Source of the DNA: an uncultured Verrucomicrobiae bacterium
GTDB taxonomy: Bacteria; Verrucomicrobiota; Verrucomicrobiia; Chthoniobacterales; UBA10450
Direction of reading: 5' to 3'
Assembly (NCBI GenBank): GCA_963815455.1
Contig: CAWFGO010000003.1
Span: 448,001-512,000, forward strand
Length of the DNA: 64,000 bases
Shown here: positions 1 to 64,000 of the stretch, piece by piece
Layout of the letters: every line of letters begins with the position of its first letter
How positions within the stretch are numbered: position 1 is the first letter of the stretch
The notes under the pieces: model-generated
What the model was told of the DNA's origin: nothing
Database searches by the model: none
What the model saw: the letters and a program-made list of their open reading frames with translations, nothing else
Made by a program: the position numbers and the translations under genes

Positions 1-1
1 C

Positions 2-754
2 CATTACAACGAGACACTCAAGATCGAACCGAACAACAAGGAGGCGAAAGACAATTACGACTACGTAAAAAAGAAGATCGACGAGCTCAAAAACAAAAAG
101 AAGGAGCAGCCGACGCCTACGCCTTCCCCGCAGGAAAATAAGCAGAACCAACAGAATCAGCAGTCGCAAGACCAGCAGCAAAAAGGGGATCAGGGCCAGC
201 AACAACAGCAAGACCAGCAGCAGTCCCAGAATCAACAATCTCAAAAAGAGAAAGAACAAAACCAGGAGAAGCAGCCACAATCGAAGAGCGAGCCGGAAAA
301 ATCCGAACAGTCCAAGCCCAGCGAAACCTCATCGCCGACTCCTTCTCCGGGCGAGCAGAAGCAGGATCAGAAGGAAAAGGGCGAAGGTGAGCAGCCTTCT
401 CCGACACCCGGGCCGGGGTCACCGACCCCGGCTACAACTCCGACGCCGGGCGAAAACGAAAATGGAAGTCCGTCGCCTTCGCCAAACACCGGGGAAGGCT
501 CGGGCGAAAAGACAACACCATCTCCTGCTCCGTCCGGGTCGCCCCAGAAAAAACTGGCAGGTGAATTGAAGGAGGCCGGTGAGGAGAAGCCGAAGGCGGA
601 CCAGACTGCGGAAGTTGGCGAAGCCGAACCAGAGAAGGAAGGCCAGATGAGCGAGAGTCAAGCGCTGGCCTTGCTCCAGTCGATGAAGGACGAGGAGGCG
701 CGGGTCCGGCTTGATGAACGCAAGGCTGCGCGCCATGTCTATAAGGATTGGTAA
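2..754 (+). CDS. BatC-like TPR protein with Gln/Pro-rich linker (5' partial)
   Basis: Open frame from window start (HYNETLKIEPNNKEAKDNYDYV, TPR-like), Q/E/P-rich linker, C-terminal ALALLQSMKDEE...YKDW typical of BatB/BatC; directly upstream of batD. Confidence 0.8.
   Translation, partial: HYNETLKIEPNNKEAKDNYDYVKKKIDELKNKKKEQPTPTPSPQENKQNQQNQQSQDQQQKGDQGQQQQQDQQQSQNQQSQKEKEQNQEKQPQSKSEPEKSEQSKPSETSSPTPSPGEQKQDQKEKGEGEQPSPTPGPGSPTPATTPTPGENENGSPSPSPNTGEGSGEKTTPSPAPSGSPQKKLAGELKEAGEEKPKADQTAEVGEAEPEKEGQMSESQALALLQSMKDEEARVRLDERKAARHVYKDW
412..437 (-). repeat. GTAG-type REP half-element inside batC-like CDS
   Basis: GCCGGGGTCACCGACCCCGGCTACAA; same family as the intergenic copy at 38389-38414. 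Confidence 0.7.
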
Positions 755-758
755 TCGA

Positions 759-780
759 ATGTTTGATGTTAGATGTTTGA
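759..780. repeat. Heptamer tandem repeat (ATGTTTG/ATGTTAG x3)
   Basis: Directly visible between the batC stop and batD start. Confidence 0.7.
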
Positions 781-786
781 GGTAAG

Positions 787-2640
787 ATGGGACGCACGCT
801 TGTAACAATTACGCTTGCCGGAATTTTTGCGGTCAGCTCTGCCCACGCGGAATCGCCGAGCGTTACGGCGGTGTTGAGCAATTCGGAAGCGGGAGTGGGC
901 GAAACGGTCCAGTTGCAGATCCGGGTCACGGGGGGCCGCAGTGCGGAAGCGCCCGAGGAGATCGCGGTCGACGGTTTGGAGATTCACCGCACCGGCACCT
1001 CGCAGCATTTGGAGATGAACAATTTCAACGTCACCTCTAGCGTGATCTACAGTTACACGATCTTGCCGTTGAAAACGGGAACGCTCAAGATCCCGCCCCA
1101 AACGATCCGCATCGCCGGGAAATCCCTTCAGACTCCGGAGCTGACGCTGCATGTCGTTGATTCGCCAGGCTCGGCCGCGCGCCCAAATCCAGGCGCGACC
1201 GGTGAACCGCAAAGAACCTCCGCCGGCAAGCTCGCGTTTGCCGAGCTCATTGTGCCTAAGAAAAGCGCTTTTGTCGGGGAGATTGTGCCGGTCCAAATCC
1301 GGCTCGGATTCGACCCGCGCTCGCGGCCGCGGTTGATCGATGGCCCGGAGATAACCGCCCAGGGATTCACGGCGCAAAAACTCCAGCAAACGGGAGAACG
1401 AATGGAAACGATCGATGGCAGGGCCTACACGGTCGTCGGGTTCAAAACGGCTATTGCAGCGGCCCGGGCCGGAAAATTCGAGATCGGTCCGGTGAAAGCG
1501 CGAGCGCAAATCTCCGTGCCGCGGCAATCGAGTTCGCAGCCGCGTCGGCGCTCACCATTCGACATGTTCGATCAAAACGATCCGTTCTCCAATCCGTTTT
1601 TTGACGATCCGTTCGGTCAGATGAACGAGCGCCGAGAAGTCGATGTTAAAAGCGAAGCGATGAGTTTTGAAGTGAAACCATTGCCGCCCAATGCGCCGCC
1701 CCAGTTTTCCGGCGCGGTTGGAAATTTCACGATGACAACCGATGCCAAGCCGACGAACCTGCAAGTAGGCGATCCGATTACGGTAACATCGACAATCACC
1801 GGGCGCGGAAACTTCGATCGCGTCAACGCGCCGGTCCTCGAAAACGACCGCGGCTGGCACAAGTACCCGTCGTCATCGAAGTTCAGTCAGGACGATGATG
1901 TTGGCATCAGCGGAGCGAAGAGTTTTGAAACGGTCATTTCGCCGAACGAAAAGAAGCCGAACATCCCGCCGTTCGTTTTCGCATATTTCGATCCGGCGAA
2001 AGAAAATTATGTGACGCTGCGCAGCGATACGGTGCCAATCAACGTGGAAGGAGGAGCCACTGCGGCCGCCGGATCGGCTCAGCCGGGGTCATCGCCCCCG
2101 GCTACAGCATCGATCCCGGCTACCATGACCGAGACGAAGCCGACGGATATTTTGTATCAGTTGACTGAACAACCGAAAACCGTGCAATCGTTTGTGCCGT
2201 TCTACGCCCGACGCGTTTTTTGGGCGGCACAGCTGGTTCCGTTAATCGGGCTACTGGGATTTGCCGGATGGAAAATTCGCCAGTCCAAGGTTGGTAATCG
2301 TGAACGACAGAGGATCGCGGCCTTGGAGCACGAGGCGGGAGATTTGATGCGCAAACTGCGCCGGGCCGATGTTTCACCGCAGGATTACTATGCCGAGGCT
2401 TCGCGAATGGTGAGGGTCAAGGCCGCGCTCGCGTCCGGCAGCCGAATCGATCCGAACTCTGTGGATCTGGAAACGGCGGCGGCCGCGTTTCGGTTGGACC
2501 AGCAATCGCAAGAGCAGCTCCGGCGATTGTTCGACCGAAGCGACGAATTGCAATACAGCGGCGCTCAAAACGGCGCCGAGACAATCTCGCGAGAAAACCG
2601 CCGCGAAGTGCTGGAGCTTATCGAAAATCTGCGAACGTGA
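787..2640 (+). CDS. batD: BatD family protein
   Basis: Signal peptide, repeated Ig-like BatD domains (VGETVQLQIRV; FSGAVGNF; VGDPITV), C-terminal TM helix; bat operon context. Confidence 0.85.
   Translation: MGRTLVTITLAGIFAVSSAHAESPSVTAVLSNSEAGVGETVQLQIRVTGGRSAEAPEEIAVDGLEIHRTGTSQHLEMNNFNVTSSVIYSYTILPLKTGTLKIPPQTIRIAGKSLQTPELTLHVVDSPGSAARPNPGATGEPQRTSAGKLAFAELIVPKKSAFVGEIVPVQIRLGFDPRSRPRLIDGPEITAQGFTAQKLQQTGERMETIDGRAYTVVGFKTAIAAARAGKFEIGPVKARAQISVPRQSSSQPRRRSPFDMFDQNDPFSNPFFDDPFGQMNERREVDVKSEAMSFEVKPLPPNAPPQFSGAVGNFTMTTDAKPTNLQVGDPITVTSTITGRGNFDRVNAPVLENDRGWHKYPSSSKFSQDDDVGISGAKSFETVISPNEKKPNIPPFVFAYFDPAKENYVTLRSDTVPINVEGGATAAAGSAQPGSSPPATASIPATMTETKPTDILYQLTEQPKTVQSFVPFYARRVFWAAQLVPLIGLLGFAGWKIRQSKVGNRERQRIAALEHEAGDLMRKLRRADVSPQDYYAEASRMVRVKAALASGSRIDPNSVDLETAAAAFRLDQQSQEQLRRLFDRSDELQYSGAQNGAETISRENRREVLELIENLRT
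2082..2124 (-). repeat. GTAG-type REP (1.5 copies) inside batD linker
   Basis: GCCGGGGTCATCGCCCCCGGCTACA followed by GATCCCGGCTAC; matches 412-437 and 38389-38414. Confidence 0.6.
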
Positions 2641-3384
2641 CGCTGCGAAATTTCATTGTTCATTTTTGGTGCGCGACGATTTGCATCGTTGGCGTTTCGT
2701 CCCTCTCTGCTCAAACCGACGCGCAATTTGCCAAAGCGACTCAGGAGTATTCGCAAGGGCATTACAAGGAGGCGATCAGCGGTTATGAAGAACTGGTTCG
2801 CGCCGGCCAATGGAGTGCGACTCTGTTTTATGATCTCGGCAATGCTTACTTTCGAGCCGGAGATTTCGGGCGATGCGATCCTGAACTACGAGCGAGCGCT
2901 CGCGCTGGATCGACATCATCCGGAAAGCGCAGCCAACCTGGGCATCGCACGCGACGAGGCGCGAGCACTTGAGATACAGCCGGGCTGGCTGGAGCGCCAC
3001 CTGCAATTCGCCAGCCTGAATCAATATAGCGTTGTTGCGGCCACGGCGTTCTGGGTAGGAATTTTTTGCGTCGCCGGATTGATCTTTGCCCGCCGCCGGG
3101 CGGCGGGAACGGTTGCGTTGTCGGTCCTTGGATTCGCCATTTTTGCCGTATCACTTTTTGCGATTTACAAGATCGACAACCAAAACAGAGGGCTGGCAAT
3201 TGTGACGGGCAACGACGTGACCGCACGCCTGGCCACAGCGGACAACGCGGCGAGTATTCTGGCGTTGCCGGCCGGCAGCGAGATCAGGATCTTGAGCAGA
3301 CGGGGCGACTGGATTTACGCGACGCTGCCAAACGATCAACGCGGCTGGATCCCGGCCGCGGACGCCGAGAAAGTGCGATTGTAG
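2637..3384 (+). CDS. batE: BatE-like TPR + SH3 domain protein (frameshift near 2870)
   Basis: LFYDLGNAYFR...AILNYERALAL TPR, two TM helices, SH3b-like GDWIYATLPNDQRGWIP; split across two ORFs. Confidence 0.8.
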
Positions 3385-3496
3385 TCTAAATACCTCGGCC
3401 TCACGTTTTTCGTGCGGGCGCGGCGACCCCAAAGCCCGCGTCAGGCGCAAAAAGGGCTGTGTCGGCACGGTTTCCGCTACAGGGAAGTCCTGCACC

Positions 3497-4582
3497 ATGG
3501 GCAAACGCGCGGATTCTGTCATCGGCATCGACTTGGGCAAGCACGTCTTTAAGGGCGTAACGCTCAAAAGAAAGGGCGATTCCCGCCTTGTGCTGACGAG
3601 TTTTGCCTCGCACGAGGTGCCCGAAACGTTCGCCACCGCCGATGACCTCGCACAGGAACTAAAACATTTGTTGCACGATCTCGGCAATGGCGCCAAGGCC
3701 TGCGTCGTAGCGATCTCCGATCCCACGGCGTTGTTACGCATCGTCGAACAACCCGAGACCCCGATCGATCTGCTTCGAACCGCCCTGCGGTTAAACGGCA
3801 TGGCCGTGCTCAATCAGGAGTGCCGGGAATTCGTGCTGGATGTCGCGCCCGTCAATCTAAACGGCAGCGATGAAATCAATCCTGCCGAAAAAGGCGCGGG
3901 CTCAGGATCGACATCGACAATGGTCCAGGGCGGCGTCGTAACGCAAACCAAATACCTGGTAGGCGGGATGCCGCGCCAGTTGGTAAAGCAAATCTCCGAA
4001 GCGTTCGCCAAGACCCGTCTCTCCGCGGAAATCTTCCAGGTCGGCCCGGTTTGTTCGTTCAACGCATTCGAGTTTGCTTATCCGGAAATATTTAACAACG
4101 ACGCCTTTCTGCTTCTCGATATGGGTCATTTGCAAAGCACGGTGCTGATCGGGAGCAAGGGTGAACTGGTACTGGCACGCAGTATCGATTACGGTGGAAA
4201 AATCCTCACCCACGCGCTCACCGCCGATGGAGCGCTGGAAAAAGCTGCGGCCTGGGCGCTGATTCAACAGGGGGACGAGGCAATGACGGAAATCTGCCGG
4301 GGTTCGCTCTCGCGGCTCGGCATGGAGGTGCGCAATTCCATCGGCTTTTTCGAGGGCCAGCGGGAGGAGAGCATCAATCGCATTTTTGTGTCGGGCGGCC
4401 TCGCCCACTCGGAAGCAGTGTTGCAAATGCTCAGCGATGAGCTTGGCCTGGCCTGCGAAGTTTGGGACCCGTTAGAGACATGCGAAGTGGCGGTGTCCGC
4501 GGCAAAACGCCAGAGCCTGCCGGACGAATTTGTTTCACTGAATGTCGCTTGCGGCGCGGCCTTTGAATATCTCAGGAACTAA
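3497..4582 (+). CDS. pilM: PilM-like actin-fold pilus assembly protein
   Basis: VIGIDLG, LLLDMG and IFVSGG actin-fold motifs; followed by PilN/PilO-like genes. Confidence 0.8.
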   Translation: MGKRADSVIGIDLGKHVFKGVTLKRKGDSRLVLTSFASHEVPETFATADDLAQELKHLLHDLGNGAKACVVAISDPTALLRIVEQPETPIDLLRTALRLNGMAVLNQECREFVLDVAPVNLNGSDEINPAEKGAGSGSTSTMVQGGVVTQTKYLVGGMPRQLVKQISEAFAKTRLSAEIFQVGPVCSFNAFEFAYPEIFNNDAFLLLDMGHLQSTVLIGSKGELVLARSIDYGGKILTHALTADGALEKAAAWALIQQGDEAMTEICRGSLSRLGMEVRNSIGFFEGQREESINRIFVSGGLAHSEAVLQMLSDELGLACEVWDPLETCEVAVSAAKRQSLPDEFVSLNVACGAAFEYLRN

Positions 4583-4588
4583 CAGACG

Positions 4589-5242
4589 ATGGCACTTCAT
4601 CTCAACCTCCTCCACGAGGAGATTCTGGAACAAAGACAGCGCCAGCGCGATCCGCTAAAGATCGGGATGATGGTGCTGGTGGGGATTGGCTCGCTGCTCG
4701 TCCTCTACTATCTGTGGAACGTCTTTCGAACCCTTGAGATCAAGAGCCAGTTGTCCACTCTCAATCGCGACTGGGCCAAGGTCGAACCGAGTGTGACCGC
4801 CGCCCAAAAACGTGTGGCCGACCTCAATGAAGCGATCAAGACAACGCGCGCACTGGACGACTACATCGACAATCGATTTTTCTGGGGCCCGTTCTTGCAG
4901 AAGGTTGCCGAATGCGTCGCGCCCAACACACAGCTGACCGGAATGACGGGCGCTGTCTTGGAAGATAACAAAGGCGTCAACGTTTCCATCGAAGGCGTGG
5001 CCGCCGGCCGCGAGCCGCGATCCGTGGCTGAGGATCTGCGCCAGATGTTGCTGGAACAGCTCAAGAAGGCTTACAGCGATGTCAAAGTCGAGTTCAAGTC
5101 GCTCGAGGACGTCGACCAGATCGTGATCGTGAGCGGGACTCACATGGCGATGGCCCACTACACCCTCAACATTACCTTCCAGCCTCACGCCGCGTCCAAA
5201 GCCGTGCCCGCTTCTACCCCGGGCCGGAATCGCAAAAAATGA
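4589..5242 (+). CDS. PilN-like bitopic membrane protein
   Basis: N-terminal LNLL motif, single TM helix, coiled coil, probable ferredoxin-like C-terminal domain. Confidence 0.65.
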   Translation: MALHLNLLHEEILEQRQRQRDPLKIGMMVLVGIGSLLVLYYLWNVFRTLEIKSQLSTLNRDWAKVEPSVTAAQKRVADLNEAIKTTRALDDYIDNRFFWGPFLQKVAECVAPNTQLTGMTGAVLEDNKGVNVSIEGVAAGREPRSVAEDLRQMLLEQLKKAYSDVKVEFKSLEDVDQIVIVSGTHMAMAHYTLNITFQPHAASKAVPASTPGRNRKK

Positions 5243-5812
5243 ACAAGATTAATTTGAACAAGGATCAGATCCAGAAGGTCGTGCTCAGCGCGATGGGCCT
5301 CGTGGTCTTGCTCTATGTTTACTTCAACTTTTTCCTCGGCCCGCTGGCCAACAGCCGCAACGCCGCGTTGGCCACGATCAAGGAGCAACAAGCGAAGCTG
5401 GACGGCTCCCAGGACGAAATCGCCAAGGCCGCCAAGCTCGAACACACGGCCAAAAACGCCACGGCGCGTTTTGCCGCGCTCAAGGCCCTCAATCCTGAAG
5501 GTGCGCCAATCGCCTGGTTTCCGCCTCGGGTGAAAACATTCTTTGCCAATCAGCAGATCGATAAAGCGGTGGCGCGTCTCGACAACAGCAGCGGATTCAA
5601 GCCAAACGAACTCTCCGGCTGGACGCGATATAACTGGCTAGTCGAATTGCCCCAGACCGATTACGGCGCGCTTGGCAAAGCCATCGCCGAACTGGAAAAT
5701 ACCGAGCCGCTGCTGGCGATCACGAAAATGGGCATTCACGTTCTGCCGGAACAGCCCCAGTTCCAGAAGGTCGATCTCGCCGGTGGAAAACATGATCACG
5801 GAGAAAAAATGA
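5239..5812 (+). CDS. PilO-like bitopic membrane protein (extra base near 5780 fuses it to the next ORF)
   Basis: TM helix + coiled coil + TDYGALGKAIAELEN; removing one base gives DLAVENMITEKK-stop with an ATGA overlap at 5809-5812. Confidence 0.6.
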
Positions 5813-6216
5813 GAGAGTCCGCGTTTCTTCTCATCGCCGTCCTCATCGTTGTCAGCAATTCGTTTGCGGACGAGCCGGCGCCGATCGAGATAAAAAGCAA
5901 ATCATCCTTCAAGCTGGATGGTGGCCGCAATCCGTTTTGGCCTATCGGCTGGAAACCCTCGGGACTAACGGCCAGCACCGACGCGGCGGGCACGGCATCG
6001 GACATTCCCGAGAGCGCTTTCTTGTTAAGTTCCATCGCGATCGAAAAGGGAGCGCGCTTTGCAATCATCAACGGCAAGATCATGCAGGAAGGCCAGCAGT
6101 TCGCATTGCAGATGGGCACTTCGACTTATCAGCTCACCTTGAAAAAGATCGCGGATGGCAAGGTAATCCTCGGCCGGCGCGACCAGGAAATCGTCATCCA
6201 GCTTCGGCGGAAATAA
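5809..6216 (+). CDS. PilP/GspB-like periplasmic protein
   Basis: Signal peptide, RNPFWP motif, FAIINGKIMQEG; last gene of the pilMNO-like run. Confidence 0.55.
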   Translation: MRESAFLLIAVLIVVSNSFADEPAPIEIKSKSSFKLDGGRNPFWPIGWKPSGLTASTDAAGTASDIPESAFLLSSIAIEKGARFAIINGKIMQEGQQFALQMGTSTYQLTLKKIADGKVILGRRDQEIVIQLRRK

Positions 6217-6229
6217 CCGCGAACACATC

Positions 6230-6248
6230 GCGGCGCGAGGCGCGCCGC
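6230..6248. terminator. GC-rich hairpin between convergent genes
   Basis: GCGGCGCG-AGG-CGCGCCGC; no clear U tract. Confidence 0.35.
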
Positions 6249-6259
6249 CATTCGGGAGA

Positions 6260-8306
6260 CTAGCCGACCGGCGCCCCCAGTTGCCCGATTGGAACGAACT
6301 TACTTTCGTGCAGCTCGACCGGCTTCGTCCCGCGAATCAGCTGCCACCATTGTCTGGCCGAGCCGATCACAATCAGCAAAACCAATACCAGGAAAAACGC
6401 TGCCACCATCGCGTCGACCCGCCAGACCGCGGCCTGCCGAACGAGTCCGGCCGCCTGGTTCAGATCGACAATCGTACCCGCCCGCTCTACAAGCGACTGC
6501 GCGCCGCTCAAGAAACCCAGCCTCGGTTCCGGCGAAAAAATCTTTAGATAGCCGGCCGAAAACGTCACCGCGCACATAAACGCAAGCGGCAGCAGCGTGA
6601 TGAACAAATATCGCGTCTTTTGCATTTTGATCAGGATGGTCGTGCACAGGCAGAGCGCGACCACCGAAAGCAACTGATTGGCCAATCCGAACAGCGGCCA
6701 CAGCGTGTTGATGCCGCCCAGCGGATCGATCACGCCTTGATATAAAAACCAGCCCCAGCCCGCGACCAAGAGCGCGCTCGTAGCACAATTCGCCGTCCAC
6801 GACCGCGTATTGCCGAGCGCAGGCCACACGTTGCCTAGCAAATCTTGAAGCAGAAAACGTCCGACCCGGGTTCCGGCGTCAATCGTCGTCAGAATAAACA
6901 GCGCTTCAAACATGATGGCGAAGTGGTACCACAGCGCCATCGCGGTCGGTCCCGCGGAAACGCGAGCAAACATGTGCGCCATTCCCACCGCAAACGTCGG
7001 CGCACCTCCGGCGCGATTGAACATGGTGTCTTCGCCGAGGCTGTGCGCCAAATTGCTCATCTGCTGCTCCGTCACCGGAAAACCGGCTGCGCTCACCGTG
7101 GCCACGACCTCGGCCGGCGCGCCTTTCGAATTGATCGCGAAATACTCCCCCGGCACGAGCACGCAGGCCGCAATCATTGCCATCAACGCCACCATCATTT
7201 CCGTGACCATTGCGCCGTAACCAATGTCGCGAATGCGCGATTCGCGGCCGAGCATTTTTGGCGTTGTTCCCGACGCGATCAGTGAATGGAAACCGGAAAC
7301 GGCTCCGCAGGCGATTGTGATGCAGACAAAAGGAAAAACAGGCCCGGCGAAAACCAGACCGGTGCCGTCAATGAATTTCGTGAGCGCGGGCATTTGCAGA
7401 GTCGGATGAATCAACATCACCGCTACGGCCAGCGCCGCCACCGTGCCCAGTTTCAAGAAAGTGCTCAGATAATCGCGCGGCGTAAGCAGCATCCAGACTG
7501 GGAGGATCGACGCCGCGAGTCCATAGATCATGATTGCCCAGGCCAGCCAGCGCGCATCGTGGCGGAACAAGCTTTCGATCGCCGGGAATTGCCCGAGAAA
7601 TTGTCCGCCCCAGACCCCAAACGCCAGGCCGAGCAATCCAAAAATCGTGATCACGGTCACGCTCACTTTTCCGCTGCGCAATCCCGCGCCCATGATCAGC
7701 GCGACTGGAATTGTCGTCGCGATGGTAAACACGCCCCACGGACTTTTTGCCAGCGCCTGGACGACCACGAGCGCCAGCACCGCCAACAGAATGGTCATGA
7801 TCGCCAGCACGCTTATCAAGCGCCAGCACGCCAACCCCGGGCCCGATTTCTTCCTTCACCATTTGGCCAAGCGTTTTCCCGCCCCGCCGGACCGAAGCGA
7901 AAAGAACGATCATGTCGTGGACAGCGCCGCCGAGCGTCGCGCCAATCAAAATCCAGAGCGTGCCCGGCAAGAAACCAAACTGCGCGGCAAGCACGGGGCC
8001 CACAAGCGGACCCGGTCCGGCAATCGCGGCAAAATGATGGCCAAAAACCATCCAGCGATTCGTCGGCACAAAATCCTTGCCATCGTTCCGACCACTGCCG
8101 GCGTGGCTCGCTCGTCATTAAGCACGAGAATTTTCGTCGCCAGCCATTTGCTGTAGAACCGATAACTGATCGAGCCCGCGCAAAGTCCGGCCACAATAAT
8201 CCAAAGCGCGCTGATTTGCTCGCCCCGGGAAAACGCCAGGACGGCCAAGCGCGCCAAGTCCCAAGAGCGTGACCGCAATCCAAAGCAGCTTTTTCCAGAG
8301 GCTCAT
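6260..8306 (-). CDS. cstA: Carbon starvation protein A (peptide/pyruvate transporter), several frameshifts
   Basis: FGHHFAAIAGPGPLVGP, LLTPRDYLS, ACGAVSGFHSL, FILTTIDAGTRVGR motifs spread over 3-4 frames. Confidence 0.9.
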
Positions 8307-8351
8307 GCGCTGATCATGATCCGCAATCGGGAAGCGATTTGCAATCCGCGT

Positions 8352-8411
8352 TGTAGCGGCGCTCTCCGAGCGTCGGACGAATTAATGCGACGGTCGGAGA
8401 CCGCCGCTACA
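8352..8411. repeat. GTAG-type REP doublet (REPIN-like, 60 bp)
   Basis: TGTAGCGGCGCTCTCCGAGCGTCG...CGACGGTCGGAGACCGCCGCTACA inverted pair. Confidence 0.85.
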
Positions 8412-8412
8412 A

Positions 8413-11058
8413 TCATAAACTCCCCCGCGCTTGTTTCAGCTTCGCCAATTGCTCGACTGAAATTCTTCTGCCGTTGTCGATGTTCTTCGACTACCGCTGC
8501 CGGTGCTCGATCGACAAACGATTTGTTTTTCAACTTATCTTCTACCGTTTTCAGCTCCGCTTCGACTCTCGCGATTTCTTTGTCAAGCCGGTCGCGCTCG
8601 GCCGCTTTGTCCACGCCGCTAATCGTCAGGAAAATTTCACCCAACGAGGTCACCGCCATCGGCAGCCCTGGTTCTGCCTTGTGTTGTCGATCCAACTTCA
8701 CGTCTTCGGCATTGAGTAAACGAGCGAGCGTCGGCATCTCGTCTGGCGATCTCCTTTGCATCCGCGCGCAAAATAAATTGGGCCTTCTTATTCGACGGAA
8801 TCTTAGCTTCCGCCCGCAGATTGCGCCCGGCCTGGACCGTTTCATAAATCGCAGCGACAAGTTTACGCTTTTGCCCAAGATCGACATCGTCTAAGGCGAT
8901 CTTCTTTGGCGGCGCGGCGAACTGAATCGATCCCGTTCCCAGGCCTAGCAACGACCAAAGCTCCTCGGTAATGTGCGGCATAAACGGATGAAGCAAGCCG
9001 CGACATTGCCGACAACACGAAATCCATCACCGCCAGCACGGAATTCTTCCTCGCTTCGTCTCCGCTGAAGATGTCCGTCTTCGCCGCTTCCACGAACCAG
9101 TCGCAGTAATCACTCCAAATAAATTCGTAAAGCCTTTGCGCGACGGTGTTGAATTGATATTCGCGATAGGCCGTCTCGATCGCGTCGATCGTTTCATTCA
9201 ATCGCGCCAGAACTTCCACCGCGTAAATTGACAACTGTTTGTTATCGATCTTTGGTTCGGCCGCGCTCGAGCCCGTGCATCTGCCGAAATCGCGCCACGT
9301 TCCAAAGCTTCGTCGCAAAATTCCGCCCCTCTTCGATCTGTTTTTCGTCGAACCGAATGTCCTGCCCGCTCGGCGCGATCCGCATCAGGCCGAAGCGCAA
9401 TCCATCGGCGCCGTACTTGTCGATCAACTCCAGCGGATCGGGCGAGTTACCCAATGACTTCGACATTTTTCGCCCCTGCTGATCACGGATCAGGCCGGTA
9501 AAGAAAACATCGTGGAACGGAATGTTATCTTCGATGCGCTCCGATTTTCCCGGCTTGAACTCGAGCCCGGCGATGATCATGCGGGCCACCCAGAAGAAAA
9601 TGATGTCCGGCGCCGTCACCAGCACGCTCGTCGGATAAAATTTTTTCCGCGTCTCTTTGTCCATCGTCTCATACGCCCAAAGCCACGATGAAAACCAGGT
9701 ATCGAGCGTGTCGTCGTCTTGGATCCAATTTCCCGGATCGGCCGGTGGTTCCAGGCCGACATAAATTTGGGATTCTGGAACCTGGGATTTGGGATTTCGC
9801 ATACCAGGCAGGTATGCGATGTCCCCACCAGACCTGCCGGCTGATGCACCAGTCCTGAATGTTCTCCAGCCATTGGGCGTAAACTTTTTCCCAATGCGCT
9901 GGAAAGAAACGAATCAGGTGATCGCGCACAACGGCAAGCGCCTCCTCCGTTTTCGGATAGCGCAGAAACCATTGCTCGCTCAGACGCGGCTCAATCGGCA
10001 CGTCGCTGCGATCGCTGAAACCGACATTGTTTTCATACGGCTCCGTTTTCGAGAGCATCCCCTGCTCTTTCAATAACTCCGCGGCTTTCTTGCGCGCTTC
10101 GAATCGGTCGAGGCCATGCAACTCCGGAACCGCCGGACAATTTATTTTCCCGTCCGGCCGTGAGAACATCGACAACGGGCAGGTTATGACGCTGGCCAAT
10201 CTCAAAATCGACCGTGTCATGCGCGGGCGTGACCTTTAAAACGCCGGTCCCGAATTTCGGATCGATCGCTTCATCGGTAATGATTGGGATCTTTTCACGC
10301 GCCAGCGGACGCCAGGCGTGTTTGCCGACAAGATCGACATAGCGCTTGTCGCCAGGGTGAAACGCCATCCCGACGTCAGCCATGATCGTTTCCGGTCGCG
10401 TGGTCGCGACTTCCAGAAAACGTCCCGGTTCCTCGACAATCTCGTAACGGACATAGTAGAGATTTCCCTTCTGCGGCTTGGAAATGACTTCCTCATCCGA
10501 GACGGCCGTTTGCGCGGCCGGATCCCAATTAATCATGCGCTTGCCGCGATAGATCAGCCCTTTGTCGTAAAGATCGACAAAAACTTTTTGGACAGCGCGG
10601 ACGTAATCGTCATCCAGCGTGTAGCGCTGGCGCGACCAATCGCACGAACAGCCAAGCCGCTTGAGCTGTTCGATGATGATGCCGCCATGTTTGTCCTGCC
10701 ACTCCAGAATACGACGCAGAAATTCTTCCCGGCCGAGATCGTGCCGCGTTTTCTTCTCCGTCTTGCGCAAATATTTTTCGACCGCCGTTTGAGTGCCGAT
10801 GCCGGCATGGTCCATTCCCGGCAACCAAAGAACCTCAAAGCCCTGCATTCGCGCGCGGCGAGCGAGGATATCCTGGATCGTGTTATTCAGCACATGCCCG
10901 AGGGTAAGCATTCCGGTGATGTTTGGCGGCGGAATGACAATCGAGAACGCCGGCTTCGACGAGGCCGGATTGGCCTCGAAATCACGATTGTCGATCCAAC
11001 GCCGGTACCATTTCGGTTCGACCGATTTCGGATCGTAGGTTTTTGAAAGCTCAGCCAT
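8413..11058 (-). CDS. valS: Valine--tRNA ligase (several frameshifts)
   Basis: [31 protein letters not shown]-terminal coiled coil [10 protein letters not shown]. Confidence 0.95.
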
Positions 11059-11100
11059 CGCGTTGAATCATCCGAAGCCCCGGCACGTTTGCAACCGGAT

Positions 11101-11191
11101 GTCAGGCAGCCTTGCCTGACTCGGCTGGCAGGCTGCCCGCCTGCCGGGATTCGACAGGCAAGCTGCCTGTCGGCCGAGCCAGCCTGGCAGG
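11101..11191. repeat. Cluster of short palindromes in the valS/murI divergent region
   Basis: GTCAGGCA..TGCCTGAC, GGCAGGC..GCCTGCC and GACAGGCA-AGC-TGCCTGTC hairpins. Confidence 0.6.
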
Positions 11192-11258
11192 CGATCTTCC
11201 TTCGCTTCGTCATAACGCGCTTGCGACACGTTGGGACAGCCGCCACCTTTCCCGCTGC

Positions 11259-12078
11259 ATGAGCGACTCGCGCCCCATCGGCGTCTTCGATTCCGGAATT
11301 GGCGGGCTAACCGTCGTCAAGGCGCTGCGCGAGCTGTTGCCGAACGAGAACATTTTTTATCTGGGCGATACCGCCCGAGTCCCGTACGGAAATAAAAGTG
11401 CGGAGACGGTTGAGCGATACAGCCTCGAGCTGGCGGAGATGTTGATGCAGGAAGACGCCAAACTCATCGTCGTCGCCTGCAACACAGTTTCGTCGGTTGC
11501 GATTCCGAAGTTGAGGACCTCGGTTACAGTTCCGGTTATCGGGGTGATCGAGCCCGGGGCGCAGGCCGCCATTGCGACAACCCGGAACCGCCATGTTGGC
11601 GTAATCGGAACGCGCGCGACCATTCGCAGCGGCGCCTACGAAAACGCGTTGCGCGCACTCAATACTCACGTTCGTGTCAGCAGCTGCGCCTGCCCGCTGC
11701 TCGTGCCCTTGATCGAAGAGGGAATGCTGGATGACGAACTGACCGACCAGACGATCAGCGCGTTACCTCGAACCGATGATCGCCGATGGGATAGATACCC
11801 TTGTTCTCGGCTGCACTCATTATCCATTGCTTGCCGGCGCGATCGAGCGCGTCATTGGCCCCAAGGTGAAAATCGTCGATTCCGCGCGTAACTGCGCGGC
11901 TGCGGTCAAAGAATTATTAGATCGACAATCGCTCAGCGCCTCGGCCGATCAGGCCGGCGATCTGCAGGTAGCATTGACCGATGCGCCGGATCATTTTCTG
12001 CGCGTCGCCCGGGAAGCGTTGCAATTGGAAATCGGCGACGTGCAACTCCGTGAAGTCTTGCATCCGGCAAAGCTGTAG
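11259..12078 (+). CDS. murI: Glutamate racemase (frameshift near 11760)
   Basis: GVFDSGIGG, VVACNT, LGCTHYP. Confidence 0.95.
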
Positions 12079-12210
12079 CGGCGGTCTCTGACCGTCGAAG
12101 CTTTTCGGAATTGTAGGCCGTCTCTGCGAGACGGCGATTCAACGGAAAGGCGTCTGACACAAACGCCCTACAATCTCTGATCCTGTCGGCGGTCAGAGAC
12201 CGCCGCTACA
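12074..12210. repeat. Nested GTAG REP doublets
   Basis: Outer TGTAGCGGCGGTCTCTGACCG / CGGTCAGAGACCGCCGCTACA pair encloses an inner TTGTAGGCCGTCT...ACGCCCTACAA pair (12111-12173). Confidence 0.85.
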
Positions 12211-12553
12211 ATCTTGCCCTGCTCGCCTTCGGCAAACTCTCGACCACCAGCTCGTAAGAGTGATCCATCATCTTGCGAACTTCGGCATCGGGAATTCCAC
12301 CGTCGATCTCGACCGTGTTCCAATGCTTCTTGTTCATGTGATAACCGGGCCGAACTTGCTCGTAACGATCGCGCAATTCGAGCGCCAAATCCGGATCGCA
12401 TTTTAGATTCGCTGTCGCCGGAACTTCATCCAGCGACGCGAGCGCAAATATTTTGCCACCGACCTTGAAAACGAGAACGTCTTCGCCGAACGGCGTACCC
12501 TCGGTTGCGCCGGGTTTGTTCAGGCAATATTCACGAAATTGCTCGAGATCCAT
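12206..12553 (-). CDS. MmcQ/YjbR family DNA-binding protein
   Basis: TPFG..VLVFKVGGKIFAL, NLKCDP, PGYHMNKKHWNTV. Confidence 0.9.
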   Translation of the reverse strand: MDLEQFREYCLNKPGATEGTPFGEDVLVFKVGGKIFALASLDEVPATANLKCDPDLALELRDRYEQVRPGYHMNKKHWNTVEIDGGIPDAEVRKMMDHSYELVVESLPKASRARL

Positions 12554-12564
12554 GTGAGAACACC

Positions 12565-12658
12565 GTCATCCCGAGCGAAGCGCAGCGGAGTCGAGGGATC
12601 CCGTGGAAGGGTCTCAAGGTTTCGCAACGGGATCCCTACGACTTGCGCTCGGGATGAC
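12565..12658. repeat. (C)GTCAT-type palindromic repeat doublet
   Basis: GTCATCCCGAGCG..GTCGAGGGATCCC ... GGGATCCCTACGAC..CGCTCGGGATGAC; about 7 copies in the window. Confidence 0.85.
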
Positions 12659-14050
12659 TATCTAATTGCGCTCAACAATCGTTCACGCAAATCCTTAATC
12701 GCGACCCGGTCCTGTTTCATCGAGTCCCGATCGCGCAGCGTAACGGTGTCGCGCAAAGTGGCATCTCGTTCACCGAGCGTTTCGAAATCTACCGTCACAC
12801 AAAACGGCGTGCCGGCTTCATCCTGGCGACGATAACGGCGCCCGATCGCGCCGCTCTCATCATAAAAAACGTACATGTGCGGCCGGAGAAGATCGACAAT
12901 CTCTTTTGCTTTGGCCACCAACGGCTCCTTGTTTTTTAAGAGCGGAAAGACCGCGCACTTGATCGGCGCCAGGCGCGGATGGAATCGCAGAACAATGCGC
13001 GTCTCCATTTTGCCTTTTTCGTCGGGCGCTTCGTCTTCTGAATAGGCCTCACAAATCATCGCCAGCACCGGTCCGATCGACTCCGGCGCTCGGCTCGATT
13101 ACGTGCGGAATGAATTTCTGCTTCGTTTCCTCATCGAAATATTCCAGCGATTTGCCGCTGGCCTTCTGGTGTTGAGTCAAATCGTAGTCGGTGCGATAAG
13201 CGACGCCTTCGAGCTCCTGCCGGCCGAAAGGAAAATCGTATTCGATGTCGTAGGTGCCCTTGGAATAAAACGCGCGCTCGGCATCCGGCACAGTGAGCAC
13301 GTGCAATTTGTCGCGCGCGATTCCGATGTTCTCGTAAAACTTCAGACGCTCTTCTTTCCAGTATTCGAGCAGTTCCATCCCCTGCTCCGGTCGGCAAAAG
13401 TATTCCAGCTCCATCTGCTCGAACTCACGCGAGCGAAAAGTGAAATTACGCGGATTAATCTCATTCCGAAACGCTTTCCCGATCTGCGCGATGCCAAACG
13501 GCAATTTCTTGCGCGAAGTATCGAGCACGTTTTTGAACTGCACGAAAATCGCCTGCGCCGTCTCCGGCCGAAGATAAGTCACGCTCGATTCGTCCTCGGT
13601 CGCGCCTACGAACGTCTTGAACATCAAATTGAACGCGCGCGGTTCGGTTAAATCCTTGCCGCCGCAGGTCGGGCATTGCTTCTCGCCCTTCTTGTTTGTG
13701 ATCTGATCGGCACGCAATCGTGCCTTACAAGATCGACAATCGACCATCGGATCGCTGAACGTTTCTTCGTGGCCGCTCGCCTTCCAGACCGCCCGATTCA
13801 TCAGGATCGAGCCGTCCATGCCGACCACGTCGTCGCGCTCCTGCACCATGATGCGCCACCAGTAATTCTTTAGATTGCGCTTCAATTCGACCCCGAGCGG
13901 GCCGTAATCCCAGCAGCCATTCAAGCCGCCGTAAATCTCGCTCGATTGAAAAATGAACCCGCGCCGCTTGCACAAGCTGACGATCTTCTCCATGCTTGCC
14001 GCGCCGTAGCTCGGCGAAGGCGGGCGCTGGGCGTCGGGCTTGTCGTTCAT
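12658..14050 (-). CDS. glyQS: Glycine--tRNA ligase, alpha2 type (frameshift near 13070)
   Basis: [47 protein letters not shown], anticodon domain [15 protein letters not shown]. Confidence 0.95.
13995..14024 (+). repeat. CYTGYCNCGCCGTAGC..GCGRAGGCGG repeat family copy at the glyQS 5' end
   Basis: Related copies at 14688-14718, 25946-25976 and (reverse) 57133-57162. Confidence 0.7.
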
Positions 14051-14062
14051 ATGGGAGCCAAA

Positions 14063-14152
14063 TGTCCGCAGATTTCGCAGATTTACGCAGATTTTTCGAA
14101 CCAGGAATCCTCAGTCTTTTTCAATCTGCGAAATCTGCGTAAATCTGCGGAT
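14063..14152. repeat. Inverted pair of nonamer tandem repeats (CGCAGATTT x3 / AAATCTGCG x3)
   Basis: TCCGCAGATTTCGCAGATTTACGCAGATT ... AATCTGCGAAATCTGCGTAAATCTGCGGA. Confidence 0.85.
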
Positions 14153-14166
14153 AGAACCTCCGGGGG

Positions 14167-14619
14167 CTAAGTCTGCGCTTCGACGGTGACCTCGGTCTTG
14201 ACCGAGTTGGCGATGAAACATTGATCGTGCGCGCCGTGGTTAATCTCCTCGATCTCCTGCGCAGTCGGCTGTTTGTCGCCGGAAAATTTGAGCCGCTGCT
14301 TTAAGGTCACGCGTGTGATGGCCATTTTACCCTCGGCATTTTTTTCCATGTGCCCGACCGCTTCATCGGAATATTCGTCCAGCACGAATTTCTTCTTACA
14401 GGCGATGGCCAGGAAGGTGAGCATATGACAAGCGGAGATCGAAGCGACAAACGCTTCCTCCGGATCGACTTGCTTGGGGTCGCCGAGATAGGCCGGCGCG
14501 GCCGAGGCCGTCATCTCGTGGCCGCCGTCGAACTTCCAGGTGTGATTGCGCGGATATTTCTGATACTCGAACGGCGCATCACCGCGTTTCCAGGTAAGAG
14601 ATATTTTATGTTCGGACAT
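14167..14619 (-). CDS. OsmC/Ohr family protein
   Basis: DPEEAFVASISACHMLTFL and AHDQCFIANSVK (two conserved Cys). Confidence 0.9.
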   Translation of the reverse strand: MSEHKISLTWKRGDAPFEYQKYPRNHTWKFDGGHEMTASAAPAYLGDPKQVDPEEAFVASISACHMLTFLAIACKKKFVLDEYSDEAVGHMEKNAEGKMAITRVTLKQRLKFSGDKQPTAQEIEEINHGAHDQCFIANSVKTEVTVEAQT

Positions 14620-14665
14620 TCTTTTACATAGAACGACGTGCGTTGTAGGGCAAGCGCCTTGACTA

Positions 14666-14718
14666 GTCACTCGTCACTGGTCACTTACTTGTCACGCCGT
14701 AGCCTCGGCGAAGGCGGA
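14666..14718. repeat. GTCACT(N) heptamer x3 plus a CCGTAGC..GCGAAGGCGG repeat upstream of tRNA-Val
   Basis: Directly visible. Confidence 0.65.
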
Positions 14719-14730
14719 TCACTGCCCATC

Positions 14731-14802
14731 GCGCGATTAGCTCAGTGGTAGAGCGCTTGCTTCACACGCAAGAAGTCGCAGGTTCGAACCCTGCATCGCG
14801 CA
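14731..14802 (+). tRNA. tRNA-Val (CAC), CCA not encoded
   Basis: Cloverleaf GCGCGAT/ATCGCGC, D arm GCTC/GAGC, anticodon arm CTTGC-TTCACAC-GCAAG, T loop TTCGAAC. Confidence 0.95.
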
Positions 14803-14968
14803 CGCCCTTCCCCCGCTCGGAATTTGAAGCGCGCTCTAATTACAGAGCGGTCGCCGCGGCGACAAGTCGCTGGTTCGATCCCTGCATCGCGCACGCCCTT
14901 CCCCCGCTCGGAATTTGAAGCGCGCTCTAATTACGGAGCGGTCGCCGCGGCGACAAATCGCAGGTTCG
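14773..14968 (+). repeat. 91-bp tandem repeat built from the tRNA-Val 3' half + spacer + GTCGCCGCGGCGAC
   Basis: Units begin at 14773, 14864 and 14955 (partial); palindrome at 14850-14863 and 14941-14954. Confidence 0.9.
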
Positions 14969-14976
14969 GTGACGGT

Positions 14977-16290
14977 TTATTCCAAACCCGCAGCCCCTGC
15001 CAGTGCGTCCGGTTTTTGTTGCTTTGCCAGTTCGACCTGTCGACGTCCGAGCCACAGACTGAGCATGCACCAGATGGCCGCGAGCGGAACAGCCACCAGA
15101 CTGATCCTCGGGAGCTCCAGACCCAGCGCATGCAATCCGCCGTACGACCATGCGCCTATCTGATCACCGGTGCGGTATCCCAGAGTATCCGTCACGCTCT
15201 TGACCTTGTATTTGTCTTCGCGGCGCAAAACGGTAAACAAAATCTCGCGGGACGGACGCATCAGCGCGTAGGCGGCGACCCGGCGGGCAACTTGAAAGAT
15301 AGCGAGCAGGCCCAGACTTGGCGCAACGCTCATGGCCACAAAGCCGATCATGCTGAGGAAGGGCAGTGCAACCAGGGTGAGCCCGACCCCGAACGATTTT
15401 AGCAAACGTCCCGTGAGAAAAATCTGAATAATCACGGTCATGCTGTTGACCCAGATTTCAATGTTCGCCAGAAAGACGGTGCGTTCGTTACTGCCCTTGA
15501 AAGCCTCGCGCGCGAGATCGGACTGTTGAAAATAGGCCCAGGTCGAAGTGATCGTATAGAGAAGCATGGAGCCGGCCAGTCCCATAAGATAGGGCGAGCG
15601 GCCAATATGCGTGATCCCCGACCAAATCGATCCGCCGATCGGCTCTTCCGGGGCGGGATCGGCCTGACTCCGGCCAGCAAAGCCATGGGGAAAGAAGCGC
15701 ACCAGACAGACGGCGATGGCGAAGATTACCGCAGAGATGGCCAGAAGATTTGCTGGCCCGATCTCGCGGACAAGATTCTTGGTGATGTAAGCTCCCAAAA
15801 TCGCGCCGAGCGATCCGCCCACAGCGATGAAACCATAGAGCCGCTTGCCCTGCTCGACGGTAAACAGGTCGGTCATGAACGCCCAGAAGATCGCGGTATT
15901 GAACAGATTGAAAACGCTGACCCAAACGTAGAGCGCGCGGCCGATCCAGACCTGCTGCGCGGGTGGACAAGTCCGCATCAGAGCGAAAAAGAGGACAAGA
16001 TTCAGGATGAAAAATGCGTAGGCGATTGGAATGAATTTTCTCCGGGACATTCGCGCCACGATCGCGGCGAAGAGAGCATTGGCGATCAACATGAACACCA
16101 GTGTGGCGGTGAACATCCACGGCAATGTCTCCAGGCGATTGCCGGCGGCGATGCTATCCCGAATCGGGCGCATGACGTAGTAGCCGGCGAGAATGAGAAA
16201 ATGAAAAGCGAAGCCGAGCCAAAGCGCGCGGACTTCATCGGGGCGGACATCCACCGCGCGGCGTTGCAAACTAGCGAGGAACGTTCGCAT
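14977..16290 (-). CDS. MFS transporter, NTP/NDP exchange (TLC/AAA)-like
   Basis: YYVMRPIRD, FWAFMTDLF..QGKRLYG, EDKYKVKSVTDT; about 12 TM helices. Confidence 0.8.
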   Translation of the reverse strand: MRTFLASLQRRAVDVRPDEVRALWLGFAFHFLILAGYYVMRPIRDSIAAGNRLETLPWMFTATLVFMLIANALFAAIVARMSRRKFIPIAYAFFILNLVLFFALMRTCPPAQQVWIGRALYVWVSVFNLFNTAIFWAFMTDLFTVEQGKRLYGFIAVGGSLGAILGAYITKNLVREIGPANLLAISAVIFAIAVCLVRFFPHGFAGRSQADPAPEEPIGGSIWSGITHIGRSPYLMGLAGSMLLYTITSTWAYFQQSDLAREAFKGSNERTVFLANIEIWVNSMTVIIQIFLTGRLLKSFGVGLTLVALPFLSMIGFVAMSVAPSLGLLAIFQVARRVAAYALMRPSREILFTVLRREDKYKVKSVTDTLGYRTGDQIGAWSYGGLHALGLELPRISLVAVPLAAIWCMLSLWLGRRQVELAKQQKPDALAGAAGLE

Positions 16291-16327
16291 GGTCGCGGTG
16301 GAGGGCGGCGGTCCGGGTGATTGGCCG

Positions 16328-17455
16328 TTATTCTACCGCGATCACGACTTTTCCCCTGGCGTGGCCTTGTTCCAAATACCGGATCGCGTCAGGGACTTCG
16401 CTCAGTTTGTAACGACGATCGATGACCGGGGTCACTTTCCCAGCCGCCATTAGATCTGCCAGTTGCTTCATGTCTTTCTGCGTCGGATCGGACATCATCA
16501 TGCTCATCTTCTGACTCACGAACGGGGACAACAGCATCGCTTTGAGAGGACGAGACAATGGCCCCAGTAATCCCTGGTCGGCGGTTCCGCCGCCACCGAT
16601 CATGATATATTCGCCGGTGGGAACCAGGGCGCGTCTCATGCTTAACAACGGTTGGTTCCCCACATTGTCGAGAATCACGTCATAACGCGGCCCACCCTTG
16701 GTGAAATCCTCCTTGGTGTAATCAATAACGTGATCGGCGCCGAGCGATCGGACCATGTCGAGGTTCCTCGTGCTACACACACCGGTCACCTCTGCACCGA
16801 ACGATTTCGCGATCTGCACCGCGAACGTGCCCACGCCCCCCGATGCGCCATTGATCAGAATTTTTCGTCCGGGCTGAGCTTTGGCCTTGTCGCGGAGCGC
16901 CTGCAATGCGGTCAACCCAGCGATCTGGACAACTCCCGCCTGCTCGAATGTGATGTTAGCCGGTTTCAGGACGACCCCTTTTTCGGAAACAGCGACATAC
17001 TCTGCGAAAGCGCCGGTCTTCCCGCCCCACACTTCATCGCCGGGCTTGAATTGCGTCACGTTCTTGCCGACCGCTTCTATCGTCCCGGCGAAGTCGACGC
17101 CGAGTCGTACGACTTTGGGTTTACGCAAGCCCACGCCCAGCCGCATGATGTAAGGCGTGCCGCGGATGAAATGCCAGTCATACGGATTGACCGAAGCCGC
17201 ATGAACTTTTACCAGGACCTGGTTATCATTAGGCACAGGCTTGGCGATATCCATCAGCTTGAGGACATCGGGTGGACCATACTCGCAGTAGACGATCGCC
17301 TTCATCGTGTCGCCCTCGGTCGCGGCGAGGTGATCACAGTCGTTGGTCGACCTCCAGTAGGCGATAACGAGGAAAACGACTCCCACGAATAGAACGAGTG
17401 AGATTGCCAGCGCAGTCCACTTCACAATGCCTTTCAAGATGCGTGTTATTTTCAT
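16328..17455 (-). CDS. NAD(P)-dependent MDR oxidoreductase with N-terminal TM anchor
   Basis: ASVNPYD, LINGASGGVG, ADHVIDY, GHARGKVVI. Confidence 0.85.
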   Translation of the reverse strand: MKITRILKGIVKWTALAISLVLFVGVVFLVIAYWRSTNDCDHLAATEGDTMKAIVYCEYGPPDVLKLMDIAKPVPNDNQVLVKVHAASVNPYDWHFIRGTPYIMRLGVGLRKPKVVRLGVDFAGTIEAVGKNVTQFKPGDEVWGGKTGAFAEYVAVSEKGVVLKPANITFEQAGVVQIAGLTALQALRDKAKAQPGRKILINGASGGVGTFAVQIAKSFGAEVTGVCSTRNLDMVRSLGADHVIDYTKEDFTKGGPRYDVILDNVGNQPLLSMRRALVPTGEYIMIGGGGTADQGLLGPLSRPLKAMLLSPFVSQKMSMMMSDPTQKDMKQLADLMAAGKVTPVIDRRYKLSEVPDAIRYLEQGHARGKVVIAVE

Positions 17456-17473
17456 AAGTTTGGCAAATTCGAT

Positions 17474-18235
17474 TCATGTCTGATCACTGACCGCTGGCCT
17501 CTGGTCTCTGATTTGTATTCCCTTAAACAGAAGCCAAAAACTCACTATCATTTCAAAAATGGCCATCGGCGAATCGAACCAGTACGCGTTCACTGTCTTG
17601 CCGAAGTTTGGGAAGATAAGAAAAGCAAAAGCACAGATTACGCACCAGGCCGACGAGATTACGCCAAGGAGAGCTAATCCTTTCGGAATGTAATTCGACT
17701 TAAGCCACAACCATGCACAAACGGTTGCGGCCAATCCAAAAAATGGCAAACCCACGTAGTAGTCGTCGAAATTTGCGGCGAGATGCAGCCGCCCCAAGGC
17801 TTGCAATCGATCGGGCTCGAAGACTTCCAGGTAAGTTGCACCATGCACGACCCGCAGAACGCTCAGCAGATTGAGCGTAGTGAGAAGCCACAACAGGGCG
17901 AAGACGAAACGAAAGAGTGCTCCAATCAAGGCAAGGCCTTGATTGATCGGCTTAAAAATCACGTAGAGCGCTGCGAGGAGAACGAAAACGGTTGCGCTGT
18001 AGGCCAGAAAACAAACAACGATGATCCGGAATTGTGTTTCGTGCGCCACGATGTTTCGAGCGGTTTCCGGCGCGTTGCCCGGAACGATAAGAGGATTGAG
18101 CAGCGCATAGTTAGCGAAGACCACGATTACCGCCGCGAACAGGCCGCTGATTCCCGCTACTTTTGCCGCCGTGCGTTGTGCATTGTTCGCCACGGCGAAT
18201 CCGTCCTTTGGCGGATCGATGGTAATATTCGTCAT
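17474..18235 (-). CDS. DUF4386 membrane protein
   Basis: LIVPGNAPETARNI..E..FR; C-terminal FEMIVSFWLLFKG. Confidence 0.8.
   Translation of the reverse strand: MTNITIDPPKDGFAVANNAQRTAAKVAGISGLFAAVIVVFANYALLNPLIVPGNAPETARNIVAHETQFRIIVVCFLAYSATVFVLLAALYVIFKPINQGLALIGALFRFVFALLWLLTTLNLLSVLRVVHGATYLEVFEPDRLQALGRLHLAANFDDYYVGLPFFGLAATVCAWLWLKSNYIPKGLALLGVISSAWCVICAFAFLIFPNFGKTVNAYWFDSPMAIFEMIVSFWLLFKGIQIRDQRPAVSDQT
18186..18216 (-). repeat. 30-bp TCCGCC-N3-GGACGGA-YTCGCCGNGGCGA element in-frame in DUF4386
   Basis: Closely similar to 59556-59586; encodes PPKDGFAVAN. Confidence 0.75.
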
Positions 18236-18266
18236 TCGTTTTTCTCCGCGTGGTCAGCTTTTCTTT

Positions 18267-19391
18267 CTATTCCACAGTAATTACGACTTTTCCGCGAGCA
18301 TGTCCTTGTTCCAAATATCGAATGGCGTCAGCCGTCTCACTCAATTTGTAGGTCCGGTCGATGACCGGTGTCACTTTTCCCGATTGCATGAGTTCGGCCA
18401 GGATCATCATGTCCTTTTTGTTGAATTGGGCAATGTAGGCGATGAACTTCTGGCTAACGAACCGTGAGCGCACGTACGCACTGAGCGCACCAGCCAGACG
18501 CATCCCCATGCCGTCGTGCCATCCCGCGCCGCCGAACCCGGCCATGACACAGATGCCATTTGGATTCAGAATCCGCCGGCGCTCCGAAAACGAATGGTTC
18601 CCGACAAGATCATAGATCAAATCGTAACGTTGATCCGATTTGGTGAAATCCTCTTTGGTGTAGTCAATCACGTGATCGGCGCCGATCGATCGGACAAGAT
18701 CGACATTTCGCGTGCTGCAGACGCCGGTCACGTCGGTCCCGAACGATTTCGCAATCTGGACCGCGAACGTGCCAACGCCGCCGGACGCGCCGTTGATCAG
18801 GACCTTTTGTCCGGCCTGAATTTTTCCCTTGTCCCGAAGACCTTGCAGCGCCGTGATTGCCGCCACGGGGATAGAAGCGGCTTGCTCAAACGTCATGTTC
18901 GCTGGTTTAAACACAACGGCTCGATCCGCCATGACACACACATACTCTGCCAATGCGCCATTTTTCCCGCCGAACACTTCGTCGCCGGGCTTGAACTGTC
19001 CCGCCGCGGCGGGATTCTTGCCAACTGCTTCCACCGTTCCGGCATAGTCGACACCCAGGCGGGTATCTTTTGGTTTTCGCAAGCCAGTCAACGGGCGGAG
19101 CAGAAGCGGGCCTCGGATGCCGAGGTCGAGTGGGTTTACTGAAACCGCATGCACTCGGACCAGAAGTTGGTCTTCATTCGGAACCGGTTTTTCGATTTGT
19201 TCAACCTTGAGAACATCAGGGCCCCCATATTCACAATGGATAATAGCTCTCATGGGATTGATCGGAGGCCCGGCGTTGCGAAAGCAATCGTTAGTCGATC
19301 TCCAGTAAGCAATGAACCCGACTAGGAACGCCAACATTAGTGCGAACAAAATCGCGCGGATACTCCACTTTACGATACGCCTTAGGGTCAT
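18267..19391 (-). CDS. NAD(P)-dependent MDR oxidoreductase paralog with N-terminal TM anchor
   Basis: Same motifs as 16328-17455, shared AYWRSTNDC. Confidence 0.85.
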   Translation of the reverse strand: MTLRRIVKWSIRAILFALMLAFLVGFIAYWRSTNDCFRNAGPPINPMRAIIHCEYGGPDVLKVEQIEKPVPNEDQLLVRVHAVSVNPLDLGIRGPLLLRPLTGLRKPKDTRLGVDYAGTVEAVGKNPAAAGQFKPGDEVFGGKNGALAEYVCVMADRAVVFKPANMTFEQAASIPVAAITALQGLRDKGKIQAGQKVLINGASGGVGTFAVQIAKSFGTDVTGVCSTRNVDLVRSIGADHVIDYTKEDFTKSDQRYDLIYDLVGNHSFSERRRILNPNGICVMAGFGGAGWHDGMGMRLAGALSAYVRSRFVSQKFIAYIAQFNKKDMMILAELMQSGKVTPVIDRTYKLSETADAIRYLEQGHARGKVVITVE

Positions 19392-19413
19392 AATGCCTAA
19401 CTAAACACAAGAA

Positions 19414-20334
19414 TCACAGCGGTCCGCGATAACGGCGCAGCCGGACCGCTGCCGCAAGAAGTGCCGCGGCGACGATGAGCCCGATCCAAAGTCCAGGGCT
19501 GCTCAAGTATCTTCCCGGAGTAAGTTGTGAAAGCGAATCGATCGTGGGGTGAGTGCCACCGTGGAACCCGAACGCGTGCGGCGCAAAACCTATCAACCGG
19601 TGGCCCAACATCTTCCCGACATAGGTGGTGCCAAATGCAATCTTCTCGAGGATTTGGATCGCAATGAACGGCAACACCGCCCAGAGAAATGTCGCGCGAC
19701 GGGCCCAGCCCGAGACAAGAATCAGCCAGCCGTAGATTGGCGCATGCCAGAGCGCGAGCACGATCAAACCGTAGAGCAGCACAATCCAGTTCTGAACCAC
19801 CGGGAAATGTTCCCAGGTCGAGGCCGGACTCATCCCATGGACCAGAAGGACCACGCTGGTGTGCAGCAGCATGATAAGGTGAACGCAAACGATGACGACG
19901 AAGGCAACCAGCGGCAAAATTACAAGCGGTATGGTCACTTTTGATAGCACGTTGGTGAGATCCGACACCGGCAACGATTTCCAGAACAGGATGCTGCGAT
20001 CGCGACGTTCGCTGTGGAGCGCATCGAGACAGTAGAACACGCCGATGATGAACACGGTGAAGAGCATCATCATTGCCGCCATGTCGTATGGCGCCTCAAT
20101 ACGGACTCGTTGCAGGGCCGGGGCGAGCAACAACCCCTCGCGCCGGCGTTCCGCCAGACCAATCGTGCTGATGGCGAACCCAAATATTTGGACGGCGCCA
20201 ACAATCAGCGGCGCAATATATATGGAGCGGTTCTCCCACAGCTCCCGCCAGACCGACCAGTAGAAGGGTCGGGTCGGCGTGGTGGCATCCGCATCTTGCC
20301 GATGAGTTGGAGCAATATTCGAGTCCGTAGTCAT
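19414..20334 (-). CDS. ABC-2 type transporter permease
   Basis: RELWENRSIYIAP, ERRDRSILFWKSLPVSD; 6 TM helices. Confidence 0.85.
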   Translation of the reverse strand: MTTDSNIAPTHRQDADATTPTRPFYWSVWRELWENRSIYIAPLIVGAVQIFGFAISTIGLAERRREGLLLAPALQRVRIEAPYDMAAMMMLFTVFIIGVFYCLDALHSERRDRSILFWKSLPVSDLTNVLSKVTIPLVILPLVAFVVIVCVHLIMLLHTSVVLLVHGMSPASTWEHFPVVQNWIVLLYGLIVLALWHAPIYGWLILVSGWARRATFLWAVLPFIAIQILEKIAFGTTYVGKMLGHRLIGFAPHAFGFHGGTHPTIDSLSQLTPGRYLSSPGLWIGLIVAAALLAAAVRLRRYRGPL

Positions 20335-21203
20335 TTGGCACCTCCGGTGTTTGATTGCGGATTGCTCATAGTCGCCACGAACAGATCAGCAATGCTCGGC
20401 CGGCGCACTTCACCCAGCGCGGCCAGCTGACCGCGATCGACATTCTCGAATAGCATCACGCTCCGTCCGAAAACCGGCCGTTCATAAATCGGCTTGAGCG
20501 ACCGCGCCCCAGCGACATGATCCGGGTGCACCATCACTTCGACATAGCGCGAATCGAATTGCTCCATGCTGCATTCGAGCACGATCTTTCCGCGATCGAT
20601 GAACATGAGATCGGTCAGGACGTCCTGGATCTCTTCCACTTGATGGGTCGTCACCACGATGGTGCGGCTCTTGTCGAAGTAATCGTTCAGCAGCGAATCG
20701 TAGAACTGTTTCCGATACAGGATGTCCAATCCGAGCGTCGGTTCGTCCAGCACCAGCAATTTCGCGTCGATCGCCATGACCACCGCGAGATGCAGCTGGG
20801 CCACCATGCCTTTCGACAATTGCCTAACCTTGCTGGTGCGCTTGATCGTGGTCCTCCCCAAAAAACCTTCTGCTTTCGCTCGATCGAATCGCGGATGCAC
20901 ACCGGCGACGTAATCGAGCAACTGCGAAACTCGGATCCAACGCGGCAACACCGCGACATCGGCAATAAATGAGACGTTGCGCATCAGCTCTTCGCGCGAG
21001 TTCCACGGGTCGCGTCCGAGCACGGACAACTGTCCGTCGTATGACGTAAGACCAAGAATCGCGTTGAGCGCGGTGGTCTTGCCCGCGCCATTAGGCCCGA
21101 TCATCCCGAGAATCCGACCCTCTTCGACGCGAAGATCGACACCGTCCAAGGCGACAGTGGTGCCGAAAGTTTTGCGAAGACCGTGTGCTTCTATACAGGC
21201 CAT
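20331..21203 (-). CDS. ABC transporter ATP-binding protein
   Basis: GPNGAGKT, LSKGM, LLVLDEPT, H-loop. Confidence 0.92.
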   Translation of the reverse strand: MACIEAHGLRKTFGTTVALDGVDLRVEEGRILGMIGPNGAGKTTALNAILGLTSYDGQLSVLGRDPWNSREELMRNVSFIADVAVLPRWIRVSQLLDYVAGVHPRFDRAKAEGFLGRTTIKRTSKVRQLSKGMVAQLHLAVVMAIDAKLLVLDEPTLGLDILYRKQFYDSLLNDYFDKSRTIVVTTHQVEEIQDVLTDLMFIDRGKIVLECSMEQFDSRYVEVMVHPDHVAGARSLKPIYERPVFGRSVMLFENVDRGQLAALGEVRRPSIADLFVATMSNPQSNTGGAK

Positions 21204-21207
21204 GGTT

Positions 21208-21633
21208 TTACTTTCCTTCCTTGGGATTTTTGTGGCCGGGGGCGTTGACCCCGGTTCCTGAAGATCGAGCAGAGCTGCGCTTCGCGGCCGCTTTCAGCAA
21301 TTCCTCCGGCGTTAGGCCAAGCCGTTGAATATGTTCGTGAACTCTTGGCCAATGCTCGTCCAGAAATTTCTGGCGCTCGGCTTTTAGCAACAGATCGCGC
21401 GCGCCCGCATTGACGAACATGCCGAGTCCCCGCTTCGATTCGACCAGCTGTTCGTCCACCAATTCCTGGTAGGCCTTGAGAACGGTCAGTGGATTGACCC
21501 GGGATTCGGCCGCAACCGTGCGCACCGACGGCAACGGATCGCCCTCCTTGAGCACGCCGTCGAGAATCATATGCACGACACGATCTCGAAGCTGTCGATA
21601 AATCGGCTGACCGTTGTTCCATTCACTGTCCAT
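21208..21633 (-). CDS. GntR family (YtrA subfamily) regulator
   Basis: PIYRQL...LPSVR...VNPLTV.KAY..L...KRGLGMFV; short C-terminus; precedes ABC genes. Confidence 0.9.
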   Translation of the reverse strand: MDSEWNNGQPIYRQLRDRVVHMILDGVLKEGDPLPSVRTVAAESRVNPLTVLKAYQELVDEQLVESKRGLGMFVNAGARDLLLKAERQKFLDEHWPRVHEHIQRLGLTPEELLKAAAKRSSARSSGTGVNAPGHKNPKEGK

Positions 21634-21734
21634 TCTTTGTTCCGAGTAATCCTTGAAAGAGGATGAGGAGGTCCGAGGCGGAAAGGCGGTCCGAGCTCTC
21701 CCCGGCCAGTGTTCGACCGGATTGGCAGTTGTCT

Positions 21735-21840
21735 TGTAGCGGCGCTCTATGACCGTCGACCTCGTCGATCTGCGTGTAGAGGCGGGCGTGTCGCTCGCAA
21801 TCTATTCTGGTTCTCGCGGCCGACCCGGCCGGCTCTGCAC
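21735..21840. repeat. Degenerate GTAG REP copies in the GntR leader region
   Basis: TTGTAGCGGCGCTCTATGACCGTCG; TGTAGAGGCGGGCGTGTCGCTCGC...GCGGCCGACCCGGCCGGCTCTGCA. Confidence 0.55.
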
Positions 21841-21943
21841 CTTCTGCGGCAGCCGAATCGAGGCGAAAAGGTTCTGACCCGGCTGCGCCCAAGCAAGATC
21901 CTCCGGCGTCGACTTGGGCTCTCTGCTCATTTCCTCTCATATA

Positions 21944-21965
21944 GTGTTATAGTTAACTATAACAC
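21944..21965. promoter_or_regulatory. Probable YtrA/GntR operator
   Basis: Perfect 22-bp AT-rich palindrome GTGTTATAGTTAACTATAACAC upstream of the operon, next to a TTGCCA -35-like box on the minus strand. Confidence 0.75.
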
Positions 21966-22224
21966 AAAGGCACTGGCAAGGACTTTTTTAGACTTTTTTT
22001 GGCTGTCGTTCAGCGGGCGGTTTTCCGCAAGAGATGGATCGAGCTCTCCGAGCTCGATGTTAATTTTACCAACGGTGCGAGCCGCATTGGCATTCTAGGA
22101 GAGCGCGTTCCACCCATACCGACCATCGGTCTACCGGGACCGCTCCGAATCGTGCCCCGGTGACGCAAGCAGCGAGAAGAGGTAGCCGCCTCTCAACGAG
22201 GCGGCCGTCCCCTTTTCGGATTGG

Positions 22225-22668
22225 TTATTTCTTCAGCTTTATATCGACCCCGGAAGCACCGATCGTCAGATCGACGCCCTTCGAAGTCGCGCTAACGAAC
22301 ACCGTCACACCGTTCTGATTCTTCATGGTCACGCCCGAGCGACCGCCAGCCAGGGTGATATCGGCATTGGCCGAGGTGTAGTTACCCGAGAAATCCTCGA
22401 GCTTCTTCAGGCCATAAACTTCGCCCGTAGCCGTGACCTTGGTGATCCCGACTTTGCCTAACGATAATCCGCTCACGGAAACCGGATAATCCTTGCCCTT
22501 GTAGGTAAGAGTGCCCTTGCCCCAGCTGATACCGACGCCGGCGGCGACCGCTTTGCTACTGAGGCGCAAAGTTGCGTCCGGTCGCATCGCTTTTCCTGCC
22601 GCCTGGGCGAAACCCGCCATCAGGCAGAAGGCAACCGACAGAATCCCAATTCGTTGAATGATTTTCAT
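22225..22668 (-). CDS. Secreted protein, EipA/DUF1134-like
   Basis: Signal peptide; GISWGKGTLTYKG, DFSGNY, MKNQNGV. Confidence 0.6.
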   Translation of the reverse strand: MKIIQRIGILSVAFCLMAGFAQAAGKAMRPDATLRLSSKAVAAGVGISWGKGTLTYKGKDYPVSVSGLSLGKVGITKVTATGEVYGLKKLEDFSGNYTSANADITLAGGRSGVTMKNQNGVTVFVSATSKGVDLTIGASGVDIKLKK

Positions 22669-22901
22669 AATGTTTGTTCTCTCTCGTTTTATGTCTCGCG
22701 GTTTTGCCGCGTTACATCGTTGGTGTGAACAGGTTGAACCTCCGGGTCAAGACCTTTCGCTCGCGACCGGCAACCGCACGCCTCAAAGACACAAAAATTT
22801 CTCACCGCGCATTGCACCGCGGCACACCCCGCTTTTTCATCCGCGATATCCGGGGTTGTCTGTCCTAGCTACAAAAAGCGGTTTCCAGTTACATTCGTCC
22901 G

Positions 22902-23685
22902 ATGCGTTTTCGACCTTTGATCACTGCTCTCGGACTGAACGCCGTTCCGGCGTTGGGCTGGTTCGTGGGCGACTGGTCGGCCGGGACAACCCTGGTGCTC
23001 TACTGGCTCGAAACGCTTATCGGCACATTGCTCCTCAGCCGTCCGGATCATCATTCATCGGCGAATCCACCCCAGCAAAGGACATTGGGATTATCACGCG
23101 CCGCAAGGTCAGTCAGCGCAGACAACCACAAGCAGTGGCCGCTCTACTTATCTCGCGGCGTTCCTCGTTCCGGCCCTGGTCTTCACCTTTGCCCATGGAA
23201 TTTTTCTCGGCGTGCTCGGCTTCATCGCGATCAAGAATAGCGTGAGCCCTAACGAAGCCAGGGTCAACGTCCACGATTTGCTTGCGGGTCTCATCGGAGT
23301 CGGCCTGTTCCAAGTGGCCGATTTCATCTTCGATCTCACCTGGATAAGAAACCGGCCGTTCGCCTGGATTGAGAAACTCGGCCAGATAACCCTCGCTCGC
23401 GTCGTCGTCGTTCACCTAACGATCATTGGCGGCATGGCGGCTGTCATGTTCACCGGCGCGAATAGAAACTTCTTCGGCGTCTTCATCTTCCTGAAAACGA
23501 TGCTCCAGTGCAGCATCGTCCTCCCGCAATACCAACCCAAAACGCCGCCAGCCTGGCTCTCCGGCATCATGGACCGCATCGGATCGCCGAAGTACAAGAA
23601 CGAAAGCTTTGCCCAGTTCTGGAAACAAACCGACGACCACGAAGAAGCCCGAATTGCTCGCAACGAAAAGGCGATGGAGAAGTGA
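22902..23685 (+). CDS. DUF6498-like membrane protein (frameshift near 23037)
   Basis: NAVP..GWF..WS...LVLYWLE; RVVVVHLTIIGG; one extra base joins the two ORFs. Confidence 0.65.
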
Positions 23686-23733
23686 CGAGAAGCTGATGTG
23701 ACGCGGCTCGGCTGGTGCGCTATGCTTCCTCGC

Positions 23734-24318
23734 ATGAAGTTGATCCGACTCGCCTTGGTTCTCTTTGTTTCCGGCGTTCTCGCAACGCAGACGGTGAGCG
23801 CGGCTGAGCCTGCCGCTCCGGAAGACACCGAGCTGGCGGTGGGAAAAAAAGCGCCGTTGTTTACTCTCAAGGATCAAGCGAACCGCGACGCCTCGCTTGA
23901 ATCGCTGCTCAAGAAGGGCCCGGTGGCGCTGGTCTTTTTTCGGTCGGCGGATTGGTGACCATTTTGCCAGAAGCAGTTGGTCCAACTGCAAGCCAGCTTG
24001 AAGGAACTGGAAGCGACCGGCGGCCAGGTCGTGGCCATTAGTTACGATTCCATGGATGTTCTCAGCCGGTTCGCCACGAAACATTCGATCACCTACCCTT
24101 TGCTCTCCGATGCCGGCAGCAAAACCATCGAGGCCTACGGAATTCTCAACCGGGAAGCACAGGGTCGTGCCAAAGGAATCCCTTACCCAGGCACGTTCGT
24201 CGTCGGAACCGACGGGGTCATTCGCGCGAAATTCTTTTTGGAAGGCTACAAGGAGCGTATCGATCCCGGGTCGATTCGCGAGGCGGTGCAGAAGGCGAAC
24301 GCGGAAAGTAGAAAGTAG
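23734..24318 (+). CDS. AhpC/TSA peroxiredoxin-like selenoprotein candidate (UGA at 23956-23958, WUPFC)
   Basis: Signal peptide, VGKKAPLFTL, FFRSADW-TGA-PFCQKQL in one frame, continuing into VVAISYDS, LLSD, PGTFVVG. Confidence 0.85.
23973..23989 (+). promoter_or_regulatory. SECIS-like hairpin
   Basis: GCAGTTG-GTC-CAACTGC begins 14 nt after the UGA, with GU in the apical loop. Confidence 0.6.
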
Positions 24319-24376
24319 CAATAACTCATGACTAATCGCTTGCTCGCTCTCAGCCGCTCCGCGATAAAATGACGCG

Positions 24377-25840
24377 ATGGCCACCGGCATTCAGTGCGTT
24401 CCAATGATCATCGATGGCAAACCGGTTTCAACCGCCCGCACCTTTCCCGTTATCAATCCCGCCACCGGCGTCTCCTTTGCCGACGTTGCTGCCGGAGATA
24501 AATCTCATCTCGATGCCGCAGTAGCGGCGGCTCGCGCTGCCTTTCCAAACTGGAGCGCGACCGCCAATGCCGAGCGCCAGCGTCTGCTACACGCCATCGG
24601 CGACGCGTTGCAGACGAACATGGCCGAGCTGATGGAATTGGTGACGAAAGAAACCGGCAAGCCGTTAAAAGGATTGAATGGCGTTGGTGCCGGGATGGAG
24701 GTCGGTGGCGCGATCGCGTGGACACACGCCACGGCCGATCTGACACTGCCGGTGGACCTCATTCAGGATAACGATGAGGCGCGCATCGAGGTGCACCGCA
24801 AACCTCTTGGCGTAGTCGGCTCCATTCCGCCTTGGAACTGGCCGCTCATGATCGGGATCTGGCATGTCATTCCCGCGCTGCGCGCCGGCAACACCGTTGT
24901 CATCAAACCATCCTCGTTAACACCGGTGGCGACCGCGAAGTTCGTCGAGCTGGCTAACGAAATTCTGCCCCCGGGTGTGTTGAGCGTGATCACCACGCCG
25001 TCCGATTCCGGGGTCGGACCGGCGATGGCCAGGCACGCCGGTATCGACAAGATGGTTTTTACCGGCTCGACCGCTACCGGAAAAAAGATCATGCAAGACG
25101 CGGCCGGCAATCTCAAACGTCTGACTCTGGAACTTGGGGGCAACGACGCCGGCATCGTGCTGCCGGATATCGATCCCAAAACAATCGCGCCAAAACTGTT
25201 TGGAGTGGCCTTCCATAATAATGGGCAAACCTGCGCGTGTCTGAAACGGTTGTATGTCCATGAAAGCATCTACGACTCCCTCTGCGTCGAGCTTGCAAAA
25301 ATCGCGAAAAAGGCGGTTGTCGGCGATGGTTTAAACGCGGAAACCGAACTGGGTCCTCTGCAGAACAAGGCTCAACTCGCCTACGTCGAGGAATTGGCCG
25401 AGGACGCCCGCGCCCACGGCGCGCGGATTCTTTCCGGCGGCGGGGCCAGACAAGGCGACGGCTATTTCTTTGAGCCGACAGTCGTGGCCGACGTGACCGA
25501 CGGGGTTCGGCTCGTGGACGAAGAGCAGTTCGGTCCCATCCTGCCCATCATCAAATATTCCGATATTGAGGACGCAATTCGCCGTGCCAATGCCAGCCCG
25601 AATGGACTCGGCGGTTCTATTTGGTCTAACGACATAAAAAAGGCCGCGGAGCTGGCCAGTCGCCTGGAGTGTGGCACGGCCTGGGTAAACGAGCATGGGG
25701 CCATTCAGCCAAACGCGCCGTTCGGTGGAGTCAAACAATCAGGGATCGGAGTCGAGTTCGGAGAATATGGCCTGGAGGAAAATACCTCGATCCAGACGTT
25801 GAAGATCATGAAGGTACGTCCGGGTTCTTTCGCAGCCTAA
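24377..25840 (+). CDS. Aldehyde dehydrogenase
   Basis: PWNWP, FTGSTATG, LELGGND, GQTC, EEQFGP, PFGGVKQSG. Confidence 0.93.
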   Translation: MATGIQCVPMIIDGKPVSTARTFPVINPATGVSFADVAAGDKSHLDAAVAAARAAFPNWSATANAERQRLLHAIGDALQTNMAELMELVTKETGKPLKGLNGVGAGMEVGGAIAWTHATADLTLPVDLIQDNDEARIEVHRKPLGVVGSIPPWNWPLMIGIWHVIPALRAGNTVVIKPSSLTPVATAKFVELANEILPPGVLSVITTPSDSGVGPAMARHAGIDKMVFTGSTATGKKIMQDAAGNLKRLTLELGGNDAGIVLPDIDPKTIAPKLFGVAFHNNGQTCACLKRLYVHESIYDSLCVELAKIAKKAVVGDGLNAETELGPLQNKAQLAYVEELAEDARAHGARILSGGGARQGDGYFFEPTVVADVTDGVRLVDEEQFGPILPIIKYSDIEDAIRRANASPNGLGGSIWSNDIKKAAELASRLECGTAWVNEHGAIQPNAPFGGVKQSGIGVEFGEYGLEENTSIQTLKIMKVRPGSFAA

Positions 25841-25945
25841 CGATAATCGGCATTGTGTGGGGGATGCTTCACGCGGCTTCGGAACCGAGCGTCACCCGTT
25901 AGGCGACGGCAGGCTGCGTAAAATACCATTCGCGTTAATCTGTGT

Positions 25946-26025
25946 TTTGCCGCGCGGTAGCCGCAGCGAAGGCGGGTGTTTCGCGGGTGCTTTTTCATGC
26001 TGCGGCTGACACATCCGCCACTGCA
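25946..26025. repeat. Degenerate repeat cluster (GTAGC..GCGAAGGCGGG copy and GTAG REP remnant)
   Basis: TTTGCCGCGCGGTAGCCGCAGCGAAGGCGGG; GCGGCTGACACATCCGCCACTGCA. Confidence 0.5.
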
Positions 26026-26063
26026 TCTATTATTGAACAATTCGGGCTACGCATGCGTCTCTC

Positions 26064-27407
26064 TTGCGGAGGGCTGCAAGATCGATGGGTAGGAGAAATG
26101 TAACGGGAAAAATGCTTCGGATCGGGGGTTTCTTTTTTCTCTTTTTCTCGGTTTCGCGCGGATTCGGCGCAGAGGATACCCCGGATACAGTGGCGAAATA
26201 TCTGGCGGGATTGATGGTTCCGGCTGCTTCGGCCGACGCACCGCAACAGCTATCAGGTCCCGATCCCCAATCTGCCCAAGTTCGTCCGGCACTCCCCACC
26301 GCTACGTCGAGTCCTATTGCGATACGGGTTCGCAGGCCCGGATCACTAATTGCCGTTCGCCGATATCTACCCGCGCCAACCGATCGCGGGTCCGCAACCC
26401 CTCGACCTGCGTCTTCAACCAGCCGGTCAACCGCTCAACCCGCCAACAATCCGTGGCTGACGCACTCGACCGAGTTGGACCAAGCCTGGAAACGGACCGA
26501 ACAGCAGCAGCTCGCAAATATTGCGACCTGGGCGCCGCAAGTTTTGGACGGAGCTTATCAAGCGGACACCACGGTGTTCTATATGTTTAGCGGGCCGGAT
26601 TTTCTTTACGCGCACGCGTTTTTCCCGAATGCGCGCACCTACATCTTTTGCGGGAACGAACCCGTCGGCACGCCGCCCGACTTGGACAAGATTGCACCGC
26701 AAGCGCTGCCCTACGCGCTGGCCAACATCAGGAAATCGCTGGAGTCGGTGCTGAACTGGAGCTTCTTCATCACCAAAGAGATGAAGACCGATCTGACTCG
26801 CACCGATCTGAGCGGGACGGTTCCTCTTCTTTACGTCTTTCTTGCCCGGATGCGTTGCGCGATTGAATCGGTTACGCCGGTGACGATCGACCGCGAAGGA
26901 AATCTGAGCGAGGGAAATGCGAGCGAACAAACCCCCGGGATCCGGATTGTGTTTACGAACGGTTCGCCGTCGCCACAAACGCTCTATTACTTCTGCAGCG
27001 ATCTGTCGGATGACGGCGTGAAGTCGAACCCGGCGTTTCTACGTTTTTGTGAGAAACAAGGACGGGGAGTGAGTTTGCTTAAAGCCGCTTCCTATCTCAT
27101 GCACGAGCCGGGATTCTCGAAAGTGCGCGAGTTTCTGCTGGAGCACAGTAGTCTCATTCTGCAGGACGATTCCGGCATTCCGCTGCGGTTTCTGGCGGAA
27201 AAGGGATGGAACGTCCGCTATTGCGGTCAATACGTCGGTCCGATCGAGATCTTTAAGCAGCACTGGCAACCGGATCTGGCCGATAATTACGCGCGCCAGG
27301 TACCATCGCCGTTGTCGTTCGGGTTTGGCTATCAATGGCAACCGGATCGGTCCGATGTGATGATCGCCACGCCGCCGGGAATAAGGGAAGTGGCGAGCGG
27401 CGAGTGA
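26064..27407 (+). CDS. Conserved hypothetical exported protein (YMFSGPDF...QDDSGIP family); start probably near 26112
   Basis: Long ORF with signal peptide and P/S/T linker; clear paralog at 31185-32246. Confidence 0.75.
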   Translation: MRRAARSMGRRNVTGKMLRIGGFFFLFFSVSRGFGAEDTPDTVAKYLAGLMVPAASADAPQQLSGPDPQSAQVRPALPTATSSPIAIRVRRPGSLIAVRRYLPAPTDRGSATPRPASSTSRSTAQPANNPWLTHSTELDQAWKRTEQQQLANIATWAPQVLDGAYQADTTVFYMFSGPDFLYAHAFFPNARTYIFCGNEPVGTPPDLDKIAPQALPYALANIRKSLESVLNWSFFITKEMKTDLTRTDLSGTVPLLYVFLARMRCAIESVTPVTIDREGNLSEGNASEQTPGIRIVFTNGSPSPQTLYYFCSDLSDDGVKSNPAFLRFCEKQGRGVSLLKAASYLMHEPGFSKVREFLLEHSSLILQDDSGIPLRFLAEKGWNVRYCGQYVGPIEIFKQHWQPDLADNYARQVPSPLSFGFGYQWQPDRSDVMIATPPGIREVASGE

Positions 27408-27490
27408 CGCGATTGGTTGATGGTTGAGATGTTGTTGGCGCGGCGGGCGAAGTTTCTCGACGAATTGGATTTGCCCGGCAGAGTGGAGTC

Positions 27491-28543
27491 ATGAGCGATG
27501 GAAATCCGCCTGATCCGTCGGCAATCCTGCAAACTGCGTTTGGTTTTTGGTCCTCCAAGGTTTTGCTCAGCGCGGTCGAGCTGGGCGTCTTTACGGCGCT
27601 CAAGGACCGGAAACTGACCGGAGCCGAACTGGCCAAAGAGGTCGGGGTACATCCGCGCGCGATCAGTGATTTTTTTGACGCGCTCGTAGCGATGAAGTTC
27701 TTGGAGCGCGAAGGCAAATCGGAAAGCCATTCGGCCGGTGAATCGACCGCCCGATATTTCAACACGCCGGCCGCTGCGTTGTATCTCGACCGGAATTCTT
27801 CGCGGTATGTCGGCGGTATTCTGGAGATGCTCAATGCGCGGCTCTTCAAGTTCTGGAACGATCTGCCGGAAGCATTGCGCACGGGCAAACCGCAGAACGA
27901 GATCAAACACGCCGGCAGGGGAATATTTGAAGTGCTTTATGCCGATCCGGCCGGCCTGGAACAATTCCTGGGCGGAATGACCGGGTTATCGCGTCTGAAT
28001 TTCGAGGCCTTTGCCAACAAGTTTGATTTCAGTGGGTACAAGACTTTATGCGACGTGGGTGGCGCGACGGGGTTGTTGTGCACGGAAGTAGCAAAACGGC
28101 ATCCGCACATGCGGTGTGTGTCCTTCGATCTGCCGGTAGTTGAACCGATCGCCAGGAGAAGCATCGCCGCAGCCGGCCTGACGGATCGTGTTTCCACGGC
28201 CGGTGGCGATTTCTTTGCCGATCCCCTGCCCAAGGCGGACGTGATCACCATGGGAATGATCCTGCACGACTGGAACCTGGAGCGGAAAATGCGTCTGATC
28301 CGCGCAGCTTACGACGCGTTGCCGGCGGGCGGTGCCTTCGTTGCCATTGAAGCGTTGATCGACAACGCCAGAAGGGAAAATGTTTTCGGTCTTCTGATGT
28401 CGCTCAACATGTTGATCGAGTTCGGCGAGGCGTTCGACTATTCCGCAAAAGATTTCGAGGGATGGTGCCGGGAGGTGGGATTTGGACGGTTTGAGACGAT
28501 TCATCTATTTGGACCATCCAGCGCAGCGATCGCCTACAAATAG
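27491..28543 (+). CDS. SAM-dependent O-methyltransferase (dimerisation + Methyltransf_2)
   Basis: LLSAVELGVF, DVGGATG, FDLP, GDFF, ILHDW. Confidence 0.9.
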   Translation: MSDGNPPDPSAILQTAFGFWSSKVLLSAVELGVFTALKDRKLTGAELAKEVGVHPRAISDFFDALVAMKFLEREGKSESHSAGESTARYFNTPAAALYLDRNSSRYVGGILEMLNARLFKFWNDLPEALRTGKPQNEIKHAGRGIFEVLYADPAGLEQFLGGMTGLSRLNFEAFANKFDFSGYKTLCDVGGATGLLCTEVAKRHPHMRCVSFDLPVVEPIARRSIAAAGLTDRVSTAGGDFFADPLPKADVITMGMILHDWNLERKMRLIRAAYDALPAGGAFVAIEALIDNARRENVFGLLMSLNMLIEFGEAFDYSAKDFEGWCREVGFGRFETIHLFGPSSAAIAYK

Positions 28544-28549
28544 GATTCG

Positions 28550-31079
28550 TTATTCCGTTCGGAGCGCCACCATGGGATTGATGCGCGTGGCTCGTCGCGC
28601 GGGCAGCCAGGTGGCGAATAGCGTCGCTGCGGCGAGAACAGTCAGCGCGCCGGCGAAAGCCGGCGGATCGAACGCGCCGACTTCGAACAAAATGCCGCTA
28701 AGTATCTTTCCGGCCGCGGCGGAGAGAAGAAGACCGAGACCGATCCCGGAACAGAGCATTATGGTGCTCTCGCCCATGATTAATCGAAACACCATTCCGG
28801 GTTGGGCGCCGAGGGCCATGCGAATCCCGATCTCGCGGGTGCGTCGCGCAACCGAATAGGCTTTCACACCGTAAAGACCCACCGCGGCCAGAGCGAGCGC
28901 AAGCCCTCCAAAGATGGAGAACATGGCGGCGCCGGCACGAACCAGCCAGAGATCGAGATTCGAATCGAGAAACTGGGCAAATGTTTGCAGGGTGATGATC
29001 GGAATCGATGGATCGACATCGTGTACGGTGCGACGCAACAGATCGGCGGTGGCGGTTTCGTTTTCGGGAGCGAGCGAACGGAACCTGACGAAAAAATGAA
29101 ACGTCACTTTGGAATCCGCGCGCGAAGGGCAGATAAATGGCGCCGTCGGGCTCTTCGTTGGCGAAAAGATCGTGCCGCGTTACCGGCACAATGCCGACGA
29201 TCTCGATCGTCTCGTCCTGTTTTTCCTTTTCTCCGGCGTATTGAACGCGCTGCCCGAGCGCGTCACCATTTGGCCAAAGTTTTTTTGCCAGCTTTTCATC
29301 GATGATGGCCACCTTCGGTCCGGGGCTTGTCGCTTCCGCGTCGGTGAATGCGCGCCCGCGGAGCACAGGCAATCCAACGGTTGAAAAATAATCCGCGCCC
29401 ACGCTGTTCCAGGCCGATTTGAAAGCGAGACCTTCAGCCGCGGTTGCGGGCCGGGCATCCGGGCCGGGATTAACCCCGGCGCGCTGAACGTTCTTGTCCG
29501 ACGAAATGATTCCGAGCGGAACTGTCGCACTAATGCTCGCGTGTTCCACGCCCGGCAGCGCGGCCAGCCGCGCATTCAGAGTTTGATAAAGTTCCCGGGC
29601 GCGTTGGGGTTCGTAACCGGCCAGGCTGGCATCGACTTCGAGAAGAAAACTCGCGCCCGGTCTGAGCCCGGTGTCGATCGACGCCGCTTTGCCGGCGCCG
29701 CGAACGAACAAGGCGGCCGCGGTCAGCAAGGCGAGCGAAAATGCAATTTGGACGACGACGAGCGGGTTTCGCGGAAGAAATTTCCAGCGACGATGTACGG
29801 CATCTTCGCCGGCGTGTGCTTTCAGGTCGGTCACGACCGCGGTGCGAGAAATTTTCAAGGCTGGCCCGAGCGCGAACATGAGCGTGCCAAGTAGACAAAA
29901 CCCAAATGTCGCAGCCAATATTGCGGGATCGGCACCGGTCGACCACACCACATCGAGCGGCATCAGCCGGCGCATCGAGGCTACGAGCAAACTCGACGAC
30001 CAGAGTCCAAGAACGAGTCCGCCGGCGCCTCCCAGCAAAGCCAGGAGAAGACCTTCGCTGAGAAGCTGGCGAACAATGCGGCCTCGGCTGCCGCCCAGGG
30101 CGAGGCGGATTGCGATTTCCTTCCGGCGCGCCGCGCCGCGCGCGAGCAACATGTTGGCAAGATTGAGACAGGCCACGAGCAGGACAACCACCGCCATGCC
30201 GAGAAGGAGCGGTGCGATTGCTTGCATTCCTTTGTCGGTTGCCGGGCTGTTGCCCACGCTGTTACGCGGTACCGGGGTCGCCATGAACGTCTGGTCCTGT
30301 TGCTCCACCGGATAGGCTTTTTCCAAATTGGCGGCCAGCGTTTCGAGGGCAGGCTTCGCCGAGGCGGCGGTCATTCCCGGTTTCAACCGGCCGATGATAC
30401 GCAGCTGCGTTCCGCTGCGATCGTTCAGGGTAGTCTTTTCCCTTGTCCCAAAATCGTTAGCGACCAGATCGTAATCGCTCATCGGCAACCAGACTTCCGG
30501 GGACAGAATTTGCATCGTGCCGGCAAAACCTTTGGGCGCGATCCCGACGATGGTGAACTGCCGGCCGTTGATCGTTAATTGTGAGCCGAGCATCGCCGAA
30601 TCGAGGCCGTGCCTTTGCCAGTAACTGTAACTGACGATGGCGACCGGAGCGTTACGGCCGGGCGGCTCCTCTTCGGGAAGAAATGCTCGGCCCCGCGCGA
30701 GCGGAACACCGAGGACAGAGAAGTAATTTGAAGTGACGACTGCCGCGAACGCGCGACGGGTATCGCCTTTCTGGCCGAGACCGACCAACGCCAGATTGAA
30801 ACTCAGCGCGTCGGTCAGGACCGTGTTTTGTTCGCGGATATCGAGATAAGTCGGGTAAGAAAAACCGCGAAACTTCTTTGGGTCTTTCTTGTTCTGGGAA
30901 AAGAGCTGCACCATTTCGTGCGGCCGGGCGTAAGCCGGTGGAGCGAAAAAGAGTCTATTGACCAGGCTGAACACGGCGGTATTCGCACCGATTCCAAATG
31001 CGAGGACGAGCATGGCGGCGATGGTGAAGCCCGGCGCTTTCACGAGTTGCCGGAATGCGAATCGAAAATCCTGGATCAT
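28550..31079 (-). CDS. ADOP-type duplicated ABC permease (MacB/FtsX), frameshift near 29090
   Basis: QDFRFAFRQLVKAPGF, LGIGANTA-like motif, ACLNLANMLLAR, RTREIGIRMALGA, INPMVALRTE. Confidence 0.9.
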
Positions 31080-31102
31080 GTGATGTCTCTCCTACTCATG
31101 AG

Positions 31103-31120
31103 ATGCATCCAAGTCGCCAA
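31103..31120 (-). promoter_or_regulatory. Putative sigma-54 promoter of the ADOP gene
   Basis: TTGGCGACTTGGATGCAT: GG-N10-GC spacing, followed by an AGGAGAG RBS. Confidence 0.55.
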
Positions 31121-31184
31121 ATGGATTCAGAATCTACAGACTGGGACGCAACCGTTTTGGTACGGAGTCTGCGACTGCCACCGG

Positions 31185-32246
31185 TCACCTGCGCCTTGCG
31201 ATCATGAGGAGTCCGCGCTCTGCTTGCCACCAGTAGCCGAAGGCGAAACCGAGCTCGGGCGGAGGATTTTTTCGGTAAATCTCGGCCAGTTCTTTTTGAT
31301 CGTATTTCCCGAACTTTTCGCCATGCGGAAAGAAGCGCCCGTAGAATTCGAGAGCCCAGCCTTTGCGAAAGGCCCGCAGCGGAATTCCGGAGTCGTCTTG
31401 GACAATGACGCTGCTGTGTTCGAGGAGAAAATTGCGGACCCCGGCGAATCCTTCGCCGTGCATGAGGTAGGAAGCAGCCTTCACCAGACTAAGCCCCGGT
31501 CCGCGCGCCGCGCACCATCGCAAAAAAGCGCTGTTGCCGCCCGAGAGGTTGGTTTTGAAGTAATACAAGGTCTGTGATCGACCACTACGGCTAAATGTGA
31601 TCTTGACGCCTTCGGCGGGACTCCGGACGTAGGTAGTATCAATCACGGTGCAACCGAGCCGGGCCAGGAATACGTACAGAATCGGAAGCGTTCCGCCGAG
31701 ATTGCTGCGCCCAAGGCTCGCTTTCATTTCCTCGGTCACAAAATAGTGGGTAATCAGCAAGGTGCTCATCGAGTTGCGCAAAGCCGCCAGATCGTTCCCC
31801 AACGTGGCCGGATTCATGCGAGAGAGGTCTGGCACCTGGCCGACCGGCTCCAGACCGGCAAGGATGTAAGTGTTTGCGTTTGGAAAAAAGGTGTAGGCGT
31901 ACAGAAAATCCGGACCGCTGAACATGTAGTACATGGTGTTCGAGCTGCGATAGGAGGCACCGGCATGCGCCTTCATCCAGGAAGCGATCGGTTCCAGTTG
32001 AAAGAACTCTTTTGTTTTCCACGCCTTGTCCAAAGCGGCGGCGTGGCCCTGCCAGGCGGCGTTCTGCGTGAGCGGCACGAGCGGCCCGGTCGTCACGGGC
32101 AGGCCGGCGAGCAGGTGCGCGGTCTCGTCGAGCGTGGGGCCGTTTTGACCGTAAACGGATGAGCAAACGACGGCCAAAGAGCAGGCCAGCGCAATCTGGC
32201 AACACTTACGTTGCATCAATTCCGCGAAGAAATTCCTTCGATTCAT
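31185..32246 (-). CDS. Conserved hypothetical exported protein, paralog of 26064-27407
   Basis: YMFSGPDFLYA, GLEPVG, GTLPILYVFLAR, KAASYLMH, QDDSGIP. Confidence 0.75.
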   Translation of the reverse strand: MNRRNFFAELMQRKCCQIALACSLAVVCSSVYGQNGPTLDETAHLLAGLPVTTGPLVPLTQNAAWQGHAAALDKAWKTKEFFQLEPIASWMKAHAGASYRSSNTMYYMFSGPDFLYAYTFFPNANTYILAGLEPVGQVPDLSRMNPATLGNDLAALRNSMSTLLITHYFVTEEMKASLGRSNLGGTLPILYVFLARLGCTVIDTTYVRSPAEGVKITFSRSGRSQTLYYFKTNLSGGNSAFLRWCAARGPGLSLVKAASYLMHGEGFAGVRNFLLEHSSVIVQDDSGIPLRAFRKGWALEFYGRFFPHGEKFGKYDQKELAEIYRKNPPPELGFAFGYWWQAERGLLMIARRR

Positions 32247-32411
32247 CGGCGTGCTCTTGCCACATAGTCACGGTCGGAGCAAACATTGGGACAAGATTGT
32301 GCGTTTATTTGCGTATCTGCTAATGTAAGCGGCTTGATGTTCAGCCGAGGTATAGCAGATTCCAACCCGGCATCGCGCATGATGAGGTTAATACTGCGAC
32401 AAAAAAAGTAG

Positions 32412-33770
<1,359 letters not shown>

Positions 33771-33789
33771 TTTTTCGTAAATCTCGATC

Positions 33790-35631
33790 TCACCGCACTG
33801 CTTTACTGCGGATTGGCTGCCTGGACCGGTAGGTCTCAATATTCTTTTCCAAGTCAGCAGCCAGACCAGAGTCGCCAGTAGCAGTCGCCGTTTCCCAAGC
33901 TCTTTCCGCGGCGCGGACGGCCTCGGGAAATTGGCCAGTCTCAGCATAAGCCGCTGCCAGGGTGCGTAAGACAATCGGATTATCACGCTTCGAATCGCGA
34001 ACCACACTGCCAGCGAGTCCGACGGCCCTTTCGCCATCGCGCAGCGCGGGGTCGGGCGAAGTGGCTAATACCCACGCGAGATTGCAGCGCACGTTCAAGT
34101 TGCTGGGCGAGTTTCTCAGGCTGTTTTCGAAATGTGCTACCGCGTCCCGCTCATTGCCCAACTGCAGGTAAGCGAGCCCAAGGTTATTTTCCGCATTGGC
34201 GTCATCGGGCCGAATCCGAAGCGCTTGCTGACAATGCGTGATCGCGTCGTTCAACCGGCCCCGCCGCATCAGCAAATCAGCCAGGCTTGAGTGGGCAAAA
34301 TAGTTGTCCCGAGTGACCGATATCGCGTGAGTCCAAAGAACTTCGCTGTCGCGCCAGTAGGCCGCTTGGCCGCGCGCCGTCCACGCCAGTGCGGCGATAA
34401 CCAGACCCGCAGCCAAGCCGATGATCCCCCTGCGAGCAACCCAGTGCGCCGACAGGTGCGCCACTCCCCACGCAATGATCAGGTAGAGACCAATCTGGGG
34501 CAGGTAAGTATAGCGATCGGCATGTCCTTGTAGTCCGACTTGAACAATCCCAATAACCGGCAGCAACATCGACAAGTACCAGAACCAGCCAACGGCGAAA
34601 TACGGCCGGCGCTCACGAAGCCAAAATGCTGCCGTTGTCATCGCGATCAGAAAAACAACAGCGACCACGACTTGCCAGGCAATGCTTGGGCCGCCATATG
34701 GGTAGAAAACCGCGAGCCGATCGGGCCATACCATCTGCCAGACATAAATGGCATAGGTGATGATCGCGTTGGCGATCCGCGAGGACATCGGCAACCGCTG
34801 CATCGATGCCGCATTCTGCGCAATGATCGTTGCCACAGACAAAGCCGCCGACAGTGTAAAGAGCGGAATTTTTTCCAGGATCGCCCGGCGCATTTCACGC
34901 CGCCCAGAAATTCTTTTGAGCGGCCAGTAATCGAGCAGAAGCAACACAAACGGAACAGTTACCAACATCGGCTTGGACATCAGCCCGCAGGCAAACAAGA
35001 TCGACATCGCCACGTAGCGGGCGAACGTTCGCTTGCGCGTATAGCGCACATACGCGCCAAGTGTGAGCATGAATAACACGGCGCTAAGCACGTCCTTGCG
35101 TTCCGCAATCCAGGCGACCGATTCCACGCGCAGGGGGTGAACCGTAAAGACCGCCGCGACAAACGCGCTACGCCCAAGCAGTCCCGTCATGTCGCGGAGC
35201 ACGAGAAAGAGCAAAACCACCGCGATGGCGTGGAGCACAACGTTGGTGAAATGATGACCGCCAGGATTGAGGCCAAACAATTGGCAATCGAGCATATGAG
35301 AAATCGTCGTGAGCGGATGCCAGTTTCCGCCGACGACGTGCGTAAATGCCCAAACAATTCCGTGAATGGTTAGCCCTCTGATGATCTCGGGATTCTCATA
35401 GATGTAGTGAGGATCGTCGAAATCAACGAACGGAAATCGAATCGTCTGACCGAACACAAACCAGGTGATGGCGACCAGAAGAAGGCTGATGACGACGGTC
35501 GTTCCAAGCGAAGTCGAGGAATCCCGATGCAAAATCGACCGGCTGCTCCGCGGAATCCTTTCACTCCGAAAGGTTTCGGAGCTCAGGATGACTGGGCGAC
35601 GAGAGCGCCCCCTATTCGTTCGATTCCGCAT
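33790..35631 (-). CDS. TMTC-like GT-C membrane protein with TPRs
   Basis: FDD..Y, WHPLT, HPL.VESVAWIAERKD, ADRYTYLP, C-terminal TPRs. Confidence 0.85.
   Translation of the reverse strand: MRNRTNRGRSRRPVILSSETFRSERIPRSSRSILHRDSSTSLGTTVVISLLLVAITWFVFGQTIRFPFVDFDDPHYIYENPEIIRGLTIHGIVWAFTHVVGGNWHPLTTISHMLDCQLFGLNPGGHHFTNVVLHAIAVVLLFLVLRDMTGLLGRSAFVAAVFTVHPLRVESVAWIAERKDVLSAVLFMLTLGAYVRYTRKRTFARYVAMSILFACGLMSKPMLVTVPFVLLLLDYWPLKRISGRREMRRAILEKIPLFTLSAALSVATIIAQNAASMQRLPMSSRIANAIITYAIYVWQMVWPDRLAVFYPYGGPSIAWQVVVAVVFLIAMTTAAFWLRERRPYFAVGWFWYLSMLLPVIGIVQVGLQGHADRYTYLPQIGLYLIIAWGVAHLSAHWVARRGIIGLAAGLVIAALAWTARGQAAYWRDSEVLWTHAISVTRDNYFAHSSLADLLMRRGRLNDAITHCQQALRIRPDDANAENNLGLAYLQLGNERDAVAHFENSLRNSPSNLNVRCNLAWVLATSPDPALRDGERAVGLAGSVVRDSKRDNPIVLRTLAAAYAETGQFPEAVRAAERAWETATATGDSGLAADLEKNIETYRSRQPIRSKAVR
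35498..35592. repeat. GTCAT-type palindromic doublet within the 5' end of the TMTC-like gene
   Basis: GTCGTTCCAAGCGAAGTCGAGGAATCCC...GCTCAGGATGAC with a nested TCCGAAAGGTTTCGGA hairpin. Confidence 0.75.
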
Positions 35632-37582
35632 TGGTCAGACTAGAATCGCGTAAGGGAAAGCGTTCGCGATAAAGATCGACATCCTGCGCTAACTTAATTG
35701 CCAGCGAATTCTGACCAAGCGCGTCGGCCAGCCCTGCTGCGCGTTGGGCGATTTCGATTGCGTCGTCAAAGCGGCCAGCGTCGGCGTAGGCCGCCGCCAG
35801 AGTACGCATGACGATTGGATTTTTTTCGTCGGAGTAATGGTTGGCTTTCCGCGCGAGTTCAATCGCTTTCGCGCCATCGCGTAACGACGCATCGGCAGAA
35901 GTGGCTGAAATCCAAGCGAGTTTGTTTAGCGTTAAGATCGAACGCGGGTCCAGCTGCAACACCTTCTCATAATGGGATATCCCCTCTCGAATCCGGTGTG
36001 TTCGCACGAGCGCGTCGCCAAGCATCGTATGCCCTTCGACATCGTCGGGATGGATCGACAATGTCTTCCTCCATTCGGCAATCGCTTCGTCCAGCCTGCC
36101 TTGCTGAAGAAACACGCTACCGAGATTGAAATGGCCATCCGCGTAATCCGGCCGCAGCGCGATCGCCTTTTCGTACTGCGCAATCGCTTCGTCGAGTCGC
36201 TCCTTTTCGACAAAGGCGTTGCCGAGATTGTTGTGAACCAGCGCATTACTCAAGTTGTAGCGCGCTTCCTGGGCATCGCCGCGAATTCGTAGCGCGGCTT
36301 GATATTGGGCGATTGCGCCGTCAATTCGGCCGCGCTCGGCGAGGAATTGGCCGAGATTGTTGTGCGCGATATCGTTGTCTGAGGTAACGGCCAGCGTGTG
36401 CGTCCATAGCGTTTCGCTGTTTTTCCAGTACTTCGTCTGCTTCCAGGACTGCCACCCGGGTGCCAACAGCAAAATCGCGGCAATGGCCGCCAGAAATTTC
36501 TCCCTGCCACGGAAGATCGCCATATCCGCGACTGTCCAGGTCGCCAATACGTAGAGGCCAATTTGCGGCAGATAGGTGTAGCGATCGGCGTGACTTTGAA
36601 GACCGATTTGGAGAACGCCAATCACAGGAACGAGCATTCCCAAATACCAAAACCAACCGGTAAAAAGATATGGATGTCTTTTGCGCATCGCGACCGTAAT
36701 TGCACTGACCGCGATGAGAAATCCAAACGCGAAAACGATTTGCCAAACGGAGAAGGAATGCGCCGGATAGAAAACCGCGAGTTTAACAGGCCAAAACATT
36801 TGCCCGATATAAGTCGTGCAGCTGACCGCGGCGTTTTCGATTCGCCAGATGAATGGGAGTGGTTCCATATCGCCGGTCGATCCCCGTTGCGCGATAATGG
36901 TTACGACACACGACGCGGCTGACAACACAAACAGCGGAAGCTTTTCGACCACGAGACCAATGACAACCGACCACTGACCTTTGAGGCGATCCAGCGGCCA
37001 ATAATCGAGCAAGAGCAAAACAAACGGCACAGTTACCAGCATCGGTTTGGACATCAGCCCGCAGGCGAACAGGATCGACATCGTTACGTACCGGCCAATC
37101 GTCCGCCGCCGCGTGTAACCTACGTAAGCGCCTAGCGTTAGCATAAAGAAAACAGCGCTGAGCACGTCTTTGCGTTCGGCGATCCAGGCGACGGATTCGA
37201 CATGCAACGGATGAATTGCGAAGACCGCCGCAACAAACGCGCTCCGCCAAAGCTGTGCCGTCATTTGATTGAGCACGAGAAGGAGCAAGATAACGGCGAT
37301 GGTGTGGAGCAGAACGTTTGTGAAATGATGACCGCCCGCGTTCAGCCCGAACACTTGGCAATCGAACATGTGCGAAATCGTGGTCAGCGGATGCCAATTA
37401 AGCGCGTGGCTGTGGATGAACGCCCACGCGATTCCGGGCCACGTCAGTCCACTGGTTACCACCGGATTCCCGTAAACGTATGTCTTGTCGTCAAAATTGA
37501 CGAAGTCGTGTCCGAGCGTCTGGCCAAAGACCAGCCACGTAATCGCGACCAGAAAAACGCAAATCCCGAGACGCGTCTTCAA
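35612..37582 (-). CDS. TMTC-like GT-C membrane protein with TPRs (TTG start inferred)
   Basis: Same motifs as 33790-35631; start lies right after the GT2 stop. Confidence 0.85.
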   Translation of the reverse strand: MKTRLGICVFLVAITWLVFGQTLGHDFVNFDDKTYVYGNPVVTSGLTWPGIAWAFIHSHALNWHPLTTISHMFDCQVFGLNAGGHHFTNVLLHTIAVILLLLVLNQMTAQLWRSAFVAAVFAIHPLHVESVAWIAERKDVLSAVFFMLTLGAYVGYTRRRTIGRYVTMSILFACGLMSKPMLVTVPFVLLLLDYWPLDRLKGQWSVVIGLVVEKLPLFVLSAASCVVTIIAQRGSTGDMEPLPFIWRIENAAVSCTTYIGQMFWPVKLAVFYPAHSFSVWQIVFAFGFLIAVSAITVAMRKRHPYLFTGWFWYLGMLVPVIGVLQIGLQSHADRYTYLPQIGLYVLATWTVADMAIFRGREKFLAAIAAILLLAPGWQSWKQTKYWKNSETLWTHTLAVTSDNDIAHNNLGQFLAERGRIDGAIAQYQAALRIRGDAQEARYNLSNALVHNNLGNAFVEKERLDEAIAQYEKAIALRPDYADGHFNLGSVFLQQGRLDEAIAEWRKTLSIHPDDVEGHTMLGDALVRTHRIREGISHYEKVLQLDPRSILTLNKLAWISATSADASLRDGAKAIELARKANHYSDEKNPIVMRTLAAAYADAGRFDDAIEIAQRAAGLADALGQNSLAIKLAQDVDLYRERFPLRDSSLTNAESNE

Positions 37583-37583
37583 A

Positions 37584-38312
37584 TTAACGATCGGGACCCG
37601 AACGCGCGAGTCCGTAGCGCAAAGCCGTGGCGAGACATCCGAGCCCGTAGCGGACGCTTCGGCGAAAATTGATCGATGATGCTTCGGGCATATAGCGCGC
37701 GGGGCATGTGACTTCACCGATCGAAACTCCCAACGCGATGATTTGGGCGAGGATCTGGTTATCGAAAACGAAATCGTCGGAGTTCTTTTCGATCGGCAAA
37801 CGCTCGAGCAAATGCCGGGAAAACGCTCGATAACCGGTATGATACTCCGAAAGCTTAGCGCCAAGCAGTAGGTTCTCCGCCAGCGTGAGAAAGCGGTTGG
37901 CGACATATTTCCACAATGGCATTCCGCCGCGCAGAGCGCCGCCGCCGAGAATCCGCGAGGCGAGTACGCATGGGTAAAGCCCGCTAGCAACGAGCGACGC
38001 CATCGCCGGGAGCAGTTGCGGCGTGTACTGGTAGTCGGGATGAATCATGACAATAATATCGGCTCCGGCGGCGAGCGCGAGCCGGTAACAAGTTTTTTGA
38101 TTGGCGCCGTAGCCGCGATTCTCTGGATGCACTTCCACCTGGACGCGATTCAGAGTGCGGGCGATCGCTACGGTTTCGTCGTGGCTGGCGTCATCGACGA
38201 CAATAACAAGATCGACAATGCCCTGAGCCATCACTTCGTCGTAAGTGCGTTGCAAAGTGCGCGCGGCGTTGTAAGCGGGCATTACCACGACGATCTTCTG
38301 GCTGTTCAACAT
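37584..38312 (-). CDS. GT2 glycosyltransferase, polyprenol-phosphate mannose synthase-like
   Basis: VVMPAYN, VDDAS.D, NRGYG, HPDYQY, SEYHTGYRAF. Confidence 0.85.
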   Translation of the reverse strand: MLNSQKIVVVMPAYNAARTLQRTYDEVMAQGIVDLVIVVDDASHDETVAIARTLNRVQVEVHPENRGYGANQKTCYRLALAAGADIIVMIHPDYQYTPQLLPAMASLVASGLYPCVLASRILGGGALRGGMPLWKYVANRFLTLAENLLLGAKLSEYHTGYRAFSRHLLERLPIEKNSDDFVFDNQILAQIIALGVSIGEVTCPARYMPEASSINFRRSVRYGLGCLATALRYGLARSGPDR

Positions 38313-38388
38313 GGCTCATGTTTATATTAGGCCGTGCTCAAGAAGCAAACGTGCGGTCGATTTTGAATCATAAATAATTCGAGCCGTT

Positions 38389-38414
38389 GCCGGGATCAGC
38401 GATCCCGGCTACAA
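38389..38414 (-). repeat. GTAG REP half-element, intergenic
   Basis: GCCGGGATCAGCGATCCCGGCTACAA. Confidence 0.75.
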
Positions 38415-38421
38415 CTGCGAC

Positions 38422-40375
38422 ATGCCGATGGCTGAGTTTTTTTCCTCGTCGCGCAATCGAGCGTGCCTGTTTGGCTTGATCCTCGTTGCCGCGACGATCT
38501 TGGCCTACCGGCCGGCCTGGCACGGCGGATTTATCTGGGATGACGATGAATACGTGACGAAAAATCATCTGCTGGTCGCGCCTGATGGGCTGCGCCGGAT
38601 CTGGTTCTCGCTCGATTCGCCTTCGCAATATTTCCCGCTCACTTACACAACGCTTCGGATCGAGCGCGCGCTTTGGGGTCTGAATCCGACGGGATATCAT
38701 TGGGTTAACATTCTTTTTCACGTCGTGAACGCGTTGCTGTTGTGGCGGTTGCTGACGCGCCTAAAGATTCCCGGCGCATGGCTGGCAGCCGGCATTTTCG
38801 CGCTCCATCCCGTTCAGGTGGAATCGGTCGCCTGGATCACCGAACGCAAGAACGTGCTGATGGGATTTTTCTTCCTGTTGACGCTCCTGGCCTGGACAAA
38901 GTTTGTCGGCGAGCAAACGGCCCGGCGCTGGCGTTTCTACGCGCTGTCCCTGGTTTTCTTTCTGCTCGCGTTGTTCGCTAAATCGACGGCATGCACCCTA
39001 CCGGCGGCGTTGTTTCTGATTTTATGGTTGCAGGAGAAACGGATCGATTGGCGGCGAGTCGCACAAATCGTCCCGTTTCTCGTTCTCGGTTTGGCGATGG
39101 GGCTCATTGCGGTCTGGTGGGAGCGTTATCACCAGGGGACGCGCGGAGCGATGTTCGCCCTCGGGCCGTTCGAGCGATTGATCGTGGCAACGCATGCGAT
39201 CTGGTTTTACCTGGGCAAATTGTTATGGCCAGCGAAGCTGACGTTCATTCATCCGCAGTGGACGATCTCACCGGGTAATCCCCTTTCCTATGCCTGGCTC
39301 GCGGCATGTATCGCAGCGGGGATTGCGATCTATTTTCTCAGACGTCGCGTCGGGAGAGGCCTCGAAGTCGCCGCGGCGTTTTTTGTGGCTACGCTGAGCC
39401 CCGTCTTGGGGTTCATTATGCTCTACACGTTTCGTTACACGTTCGTGGCAGATCATTACCAATATCTCGCCTGCATCGGCCCGATCGTGCTCGCCGCGGC
39501 CGGTATTGTGAAATTCACGGAGTGGACGCGACTCGGTCCAGGCGTTCTCGCCGGTATCGGCACGTTGATCTTCGCCATGCTCGGCATATTGACCTGGCAT
39601 CAAAGCGCCAACTATCGCGATATCGAAACGCTCTGGCGGGCAACCATTGCGAATAATCCCGATTGCTGGATGGCGGAAAATAATCTCGGGATCGCCCTCG
39701 TGGAAAAGGGTGAGGTCGATGAAGCGATCGCGCATTACGAAAAATCCCTCGGGATGCGGCCCCAATACGCACAGACGCATTACAACTACGGCAATGCGTT
39801 GCTACTCAAAGGGCGCGTTGACGAAGCGATCGCGGAAAGTCGCGAGGCGTTGAGCCCTGGAGCCGAACGATCCGGACGCGCATGTCGCTCTAGGCAATGC
39901 TCTTTTGACCAAAGGTCTCATCGACGACGCAATCGTCCAGTATTCGAAAGCTCTGGAACTGCGTCCCCATCACAGCAGCGCTCATTACAATCTGGCCAAC
40001 GCATTGTTGCAGAAAAGCGAACGGCGCCAGGCGATCGCACATTACGAAGCAGCTCTCGACGAACAACCGGATTTTGTTGAAGCGCTGACCAATCTGGCCT
40101 GGCTGCTGGCGATCTCGCCCGGATCGGCAATTCGCAATGGCACCAGAGCGGTTGCTCTGGCCGAAAAAGCCAACCGGCTAGTGGGTGGAGCAAACGTTCT
40201 TAATCTCCGGGCACTCGCTGCCGCCTACGCCGAAAACGGGCAGTTCGAATTGGCGGTTGCGACGGCTCAGCGCGCCTTGCAGATCGCGTTGCAACACGAC
40301 CAGCCAGCACTGGCCGAAGCGCTTCGCCGCGAAATCACGCTTTACGAAAGCGGCTCATCGTATCGGGAGCCGTAA
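38422..40375 (+). CDS. TMTC-like GT-C membrane protein with TPRs (frameshift near 39855)
   Basis: IWDDDEYV, HPVQVESVAWITERKN, VADHYQY; TPRs continue in the 39905-40375 frame. Confidence 0.85.
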
Positions 40376-40401
40376 AGCTGCTGCGGGTGCCTTGTTGCGA
40401 T

Positions 40402-40440
40402 AAAAAAATCCGCCGCCCCGATGTTATTCGGAGCGGCGGA
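40402..40440 (-). terminator. Rho-independent terminator of 40466-41203
   Basis: TCCGCCGCTCCGA-ATAACA-TCGGGGCGGCGGA followed by T7 on the minus strand. Confidence 0.8.
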
Positions 40441-40465
40441 GATCCAATTGGAGTTCAGCTATGCT

Positions 40466-41203
40466 CTAATCGCCAAATAGCCGCATGTTGCAGGTAATGG
40501 TCGCATCCGTAACAAATTTTGCCGTGCCGGTGACATCCATTCGAATCGTCATAGGATTCTTGAACAGGTTGTCCACAACGCTCTGCGGAAGACCTGATCC
40601 TACCAACTGGGCCTTATTGATTCCGGCGTTTCCCGCTCGTGCATAATCCAGGCGAGTTCTGATCCGCTCGTCCACAGCAAGACTGCGATCAACCCGGTTG
40701 CGATTGGGCGAGAAGACGAAAACCAGCTGCCCGTTGGCCGGCAAGCCGGTATTGGGATCAATGATGCTTGGATCGTTCAAGACCGTACTCACGATTGTGA
40801 GACTCGCTGAGTAATCAAATATGGCCTGCGGTTGTGCAACCCCGGTTGAATTTTGCAATTGATAGTTCACAAAGAAATTCAGGACCGGATAAATGATGTC
40901 TTTCGAGCTGTTCTTCGGCAGATTGATCCGGCAAATGTTCTGCGCACTGAATGTGGTCACAGCCGGTGCCGGGTTAAGCGTGAAACACTGATTGTCGGGC
41001 GGTGTGGGAGTAGGCGAAGGCAGAGCCGAGCAATCGGGCGACAAGGTGATGAATCCACTCGCGACTCCTATGTATTGAGCATTGTGACCAAAAGAATCGA
41101 CATCGCCCACGTCGCTGGGGCTCGGAGGCGCGGCCCGCAATCCCCCTGCAATCGCCAAACTCGACAGAACTAGCACAAGCGTTCCAAACATTTTGCATTT
41201 CAT
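40466..41203 (-). CDS. Hypothetical secreted protein
   Basis: Signal peptide, DVGDVDSFG motif, Cys pairs, own terminator, AGGAAA RBS. Confidence 0.75.
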   Translation of the reverse strand: MKCKMFGTLVLVLSSLAIAGGLRAAPPSPSDVGDVDSFGHNAQYIGVASGFITLSPDCSALPSPTPTPPDNQCFTLNPAPAVTTFSAQNICRINLPKNSSKDIIYPVLNFFVNYQLQNSTGVAQPQAIFDYSASLTIVSTVLNDPSIIDPNTGLPANGQLVFVFSPNRNRVDRSLAVDERIRTRLDYARAGNAGINKAQLVGSGLPQSVVDNLFKNPMTIRMDVTGTAKFVTDATITCNMRLFGD

Positions 41204-41384
41204 TTTTTCCTGTTTCCTTTCCTGGTTGAGTTATGAATCGTAATGGTGCACCGATCCGGTCGCACCCTCAGCGTATGTATTATTACATGGCCGACCTTGG
41301 AGATCTGTCAATTTCGATCGCTGCGGATTTGCCACGTGATTGCCGATTCCAGAGACAACCTTATTTCCGGACTTTTCTTCATTT

Positions 41385-42242
41385 ATGATTATCTTTCATG
41401 ATCCGAAGTGCGCGGAGTATTCCGCGCCCGGGCATCCCGAGCGGCCGGGCCGGATTGTGCGAACCGTGCCGCTTCTGCAAAATCGACATCGCGATTGGGA
41501 ATGGAGGGAGCCCCGCGTGGCGACTGAGGAGGAACTCTTGCGCGCGCATTCACCGGAACAGATCGCGCGGATTAAGTTTGCCGCTCAGGATTTCGATGCC
41601 GATACGCCGGCGTATCCGAATATCTTCGATCACGCTTTGCGATCCGCCGGAGCGGCAGTCGAAACTGCTCACGTTGCGTTAAAGGGCGAACACGCTTTCA
41701 GTTTGATGCGGCCGCCCGGGCATCATGCAACCCGCGATCAGGCGATGGGATTCTGTTATTTCAGCAACATCGCCGTCGCCGCGCTGGACGCGTTGGCGAA
41801 TGGCGCCCAGCGGGTCGCCATTTGGGATTTCGACGCGCACCATGGCAACGGCACCGAAGCCATCGTCGCCCACAACGCGGCGATCGCATTCGCCTCCATT
41901 CATCAATTCCCGGCTTATCCAGGCACCGGCGCCAAATCGTTCGACAACATCGACAATTATCCTGTAGCCCCGGGCACACCCCGGGTCCAACATGTCGACG
42001 TTGCGGAACGGGCGCTGCAAAAGCTGCTGCGGTTCAAACCCGATCTCCTTCTCGTTTCCGCCGGGTTCGATGCCTACGCGCGCGACCCGTTGGTGCAAAT
42101 GACATTGGAAATTGAAGATTTCGCGCGGTTCGGTGAACGGCTCGCGAACGTCGGAACACCTGTGGCCGCGATTCTCGAAGGCGGCTACAGTGATGATCTT
42201 CCGGAATTGATCGACGCCTTTTTGACGAGTTGGGCTGGTTAG
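41385..42242 (+). CDS. Histone deacetylase family protein
   Basis: HPERPGR, RPPGHHA, DFDAHHGNGT, SAGFDA, LEGGY. Confidence 0.92.
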   Translation: MIIFHDPKCAEYSAPGHPERPGRIVRTVPLLQNRHRDWEWREPRVATEEELLRAHSPEQIARIKFAAQDFDADTPAYPNIFDHALRSAGAAVETAHVALKGEHAFSLMRPPGHHATRDQAMGFCYFSNIAVAALDALANGAQRVAIWDFDAHHGNGTEAIVAHNAAIAFASIHQFPAYPGTGAKSFDNIDNYPVAPGTPRVQHVDVAERALQKLLRFKPDLLLVSAGFDAYARDPLVQMTLEIEDFARFGERLANVGTPVAAILEGGYSDDLPELIDAFLTSWAG

Positions 42243-42264
42243 CGCACCTGCCAGCGCCCCTTCT

Positions 42265-42402
42265 GTCATCCCGATCCCGCAGTCGCGGGAGAGGGACCTC
42301 GCGGTCGTAGTCACCGCAGCGAGCACGCTGAAAGCATTGATCGTTTGGTTTCTCGCAAACGTTGCCTCCATTCGGGGGGTTCTTCGCTTCGCTCAGAATG
42401 AC
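42265..42402. repeat. GTCAT-type palindromic doublet with nested hairpin
   Basis: GTCATCCCGATCCCGCAGTCGCGGGAGAGGGACCTC...TTCTTCGCTTCGCTCAGAATGAC. Confidence 0.7.
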
Positions 42403-42409
42403 GGAGCGC

Positions 42410-42459
42410 CGGGCTGGCGGGATTTGAACCCACGACCTGTCGCCGCGGCGACCGTTCTA
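42410..42459 (-). repeat. Copy of the tRNA-Pro 3' half with the anticodon arm replaced by GTCGCCGCGGCGAC
   Basis: TAGAACG-GTCGCCGCGGCGAC-AGGTCGTGGGTTCAAATCCCGCCAGCCCG; 29 nt identical to the tRNA-Pro 3' end. Confidence 0.9.
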
Positions 42460-42581
42460 TCGACCAAGCTTAGCGACCGCCGCCGGAAACGCCCGGTCGG
42501 TTGCAACCATCGCTGACAAATTACCCGAACCGTCCGCCTGCCCAGCGGGGCGGCGGTTCGCTGCAGCGCTCTGGTTAGGCG
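42455..42581 (-). mobile_element. Integron attC-like recombination site
   Basis: CGCCTAAC (R'') 12 nt after the stop; GCAGCGAACCGCCGCC...GGCGGCGGTCGCTAAGC imperfect inverted repeat; degenerate R' GATAGAA. Confidence 0.75.
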
Positions 42582-42593
42582 TTACGGTGTCTC

Positions 42594-42989
42594 TCATCTG
42601 AACCCCTGAAAATCAAAATTGCCGAGGAAGCGCACGGGCGCAGTCGGATTAACGGTGACCCGCTTCGGGTCAAACTCAACCCAGTGAAACACTAGCATCG
42701 TGGACGCGGAAGCAATCCCCGCTGCCTCTGCCGCCGCCACAACAGCGTCTGCGTAGTCACGCCAGCACGAGAACTCCTCGACAAGCTCGCGAATCGAAAC
42801 TGGCTGCGGTGTAACCGCCATCTCCGGGCCTCGTCGGTCGGCGATGCGAAAACCAAAATCCCGCTCAAACCCTCGGTCAAGATTCATGTAGTCGTCTGCC
42901 TGCAACTCGTCGGTGAATGAGCCAATCCAAACGGCAACACGCCCCTGAACGGTGATGTCGTCTTGGTGGAATGATGGCTGAGTAGTCAC
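42594..42989 (-). CDS. Immunity protein (Imm22-like) cassette gene
   Basis: VAVWIGSF...DDY...FERDFG...RFLGNF pattern; GTG start; followed by attC. Confidence 0.55.
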   Translation of the reverse strand: MTTQPSFHQDDITVQGRVAVWIGSFTDELQADDYMNLDRGFERDFGFRIADRRGPEMAVTPQPVSIRELVEEFSCWRDYADAVVAAAEAAGIASASTMLVFHWVEFDPKRVTVNPTAPVRFLGNFDFQGFR

Positions 42990-43005
42990 AGCAACGTAGT
43001 AACGT

Positions 43006-43245
43006 CTATCTGTCCAATCTGTCGAGTTCATCCCGACCGCATCCCGTCTTGTAATAACGCTCCTTTCGCTCAGCATCCGTTCGGGTTGCGAAACTTTCCG
43101 TGTGCAAAACGATTCACGGGACACCATGCCGTGTTGCTTTTGAGTGACCAGCATTGTGGCGACGAACCCTCTCGTCCACGTCTTCGCATGATCCAACATA
43201 GCGCCGGCCGGTCTTCCTATTTCGCAAGACGTAGACATGAAACAT
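43006..43245 (-). pseudogene. GIY-YIG nuclease with an in-frame TGA at the conserved Trp (43114-43116)
   Basis: MFHVYVLRNRKTGRRYVGSCEDVDERVRRHNAGHSKATRHGVP*IVLHTESFATRTDAERKERYYKTGCGRDELDRLDR. Confidence 0.85.
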
Positions 43246-43274
43246 AGCGACAGTTGTTAGCCTCGCTTTTGACA

Positions 43275-43348
43275 TCGGGCTGGCGGGATTTGAACCCACG
43301 ACCTCTTGAACCCCATTCAAGCGTTCTACCAAGCTGAACTACAGCCCG
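43275..43348 (-). tRNA. tRNA-Pro (GGG), CCA not encoded
   Basis: CGGGCTG/CAGCCCG acceptor stem, anticodon arm CTTGA-ATGGGGT-TCAAG, T loop TTCAAAT. Confidence 0.95.
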
Positions 43349-43398
43349 CGAGTTGGTTGCGAACTATTCACTAAATCAAGAAGATCGCCAGTCTCCCT

Positions 43399-43465
43399 TG
43401 TAGCGGCGCTCTCCGAGCGTCGCGCTATTCGATCCAATTTGCGACGGTCGGAGACCGCCGCTACA
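43399..43465. repeat. GTAG REP doublet
   Basis: Same arms as 8352-8411. Confidence 0.85.
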
Positions 43466-43472
43466 GAGGAAG

Positions 43473-44594
43473 ATGTTTAGCGCCGGAATCGTTGGTTTGC
43501 CCAATGTCGGCAAGTCCACCTTGTTCAATGCCGTTACTCGCACGCATAAAGCGCCGGCGGAGAACTATCCCTTTTGCACGATTGAGCCCAATGTCGGCGT
43601 AGTTGTCGTGCCCGACCCGCGACTGGCGAAGCTCGGCGAGATGTCGCACTCGCAAAAAATTGTGCCGACGGCGATCGAGTTTGTCGATATTGCCGGTTTG
43701 GTCAAAGGCGCGAGTGCCGGTGAAGGACTCGGCAACCAATTCCTCAGCCACATTCGCGAAGTGGACGCGATCGTGCAGGTGGTGCGCTGCTTTGAAAGCG
43801 CGGATATTCATCATGTCGCCGGCACAATCGATCCGGTCCGCGACATCGAGGTGATCAACACCGAGCTGGTGCTGGCCGATTTGGCCGCGCTTCAAAAGCG
43901 GCAGCATCGAGTGCAAAAGGAAGTTCGAGCCGGCGAGAAGGGAGCGAAAATCGAGAGCGCGATCGTCGAGAAACTGTTGCCGCATCTGGACGCAGGAAAG
44001 CCGGCAATCACGCTCGATCTTTCGCCTGAAGAAAAAATTGTGGCGCGCGAATTCTTCCTGCTGACCTCAAAACCGACACTCTTCGCCTGCAACGTTGCAG
44101 AAGCAGATCTCGCTGTAGCCGCGGGCGCCGACCGCGGCAGCGCTGCGCAACATCTCGCCGCGGTGCAGGATTACGCGCGACATCATTTTGGAACTGAGGC
44201 TGTGGTGATCAGCGCCCAAATTGAGAGCGAACTGGTCGATCTCGGTGAAGAGGAAGCGCGCGAATATTTGCGCGGGCTCGGGGTCGAGGACAGCGGCGTC
44301 AACGCACTGATCCGGGCGGTCTATCACCTGCTTGGATTACGCACCTATCTTACGACCGGTGAAAAGGAAACGCGGGCCTGGACGATTCACGCGGGCGACA
44401 AGGCGCCAGCCGCGGCGGGGGTGATCCATTCCGATTTCGAACGCGGGTTCATCGCCGCGGAAACGATCCACTACGACGAGCTGGTCGCGTTGGGTTCGTT
44501 CGCTAAGGCCCGCGACGCCGGCAAACTTCGCATCGAAGGCAAGGATTACGAAGTCCGCGACGGCGACGTGATCACGTTCCGGTTTAACGTCTAA
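43473..44594 (+). CDS. ychF: Redox-regulated ATPase YchF
   Basis: [35 protein letters not shown] domain. Confidence 0.96.
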
Positions 44595-44605
44595 CCGCGA
44601 CGCAA

Positions 44606-44697
44606 GTCATCCCGAGCGAAGTCGAGGGATCCCGTGGAACTATCTTTGCGTCATGCATCGGGATTCCTCGACTTCGCTTCGCTCCGCTCAGAATGAC
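44606..44697. repeat. GTCAT-type palindromic doublet
   Basis: GTCATCCCGAGCGAAGTCGAGGGATCCC...GGGATTCCTCGACTTCGCT..CTCAGAATGAC. Confidence 0.85.
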
Positions 44698-44722
44698 ACC
44701 GCTGTGGCCAGCGATGTCGATC

Positions 44723-45428
44723 CTACTCGGCCAGGTAAGAGAATCCGGCCGCAGTTTTCGCAACTCACGATCTCCTTGCCGCCTTTGACGGCTGCCGCTG
44801 TGGCAGTGGTCACTTTCATATGGCAACCGGTGCAAACTCCATGTTCCACCCCGACAACTGCCGCATCGCCTTTGCTGTTAAAAAGGCGCTCGAAACGGCC
44901 AAGCACATCTTCGTCGATCTGCCCGGCCAGATCCGCGCGTTCTTTGGTCAATTCACCCAGACGCGACTCCAGAGCCTTTGATTTTTCATCGAGATCTTTC
45001 ATTTGCCGGCTGAGTGAGTCTTTCAGAGTGCCGGCTTTGGCTTCTTCGCTGCTGAGTTCGGCTTTCACTTTGTCGGCTTGCAGCATGAACTCGAGTTCCT
45101 CGTCCTCGATCTTACGAATTTCACTTTCGTAGCGCTCGATCTCATGGCCGATGGCCTGGAACTCATCGTTCTTGCGCGTTTGATATTGCTGGGTCTTGAG
45201 CCGGGCGATGCTTTCGGTGCGGGTGCCCACATCGAGCTCCAGCTTCTTGCGATCGACTTCGATCTGGCGGCCTTTCTGCCTCAGCGCCTCGACACCGGCT
45301 ATGCTCGCCGCCAGTTGGGCTTCAACACTTTTGCGCTGCAACGGCACCGTGGCGATTTCATTTTGGATCTGCCTGATCTTTTGTTGTCGATCCTGGAGAA
45401 CGAGGAGTTGTTCCAATTCCGAATGCAC
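44723..45428 (-). CDS. Coiled-coil + C4 zinc ribbon protein (CT398/HP0958-like); extra base near 44737
   Basis: Long coiled coil, CTGC...CENCGRIL. Confidence 0.85.
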
Positions 45429-45493
45429 GCGGGCTGAAGGTATTGGCTCGGCGATGCGCCGTCAATCACCGCGCGAATCTTCGGCCAGCTCCT

Positions 45494-46306
45494 TCAGCGA
45501 ACCGGGGATGACTTCATCTCATCGAACGCCGCCAGAGCCTGCTCGGGACGCGCTCGCACCGCGATGCTTTCAGTCAGATTCACCCAGCGCACCGTTCCTG
45601 ATGAGTCGATGAGAAACTCCGCCGGACGGGCAATGTCGGAGCCTTTCGGTCCGGCCCCGGCGTGCAGCAAGTCATACCGCCGAGTCACTTCCGCTTTTTC
45701 GTCGGATAAGAAGCTAAAGGTGAAACCCATTTGCTTCGTATGCCGCCGATTGATTTCGGGCGAATCAACGCTGATTGCCACCACTCGGATCCCGCGCGAT
45801 TCGAAATCGGCAAGCTTTTGCTGAAAACCCCGCAACTCGGAGTTGCAGAAGGGTCACCAGAATCCGCGATAAAAAATCAGCACCACTGCGTTCGATCCGG
45901 AAACCAGATCGGCCAACGCCACGGGCTTGTCGTCTTTATCCGGCAGAGTGAAATCCGGTGCCTTTTGCCCGACCCGCGGTGCGCCGTTCGAGGACGGGAT
46001 TTGGCGCGCCGCGTAAAAGGAGCCGTAGGCAAAAAGGGCGAAGCTACACAGACTCAGTACGGCAAAGATCGATCCAAAAATCTTGCCGCGATAAATTTTC
46101 GGTTTTCCAAAAGCGCGAACCAGGCCGGTGATCAGCAAGAGTCCACCGGTCGCGAAAAGGAGCAGATTGGCCCAGGGAAAATCGCGCGTGACCGGGAAAA
46201 GAATAAAGAGCGGGAAACTAAAAAGGCCTGCCAGCACGAGCAGAAAACCAATCCAAACCGCCGAGTTCCAGTTTCGCTTCGTGCCCATGCTCATGCTCGT
46301 GATCAT
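45494..46306 (-). CDS. Membrane-anchored AhpC/TSA peroxiredoxin-like selenoprotein candidate (UGA at 45854-45856, WUPFC)
   Basis: 3 TM helices, VGQKAPDFTL, LIFYRGFW-TGA-PFCNSELRG in frame with VVAISVDS, FLSD, ARPAEFLID. Confidence 0.85.
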
Positions 46307-46362
46307 AATCGTAATCGAAATTCAAAAACAGTGTCGAGAACGGATTCACGCCGCATTTCGTC

Positions 46363-46465
46363 GTCATTCTGCAGCGAAGCGAAACGAAGTGGAGCGCAGT
46401 CGAGGAATCCCGCTCAGCAACCTCCACGTAACGCCTCGGGATCCCTCGACTTCGCTCGGGATGAC
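46363..46465. repeat. GTCAT-type palindromic doublet; hexamer tandem (CRTRMT) at 46286-46321 nearby
   Basis: GTCATTCTGCAGCGAAG..GTCGAGGAATCCC...GGGATCCCTCGACTTCGCTCGGGATGAC. Confidence 0.8.
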
Positions 46466-46534
46466 GAGAGCTGCGAAAACGTCCACGGCAAAAGGCGCTT
46501 GCGCTTTGCACGCGTTTTCTAAAAGCTCTGCGCA

Positions 46535-48910
46535 ATGGCGATTGCCGATCCCGCAAACCCGCCGAACGAATATCCAGACATCGTCGGCGCGAAACCGACC
46601 AATCCGCTGGCAGCCAATTTCAAACCGTTCATTCCGGCGTCGGTCCAATTGCCTGAGCTGACCTGGCCGCACCTGATTACGGGCACACTGTTGGGCATCC
46701 TTTTCGGCGCTTCATCACTTTACCTTGTGCTCAAAGTGGGGCTGACCGTCAGCGCTTCCATTCCGGTCGCGGTCATTTCAATCACGATCTTCCGCAGCCT
46801 CTCGAAATTGTTCAAAATCCCGGACGCTAACATTCTCCAGCACAACATCGTCCAAACCGCCGGTTCAGCCGGCGAATCGATCGCTTTCGGGCTGGGGGTG
46901 ACGATGCCGGCGATCATGATCCTCGGGTTCGATCTGGAAATCACGCGGGTGATGCTGGTCTCTGTTCTCGGCGGTTTACTCGGCATTCTGATGATGATCC
47001 CGCTGCGACGCGCGCTGATTGTCGATCAGCACGGCATTTTGAAATACCCCGAAGGCACGGCCTGCGCTGAGGTGCTAAAAGCTGCCGCCAGCAAGGAAAC
47101 GCTGGCCGTCTCCGACAAGACCCATACGACTCCGGACGCCGAGATTGTGAATGAAGAAGCCGCCGGCGGAGGAAAAATCATTTTTGGCGGTTTCGGCCTC
47201 GGCTTGATTTACTACGCGATTGAACGGGCGTTTTACGGCTGGAAGGAGATTCCGGAAAAGATTTTTGGTGCGCCGTTCAAAGGCGGATCGGTCGGCATCG
47301 AGATCAATCCAGCATTGTTAGGCGTGGGCTACATCATAGGCCCGCGCATCGCGTCCCTGATGTGCGCGGGAGGTGTGCTCTCCTACCTCGTCCTGATTCC
47401 GGCGATCAAGTTTTTCGGCGACCATATCCCGGGCACGCTTGCTCCGGGCAACATGCCGATCGCCGACATGACGCCGGACGACGTCCGGGACGCCTATGTG
47501 CTTTACGTCGGGGCTGGAGCGGTAGCGGCCGGTGGCATCATTAGCTTGTTTCGATCGCTGCCGACGATTTGGCACGGCATGAAAGGCGGAATGCGAGATT
47601 TGTTAGGTCAACATGGGCCGCGTGACGGCGGATTGCGAACGGATCGAGATTTGTCAATGCGCTTCGTGATCATCGGCTGTCTGGCGATCATCGCCGTCAT
47701 TATGGTCGTGCCGCAACTGCATCTCCAATGGAATTTGCTAGGGGCCCTGCTGATCGTCATTTTTGGATTTATTTTCGTCACCGTCTCTTCCCGGCTCACC
47801 GGAGAGATCGGCTCGTCTTCGACTCCCACTTCGGGAATGACAGTGGCGACGCTGCTGCTCACCTGTCTGGTGTTCCTGATTGTTGGCTGGACAGCGCCAC
47901 ACTATTACGTCACCGCGCTTTCCATCGGCGCGATTGTTTGCATCGCTAATTCCAATGGCGGTACGACATCTCAGGATCTAAAAACCGGGTTTCTGGTCGG
48001 CTCGACACCGAAGGCGCAACAGATTGCCATTCTGTTTGGCACGCTCGCATCCGCGCTGGTGCTCGGTTATGTCCTCCTGCTGCTGAACAACGGGAACACG
48101 GTCTACGTTCCCGTTCCGGCGACTACCGGGCTTGTGGCGCCGGCAAACGAACTTGGCGGGACCGAGAAGCTTCGCGGGTTGCAAGCGGTCTCGGATCCAA
48201 AAAGCTATCGTGTCTGGCAGCGATCCGATCCGAGCGGTGGGTCCGCCCAGCGCTATCTCGTGAACGAACGAGGCGTCCCAGTTTATCTGGTCGATCCCGG
48301 AATTAACGGCACGCATAAGTTCCGACCGGACGGTTCGAGCGTAATTAAATTCGGCGCCCCGAAAGCGACCTTGATGTCGTATATCATTAAGGGAATCCTC
48401 AGCCGCAAACTGCCGTGGACCCTGGTCTTGTTAGGCGCGATGATCGCGATCGTCCTGGAGATGAGTGGCATTCCCTCCCTCGCCTTCGCCGTAGGCGTTT
48501 ACCTGCCACTTTCGTCCTCCAGCCCAATTTGGGTTGGCGGGATGATGCGCTGGCTGGTCGATCGTTATCTAAAGGTAAAATTCCGTCACAAGAATCTTTC
48601 CGAACTTGAGCTTACCGCTGAGGGCGACAAGGGTCCGGGTGTCTTGCTCGCTTCCGGTTATATTGCCGGTGGCGCGCTTGCCGGCATCGTCATTGCCTTT
48701 ATGCAAGGATTCCCCGGCCATTTTGGCGAACGTTTGGCCGGATTCGGCAAGACGGTCGAAGATTGGTCCAACGCTCACAATCCTTTCTTCAACGGCGCAT
48801 ATGCCGACCTGCTCGCCTGCATCCCGTTTCTTGGGTTGTGCGTTTTACTCTACCTGGTCGGCCGCGACAGATTACTGGCGGTCAGACCGGCTCACGGAAA
48901 ACTCGAATAA
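46535..48910 (+). CDS. OPT family oligopeptide transporter
   Basis: LKVGLTVSASIP, NIVQTAGSAGE, YPEGTACAEVL, SQDLKTG, PKATLM. Confidence 0.9.
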   Translation: MAIADPANPPNEYPDIVGAKPTNPLAANFKPFIPASVQLPELTWPHLITGTLLGILFGASSLYLVLKVGLTVSASIPVAVISITIFRSLSKLFKIPDANILQHNIVQTAGSAGESIAFGLGVTMPAIMILGFDLEITRVMLVSVLGGLLGILMMIPLRRALIVDQHGILKYPEGTACAEVLKAAASKETLAVSDKTHTTPDAEIVNEEAAGGGKIIFGGFGLGLIYYAIERAFYGWKEIPEKIFGAPFKGGSVGIEINPALLGVGYIIGPRIASLMCAGGVLSYLVLIPAIKFFGDHIPGTLAPGNMPIADMTPDDVRDAYVLYVGAGAVAAGGIISLFRSLPTIWHGMKGGMRDLLGQHGPRDGGLRTDRDLSMRFVIIGCLAIIAVIMVVPQLHLQWNLLGALLIVIFGFIFVTVSSRLTGEIGSSSTPTSGMTVATLLLTCLVFLIVGWTAPHYYVTALSIGAIVCIANSNGGTTSQDLKTGFLVGSTPKAQQIAILFGTLASALVLGYVLLLLNNGNTVYVPVPATTGLVAPANELGGTEKLRGLQAVSDPKSYRVWQRSDPSGGSAQRYLVNERGVPVYLVDPGINGTHKFRPDGSSVIKFGAPKATLMSYIIKGILSRKLPWTLVLLGAMIAIVLEMSGIPSLAFAVGVYLPLSSSSPIWVGGMMRWLVDRYLKVKFRHKNLSELELTAEGDKGPGVLLASGYIAGGALAGIVIAFMQGFPGHFGERLAGFGKTVEDWSNAHNPFFNGAYADLLACIPFLGLCVLLYLVGRDRLLAVRPAHGKLE

Positions 48911-48914
48911 CGTT

Positions 48915-50921
48915 TTACGTCGATCTTGCCGCAGCCATCGACAAGATCCAGCGATACAGCACTAAGGCAATCACTGCGAAAGCCAGGCCGCCGATGATGA
49001 TCCCGGCAGTTTCAAAGCCCGGCCCGACTAGTGCCAGCGGCGCTCCTTTTCCGGAGAAGACGACGATCGCGGAAATCACGACGCCGATGATGCTTTCACC
49101 CACAATCAAGCCGGACGCCAGCAATACGCCGAGTTGTTCCGTCGCTTCCGGCTTCGGCGTGCGAGCGGCACGTTTGGAGAAAAGCCAGCCAACAATCGCA
49201 CCGACCACGATCATGAGCGTACTGGACGTTGGCAGATAAATCCCGAGGCCGACGGCGAGCGGCGGAACACGCAAGTGCTTTGTGAAGCGAGTGAGGACTT
49301 CATTGAGAACAATGATGCCTGCGCCAATCCATGCGCCGATTCGGATCAAGCTCCAATCGATGTCACCGGCAATGACGCCTTGCGCGAGAGAAGAAATCAG
49401 CCCGGCCTGCGGCGCGGGCAATGGATTGGGGCGCAGTTCGGCTCCGGGCGCGCCCACGAAACCGTAGGCGTGGTTTACCAGATCGAGCACTGGCGGAATC
49501 ACGAACGCGCCTGCGATTACGCCGATCACCAGCGCCACCTGCTGTTTCCATGGCGTGGCATCGACCAACTGCCCGGTCTTTAGATCCTGCAGGTTATTGT
49601 TTGCAATAGAAGCGACATTGAAGACTACGGCAGTGGTAAAAAGAGCGAATGCCATGAGCGCCTTGCTCGCATCGGGACCAACGTAGGGCTTAACGCCTAG
49701 CACGAGCAACAACGCAGCCCCGATCACCACCAAAATACCAATCCCCGATAGCGGGCTGTTTGAGGAACCGATCAGGCCCGCCATATAACCGGTGACCGCT
49801 GAGACGAAAAAACTCATGACGACGACATAGGCAAGACCGCCGATGACGAGAATTGTGAGATGCCCGCCGAGTCCGCTCGAATTACCAAAGTAACCGAGCA
49901 ACCAACCGATTGGCGCCATACAAACCAGGGTGATCACGGCAACGATCCCGATTGGGATATCGCGCTCGGTGATTGGCAGCGTATCGGCCTTCCCGGCCTT
50001 GCGCGCGCGCGAGGCTGCCATCGCGCCGGCGAGACCTTGGGCAACGGGTTTGACCAGCTTGAGCAACGTCCAGATCGCCGAGACGCCAATTGCGCCCGCG
50101 CCGACAAAACGGACTTTATGACTCCAGGTACTCTGCGCGAGTTGCGCCGCCGCAGTGGTAAGGTCCCCGGCGATTGCCGAATAATGCGGGACACCCCAGC
50201 CCCAACCGATTATCGCTCCAATCAGCATCGCGATTCCGACAGATAATCCGACCAAATGGCCGATGCCGAGCAACGCGAACGACAGGAAGAAATCGTAGCC
50301 GCTCACTGCGCCGCGCCGGCCGATTCGAAAAGTCTGCGCCACGTCGGCGGCAAACAGTTGCGTTGCGACAATCACAGCAAATACCGCTGATACAATCGAT
50401 CCCCATAAAACCGCGAGCAGACCGGCGCGGCCATGTTCGATATCGGCGGCATGGACCGAGTCTCCGGTGCTGCCAACCTTCAACACTTCGGCACATGCGA
50501 CACCTTCGGGATACGGCAGGTCGGAGTTTGTTACCAAAGCGCGCCGAAGCGGGATCGAATACATCACGCCGAGGATTCCCCCGAGTGCGCAGATCCAAAA
50601 CGACGTCCAGAACGGAAATTCCGTCCAGTATCCGATCATGATCAGCCCCGGCAGGACGAAGATGATTGCCGAAAGAGTGCCCGCGGCGGATGCGACCGTC
50701 TGCACAATGTTGTTTTCCTGGATCGTTGCCCCGCGAAAACTGCGCAGAATCGCCATCGAAATCACCGCCGCCGGGATCGAAGTGGAGAAAGTAAGACCGG
50801 CCTTGAGGCCGAAGTAGACATTCGCCGCAGTGAATACCACGGTAATGAAGACGCCAATAATCATGCCGCGAATGGTGAGTTCCGCGGGCGAACTGGCAGG
50901 GGTTTGTTGGTTGGCGTTCAC
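48915..50921 (-). CDS. OPT family oligopeptide transporter
   Basis: LKAGLTFSTSIP, ENNIVQT, PYPEGVACAEVL, LQDLKTG, PAPQAGL. Confidence 0.9.
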   Translation of the reverse strand: MNANQQTPASSPAELTIRGMIIGVFITVVFTAANVYFGLKAGLTFSTSIPAAVISMAILRSFRGATIQENNIVQTVASAAGTLSAIIFVLPGLIMIGYWTEFPFWTSFWICALGGILGVMYSIPLRRALVTNSDLPYPEGVACAEVLKVGSTGDSVHAADIEHGRAGLLAVLWGSIVSAVFAVIVATQLFAADVAQTFRIGRRGAVSGYDFFLSFALLGIGHLVGLSVGIAMLIGAIIGWGWGVPHYSAIAGDLTTAAAQLAQSTWSHKVRFVGAGAIGVSAIWTLLKLVKPVAQGLAGAMAASRARKAGKADTLPITERDIPIGIVAVITLVCMAPIGWLLGYFGNSSGLGGHLTILVIGGLAYVVVMSFFVSAVTGYMAGLIGSSNSPLSGIGILVVIGAALLLVLGVKPYVGPDASKALMAFALFTTAVVFNVASIANNNLQDLKTGQLVDATPWKQQVALVIGVIAGAFVIPPVLDLVNHAYGFVGAPGAELRPNPLPAPQAGLISSLAQGVIAGDIDWSLIRIGAWIGAGIIVLNEVLTRFTKHLRVPPLAVGLGIYLPTSSTLMIVVGAIVGWLFSKRAARTPKPEATEQLGVLLASGLIVGESIIGVVISAIVVFSGKGAPLALVGPGFETAGIIIGGLAFAVIALVLYRWILSMAAARST

Positions 50922-51155
50922 GATGTGATCTCCTTGGGTTTAGAAATAATGAGCGGTCTGCACTCTGCCCGACCGATTGAGAGCGGAGGATAATGTGAAA
51001 TCGCGGAAAGGGTCAAGACAGCGTCACTCCATTCGGAGCGCTGGCTAATCCTGCCCGAGGCCAACCGCCGCCCCGTTCCTACCACAAGATTTGTCGTAAC
51101 AAGCTTGGACTGAACCGCTGCGTGATAATATGTTCGTCGCCTTCACGTCCGAATA

Positions 51156-53444
51156 ATGCCGTCCCGAAACCGAATCCTGCTGATTGCGTTGTCGATCCTG
51201 CTGGTCGGGGCGACCGCGGTTTGGTTTACGCCATTTATTGTGTCGCGCGGATTACGCCTCTGGATTTCCTGGAAAGCGCGCCAGCAGCATCTTGTCGTCA
51301 AGATCGACAAAATCGACGCGCCGCTTTTGCGCCCGGTGGTCATGCGCGGGATTCATATCGCAAGCGCTCCTGGAAATTCAGTCAACCTCAACGTTGACGC
51401 GACTCAGGCCACATTCGATTTCAACCTTGCCGCCGTCATTTTGCGACGTGGTCGTTCGATTCGCTCGCTTTCGGTTGACGATTTTCACGTCGAGACCCAC
51501 CGCCTTCGGCCCGGGGCGTTCCTGTCCGAATCCGGCTGGATCGCGATGCAAAAATTGTTCCCGCTCAAATTCAACTTCTCCAAGTTCGATCTGCGCATGG
51601 AAGACGGGGCGACCGTAATTCTGCTTCGCAACGCGTCGATGTCGGGGAGCGAAATCGAAGCGGGCCAGTTTAGCGCCGGCGAGGTCACGATCGCGTCACC
51701 TTTATTTCGCCAGACTTTCGGCCAGCTCCGGGGCTCGACCAATTGGCAAAACGATCATTTAACCGTGGCCGGCCTGAGCCTTGCCCGGGGCCTCGATCTT
51801 CAGTGGATGACCTTTGATTTATCCCAGGTTGGAAGGCAACGCCTCGCGCTCGATTTCGATGTCGATGCTTTCGGGGGAAAAATTCGCGCCAGTATTTCCA
51901 ACGAATGGCTTCCCGGCAGTTCTCTCTGGAATGTGGTCGGCTCGGGAAACGATATTTCACTGGCGCAAACTTCGGAAGCGCTCGGGTTCACCGACCGGAT
52001 GGGTGGACTTCTTCACGCCTGCAAATTTACTTTCCGCGGCGATCCACACGATCCGTTGCAGGCGGCCGCATCGCTTTGGACCGAGCTGACCGGATTGAGT
52101 TGGCGCGATCGCGCAGCCGAAGTGATCATGCTCGGCGTCTCGCTCTACAATCGGCAGATCGACATCCAGGAACTTTACGTCAAGCAAAGCAAGAACCAGC
52201 TGACCCTGAAAGGCCAGGGCGCGTTCCCGGGGAAATCGTCGGACTGGCTCAGCCCGGATTTCCAAGGCGATATTTCCGCGTCGATCAACCAGCTCGGCGA
52301 TTTCGCCGCCCTGTTCGGCGCGGATCCGCGCGATTTCGCCGGAAAAATTGCGATCGACGGGACAATGAACGCTCGCGACCGAAAGATCGGCGGGCACCTT
52401 ACCTTCGATGGCAAGTCGCTCACGCTTTTCAAAACCGGAATCAATGCCTTAAGCGCGAAGCTCAGTCTCAAAGCGAGCGAATTGCAGATCGAACAACTGG
52501 AGCTGAAGCGCAAAAACGATTCGATGACCGCCCAGGGCAAGATCGACATGTCGCATGAGCATAAATACTCGGGCACGCTGAACGCCGCGGTCGACGACCT
52601 GGCCGACTATTTGTCGATCATCCGCGGCCCGACTGAAGACAACGTGAAGCCGACCCCGGCTAGCGTTCAAATAAACATCGAGGCCAGCCGATGGGACGCG
52701 AACGGGTCGATCAAGTTACCGGGTTCGAGCCCATTCGATTTCACGGCCAATTTCTTCCTGCCCATCGGAGCGGATTGGAGCGCTCTTCGGGCGGCGCCGG
52801 TCAACATTACTCTCGATTTTCCCTCGGTCTTTCTTGGAAGCACGCCACAATTTTTTCATCCGAGGATCTTCCGCGACGGCATTCTTAGCGGAAACCTCTC
52901 CATTGCCGGTTCCCTGCAACACCCCCGCATCACAGGCGACCTGCAGTTGTTAAACAGCAAGCTGGAGAACGCATCCTTTAATTTCACCGAAGCCAGCAGT
53001 CGGATTACCTTTAGCGGAGATCGCGCCTCGATAGATTTTTTTAATGCCGCCACCAAGGATGTGGATCTCTCGCTTCGCGGAGAAATCGATCTGCGCGACG
53101 CAAACGATCTCGGCATCAAGATAATTGCCGGAACACCGATCTTCGATCTCACGCCGCGGGCAATTGATTGCGTGAGCAAGATCGAGATCGATTCTGTGGC
53201 CGCAACGCTCGCGCCCGCTGTTACGGAACTGGAAATTCGCGGCGCGTTTCGATCTGCCTGGAAGATGAGCCTGAAAGAACGCGCAAGCACTCAATCCCCC
53301 GGCGGTCCGAGCTTGGACGAAACTGCTCGAAAATTTCCGATCTGTCTGGGCACGGCTACGGAAGGAAAAACGCTGGTGCTCGGCGGCCCATCGCGGCCGG
53401 AAAAACCTGCCGTTCGCCCACAAAAACGAAAGAAGCGGCGCTAA
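51156..53444 (+). CDS. Hypothetical AsmA/TamB-like envelope protein
   Basis: N-terminal TM helix, long amphipathic beta-strand content, GNLSIAGSLQHPRITG. Confidence 0.55.
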   Translation: MPSRNRILLIALSILLVGATAVWFTPFIVSRGLRLWISWKARQQHLVVKIDKIDAPLLRPVVMRGIHIASAPGNSVNLNVDATQATFDFNLAAVILRRGRSIRSLSVDDFHVETHRLRPGAFLSESGWIAMQKLFPLKFNFSKFDLRMEDGATVILLRNASMSGSEIEAGQFSAGEVTIASPLFRQTFGQLRGSTNWQNDHLTVAGLSLARGLDLQWMTFDLSQVGRQRLALDFDVDAFGGKIRASISNEWLPGSSLWNVVGSGNDISLAQTSEALGFTDRMGGLLHACKFTFRGDPHDPLQAAASLWTELTGLSWRDRAAEVIMLGVSLYNRQIDIQELYVKQSKNQLTLKGQGAFPGKSSDWLSPDFQGDISASINQLGDFAALFGADPRDFAGKIAIDGTMNARDRKIGGHLTFDGKSLTLFKTGINALSAKLSLKASELQIEQLELKRKNDSMTAQGKIDMSHEHKYSGTLNAAVDDLADYLSIIRGPTEDNVKPTPASVQINIEASRWDANGSIKLPGSSPFDFTANFFLPIGADWSALRAAPVNITLDFPSVFLGSTPQFFHPRIFRDGILSGNLSIAGSLQHPRITGDLQLLNSKLENASFNFTEASSRITFSGDRASIDFFNAATKDVDLSLRGEIDLRDANDLGIKIIAGTPIFDLTPRAIDCVSKIEIDSVAATLAPAVTELEIRGAFRSAWKMSLKERASTQSPGGPSLDETARKFPICLGTATEGKTLVLGGPSRPEKPAVRPQKRKKRR

Positions 53445-56400
53445 GCCCGCCGCTCAGATTTCGTTGCCACCAGCCAGCGGGCAAGCTTTTCTTCCAGATC
53501 GCTGGTAAGGTTCACGTGAAACTCCGCGCCGGCATCGAGAAGCAGCGAACCGCTGTTGCCGCGATCGAACAGGAATCGAACCGGACTGCTTCCAGGAGAG
53601 CTGGCCAGGATCTTGCGCACTTCGCGCAATTCTTCGCTCGTTGCCGCCGAAGAAAATTGCAACAGGATCGGCGGCTCTTCTTTTGTTCCGTTTGTCGATC
53701 CTTCCCTCCCCTCGCCGTTCGTCTTTTCGGTAGTTAAAACCTTGACCTTTTGCGCTACTGCGCGCGATCGATCGTCGCGGCTATCGACGCTGGCCTGGAC
53801 CGCAATCACCCGGCCGGGCACGAGGAGGTCGGCTACTTTCGAATAAGTGTCGTCCCACAGGAAAACTTCAATCGATCCGGTCAGATCTTCCAGCGCGAGG
53901 ATGGCGTACGGCTTCCCATCGGATCGCCGGAATTTCTTTTCGACTTGCGTGATTGCGCCCGCGATTCGGCAGACGGCCCGATCGTCTAATTCGGCTAACG
54001 AGGCGATCGATTGATATTTCTTTTCCGCCAAAAGATCGGCAAAAGCCTCCAGCGGATGCCCGCTGACGTAAAAACCGAGCAATTCCTTCTCGAACGAAAG
54101 TTTCTCGTGCTCGCTCCATGCCACCACCGTTCTCGGCTTTGTCGATGTTGTCGAGGCGGTCAGCTCCTCAAACAACGAGCCTTGTCCCGCGGCGCGATCG
54201 CGCTGCGCCGCGGCCGAGGCCGCCAGCGCTTCTTCGATACAGGCGTGAAGCTCCGCCCGGTCGCGCCCAAGAAAATCGAACGCGCCGGCTTTGACCAAAC
54301 TCTCAAGCATTTTCCGATTGGCCCCGCGCGTTCCCAGCCGTCCGCAAAAATCTTCCAGCGAGGTAAATTCGCCGCCTTGCTCGCGTTCCTGGATCGTCAC
54401 GTCCATGGCTGCTTCACCGACGTTCTTGATCGCCGCCAGCCCGTAACGGATTGCGTTCTTCTGTAGCGGCGCTCTCTGAGCGTCACCTTCTTCGGTTCGG
54501 CGGTCAGAGACCGCCGCTACAATGCTTTCGGGACTAAACTTTAACCCGCTCCGGTTCACGTCTGGCGCGAGAATCGGAATGCCCATTCGTTTACATTCGC
54601 CGACGAAGACCGAGATTTTTTCGGTATTGCTAATCTCGTTGCTCAGCAATCCGGCCATGAATTCCACCGGATAATGCGCTTTTAGATATGCGGTCTGATA
54701 ACTGATCAGTCCGTAAGCGGCGCTGTGGCTCTTGTTGAATCCGTAACCGGCAAATTTTTCCAGCAAATCGAAAATCGCGTTCGCTTTTTTCTCCGGGATC
54801 TTGTTCGTGCGCGCGCAACCCTCGATAAAATTCGTGCGCTCCTTGGCCATTTTCTCCTTGTCCTTCTTCCCCATGGCGCGCCGCAGCAAATCGCCCTGGG
54901 CCAGCGAATAGCCGGCCAACTTGCTGGCCGCGGCCATCACCTGTTCCTGGTAAATCATAACGCCATAAGTGTCGGCGCAGATTTCCTCCAGCAGCGGATG
55001 CTCGTACCGAATCTTGGTTAGTCCCTTTTTGCGTTTGATGTAATCGCCGATGAGATCCATCGGGCCGGGCCGATAGAGTGCGATCAACGCGATGATGTCG
55101 TCGATCTTTTGCACGTCGAATTGCTTGGCCGTGCTGGTCATGCCGCCTGATTCCATTTGGAACAGCCCGATGGTTTCTCCGCGGTTGTAGAGACCGAACG
55201 CGGCTTCATCATCGAGCGGAATATTTTTCAGCGAAAATCCCGGCTCGCGTTTCCGGATCAGCTTCAGCGTGTCCTCGATCACCGTCAGGGTCTTGAGCCC
55301 GAGGAAATCCATCTTCAGCAGACCAAGATCGTTCAGCGGCCCCATCGCGTACTGACTGATGATGTCGTTTCCCTTCACGTCGCGGCAGAGCGGGATGTAT
55401 TCGGACAAATCGCGATCGGCGATGACGACGCCGGCGGCGTGCACGCCGGCATTGCGCGAGATGCCTTCCAAAATCTTGCCGTACTCGAAGACCTGCCGCG
55501 TTTCTTTTTCGGTCGCGATGGCCCGTTTCAGCTCGGGATTCTTTTCGACGGCAGATTCGAGAGTGATGTTCAGTTCGTTCGGGATCATCTTGGCGATGCG
55601 GTCCGCCGCGGCGTAGGGAAGCCCGATCACGCGACCCACATCGCGCACCACGCTCTTCGCTTTCAGTTTTCCGAAGGTGATGATCTGCGCGACCCGGCGC
55701 TCGCCATATTTCTGCCGAACGTACTCGAGCACTTCACCCCGACGCGCTTCGCAAAAATCGACATCGATATCCGGCGGCGAAATCCGGTCCGGATTCAAGA
55801 ACCGCTCAAAAATCAGACCGATACTGCAACGGATCGATGTCCGTAATTCCGAGCACGTAGGCCACCAGTGATCCGGCCGCCGATCCGCGCCCCGGCCCGA
55901 CCGGGATCCCGCGTTCCTTGGCGAAGTGCGATAAAATCCCAGACGATCAGGATGTAGCTGACGAAGCCGGTTTTCTCGAGAATGCCCAGCTCATAATCGA
56001 GACGCTGTTGAAGTTGATTGTCGATCTTCGCTCGCTCGCCGTAGCGCTCCTCCAAACCCCTGGCGCAAAGAACGCGCAGATATTTCTCGCGTTCAACGCC
56101 TTCCGGCACGGGATATTCCGGGTATTTCGACTTACCGAGCTCGATCTCCAGGTTGCAGCGCTCGGCGATCGCCAGCGTGTTGGCGATCGCCTCCGGGAAA
56201 TCCTTGAATATCTCCCGCATCTCTTCCGGCGACTTGAAATAAAGTTCCGGCAGATAATGCATTCGCTGCTCGTCCTGCACCATTTTCCCGGTGCCGATGC
56301 AAAGCATCACATCATGCGCGTCATGATCGCTCCGCCGCAGAAAATGCACGTCGTTCGCGGCAACAAGCCCGACACCCAGGTCTTTCGCCATTTTCGGCAG

Positions 56401-56973
56401 GACGGCATTGCACCAGCGCTGTTCCTCCATGCCGTGATCGTGCATTTCGATGAAGAAATTTTCCGCGCCGAGAATGTCGCGATACTCGGCGGCGGCCTGC
56501 GTCGCGCTGTCGATCTTGTTCGATTGAATGGCCGAGTTCATTTCGCTGGCCAGACAACCGCTCAGCCCGATAAGGCCCTGCGCGTGTGAAGCGAGAAGTT
56601 CCTTGTCGATCCGCGGCCGGTAATGAAATCCGTCGAGATGCGCGGTCGAAATCAGTTTTACCAGATTGCGATAGCCCGTTTCATCCTGGGCCAGCAGCGT
56701 AAAATGATAGGCCGACTCGCGCATCGAGCTGGGCCGGTCCTTGTGCGAACGCGGCGCGATGTAAGCCTCGCAGCCGATGATCGGTTTTATCCCGGCCCGT
56801 TTTGCCTCCTGATAAAATTCGATCGCGCCAAAAAGATTGCCGTGATCGGTCATCGCTACCGCCGGCATCTTGAATTCTTTCGCTTTTTTCATCAGCTCCC
56901 GCATCCGAATCGCCCCGTCGAGGAGGGAGTATTCGGTATGGAGGTGGAGATGAACGAAGGAATCGCGGGGCAT
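53441..56973 (-). CDS. dnaE: DNA polymerase III alpha subunit (frameshifts near 55810 and 55920)
   Basis: [43 protein letters not shown]-terminal OB fold. Confidence 0.96.
54462..54521. repeat. 60-bp GTAG REP doublet in-frame inside dnaE
   Basis: TGTAGCGGCGCTCTCTGAGCGTC...CGGTCAGAGACCGCCGCTACA; same arms as 8352, 12074 and 43399. Confidence 0.9.
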
Positions 56974-57097
56974 CATTTTCAGTATTGAACGCCACCGCGA
57001 TTTGGCAAAAAAAATTCGCTCGGGATCGCGAAAAATTCGTGATTGCATTCCCTCTGGCGCCGTTGCTATGAGAGCCCGTGCCGGATTCAGCTTTTGA

Positions 57098-57523
<426 letters not shown>

Positions 57524-57557
57524 GAACCGCCTTGCGCCTATCTGCCCTTCCAAACTC

Positions 57558-57626
57558 AGTCGAGGAATCCCGTTGCGGTAGCTTTATAGTGACAACGCGG
57601 GATCCTTCGACTTCGCTCAGGATGAC
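57558..57626. repeat. GTCAT-type repeat (partial) between glnB and glnA
   Basis: AGTCGAGGAATCCCG...CGGGATCCTTCGACTTCGCTCAGGATGAC. Confidence 0.75.
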
Positions 57627-57674
57627 AGGCTCTTAATTTTCCAACTATTCAACCACTCAACTCCTCAACCTCCT

Positions 57675-59096
57675 ATGCCCAAAGACAAGACCCCATCCGA
57701 TGTCAGTAAATTGATCAAAGACAACGACGTGAAATTGATCGACTTCAAGTTCACGGACCTGCTCGGTACCTGGCAGCATTTCACGACTACTCTTACCGAA
57801 TATAACGAAGAAATTTTTACGGACGGCCTCGGCTTCGATGGCTCGAGCATTCGCGGCTGGCGAGTGATCAATGCGTCGGACATGCTCGTCATTCCCGATC
57901 CGTCCACCGCGTGGATCGACATCTTCAACGCCGAACCGACCCTCTCGCTCATCTGCACCATCGTCGATCCTATTACCCGGGAACCGTACGATCGCGACCC
58001 GCGCGGCGTGGCCGAAAAAGCGGAAGCGTATTTGAAAAGCACCGGCATCGCCGACACCGCGTTTATCGGGCCGGAAGCGGAGTTCTTCATCTTTGACGAC
58101 GTGCGCTTTAGTTACAACGGGAACTCTTCCTTTCACCAAGTCGACAGCATCGAGGGCCATTGGAACAGCGGCCGCGAGGAGTTTCCGAATCTGGGTTATA
58201 AAATCCGGGCCAAAGAAGGTTATTTCCCGGTCGCGCCGGCGGACAGTTTGCAAGACATCCGCAACGAAATGTGTCTCGAGCTGGAGCGGGCTGGAATTCC
58301 GATCGAGCGCCAGCATCACGAGGTCGCGACTGCGGGCCAGGCCGAGATCGACATCCGTTTCGCTCCGCTCAAACGCATGGCGGACAGTTTGCAGTATTAT
58401 AAATACATCCTGCGCAACGTGGCCAAGAAACACAACAAGACGGTCACGTTCATGCCGAAGCCACTCTTTGGTGACAATGGCTCGGGCATGCACACGCACA
58501 TATCGCTTTGGAATGGCGACAAGCCCCTCTTTGCCGGGAATGGCTATGCCGGCTTGAGCGATCTCGCCCTCTTTTTCATCGGCGGAATCTTGAAACATGC
58601 GCCGGCGCTCACTTGCATGACCAATCCAACAACCAACAGCTACAAGCGCCTCGTGCCCGGATTTGAAGCGCCGGTCAATCTCGCTTATTCCGCCCGGAAT
58701 CGTTCCGCCGCGATTCGCATACCGACCTACTCGCCAAGTCCCAAGGCCAAACGAATCGAGTTCCGCACGCCGGATGCCGCAGCAAATCCGTATCTCGCCT
58801 TTTCCGCAATGCTGCTGGCCGGTCTCGATGGAGTGCAAAATCGAATCGATCCCGGCGACCCGCTGGACAAGAATCTGTATGAGCTGCCGCCGGAAGAGCT
58901 GGCCCAGATCGCCAGCGTGCCAGATTCACTCCTTGGCGCAATCCAAGCGCTCCGGGCCGATCATTCCTTCCTGTTGCGCGGCGACGTCTTCAACGCCGAC
59001 TTCATCGCCAACTGGATCGACATGAAACAGAAAGAATACGACGCGTTGCGGCTGCGCCCGCACCCGTACGAATTCTCGATGTACTACGACGTGTGA
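57675..59096 (+). CDS. glnA: Glutamine synthetase type I
   Basis: [41 protein letters not shown]. Confidence 0.96.
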
Positions 59097-59109
59097 TCGT
59101 CGTTTCGTT

Positions 59110-59835
59110 TTACCCGCGCCGATATCGCCGCATCAACTTGAAAAACCGCAGCGTGTCGCGCATGGGATGGATGCTGCTCACTTCGTCGCAGTAAACAGTC
59201 GTGATTGGGACGGAGTCGATTCGGAAACCTTTGCGGCTCGCTTTGATCAACATCTCGGTTTCGTAATCGAACCGGTCGGCGCCTTCGAGCATCTCCGGGA
59301 TCACGTCGCGATGCAGCATCCGAAATCCGCATTGCGTGTCGGGAATGGTTTGACCACACACCCGGCTGATCTTGTTGCTCATGTAACGATTCACAAGTCG
59401 CCGAACCAGCGGCATGCGCGAAAGATCGTTCATTCGATTGCCGACAAATAACTTCGCGTCCTTTGCCGAAGCGGCGCTCAGGAATCGATCGATTTCTTCC
59501 GGGCGATGCTGGGCGTCGGCGTCCAGGATCATCACCCAGGATACTTGTCGATCCTGTCCGCCGTCGGACGGACTCGCCGGGGCGAGCCAATGCCGCAGCC
59601 CGGTTCGAATCGCTTCGCCTTTGCCGCGATTTTGCGGATGGGTGATGACTTCCGCCCCGGCGATGCGAGCTTCGGCAGCCGTCGCATCGCTGGAACCATC
59701 GTCGACCACCAGAACATGATCGAGCTTGCCTCGCGTCCGCCGGACAACGTCGCCAATATGTTTCTCTTCGTTGAAAGCAGGAATGACCGCCGCGACCGAC
59801 TGTCGCTCCTGCGCGCGCGCTCCGGCCGTCTCCAT
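59110..59835 (-). CDS. GT2 family glycosyltransferase
   Basis: IPAFNE, VDDGSSD, NRGKG, LDADAQH, DTQCGFR. Confidence 0.9.
   Translation of the reverse strand: METAGARAQERQSVAAVIPAFNEEKHIGDVVRRTRGKLDHVLVVDDGSSDATAAEARIAGAEVITHPQNRGKGEAIRTGLRHWLAPASPSDGGQDRQVSWVMILDADAQHRPEEIDRFLSAASAKDAKLFVGNRMNDLSRMPLVRRLVNRYMSNKISRVCGQTIPDTQCGFRMLHRDVIPEMLEGADRFDYETEMLIKASRKGFRIDSVPITTVYCDEVSSIHPMRDTLRFFKLMRRYRRG
59556..59586 (+). repeat. 30-bp element in-frame in the GT2 gene
   Basis: TCCGCCGTCGGACGGACTCGCCGGGGCGAG; matches 18186-18216. Confidence 0.75.
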
Positions 59836-60725
59836 TATCGACGGACGACCGGATGAAAATCCGCTGCGTGATACGAACTGCGGACGAGCGGACCGGAGGC
59901 GACGTAAAGAAAACCTTTTTGACGTGCGATGTCGCCGTAGAGATCAAATTGTGCCGGCGTGATGTATTCGACGACTGGCAAATGTTTCGGTGTTGGCCGC
60001 AGGTACTGTCCCATGGTCAAGACCTCGCAGCCGGCTTCGCGCAAATCGTCCATCGTTTGAAAAATTTCAGGTTCGGTTTCACCGAGGCCGAGCATGATCC
60101 CGCTCTTGATGACAGTTTTCGGAGACAGTTCCTTCGCCCGCCGCAATACTTCGAGCGATGTCCGGTATTTGGCGCGTGAGCGCACCAGCGGCGTCAGCCG
60201 CTCGACCGTTTCCATGTTGTGATTGTAGATGTCCGGTCCGGCGTTGAGGACGATCTGGATGCACCAATCTTGCGCGTGAAAATCGGGGACGAGCACCTCG
60301 ATCACAATCGTGGGATCCATGTCTCGAATCGCGGTGATGACGCGGGCAAAGTGATCGGCGCCGCCGTCTTCGAGATCGTCGCGAGCCACTGCCGTAATCA
60401 CGACGTGTTTCAATTTCATCCGCTGCACGGCCTCGGCCACGCGCTGCGGCTCGTCTTCTTCGAGCGCAAACGGCTTGGCCGTCGTCACCGCGCAAAATCC
60501 GCACGCCCGGGTGCAACGATCGCCCGCGATCATGAACGTCGCCGTGCCCTGGCTCCAGCATTCCCAGCGATTCGGGCATTGCGCGCTTTCACAAACCGTA
60601 TGCAATTGCAGATCGGAAATCAGCGCCTTGGTGGAAAAGAAAACCGGATTCGACGGCAACCGCACCTTGATCCAGGACGGTTTGCGCGCCTGGTGCAACG
60701 CCGGATCGATTTTTGCGCAGGACAT
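59835..60725 (-). CDS. lipA: Lipoyl synthase
   Basis: CESAQCPNRWEC, CTRACGFC, PLVRSSYHA. Confidence 0.96.
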   Translation of the reverse strand: MSCAKIDPALHQARKPSWIKVRLPSNPVFFSTKALISDLQLHTVCESAQCPNRWECWSQGTATFMIAGDRCTRACGFCAVTTAKPFALEEDEPQRVAEAVQRMKLKHVVITAVARDDLEDGGADHFARVITAIRDMDPTIVIEVLVPDFHAQDWCIQIVLNAGPDIYNHNMETVERLTPLVRSRAKYRTSLEVLRRAKELSPKTVIKSGIMLGLGETEPEIFQTMDDLREAGCEVLTMGQYLRPTPKHLPVVEYITPAQFDLYGDIARQKGFLYVASGPLVRSSYHAADFHPVVRR

Positions 60726-60769
60726 GCGGACGAAATTTGTCATCGCCGGGTTGAAAAGCAAACGAACGT

Positions 60770-60923
60770 GTCATCCCGAGCCTGCCTGTCATCCAGAGCG
60801 AAGCGAAGGATCCCGCGTTCCGGAATGACGCTTGCGATCAACCAAGTAATCACAGCCCGGGATAATTTGGGCATTGCAATCGCGTAGGCGAGATCCCTCG
60901 CCGTCTACGCGGCTCGGGATGAC
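60770..60923. repeat. GTCAT-type palindromic doublet
   Basis: GTCATCCAGAGCGAAGCGAAGGATCCC...GAGATCCCTCG..GCTCGGGATGAC. Confidence 0.75.
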
Positions 60924-60934
60924 AAGCGCGCGAG

Positions 60935-61543
60935 TTACAATTTCGTTCGTCCTGAAAGCGCGGCGGAAAGCGTCAATTCATCGGCCGATTCCAGGCCGCC
61001 GCCGGCTGGAATGCCCCGGGCAATTCGGGTAAGCGCGATCGGCTTGCCCTTCAGAAGATCGACAATGTAATTCATTGTCGATTCACCTTCGACATCGGCG
61101 GCCACAGCGAAAATAATTTCGGAAATCTTTTCCCGCTCGATCCGATCGATCAATTCCTTGATCCGCAAATCCTCCGGACCAACATGATCGAGCGGTGAGA
61201 TTTTTCCACCCAGCGAATGATAGCGACCGCGAAACGCGCTTGTCTTTTCCAGCGGCAGAATATCAGTGGGTTGTTCGACTACGCACAGCAGCTCGGACGA
61301 ACGCGACGCGTCCGCGCAAATGTCGCAAATTTCCTGCGTGGTAAAGAATCCACAGAGCGCGCAGGCATGAATATTTTGCCGCGTCGAATGAATGGCCCGC
61401 GCGATTTGATCGGGTTTATCGTCACGCGCACGCACGATCCAAAGAGCAATGCGCTCCGCCGAGCGCGGCCCGACCCCGGGCATTTGTCGAAGTTGCGCGA
61501 TCAGGTCCCGAATCGCGGCCGGATATTCGGTTTTTCTCAACAC
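60935..61543 (-). CDS. recR: Recombination mediator RecR
   Basis: HhH PGVGPRSA, C4 zinc finger, TOPRIM VVEQPTD / VEGEST. Confidence 0.94.
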   Translation of the reverse strand: MLRKTEYPAAIRDLIAQLRQMPGVGPRSAERIALWIVRARDDKPDQIARAIHSTRQNIHACALCGFFTTQEICDICADASRSSELLCVVEQPTDILPLEKTSAFRGRYHSLGGKISPLDHVGPEDLRIKELIDRIEREKISEIIFAVAADVEGESTMNYIVDLLKGKPIALTRIARGIPAGGGLESADELTLSAALSGRTKL

Positions 61544-61552
61544 GCCCAGATT

Positions 61553-62803
61553 CTAGCCGTGCGTCGTTTCCGCCAGATGCAGAGCGAGCGGCTCCAGTCG
61601 ACGCAAATATAGTTGCAATGGCGCATCGTTATCGGCATCCGGCCCGCGCGCCTTTTGAAATTCCTGGTAGGCTTCGGCCCACCGCTTTTCTCGATAGAGA
61701 ACAACGCCGTTCCAGAAATAGTCGCGCCGGGCGAGATGCTCCGGCTTCGCCTCGGCGGCCAGCCAGAGCGGCTCGTAAATTTCGTGACGCTCCTGAGAAT
61801 TCACCCCGCTAAGAAAGTCGATTGGGCGCGCGACAACCATTTTGCTGGCCAGCTCGAACGTTCGCGGACCGATCAAGACTCGCGACCCATAAAACCGGTT
61901 CGCAACACAGAACCGGCGGGCAAGCTCGACCGGTTCTCCGCTGGTAAAAAGCGAGGGCCCCTCATCCCGATTCAACGGCGCAACAATGATCGTGCCGGAG
62001 CTGACGCCCAGGTGCACCTCGCAGTTCCCGAAAAGTTCGCCGTTGTTTTGCCGGCGCGAATCACGAAAATCGCCGACCAGATCGAGCGCGACCCGCACCG
62101 CTTTTTCGGAATGCTCGGCATCGCCCGCCGGAAATCCGAAGATGGCAACCACGCCTTCGCCGTCGGCGGCCTGGATATAACCGCCGGCCTTGAGAAGAAG
62201 ATCGGTTGTCCGCCGAATGAATTTCTCAGTGGCTTCGGCAAATGCTGACGGCTCGGTATCCTCGGCCAGATCGTATTTGTTAGCGATGTCGCAGACGAGG
62301 ACGGTGGTTTCATATGTGCGCGCTTCGGGTTCGAGCGGCACTTCTCCTTCAATGATGCTCCGCACCTTGTCTCCGGACAACCGGCCGGCGAAAAGCGCCC
62401 GGGCCAGGTGGGCCCGGCCGCGGGTGGCAATTGCCACCGTTCGCTCGGCCGCGACGAAAGCGAGGCCGGTAACCAAAAGCGAAGGGATCGGCTGAAAAAA
62501 CAGGTGAAACAGCGCGCAAATCCAGGCCAGGGCCACCAATTCAACCAGCAGCACGCAGATCAGCCAGGCCATTCGCATACGGCGGGCAGCGGTAATAGTG
62601 AGCCCGGCCACTCCAAGCGACAACGCGGCGATGATAAGATACTGCCACTTGTCATCGAGGGGATGGGATACTTTGCGGAAATGGGAAATGAGTCCCGCGA
62701 TCGGCTCTTCGATCCGGAGCAATACTCCGAAGCCGTGCAAAGCCCCGACCAACCCCGCGACGAGGAGACCAATAATCAGGGCTGCAACAAGAGGTCGTTT
62801 CAT
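61553..62803 (-). CDS. Membrane class III adenylate/guanylate cyclase-like protein (degenerate)
   Basis: TM helices, TVLVCDI, VAIFGFP, HLGVSSG, IYEPL, C-terminal TPR-like helix. Confidence 0.7.
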   Translation of the reverse strand: MKRPLVAALIIGLLVAGLVGALHGFGVLLRIEEPIAGLISHFRKVSHPLDDKWQYLIIAALSLGVAGLTITAARRMRMAWLICVLLVELVALAWICALFHLFFQPIPSLLVTGLAFVAAERTVAIATRGRAHLARALFAGRLSGDKVRSIIEGEVPLEPEARTYETTVLVCDIANKYDLAEDTEPSAFAEATEKFIRRTTDLLLKAGGYIQAADGEGVVAIFGFPAGDAEHSEKAVRVALDLVGDFRDSRRQNNGELFGNCEVHLGVSSGTIIVAPLNRDEGPSLFTSGEPVELARRFCVANRFYGSRVLIGPRTFELASKMVVARPIDFLSGVNSQERHEIYEPLWLAAEAKPEHLARRDYFWNGVVLYREKRWAEAYQEFQKARGPDADNDAPLQLYLRRLEPLALHLAETTHG

Positions 62804-62810
62804 GGACTGG

Positions 62811-64000
62811 CTAGGCCTTCTGGCCTTGCGCACCTGGATAGTACGATTGCACAACCAATTCGCTCAAGAACTTATCGGGGGCATCAACCGCCCCGGCATT
62901 TAGCACAAATTTTCCAAGGCCCGTGTTCTTCTGGATCAGGCCCAGCCCAAACTGATATTCCTTAAACAAGTGTCCGCAAAGTTCCGCCATGGTCATACGC
63001 TCTGCTTGAGCGCGCTCGACTAAACGCCGGATTGCCGCGTCGTCGAACACTATTTCGACGCCGTGTTGCTTGGTAAACTGATCGGCATACTGCCGTGCGC
63101 TTGCTTCCAGCGCCTGCGCTTCCTGCTTGTGCCCCTCGGCCATCAGCCGATCCAGCACCCGCCTCGGTTCCCGAACCGTCTCGGCTGTAACCCGCAACTG
63201 GCTCAAGCCGGACCCGGCCAGATGATATTTATAATCGCGGAACAATTTCTCGAACACGGTCAGCAAACCGCGCGCGCCGGTCTTTTCCTTGCCCGCAGCG
63301 GCAGCCAGCAACAAGAGCGCTTCATCCTCGAAGCTGATGTCGATCCCGTAAGCGCGAAAAGCGCGCTCGTATTGTCGAAGCAAGCTGCCTTCGGAAAATC
63401 TCATGATCTTAAAGAGATCGTCGGCATCGAGGTCCTCGCACACCACCCGCACCGGCAACCGGCCGATAAACTCCGGCTCGAACCCGTACTCGACAAAATC
63501 CTGCGTAGTCACGTGCTGGAACAGCTCGTTGTCCATCACATGGACCGGCGAAGCGCTGAACCCGATCTGCCCCTGCCGGACGCGCCGGGCCACTTGTTCT
63601 TTCAATTTCTCGAACGCGCCGCTAACCACGAAGAGAATATGCCGGGTATTGATCGTTTCCCGTTTCGACTTGCCGCGGCGTTGAAACTCGAACGCCGCCT
63701 GCAACTGGGCCTGGAGATCGTTCATGCTTCGCACCGGCACTTCCGTCTCTTCCATTAACTTGAGCAACGTGGTCTGCACCCCTCGTCCGCTCACGTCGCG
63801 ACCGGACAAATTGCTGGCCGACGCAATCTTATCGACCTCGTCGATGTAAATGATCCCGAATTGCGCCAGGTCCACGTCGCCGTCCGCTTTGTGGACCAGT
63901 TCGCGGACCAGATCTTCCACGTCACCGCCCACATAGCCGGTCTCGCTGAACTTCGTCGCATCCGCTTTCACGAACGGCACCTTGATCAGCTCGGCGATAT
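62811..64000 (-). CDS. ClpX-like AAA+ ATPase (5' end outside the window)
   Basis: [50 protein letters not shown]. Confidence 0.85.

Follow-up and report, generated by a model that had tools for sequence, protein, structure and literature searches.

An in-frame TGA in an AhpC/TSA gene

In the 64,000-nt stretch of an uncultured Verrucomicrobiae genome that was analysed here (the whole stretch is referred to as the window), a gene for an AhpC/TSA-type protein is interrupted by a TGA codon, which raises the question whether this codon is read as selenocysteine (Sec) and what the protein then does. A reading made earlier from the sequence alone (the sequence-only reading) held that two fragments in one frame are joined by a single TGA. 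Translation of positions 23734-24318 (plus strand) confirmed this: the two table-11 open reading frames (23698-23958 and 23977-24318) share one frame, and the read-through CDS of 194 codons has the TGA at 23956-23958 as its only internal stop. The codon is preceded by VFFRSADW and followed by PFC, so that the predicted Sec residue (U75) heads a U-P-F-C motif (W-U-P-F-C) in which Cys78 (23965-23967) is the second position. U75 and C78 are the only Cys/Sec residues of the protein, and a distant Cys pair of the PrxL type is absent. A profile search assigned residues 36-165 to AhpC/TSA (PF00578; 115.5 bits, E 1.8e-33, cut-off 26), and among NCBIfam models the read-through protein matched 20 families, none of which reached its own cut-off. 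The expectation that standard gene callers would split the gene was borne out by the databases, which store a truncated C-terminal half; many metagenome records keep these approximately 108 residues, with the active site missing, as 'peroxiredoxin', an annotation error that is corrected here.

A promoter-like element (GTGACG-17 nt-TATGCT, 23698-23726, plus strand) lies 7 nt upstream of the ATG. Its putative function would imply a leaderless mRNA, and its distance from the ATG supports 23734 as the start. The pattern, which was written after seeing these sequences, occurs in 13 of the 16 orthologs at a shuffle rate of 0.00125, and a stock sigma-70 scan reported no site on the plus strand. A search of a plasmid collection with the sequence returned nothing at E 1e-15.

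The genome assembly comprises 3.62 Mb in 7 contigs (90% complete) and contains selA, selB, selC and selD, the machinery for which the sequence-only reading had proposed to look. They form a selC-selD-selA-selB cluster (G000:C2:636324-640758, minus strand) in which each member scores above its curated cut-off, and the tRNA-Sec (C2:640661-640758, minus strand) passes the Rfam gathering score. SelD itself has an in-frame TGA (C-A-G-U-A-S-K); the strongest hairpin after this UGA sits further out (stem from +26) than that of the target. When the whole genome was scanned for TGA codons that have coding-like flanks, a redox motif and a hairpin, the target ranked first of 29 candidates and a paralog in the window ninth. 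Such scans missed SelD and a further candidate and thus do not give the full selenoproteome. The further candidate, at C2:128367 (minus strand), is an in-frame TGA in the context S-Q-G-U-V-C, just past a signal-peptide-like stretch and with a stable hairpin downstream. For Sec formate dehydrogenase, two PF00384 matches were found in the genome, neither with an internal stop. Within the family, a SelB above the cut-off was present in 105/161 genomes (a tally that includes the unpublished genome G173), and its distribution was patchy by genus, for example 19/20, 20/21, 5/20 and 5/20. Sec use is common and apparently labile in this family, whose placement in the Verrucomicrobiota agrees with the organism names of close SelA and Cys-form relatives.

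The paralog (window 45494-46294, minus strand, with a candidate start codon) is a second TGA-split PF00578 gene with the motif Y-R-G-F-W-U-P-F-C. Its TGA lies at 45854-45856 and a conserved hairpin at 45826-45844 (minus strand). The N-terminus is hydrophobic and probably membrane-spanning. Within the family the paralog greatly outnumbers the target, with approximately 45 internal-TGA matches; in the 21 loci that were looked at, the TGA was confirmed at this position. Taken together, target and paralog gave matches with an internal TGA in 60 family genomes (position checked only for fetched loci); SelB is present in 57 of these and SelA in the remaining three.

Several other features of the window were recorded. 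An early-ending ORF at 13049-14050 (minus strand), which we take to be glycyl-tRNA-synthetase-like, appears frameshifted, as does a gene spread across two frames at 28550-31079 (minus strand), presumably ABC-permease-like. Two similar oxidoreductase-like genes, which we assume to be NAD(P)-dependent alcohol-dehydrogenase-like, lie close to each other at 16328-17455 and 18267-19391 (minus strand), and a pair of similar proteins that are predicted to be exported is encoded at 26064-27407 and 31185-32246.

Homologs were found to alternate between Cys and TGA at the position of U75, as the sequence-only reading had suggested should be checked. Among the top 120 database proteins, CxxC is found in 95, with Cys aligned to U75, and WxxC in 12; the remaining 13 begin after the TGA and represent C-terminal halves. 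A full-length close ortholog was present in 17 of the 161 family genomes, with TGA at the U75 codon in 16 (including the unpublished genome G293) and TGT in one. All 16 TGA-ortholog genomes have SelB; in the genome with the Cys ortholog (G301, 85% complete), SelA, SelB and SelD were not found. The TGA is shared by these 16 family genomes and 75 further homologous loci, with frames intact on both sides, and Cys forms are widespread (at least 542 confirmed stretches). One genome of another family (G120, 94% complete, 700 contigs), in which SelA and SelD were not found, carries a TGA form with a long C-terminus and the hairpin. This gene lies at a contig edge, and on a quick tree the encoded protein falls within a group of Acidobacteriota-type long forms; misbinning or transfer is possible. 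The invariance of R70, S71, A72, W74 and C78 among the homologs was rejected as evidence, as these residues were built into the search patterns. Second, partial C-terminal copies of the target were seen at G315:C61:150636-150938 and G202:C31:27710-27955, 3-10 kb from the full copy.

The hairpin downstream of the TGA

The 7-bp hairpin with GU in its loop that had been noted 14 nt downstream of the TGA was recovered at 23973-23989 (plus strand) and is identified as a bacterial SECIS hairpin by conservation and covariation. Its GUC loop occupies 23980-23982, which leaves a gap of 21 nt between UGA and loop (loop from +22). The bacterial SECIS model as given in the legend of Figure 2A of PMC13188914 has a loop of 3-9 nt, a stem of 4-16 bp, a distance of 16-37 nt from the UGA and a G within the first two loop positions. 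A check of the bSECIS type, proposed in the sequence-only reading, showed that the hairpin geometry fits this model (loop 3, stem 7, G first, 21 nt). The folding energy was -8.9 kcal/mol with flanks and -7.4 kcal/mol for the bare stem-loop, borderline values for the bSECIS criterion of -7.5 kcal/mol or lower. This energy does not exceed chance (z -1.18; equally good folds in 23 of 200 shuffles), and an equally stable hairpin follows 366 of 7213 ordinary Cys codons (5.1%) in long ORFs of the same genome. Folding energy was therefore rejected as SECIS evidence, and the hairpin stands out from chance because it is conserved and covaries. A rival fold that uses the UGA itself wins in 40- and 60-nt windows that contain this codon, where the pair probability of the stem is 0.11-0.38; this probability was 0.90-0.93 in an 80-nt window including the UGA and 0.89-1.0 in windows beginning after it.

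For the comparison of TGA and Cys forms, the TGA set comprised 16 family loci, the G120 locus and 80 of at least 120 metagenome matches, and the Cys set comprised the G301 locus and the best 80 of at least 542 confirmed stretches. The search patterns end at Cys78 and leave the hairpin untouched. Loci were removed if the motif was absent (three), if they were too short (one) or non-homologous (two), or if a stop interrupted a Cys locus internally (one), and identical 45-mers were collapsed, giving 89 distinct TGA forms and 77 Cys forms. Among the matches listed, GU was present at +22/+23 in 89/89 TGA forms versus 16/77 Cys forms, Val (GTN, the loop) was encoded at U+8 in the same proportions (89/89 and 16/77), and the inner five base pairs together with the GU loop were found in 87/89 versus 1/77. 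The stem of all 16 family TGA orthologs is identical to that of the target. One Cys form (L078) carries the full hairpin, identical to that of the target, and is possibly a recent Sec-to-Cys change.

Two stem pairs, +18/+28 and +19/+27, join sites that are synonymous for the encoded Gln or Leu. In the TGA forms among the matches listed, +18/+28 is GC in 77, AT in 10, AC in one and GT in one, and +19/+27 is CG in 65 and TA in 24, with no mismatches. Where the encoded peptide is Q-L-x-[QE]-L, both pairs are Watson-Crick in 86/88 TGA versus 9/20 Cys forms. Since the contrast persists within the same peptide, a palindromic tendency of its codons does not explain it. Kin are not independent, and tree-aware tests, which rest on few cases, agree in direction: the two sites of +18/+28 changed jointly in 6 of 8 independent pairs, with no opposite change in any of them (p 0.03), those of +19/+27 did so in 4/4 independent pairs (p 0.125), and the Sec state tracked the hairpin in 5/5 pairs (p 0.06). 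One quick tree and FastTree trees were used, from which 12 short or non-homologous rows were excluded. The quick tree contains 8 Sec/Cys switches, at least 5 of them forced by strong branches; as it is unrooted, these switches are counted without direction. The hairpin is under selection. The loci form a natural SECIS data set, in which a 17-nt hairpin shows compensatory synonymous changes and, on the tree, appears or disappears together with Sec on no fewer than 5 occasions, and this makes SelB recognition beyond E. coli testable.

These data bear on two explanations in which the TGA does not encode Sec. It could be a true stop, in a pseudogene or through a sequencing error, with the hairpin a by-product of the QLVQLQ codons. 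Frameshifts elsewhere in the assembly, the unremarkable energy of the hairpin, its identical copy in the Cys form L078 and the TGA of G120, with neither SelA nor SelD detected, would fit such a stop. Intact frames on both sides of the TGA in 16 family genomes and 75 further loci, covariation at synonymous sites and the Val codon at U+8, fixed in all 89 TGA forms and present in 16 of 77 Cys forms among the matches listed, argue against it, and we consider a true stop very improbable. Reading of the TGA as Trp (genetic code 4) or as another residue, which would give a WxxC protein, has in its favour that W occupies this site in 12 of the 120 top database homologs. All 12, however, are JGI calls with the QLVQLQ signature of the Sec clade and, to judge from that signature, are probably mistranslated TGA codons resulting from the code chosen by the gene caller. 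Of the 1007 ORFs with 400 codons or more, 424 end in TGA, which is the commonest stop among long ORFs of the genome; this normal use as a stop excludes genetic code 4, and with a tRNA-Sec above the Rfam gathering score it leaves decoding as Trp or another residue scarcely credible.

Fold, predicted export and proposed reduction of the protein

The sequence-only reading had described the protein as Prx-like, which was upheld for the fold and is less apt for the chemistry. An AlphaFold2 model with Cys replacing Sec at position 75 (pLDDT 89, pTM 0.81) matched AhpE best (Z 24.9, rmsd 1.5, 152 aligned residues, 36% identity), with BcpB at Z 23.8. Peroxiredoxins made up the 11 best fold matches, which means that true peroxidases are the closest solved structures; ResA (Z 17.6, rmsd 2.1, 137 aligned) and then other TlpA-type proteins follow with lower scores. 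By sequence, too, the best matches are BCP and AhpE. The peroxidase signature is PxxxTxxC together with an Arg (PMC3322552). The PxxxT/SxxC(U) active site of true peroxiredoxins was not found in the corresponding sequence, F-R-S-A-D-W-U-P-F-C: the peroxiredoxin Pro aligns with R70, the Thr/Ser with U75 and the Arg (that of 2cx3 and 4x1u) with P152, and the peroxidatic Cys of BCP/AhpE corresponds to Cys78. In 162 family rows the column of the peroxiredoxin Arg holds P in 154, H in 7 and A in one, and the column preceding it holds R in 18. Pro152 (Y-P-G, 24187-24189), where peroxiredoxins have their catalytic Arg, is predicted to be a thioredoxin-type cis-Pro. With other residues in place of the peroxidase Pro, Thr and Arg, a thioredoxin-type disulfide reductase is most likely. 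Sec as the first residue of UxxC, at the attacking position, has been described for a 'Prx-like' family (PMC1088965).

Residues 1-23 (23734-23802) are a predicted Sec-pathway signal peptide. The N-terminus is rich in K/R and then hydrophobic (best 11-residue mean hydropathy 2.84), followed by V-S-A/A-E, near which the putative cleavage site lies, and is kept in orthologs. A hydrophobic N-terminal stretch (mean of at least 2) was detected in 65/91 TGA-form and 66/80 Cys-form loci among the matches listed, counts in which loci with unknown starts and cut loci are scored as misses. The composition of this region suggests that the protein is probably exported via the Sec pathway.

Many homologs are longer than the target. 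Among the matches listed, 49/89 TGA and 28/77 Cys homologs run on for 200 or more residues beyond the active site, 22 TGA and 49 Cys homologs are short forms and 18 TGA loci are cut. The C-terminal extension matches DsbD_N (PF11412) in 9/9 sequences tested, 8 of them at or above the cut-off, and its Cys pair is kept in 67/67 complete long forms. The protein of the window is a short form without a DsbD_N domain or a dsbD neighbour. The only dsbD/scsB-like gene of its genome (L278, G000:C1:780445-783855) is broken by three frameshifts. In 13 of 15 other TGA-ortholog genomes, DsbD_N and DsbD_TM are found in one frame of 713-814 aa, and because the gene is open in most relatives tested, the breaks here may be assembly errors. 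It is open in the Cys-form genome as well, and the co-occurrence is therefore not specific. Directly after dsbD/scsB on C1 lies a separate AhpC/TSA gene, which we read as the PrxL of this genome; its product has a single Cys in a CPF motif and another Cys at the C-terminus. In Caulobacter, ScsB keeps the exported proteins TlpA, PprX and PrxL reduced (PMC3322552).

Beside the TGA forms no conserved neighbour was found within flanks of 1.2-1.5 kb. Among 81 Cys-form loci, 12 adjoin a MNIO bufferin-type maturase, 9 arsS and 7 an arsM-type methyltransferase. Acidobacteriota Cys long forms (AhpC/TSA plus DsbD_N; L128, L138, L145, L147, L149, L150 and others) adjoin a cluster of MNIO bufferin maturase (NF050167, above cut-off), DUF2063 and DoxX, and Opitutaceae Cys short forms (L082-L113) cluster with arsS (TIGR04167, above cut-off), an arsM-type methyltransferase, DUF547, VTT and DUF5069 genes and a FAD oxidoreductase. 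The neighbours of the Cys forms hint at a link between the substrate and copper or arsenic stress.

In the reading that we favour, with a probability of roughly 0.6, the gene encodes a Sec-decoded, exported Prx-fold disulfide reductase of the thioredoxin type that would act in the periplasm and be recharged by the membrane electron transporter DsbD/ScsB. Its four steps are not independent of each other. SelB with Sec-tRNA would, almost certainly, recognise the GU-loop hairpin and place Sec at position U75, as follows from the machinery, the codon and the conserved hairpin. The predicted signal peptide would very probably send the protein through the Sec translocon. A disulfide of the substrate would then come under attack from the selenolate of U75, with Cys78 resolving the intermediate to an Se-S bond, chemistry that the UxxC motif, Pro152 and the loss of the peroxidase residues make probable. 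With slightly less confidence, a DsbD-alpha domain is expected to reduce the Se-S bond, in trans by the dsbD/scsB product here and in cis in the fused relatives; the DsbD_N fusion in 49/89 TGA homologs among the matches listed points to this recharging.

Two other functions were weighed against this disulfide reductase. An atypical exported selenium-dependent peroxidase would have U75 attack H2O2 or organic peroxides without the peroxiredoxin Pro, Thr and Arg, with R70 perhaps stabilising U75, Cys78 resolving and DsbD/ScsB still acting as reductant. Selenolates react fast with peroxides, and the 11 best fold matches as well as the best sequence matches (BCP, AhpE) are peroxiredoxins. A periplasmic peroxiredoxin that is fed by ScsB exists in PprX, yet Caulobacter PrxL, which also lacks the conserved peroxiredoxin residues, had no peroxidase activity (PMC3322552). 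The residues that define peroxiredoxins (PxxxT/S and Arg) are replaced in the target, and the widespread Cys forms (at least 542) would require this triad to be peroxidases, making a peroxidase unlikely. More doubtful still is a role in periplasmic metal or metalloid handling, in which the Se/S pair, instead of acting on general protein disulfides, would serve to bind Cu or As species, to reduce them or to maintain a metal-binding peptide in its reduced state. Cys-form loci beside the MNIO maturase, arsS and arsM-type genes fit such a role, and Scs systems have been linked to copper (PMC10907172), but these neighbours are not recurrent beside TGA forms in flanks of 1.2-1.5 kb and the Cys loci within each cluster are close kin.

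Apart from SelD, three Sec candidates were seen in the genome: the probably exported target, the probably membrane-anchored UxxC paralog and the S-Q-G-U-V-C candidate. We tentatively propose, as a possibility that is less probable than its opposite, that this Verrucomicrobiota family keeps Sec mainly for envelope chemistry and that the R-S-A-D-W-U subfamily is an uncatalogued periplasmic selenium electron relay. If so, the fused Sec-thioredoxin and DsbD-alpha would take electrons directly from the membrane transporter and feed metal-stress targets.

Comparison with known systems

The gene is very likely a well-supported selenoprotein gene of a known class, and no new mechanism is proposed: UGA recoding, UxxC proteins of PF00578 and exported bacterial selenoproteins are all known. 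BtuF, SaoB and ExtKL are exported types. All three are among the selenoproteins of a 2026 catalogue (PMC13188914). Table 1 of this catalogue includes a Prx-like thiol:disulfide oxidoreductase (PF00578, UxxC/UxxU) predicted with high confidence; the PF00578 UxxC class has been predicted since 2005, with 22 sequences in PMC1088965. The target shares with it the Pfam domain, Sec as the first residue of UxxC, widespread Cys homologs and the status of a prediction. It differs in its predicted signal peptide and in the frequent DsbD_N fusion of its subfamily, neither of which is in the table rows; the subfamily is set apart from the catalogue class by this table description, with WP_010940744.1 as the catalogue representative. 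The only DsbD item of Table 1 is TsoB, and the table has no entry combining PF00578 and PF11412 (PMC13188914). A literature search, mostly of the main text of non-subscription papers, returned nothing on the R-S-A-D-W-U subfamily or its DsbD_N fusion and no paper on selenoproteins of this Verrucomicrobiota family. The features of the subfamily that deserve attention are the export signal, the DsbD-alpha fusion and the covarying SECIS.

BCP/PrxQ, AhpE, the Sec-containing peroxiredoxins (TxxU; NF040737, PrxU) and PprX share the fold with the target, whose Cys78 is at their peroxidatic position. The target differs from them in having Arg for Pro, Sec for Thr/Ser and Pro for Arg, and unlike in the TxxU proteins its Sec is at the Thr position and not at the peroxidatic one. 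The SelL-related redox protein (NF040769) also has a PF00578-like domain, to which the match of the target is weak (49 bits, cut-off 120). With TlpA, ResA and CcmG the protein has in common a predicted N-terminal export or anchor signal, a CxxC-type motif and a Pro at the predicted cis-Pro position, and these proteins are fed by DsbD-type proteins, as proposed for the target. It differs in a lower fold score (Z 17.6 for ResA), in reaching 52.9 bits against the NCBIfam cut-off of 170 for ResA, and in being, as predicted, soluble rather than anchored. Caulobacter PrxL (cd02969) is exported, as is predicted for the target, and like it is Prx-like and without the conserved peroxiredoxin residues; PrxL had no detectable peroxidase activity, and unlike the target it has two distant Cys residues and no Sec (PMC3322552). 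By analogy, PrxL as a substrate of ScsB may serve as a working model for the ScsB-dependent reduction of the protein described here.

Follow-up and report, generated by a model that had tools for sequence, protein, structure and literature searches.

Free-standing homing endonucleases of the SegB type typically carry a separate C-terminal DNA-binding domain, and the allele that such an enzyme has filled lacks an intact target; in tRNA-integrating islands, the duplicated 3′ half of the tRNA restores an intact gene. In IS200/IS605 elements and REP/RAYT systems, cutting and joining are done by an HUH tyrosine transposase. The GIY-YIG domain, on the other hand, is a hydrolytic nuclease, enzymes of this type leave a 3′-OH and do not religate, and joining must therefore come from the host. 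Slx1 and the UPF0213 (YhbQ-like) proteins are, to our knowledge, neither mobile nor tied to tRNA genes or to a fixed palindrome. Our literature searches found no paper joining them with either; Slx1 processes branched DNA, as PDB titles state. SegB of phage T4 is a GIY-YIG nuclease encoded among tRNA genes, which recognises a tRNA-gene motif and drives its own inheritance: it makes a double-strand cut in phage co-infection, with a 27-bp site at the T-loop motif (PMC2330249). In the Ssn system, SsnA binds its hairpin in single-stranded DNA and cuts a few nucleotides upstream; Chenal et al. (2025) propose an IS-like origin, and self-mobilisation of Ssn-like nucleases is a hypothesis of the same paper (PMC11893778).

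The element described here looks like an undescribed form of selfish DNA, moving among related soil-type bacteria without an integrase. Its layout of nuclease, palindrome and tRNA copy was not found in our literature searches, most subscription papers and the Ssn supplements lying outside their scope, and the passages of PMC3733652 on GTAG/CGTC repeats do not describe it. It was found in a window of 64,000 nucleotides (the whole stretch of DNA analysed) as a unit of ~290 bp that comprises a tRNA-Pro 3′ end, a GIY-YIG gene, the palindrome GTCGCCGCGGCGAC and a tRNA 3′ half. The features of this locus, and of a second one in the same window, are:

14731..14803, plus strand: tRNA-Val(CAC), intact, second target (ARAGORN, Rfam)
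14804..14894, plus strand: nuclease-less 91-bp unit made of spacer, AGAGCG, palindrome (14850-14863) and tRNA-Val 3′ half
14895..14969, plus strand: second tandem nuclease-less unit, with palindrome (14941-14954) and truncated 3′ half
42410..42438, minus strand: copy of the tRNA-Pro 3′ half (variable loop, T arm, acceptor strand), 29/29 identical
42439..42452, strand-neutral: palindrome GTCGCCGCGGCGAC, 14 bp, where the anticodon arm would stand
42453..42459, minus strand: inner flank TAGAACG, a 7-nt copy of the tRNA D-loop/D-stem end
42454..42580, minus strand: attC-like site of the cassette (sequence pattern)
42461..43009, minus strand: integron gene cassette, 549 bp, a secondary insertion at G/AT, outside the element proper
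42594..42989, minus strand: cassette ORF, Imm22/DUF4284-like, immunity-type (PF14112), putative GTG start
43006..43245, minus strand: GIY-YIG nuclease gene, single-domain, SLX1/UPF0213-like, 79 codons (PF01541)
43114-43116: TGA replacing the Trp44 codon in the nuclease gene
43275..43348, minus strand: tRNA-Pro(GGG), intact host site (ARAGORN, Rfam)
43305-43321, minus strand: anticodon arm of tRNA-Pro(GGG), standard positions 27-43

The tRNA-Pro gene and the TAGAACG-palindrome-3′ half copy are present as the original prediction had described them, and the GIY-YIG gene does start 30 nt past the tRNA, with an ATG at 43245 and a PF01541 match (E 1.7e-7, profile search). The gene, however, is interrupted by the TGA at Trp44, which 104 of 105 intact relatives retain as Trp, and the window copy of the element is decaying, the TGA being a mutation or an assembly error. 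As for the proposed anticodon-less tRNA copy, the arm is indeed swapped for the palindrome, but the 5′ part of the tRNA up to the D loop is missing as well, so that it falls short of a complete tRNA mimic; it represents a DNA end rather than a working mimic. That the nuclease stop codon becomes the TAG of TAGAACG once the cassette is removed, and that gene, palindrome and tRNA 3′ half belong together as a unit, is shown by the uninterrupted orthologues of four other genomes (G013, G009, G011 and G021), in all of which the copy's TAG serves as the nuclease stop.

As DNA, the palindrome has a stem of 5 bp and a loop of 4 nt. Its exact sequence occurs three times in the window (at 14850, 14941 and 42439); a looser pattern, GTCGCCNNGGCGAC with one mismatch allowed, matches the same three window sites only, against 0.39 expected, and 0/100 shuffled windows reach three matches. 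The 3.6-Mb genome holds 12 palindromes (backwards control, 0), 9 of which lie away from tRNA genes. A promoter and terminator scan of 42200-43500 gave nothing above chance, and none of the sequencing runs searched had half the stretch, their contigs spanning only cassette, attC and tRNA. REP-like hairpin repeats lie on either side of the locus, at 42266-42409 and 43400-43465, and one of them has a different mini-palindrome in its variable slot.

The piece between the two GATAG motifs, treated at first as a plain cassette, is an integron cassette: a 549-bp layout of a single ORF and then an attC-like site, with the boundary at the core G. We called this site by what we take to be the core features of attC. 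Fourteen more attC-like sites in the genome show the same pattern; since the folded attC strand shows no extra stability over shuffles (z −0.84), the call rests on sequence pattern and context. The right core reads G/ATAG, compared with GTTAG at the 14 other sites, and its ATAG is supplied by the target, while one base deviates at the left junction (ATAGAC instead of TTAGAC). The ORF matches PF14112 with an E of 6e-5, under the curated cut-off, the genome has three matches over cut-off to the integron integrase profile TIGR02249, and the ORF-attC piece is present in other sequencing runs without nuclease or tRNA. Where cassettes insert outside integrons, the consensus target is GWT, with which G/AT agrees (bioRxiv 2022.09.11.507474). 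Elsewhere in this genome, attC arrays accompany several integron integrase genes (C1:1713000-1719400, C1:1482000-1496200 and C3:784700-787500).

To avoid selecting on the palindrome, loci in relatives were picked by protein alone, as the best 80 of 326 confirmed metagenome matches. Among these best 80 of 326, tRNA-Pro lies upstream in 69 of the 71 loci with enough upstream DNA, and the predicted adjacency of palindrome and GIY-YIG gene is borne out by 64 of 66 distinct genes, the palindrome being exact in 55 of 63 scored, with no compensatory pairs seen. The association of the palindrome with a tRNA 3′ half likewise extends to relatives: palindrome plus T-loop was found in 92 of 301 family genomes (including the unpublished G151 and G283, plus a few chance matches), the backwards control giving 0. 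Scanning the collection with the same pattern gave at least 119 stretches, mostly chance matches in GC-rich genomes, from which only loci with tRNA-like flanks were used; among the matches listed are Chthoniobacterales, other Verrucomicrobiota, Planctomycetota, one Elusimicrobia and one Dehalococcoidia record.

The junctions are base-exact. When the offsets were not fixed in advance, 153 of 155 3′ junctions lay at +10 from the anticodon and 38 of 38 5′ junctions at −7, i.e. the palindrome replaces exactly the 17-nt anticodon arm at 191 of the 193 junctions scored. The targets at 161 loci (163 less two spurious tRNA calls) are Pro GGG (71), TGG (48) and CGG (29), Val CAC (12) and Arg GCG (1). 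The replaced anticodon arms differ widely among targets and have in common the form C27...G43 preceded by CG, a foot present in 7 of the 49 ARAGORN tRNA calls of the genome that holds the window. Extended to CG/C...G/ARGYCG, the rule selects only the three Pro tRNAs and Val(CAC) among these 49 calls, which are the targets seen in this genome, and fits 180 of 191 palindrome copies; having been drawn from these same loci, it is descriptive.

At tRNA-Val, the predicted palindromes (14850 and 14941) are present, but both copies show slight decay, the second being truncated, and both are nuclease-less; a nuclease gene is absent at all 12 Val(CAC) loci. Downstream copies generally consist of ~7-8 nt of tRNA, the palindrome and the whole 3′ half, and upstream (mirror) copies of the whole 5′ half, the palindrome and ~6-7 nt, followed mostly by ~60 nt of promoter-like DNA, which is a near-identical local duplicate in several loci and diverged in others. 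Inner flank lengths peak at 6-8 nt in both copy types. In short downstream units the start of the spacer is joined to the end of a nuclease gene, that of the resident gene in L314 and that of a different (foreign) gene in L208. Arrays comprise 2-3 gene units, or up to 5 upstream units, and plain unequal crossing-over can be an alternative origin of tandem units. The suggestion that the product is a tRNA-like RNA was not supported: only 2 of 191 distinct copies beside a tRNA have a long tRNA match on both sides of the palindrome, one (L301) being a full-length but mutated tRNA-Val copy and the other ending in the T arm. At five loci from several genera (L280, L281, L290, L292 and L316), a palindrome-3′ half copy stands head to head with an inverted intact tRNA-Val(CAC), and in L418 (G079:C4) tRNA-Pro copies have a second palindrome in the T loop too.

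A second nuclease clade (C1:174053 in the window's own genome) sits at tRNA-Met(CAT) in 28 of its 30 best loci and is then followed by (G)CCCCGAAAGCNTTCGGGG(T) in 27 of these 30, with the same arm swap and stop fusion as in the Pro clade; three of the second-clade loci come from the unpublished G015, G171 and G188. More remote homologues (41-51% identical), 14 in all, come from other families of the phylum; five of them have TCCCGA...TCGGGA hairpins, which replace the tRNA-Pro arm, and others have hairpins in the T loop or anticodon loop.

The palindrome is not tRNA-specific and is found off tRNAs replacing short hairpins in other repeats. Among 61 genomes searched for both palindrome and nuclease, kin not being independent, the mean number of palindromes is 8.6 in the 18 with the Pro-type nuclease clade vs 1.3 in the 43 others, and the former falls to 6.9 after a rough hand subtraction of tRNA-linked copies. 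CG stands at the foot of 55 of 76 off-tRNA copies (a few of these 76 are misclassified tRNA copies), and 16 of the 76 have flanks that recur in their own genome, mostly around a short C...G hairpin. The palindrome occupies slots of repeats that are otherwise filled by short C...G hairpins. The variable slots of these repeats hold many different hairpins, which fits a swap in either direction.

The nuclease family (79-81 aa) consists of a single GIY-YIG domain, with PF01541 alone. Residues Y5, Y16, R26, H30 and E62 are kept in 104-105 of 105 intact genes, among which dN/dS is ~0.12 (pairs with dS of 0.5-2, pairs not independent); on this comparison of sequences the gene is under purifying selection. 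Intact copies make up 115 of 160, the other 45 not being intact. A model of an intact orthologue (pLDDT 80.7) predicts a GIY-YIG core plus one helix and no further domain. Its closest sequence match is 1ywl (E 4e-6) and its closest predicted fold matches are 1zg2, 6seh, 4xm5 and 7cq4, which are UPF0213 proteins and Slx1, so that Slx1/UPF0213 is nearest in both respects. No NCBIfam profile matches over cut-off, TIGR01453 spanning 37 of 215 positions, under cut-off; in viral contigs, 0 of 9 candidate stretches were confirmed as relatives. Three other small GIY-YIG genes of the same genome may be mentioned here. A second copy of the element (L359, C3:553038-553434), at tRNA-Pro(CGG), has an open ORF in which conserved positions are substituted, and its palindrome contains a 3-nt duplication. 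L358 (C1:532630-532910) is a frameshifted small GIY-YIG ORF inside a 23S rRNA gene (rRNA identity by eye), bounded by complementary stems like an intervening sequence, and L354 (C5:75220-75950) is a small GIY-YIG gene ~130 nt behind a tmRNA-like gene, with a hairpin-rich spacer between the two.

How does the element compare with the systems outlined above? Membership in the Ssn family is defined by sequence, as cd10448 or a BLAST E<1e-10 to SsnA; here two stand-ins from the window's own genome were compared instead, which we presume to be Ssn-type from their motifs and flanking repeats. The nuclease has no BLAST match to either at E<10, which on sequence points to non-membership in the family. 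Consistent with the Ssn size criterion of a single-domain GIY-YIG protein of <150 aa, ours has 79-81 aa. The SRM consensus was found within 500 bp of 0/106 loci, and the element's palindrome does not match it; the two stand-in genes, which would have served as positive control, have no match either. In overall design the likeness is close, Ssn with its NTS/SRM being likewise a small single-domain GIY-YIG gene beside its own, genome-dispersed hairpin, whereas the position of our palindrome in tRNA copies, exact to the base, differs from a system in whose main text the word 'tRNA' does not occur (PMC11893778). By analogy, the element most likely works like Ssn/NTS.

In outcome it resembles a homing endonuclease such as SegB, the abstract on which describes no palindrome-substituted tRNA copies (PMC2330249). 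Unlike segB, its gene is chromosomal, encodes 80 aa and is tied to a fixed hairpin at the anticodon arm. GIY-YIG catalytic residues kept intact under selection are a homing-type feature that it shares family-wide, though the window copy is broken. The separate C-terminal DNA-binding domain of homing endonucleases is absent from the predicted structure, and, if the tRNA gene is the target, the intact tRNA beside the cassette in 69 of 71 loci (best 80 of 326) is unlike homing. Hairpin ends, dispersed non-autonomous repeats and a short tag at the hairpin foot are likewise found in IS200/IS605 and REP/RAYT (PMC11893778, PMC3733652). With tRNA islands the element has the duplicated 3′ half in common; its inner flank, palindrome and mirror upstream copies are extra. 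The original prediction of an integrase-free unit was correct for the loci covered: no tyrosine or serine integrase lies inside the duplicated ends in the window or in orthologous and protein-selected loci, in which only the nuclease gene separates tRNA and copy.

Empty and filled tRNA loci could be compared across genomes, as had been proposed. The orthologous tRNA-Pro(GGG) locus is filled in 5 of 18 genomes (the window's own, G013, G009, G011 and G021, the last with two tandem units) and empty in 13, including the same-genus G001 and two unpublished genomes, G008 and G015. Between loci L212 and L220, the stretch that begins at the tRNA and ends with the 3′ copy shows 99% identity, the flanks 67% upstream and 81% downstream; L203 and L213 are 97% identical with unrelated flanks. 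L001 and L202 present the reverse case, the flanks being 91-95% identical and the cassette 82% and inverted. The best transfer pairs are metagenome contigs and could therefore be chimeric across 50-74-bp repeats. The 3′ half of the copy is the local allele in 90 of 135, and nuclease lineages largely follow isoacceptor. The gene tree needs 10 isoacceptor changes, but it is weak and a monophyletic CGG group remains compatible with the data (p-AU 0.35), so that frequent target switching is unsupported. Synonymous distances of nuclease and ychF show no positive correlation over 325 pairs (rho −0.11), most of which are near saturation, so that only close discordant pairs are informative. Taken with the recurrence at several tRNA genes, which was upheld, these comparisons support a patchy, tandemly amplified and horizontally shared unit; the element is real, recurrent and probably mobile. 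Among relatives, tRNA-Pro(GGG) stands in either orientation with respect to ychF (window 43275-43473; L001, L202, L007, L009), 10 vs 16 of 26 filled loci having one or the other arrangement, both of which also exist among empty loci; the flip is seen even between records with 91-95% identical flanks.

The reading that we favour, and hold to be rather likely, is that of a selfish integrase-free mini-element, made of an SLX1-like GIY-YIG gene and its own hairpin, that spreads by nick-primed hairpin swapping, a chemistry that we infer. Comparison of loci shows what would be its products, namely a hairpin in place of the anticodon arm in a partial tRNA duplicate, with the intact tRNA kept, as well as a unit that comes and goes at orthologous sites, forms tandem repeats, appears to move between species and has nuclease-less derivatives. 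At the outset, a donor strand (short flank-palindrome-long flank) would anneal to the complementary strand of a tRNA gene, and the palindrome and the anticodon arm of the target would loop out to give a four-way junction, which is also the minimum-energy fold of the donor/target heteroduplex (as expected by construction). The nuclease, held by its own palindrome, much as SsnA is by NTS, could then nick at the foot of the target hairpin, on its 5′ side on either strand, the predicted sites being 26/27 on the top strand and 43/44 on the bottom strand. The freed 3′ end would copy the donor and re-anneal to the host, the event being completed by host polymerase, recombinase and ligase. A bottom-strand event would produce tRNA-gene-palindrome-3′ half, or a short unit if copying ends early; a top-strand event would produce 5′ half-palindrome-7 nt-promoter-tRNA. 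Only products retaining one intact tRNA would survive, and swaps at other C...G hairpins after CG would disperse the palindrome genome-wide. At a filled locus the target stays intact and may be open to re-cutting, of which tandem arrays are a possible result. More tentatively, and with rather more doubt than conviction, one may think of mobile DNA of a new class: an 80-aa junction nuclease would use the palindrome-substituted copy as a DNA guide, which would pair with the target tRNA gene in a four-way junction and allow a base-exact swap of hairpins without integrase, transposase or reverse transcriptase. Each nuclease clade having its own hairpin, targeting would be reprogrammable through the flanks.

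Other explanations have to be considered. Classical homing would involve a double-strand cut in the tRNA gene, with the palindrome doing no more than abolish the site in the extra copy, as immunity, and the element spreading through ordinary break repair; horizontal sharing bounded by tRNA homology, patchy loci and purifying selection would all follow, and SegB, a GIY-YIG enzyme recognising a tRNA gene motif, is a precedent (PMC2330249). Yet immunity needs no fixed sequence, while 55 of 63 palindromes are exact (best 80 of 326 protein matches) and the identical 14-mer is present in Planctomycetota and Elusimicrobia records among the matches listed. Since, moreover, the intact target remains in cis, the 80-aa protein is without a separate DNA-binding domain, the target anticodon arms vary widely and the palindrome spreads off tRNA genes too, we consider homing of this kind improbable, although it deserves to be kept in mind. 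One could also think of a passive relic, in which tandem tRNA duplications picked up a chance REP-like hairpin and the nuclease, as a passenger or an enzyme of host repair, was passed on vertically and lost in places. The presence of the palindrome in variable slots of other repeats, nuclease lineages that largely track isoacceptor, copies whose 3′ half is the local allele (90/135) and the 45 of 160 gene copies that are not intact agree with such a history, but base-exact junctions, a stop codon fused to the tRNA copy, one palindrome per nuclease clade and gene/flank discordance in both directions do not, and make it unlikely.

Least credible of all, and contradicted by the loci compared, is the remnant of an integrase-driven tRNA island (attL/attR) that has lost its integrase: the duplicate of the tRNA 3′ half downstream is, as generally known, the usual signature of islands, but in orthologous and protein-selected loci tRNA and copy are separated by nothing more than the ~250-bp nuclease gene, and the palindrome, the 7-8-nt inner flank and the upstream mirror copies would be left unexplained. 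A role at the RNA level has slightly less in its favour than the relic. The transcript of the copy would mimic a tRNA, serving as decoy, antitoxin or processing signal, or would be reverse-copied into tRNA genes, Penelope-style, and indeed in most loci 7-39 nt separate the gene from the tRNA ahead of it, with which it is probably co-transcribed, 5′-truncated short units resemble retro-copies and the swap preserves a 5-bp stem. Against it, the copies, of which 2 of 191 are long on both sides, are too incomplete to fold into a cloverleaf, promoter DNA that is not transcribed is duplicated in upstream units, the window's own genome (90% complete) has no RVT_1 match, and the related Ssn enzyme is described as inactive on RNA (PMC11893778).

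The work contributes the exact pairing of palindrome and clade inside a single family, a cassette that is near-identical although its flanks diverge, the target rule, the hairpin swaps off tRNAs and the integron identity of the interruption. If hairpin swapping is the correct explanation, it would assign a role to the tiny GIY-YIG genes of bacteria, an abundant but uncharacterised group, would explain common tRNA pseudogene debris and short dispersed palindromes, and would add an integrase-free route of tRNA-targeted mobility. It also offers exact substrates (palindrome, flanks, predicted nick positions) for testing self-mobilisation by Ssn-like nucleases and, if flank-guided, a candidate for a very small programmable nickase.

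Hairpins beside other GIY-YIG homologues and tRNA copies were also noted. Four loci (L193, L195, L198 and L199) have ~40%-identical homologues bounded by TCACCCCGTGAGATA-like inverted repeats, with flanks that look, by eye, like integron-integrase coding sequence; in L187-L192, other ~40% homologues are flanked by a hairpin of their own (CGCGTAAAA...TCACGCG type), away from tRNA genes. In the genome that holds the window, two degenerate tRNA-Asn copies with TCCCGA...CGG(G)A hairpins (L353; C3:259905 and 261908) lie 1-3 kb behind tRNA-Asn, and partial copies of tRNA-Cys form two 145-bp units with other hairpin repeats at C3:521040-521330. Partial tRNA copies with other hairpins are also present for Arg(CCT) and Gln(CTG), at C1:619000-619080 and C3:739130-739220, and for Leu(GAG) and Ala(TGC), at C2:267453 and C5:219927.
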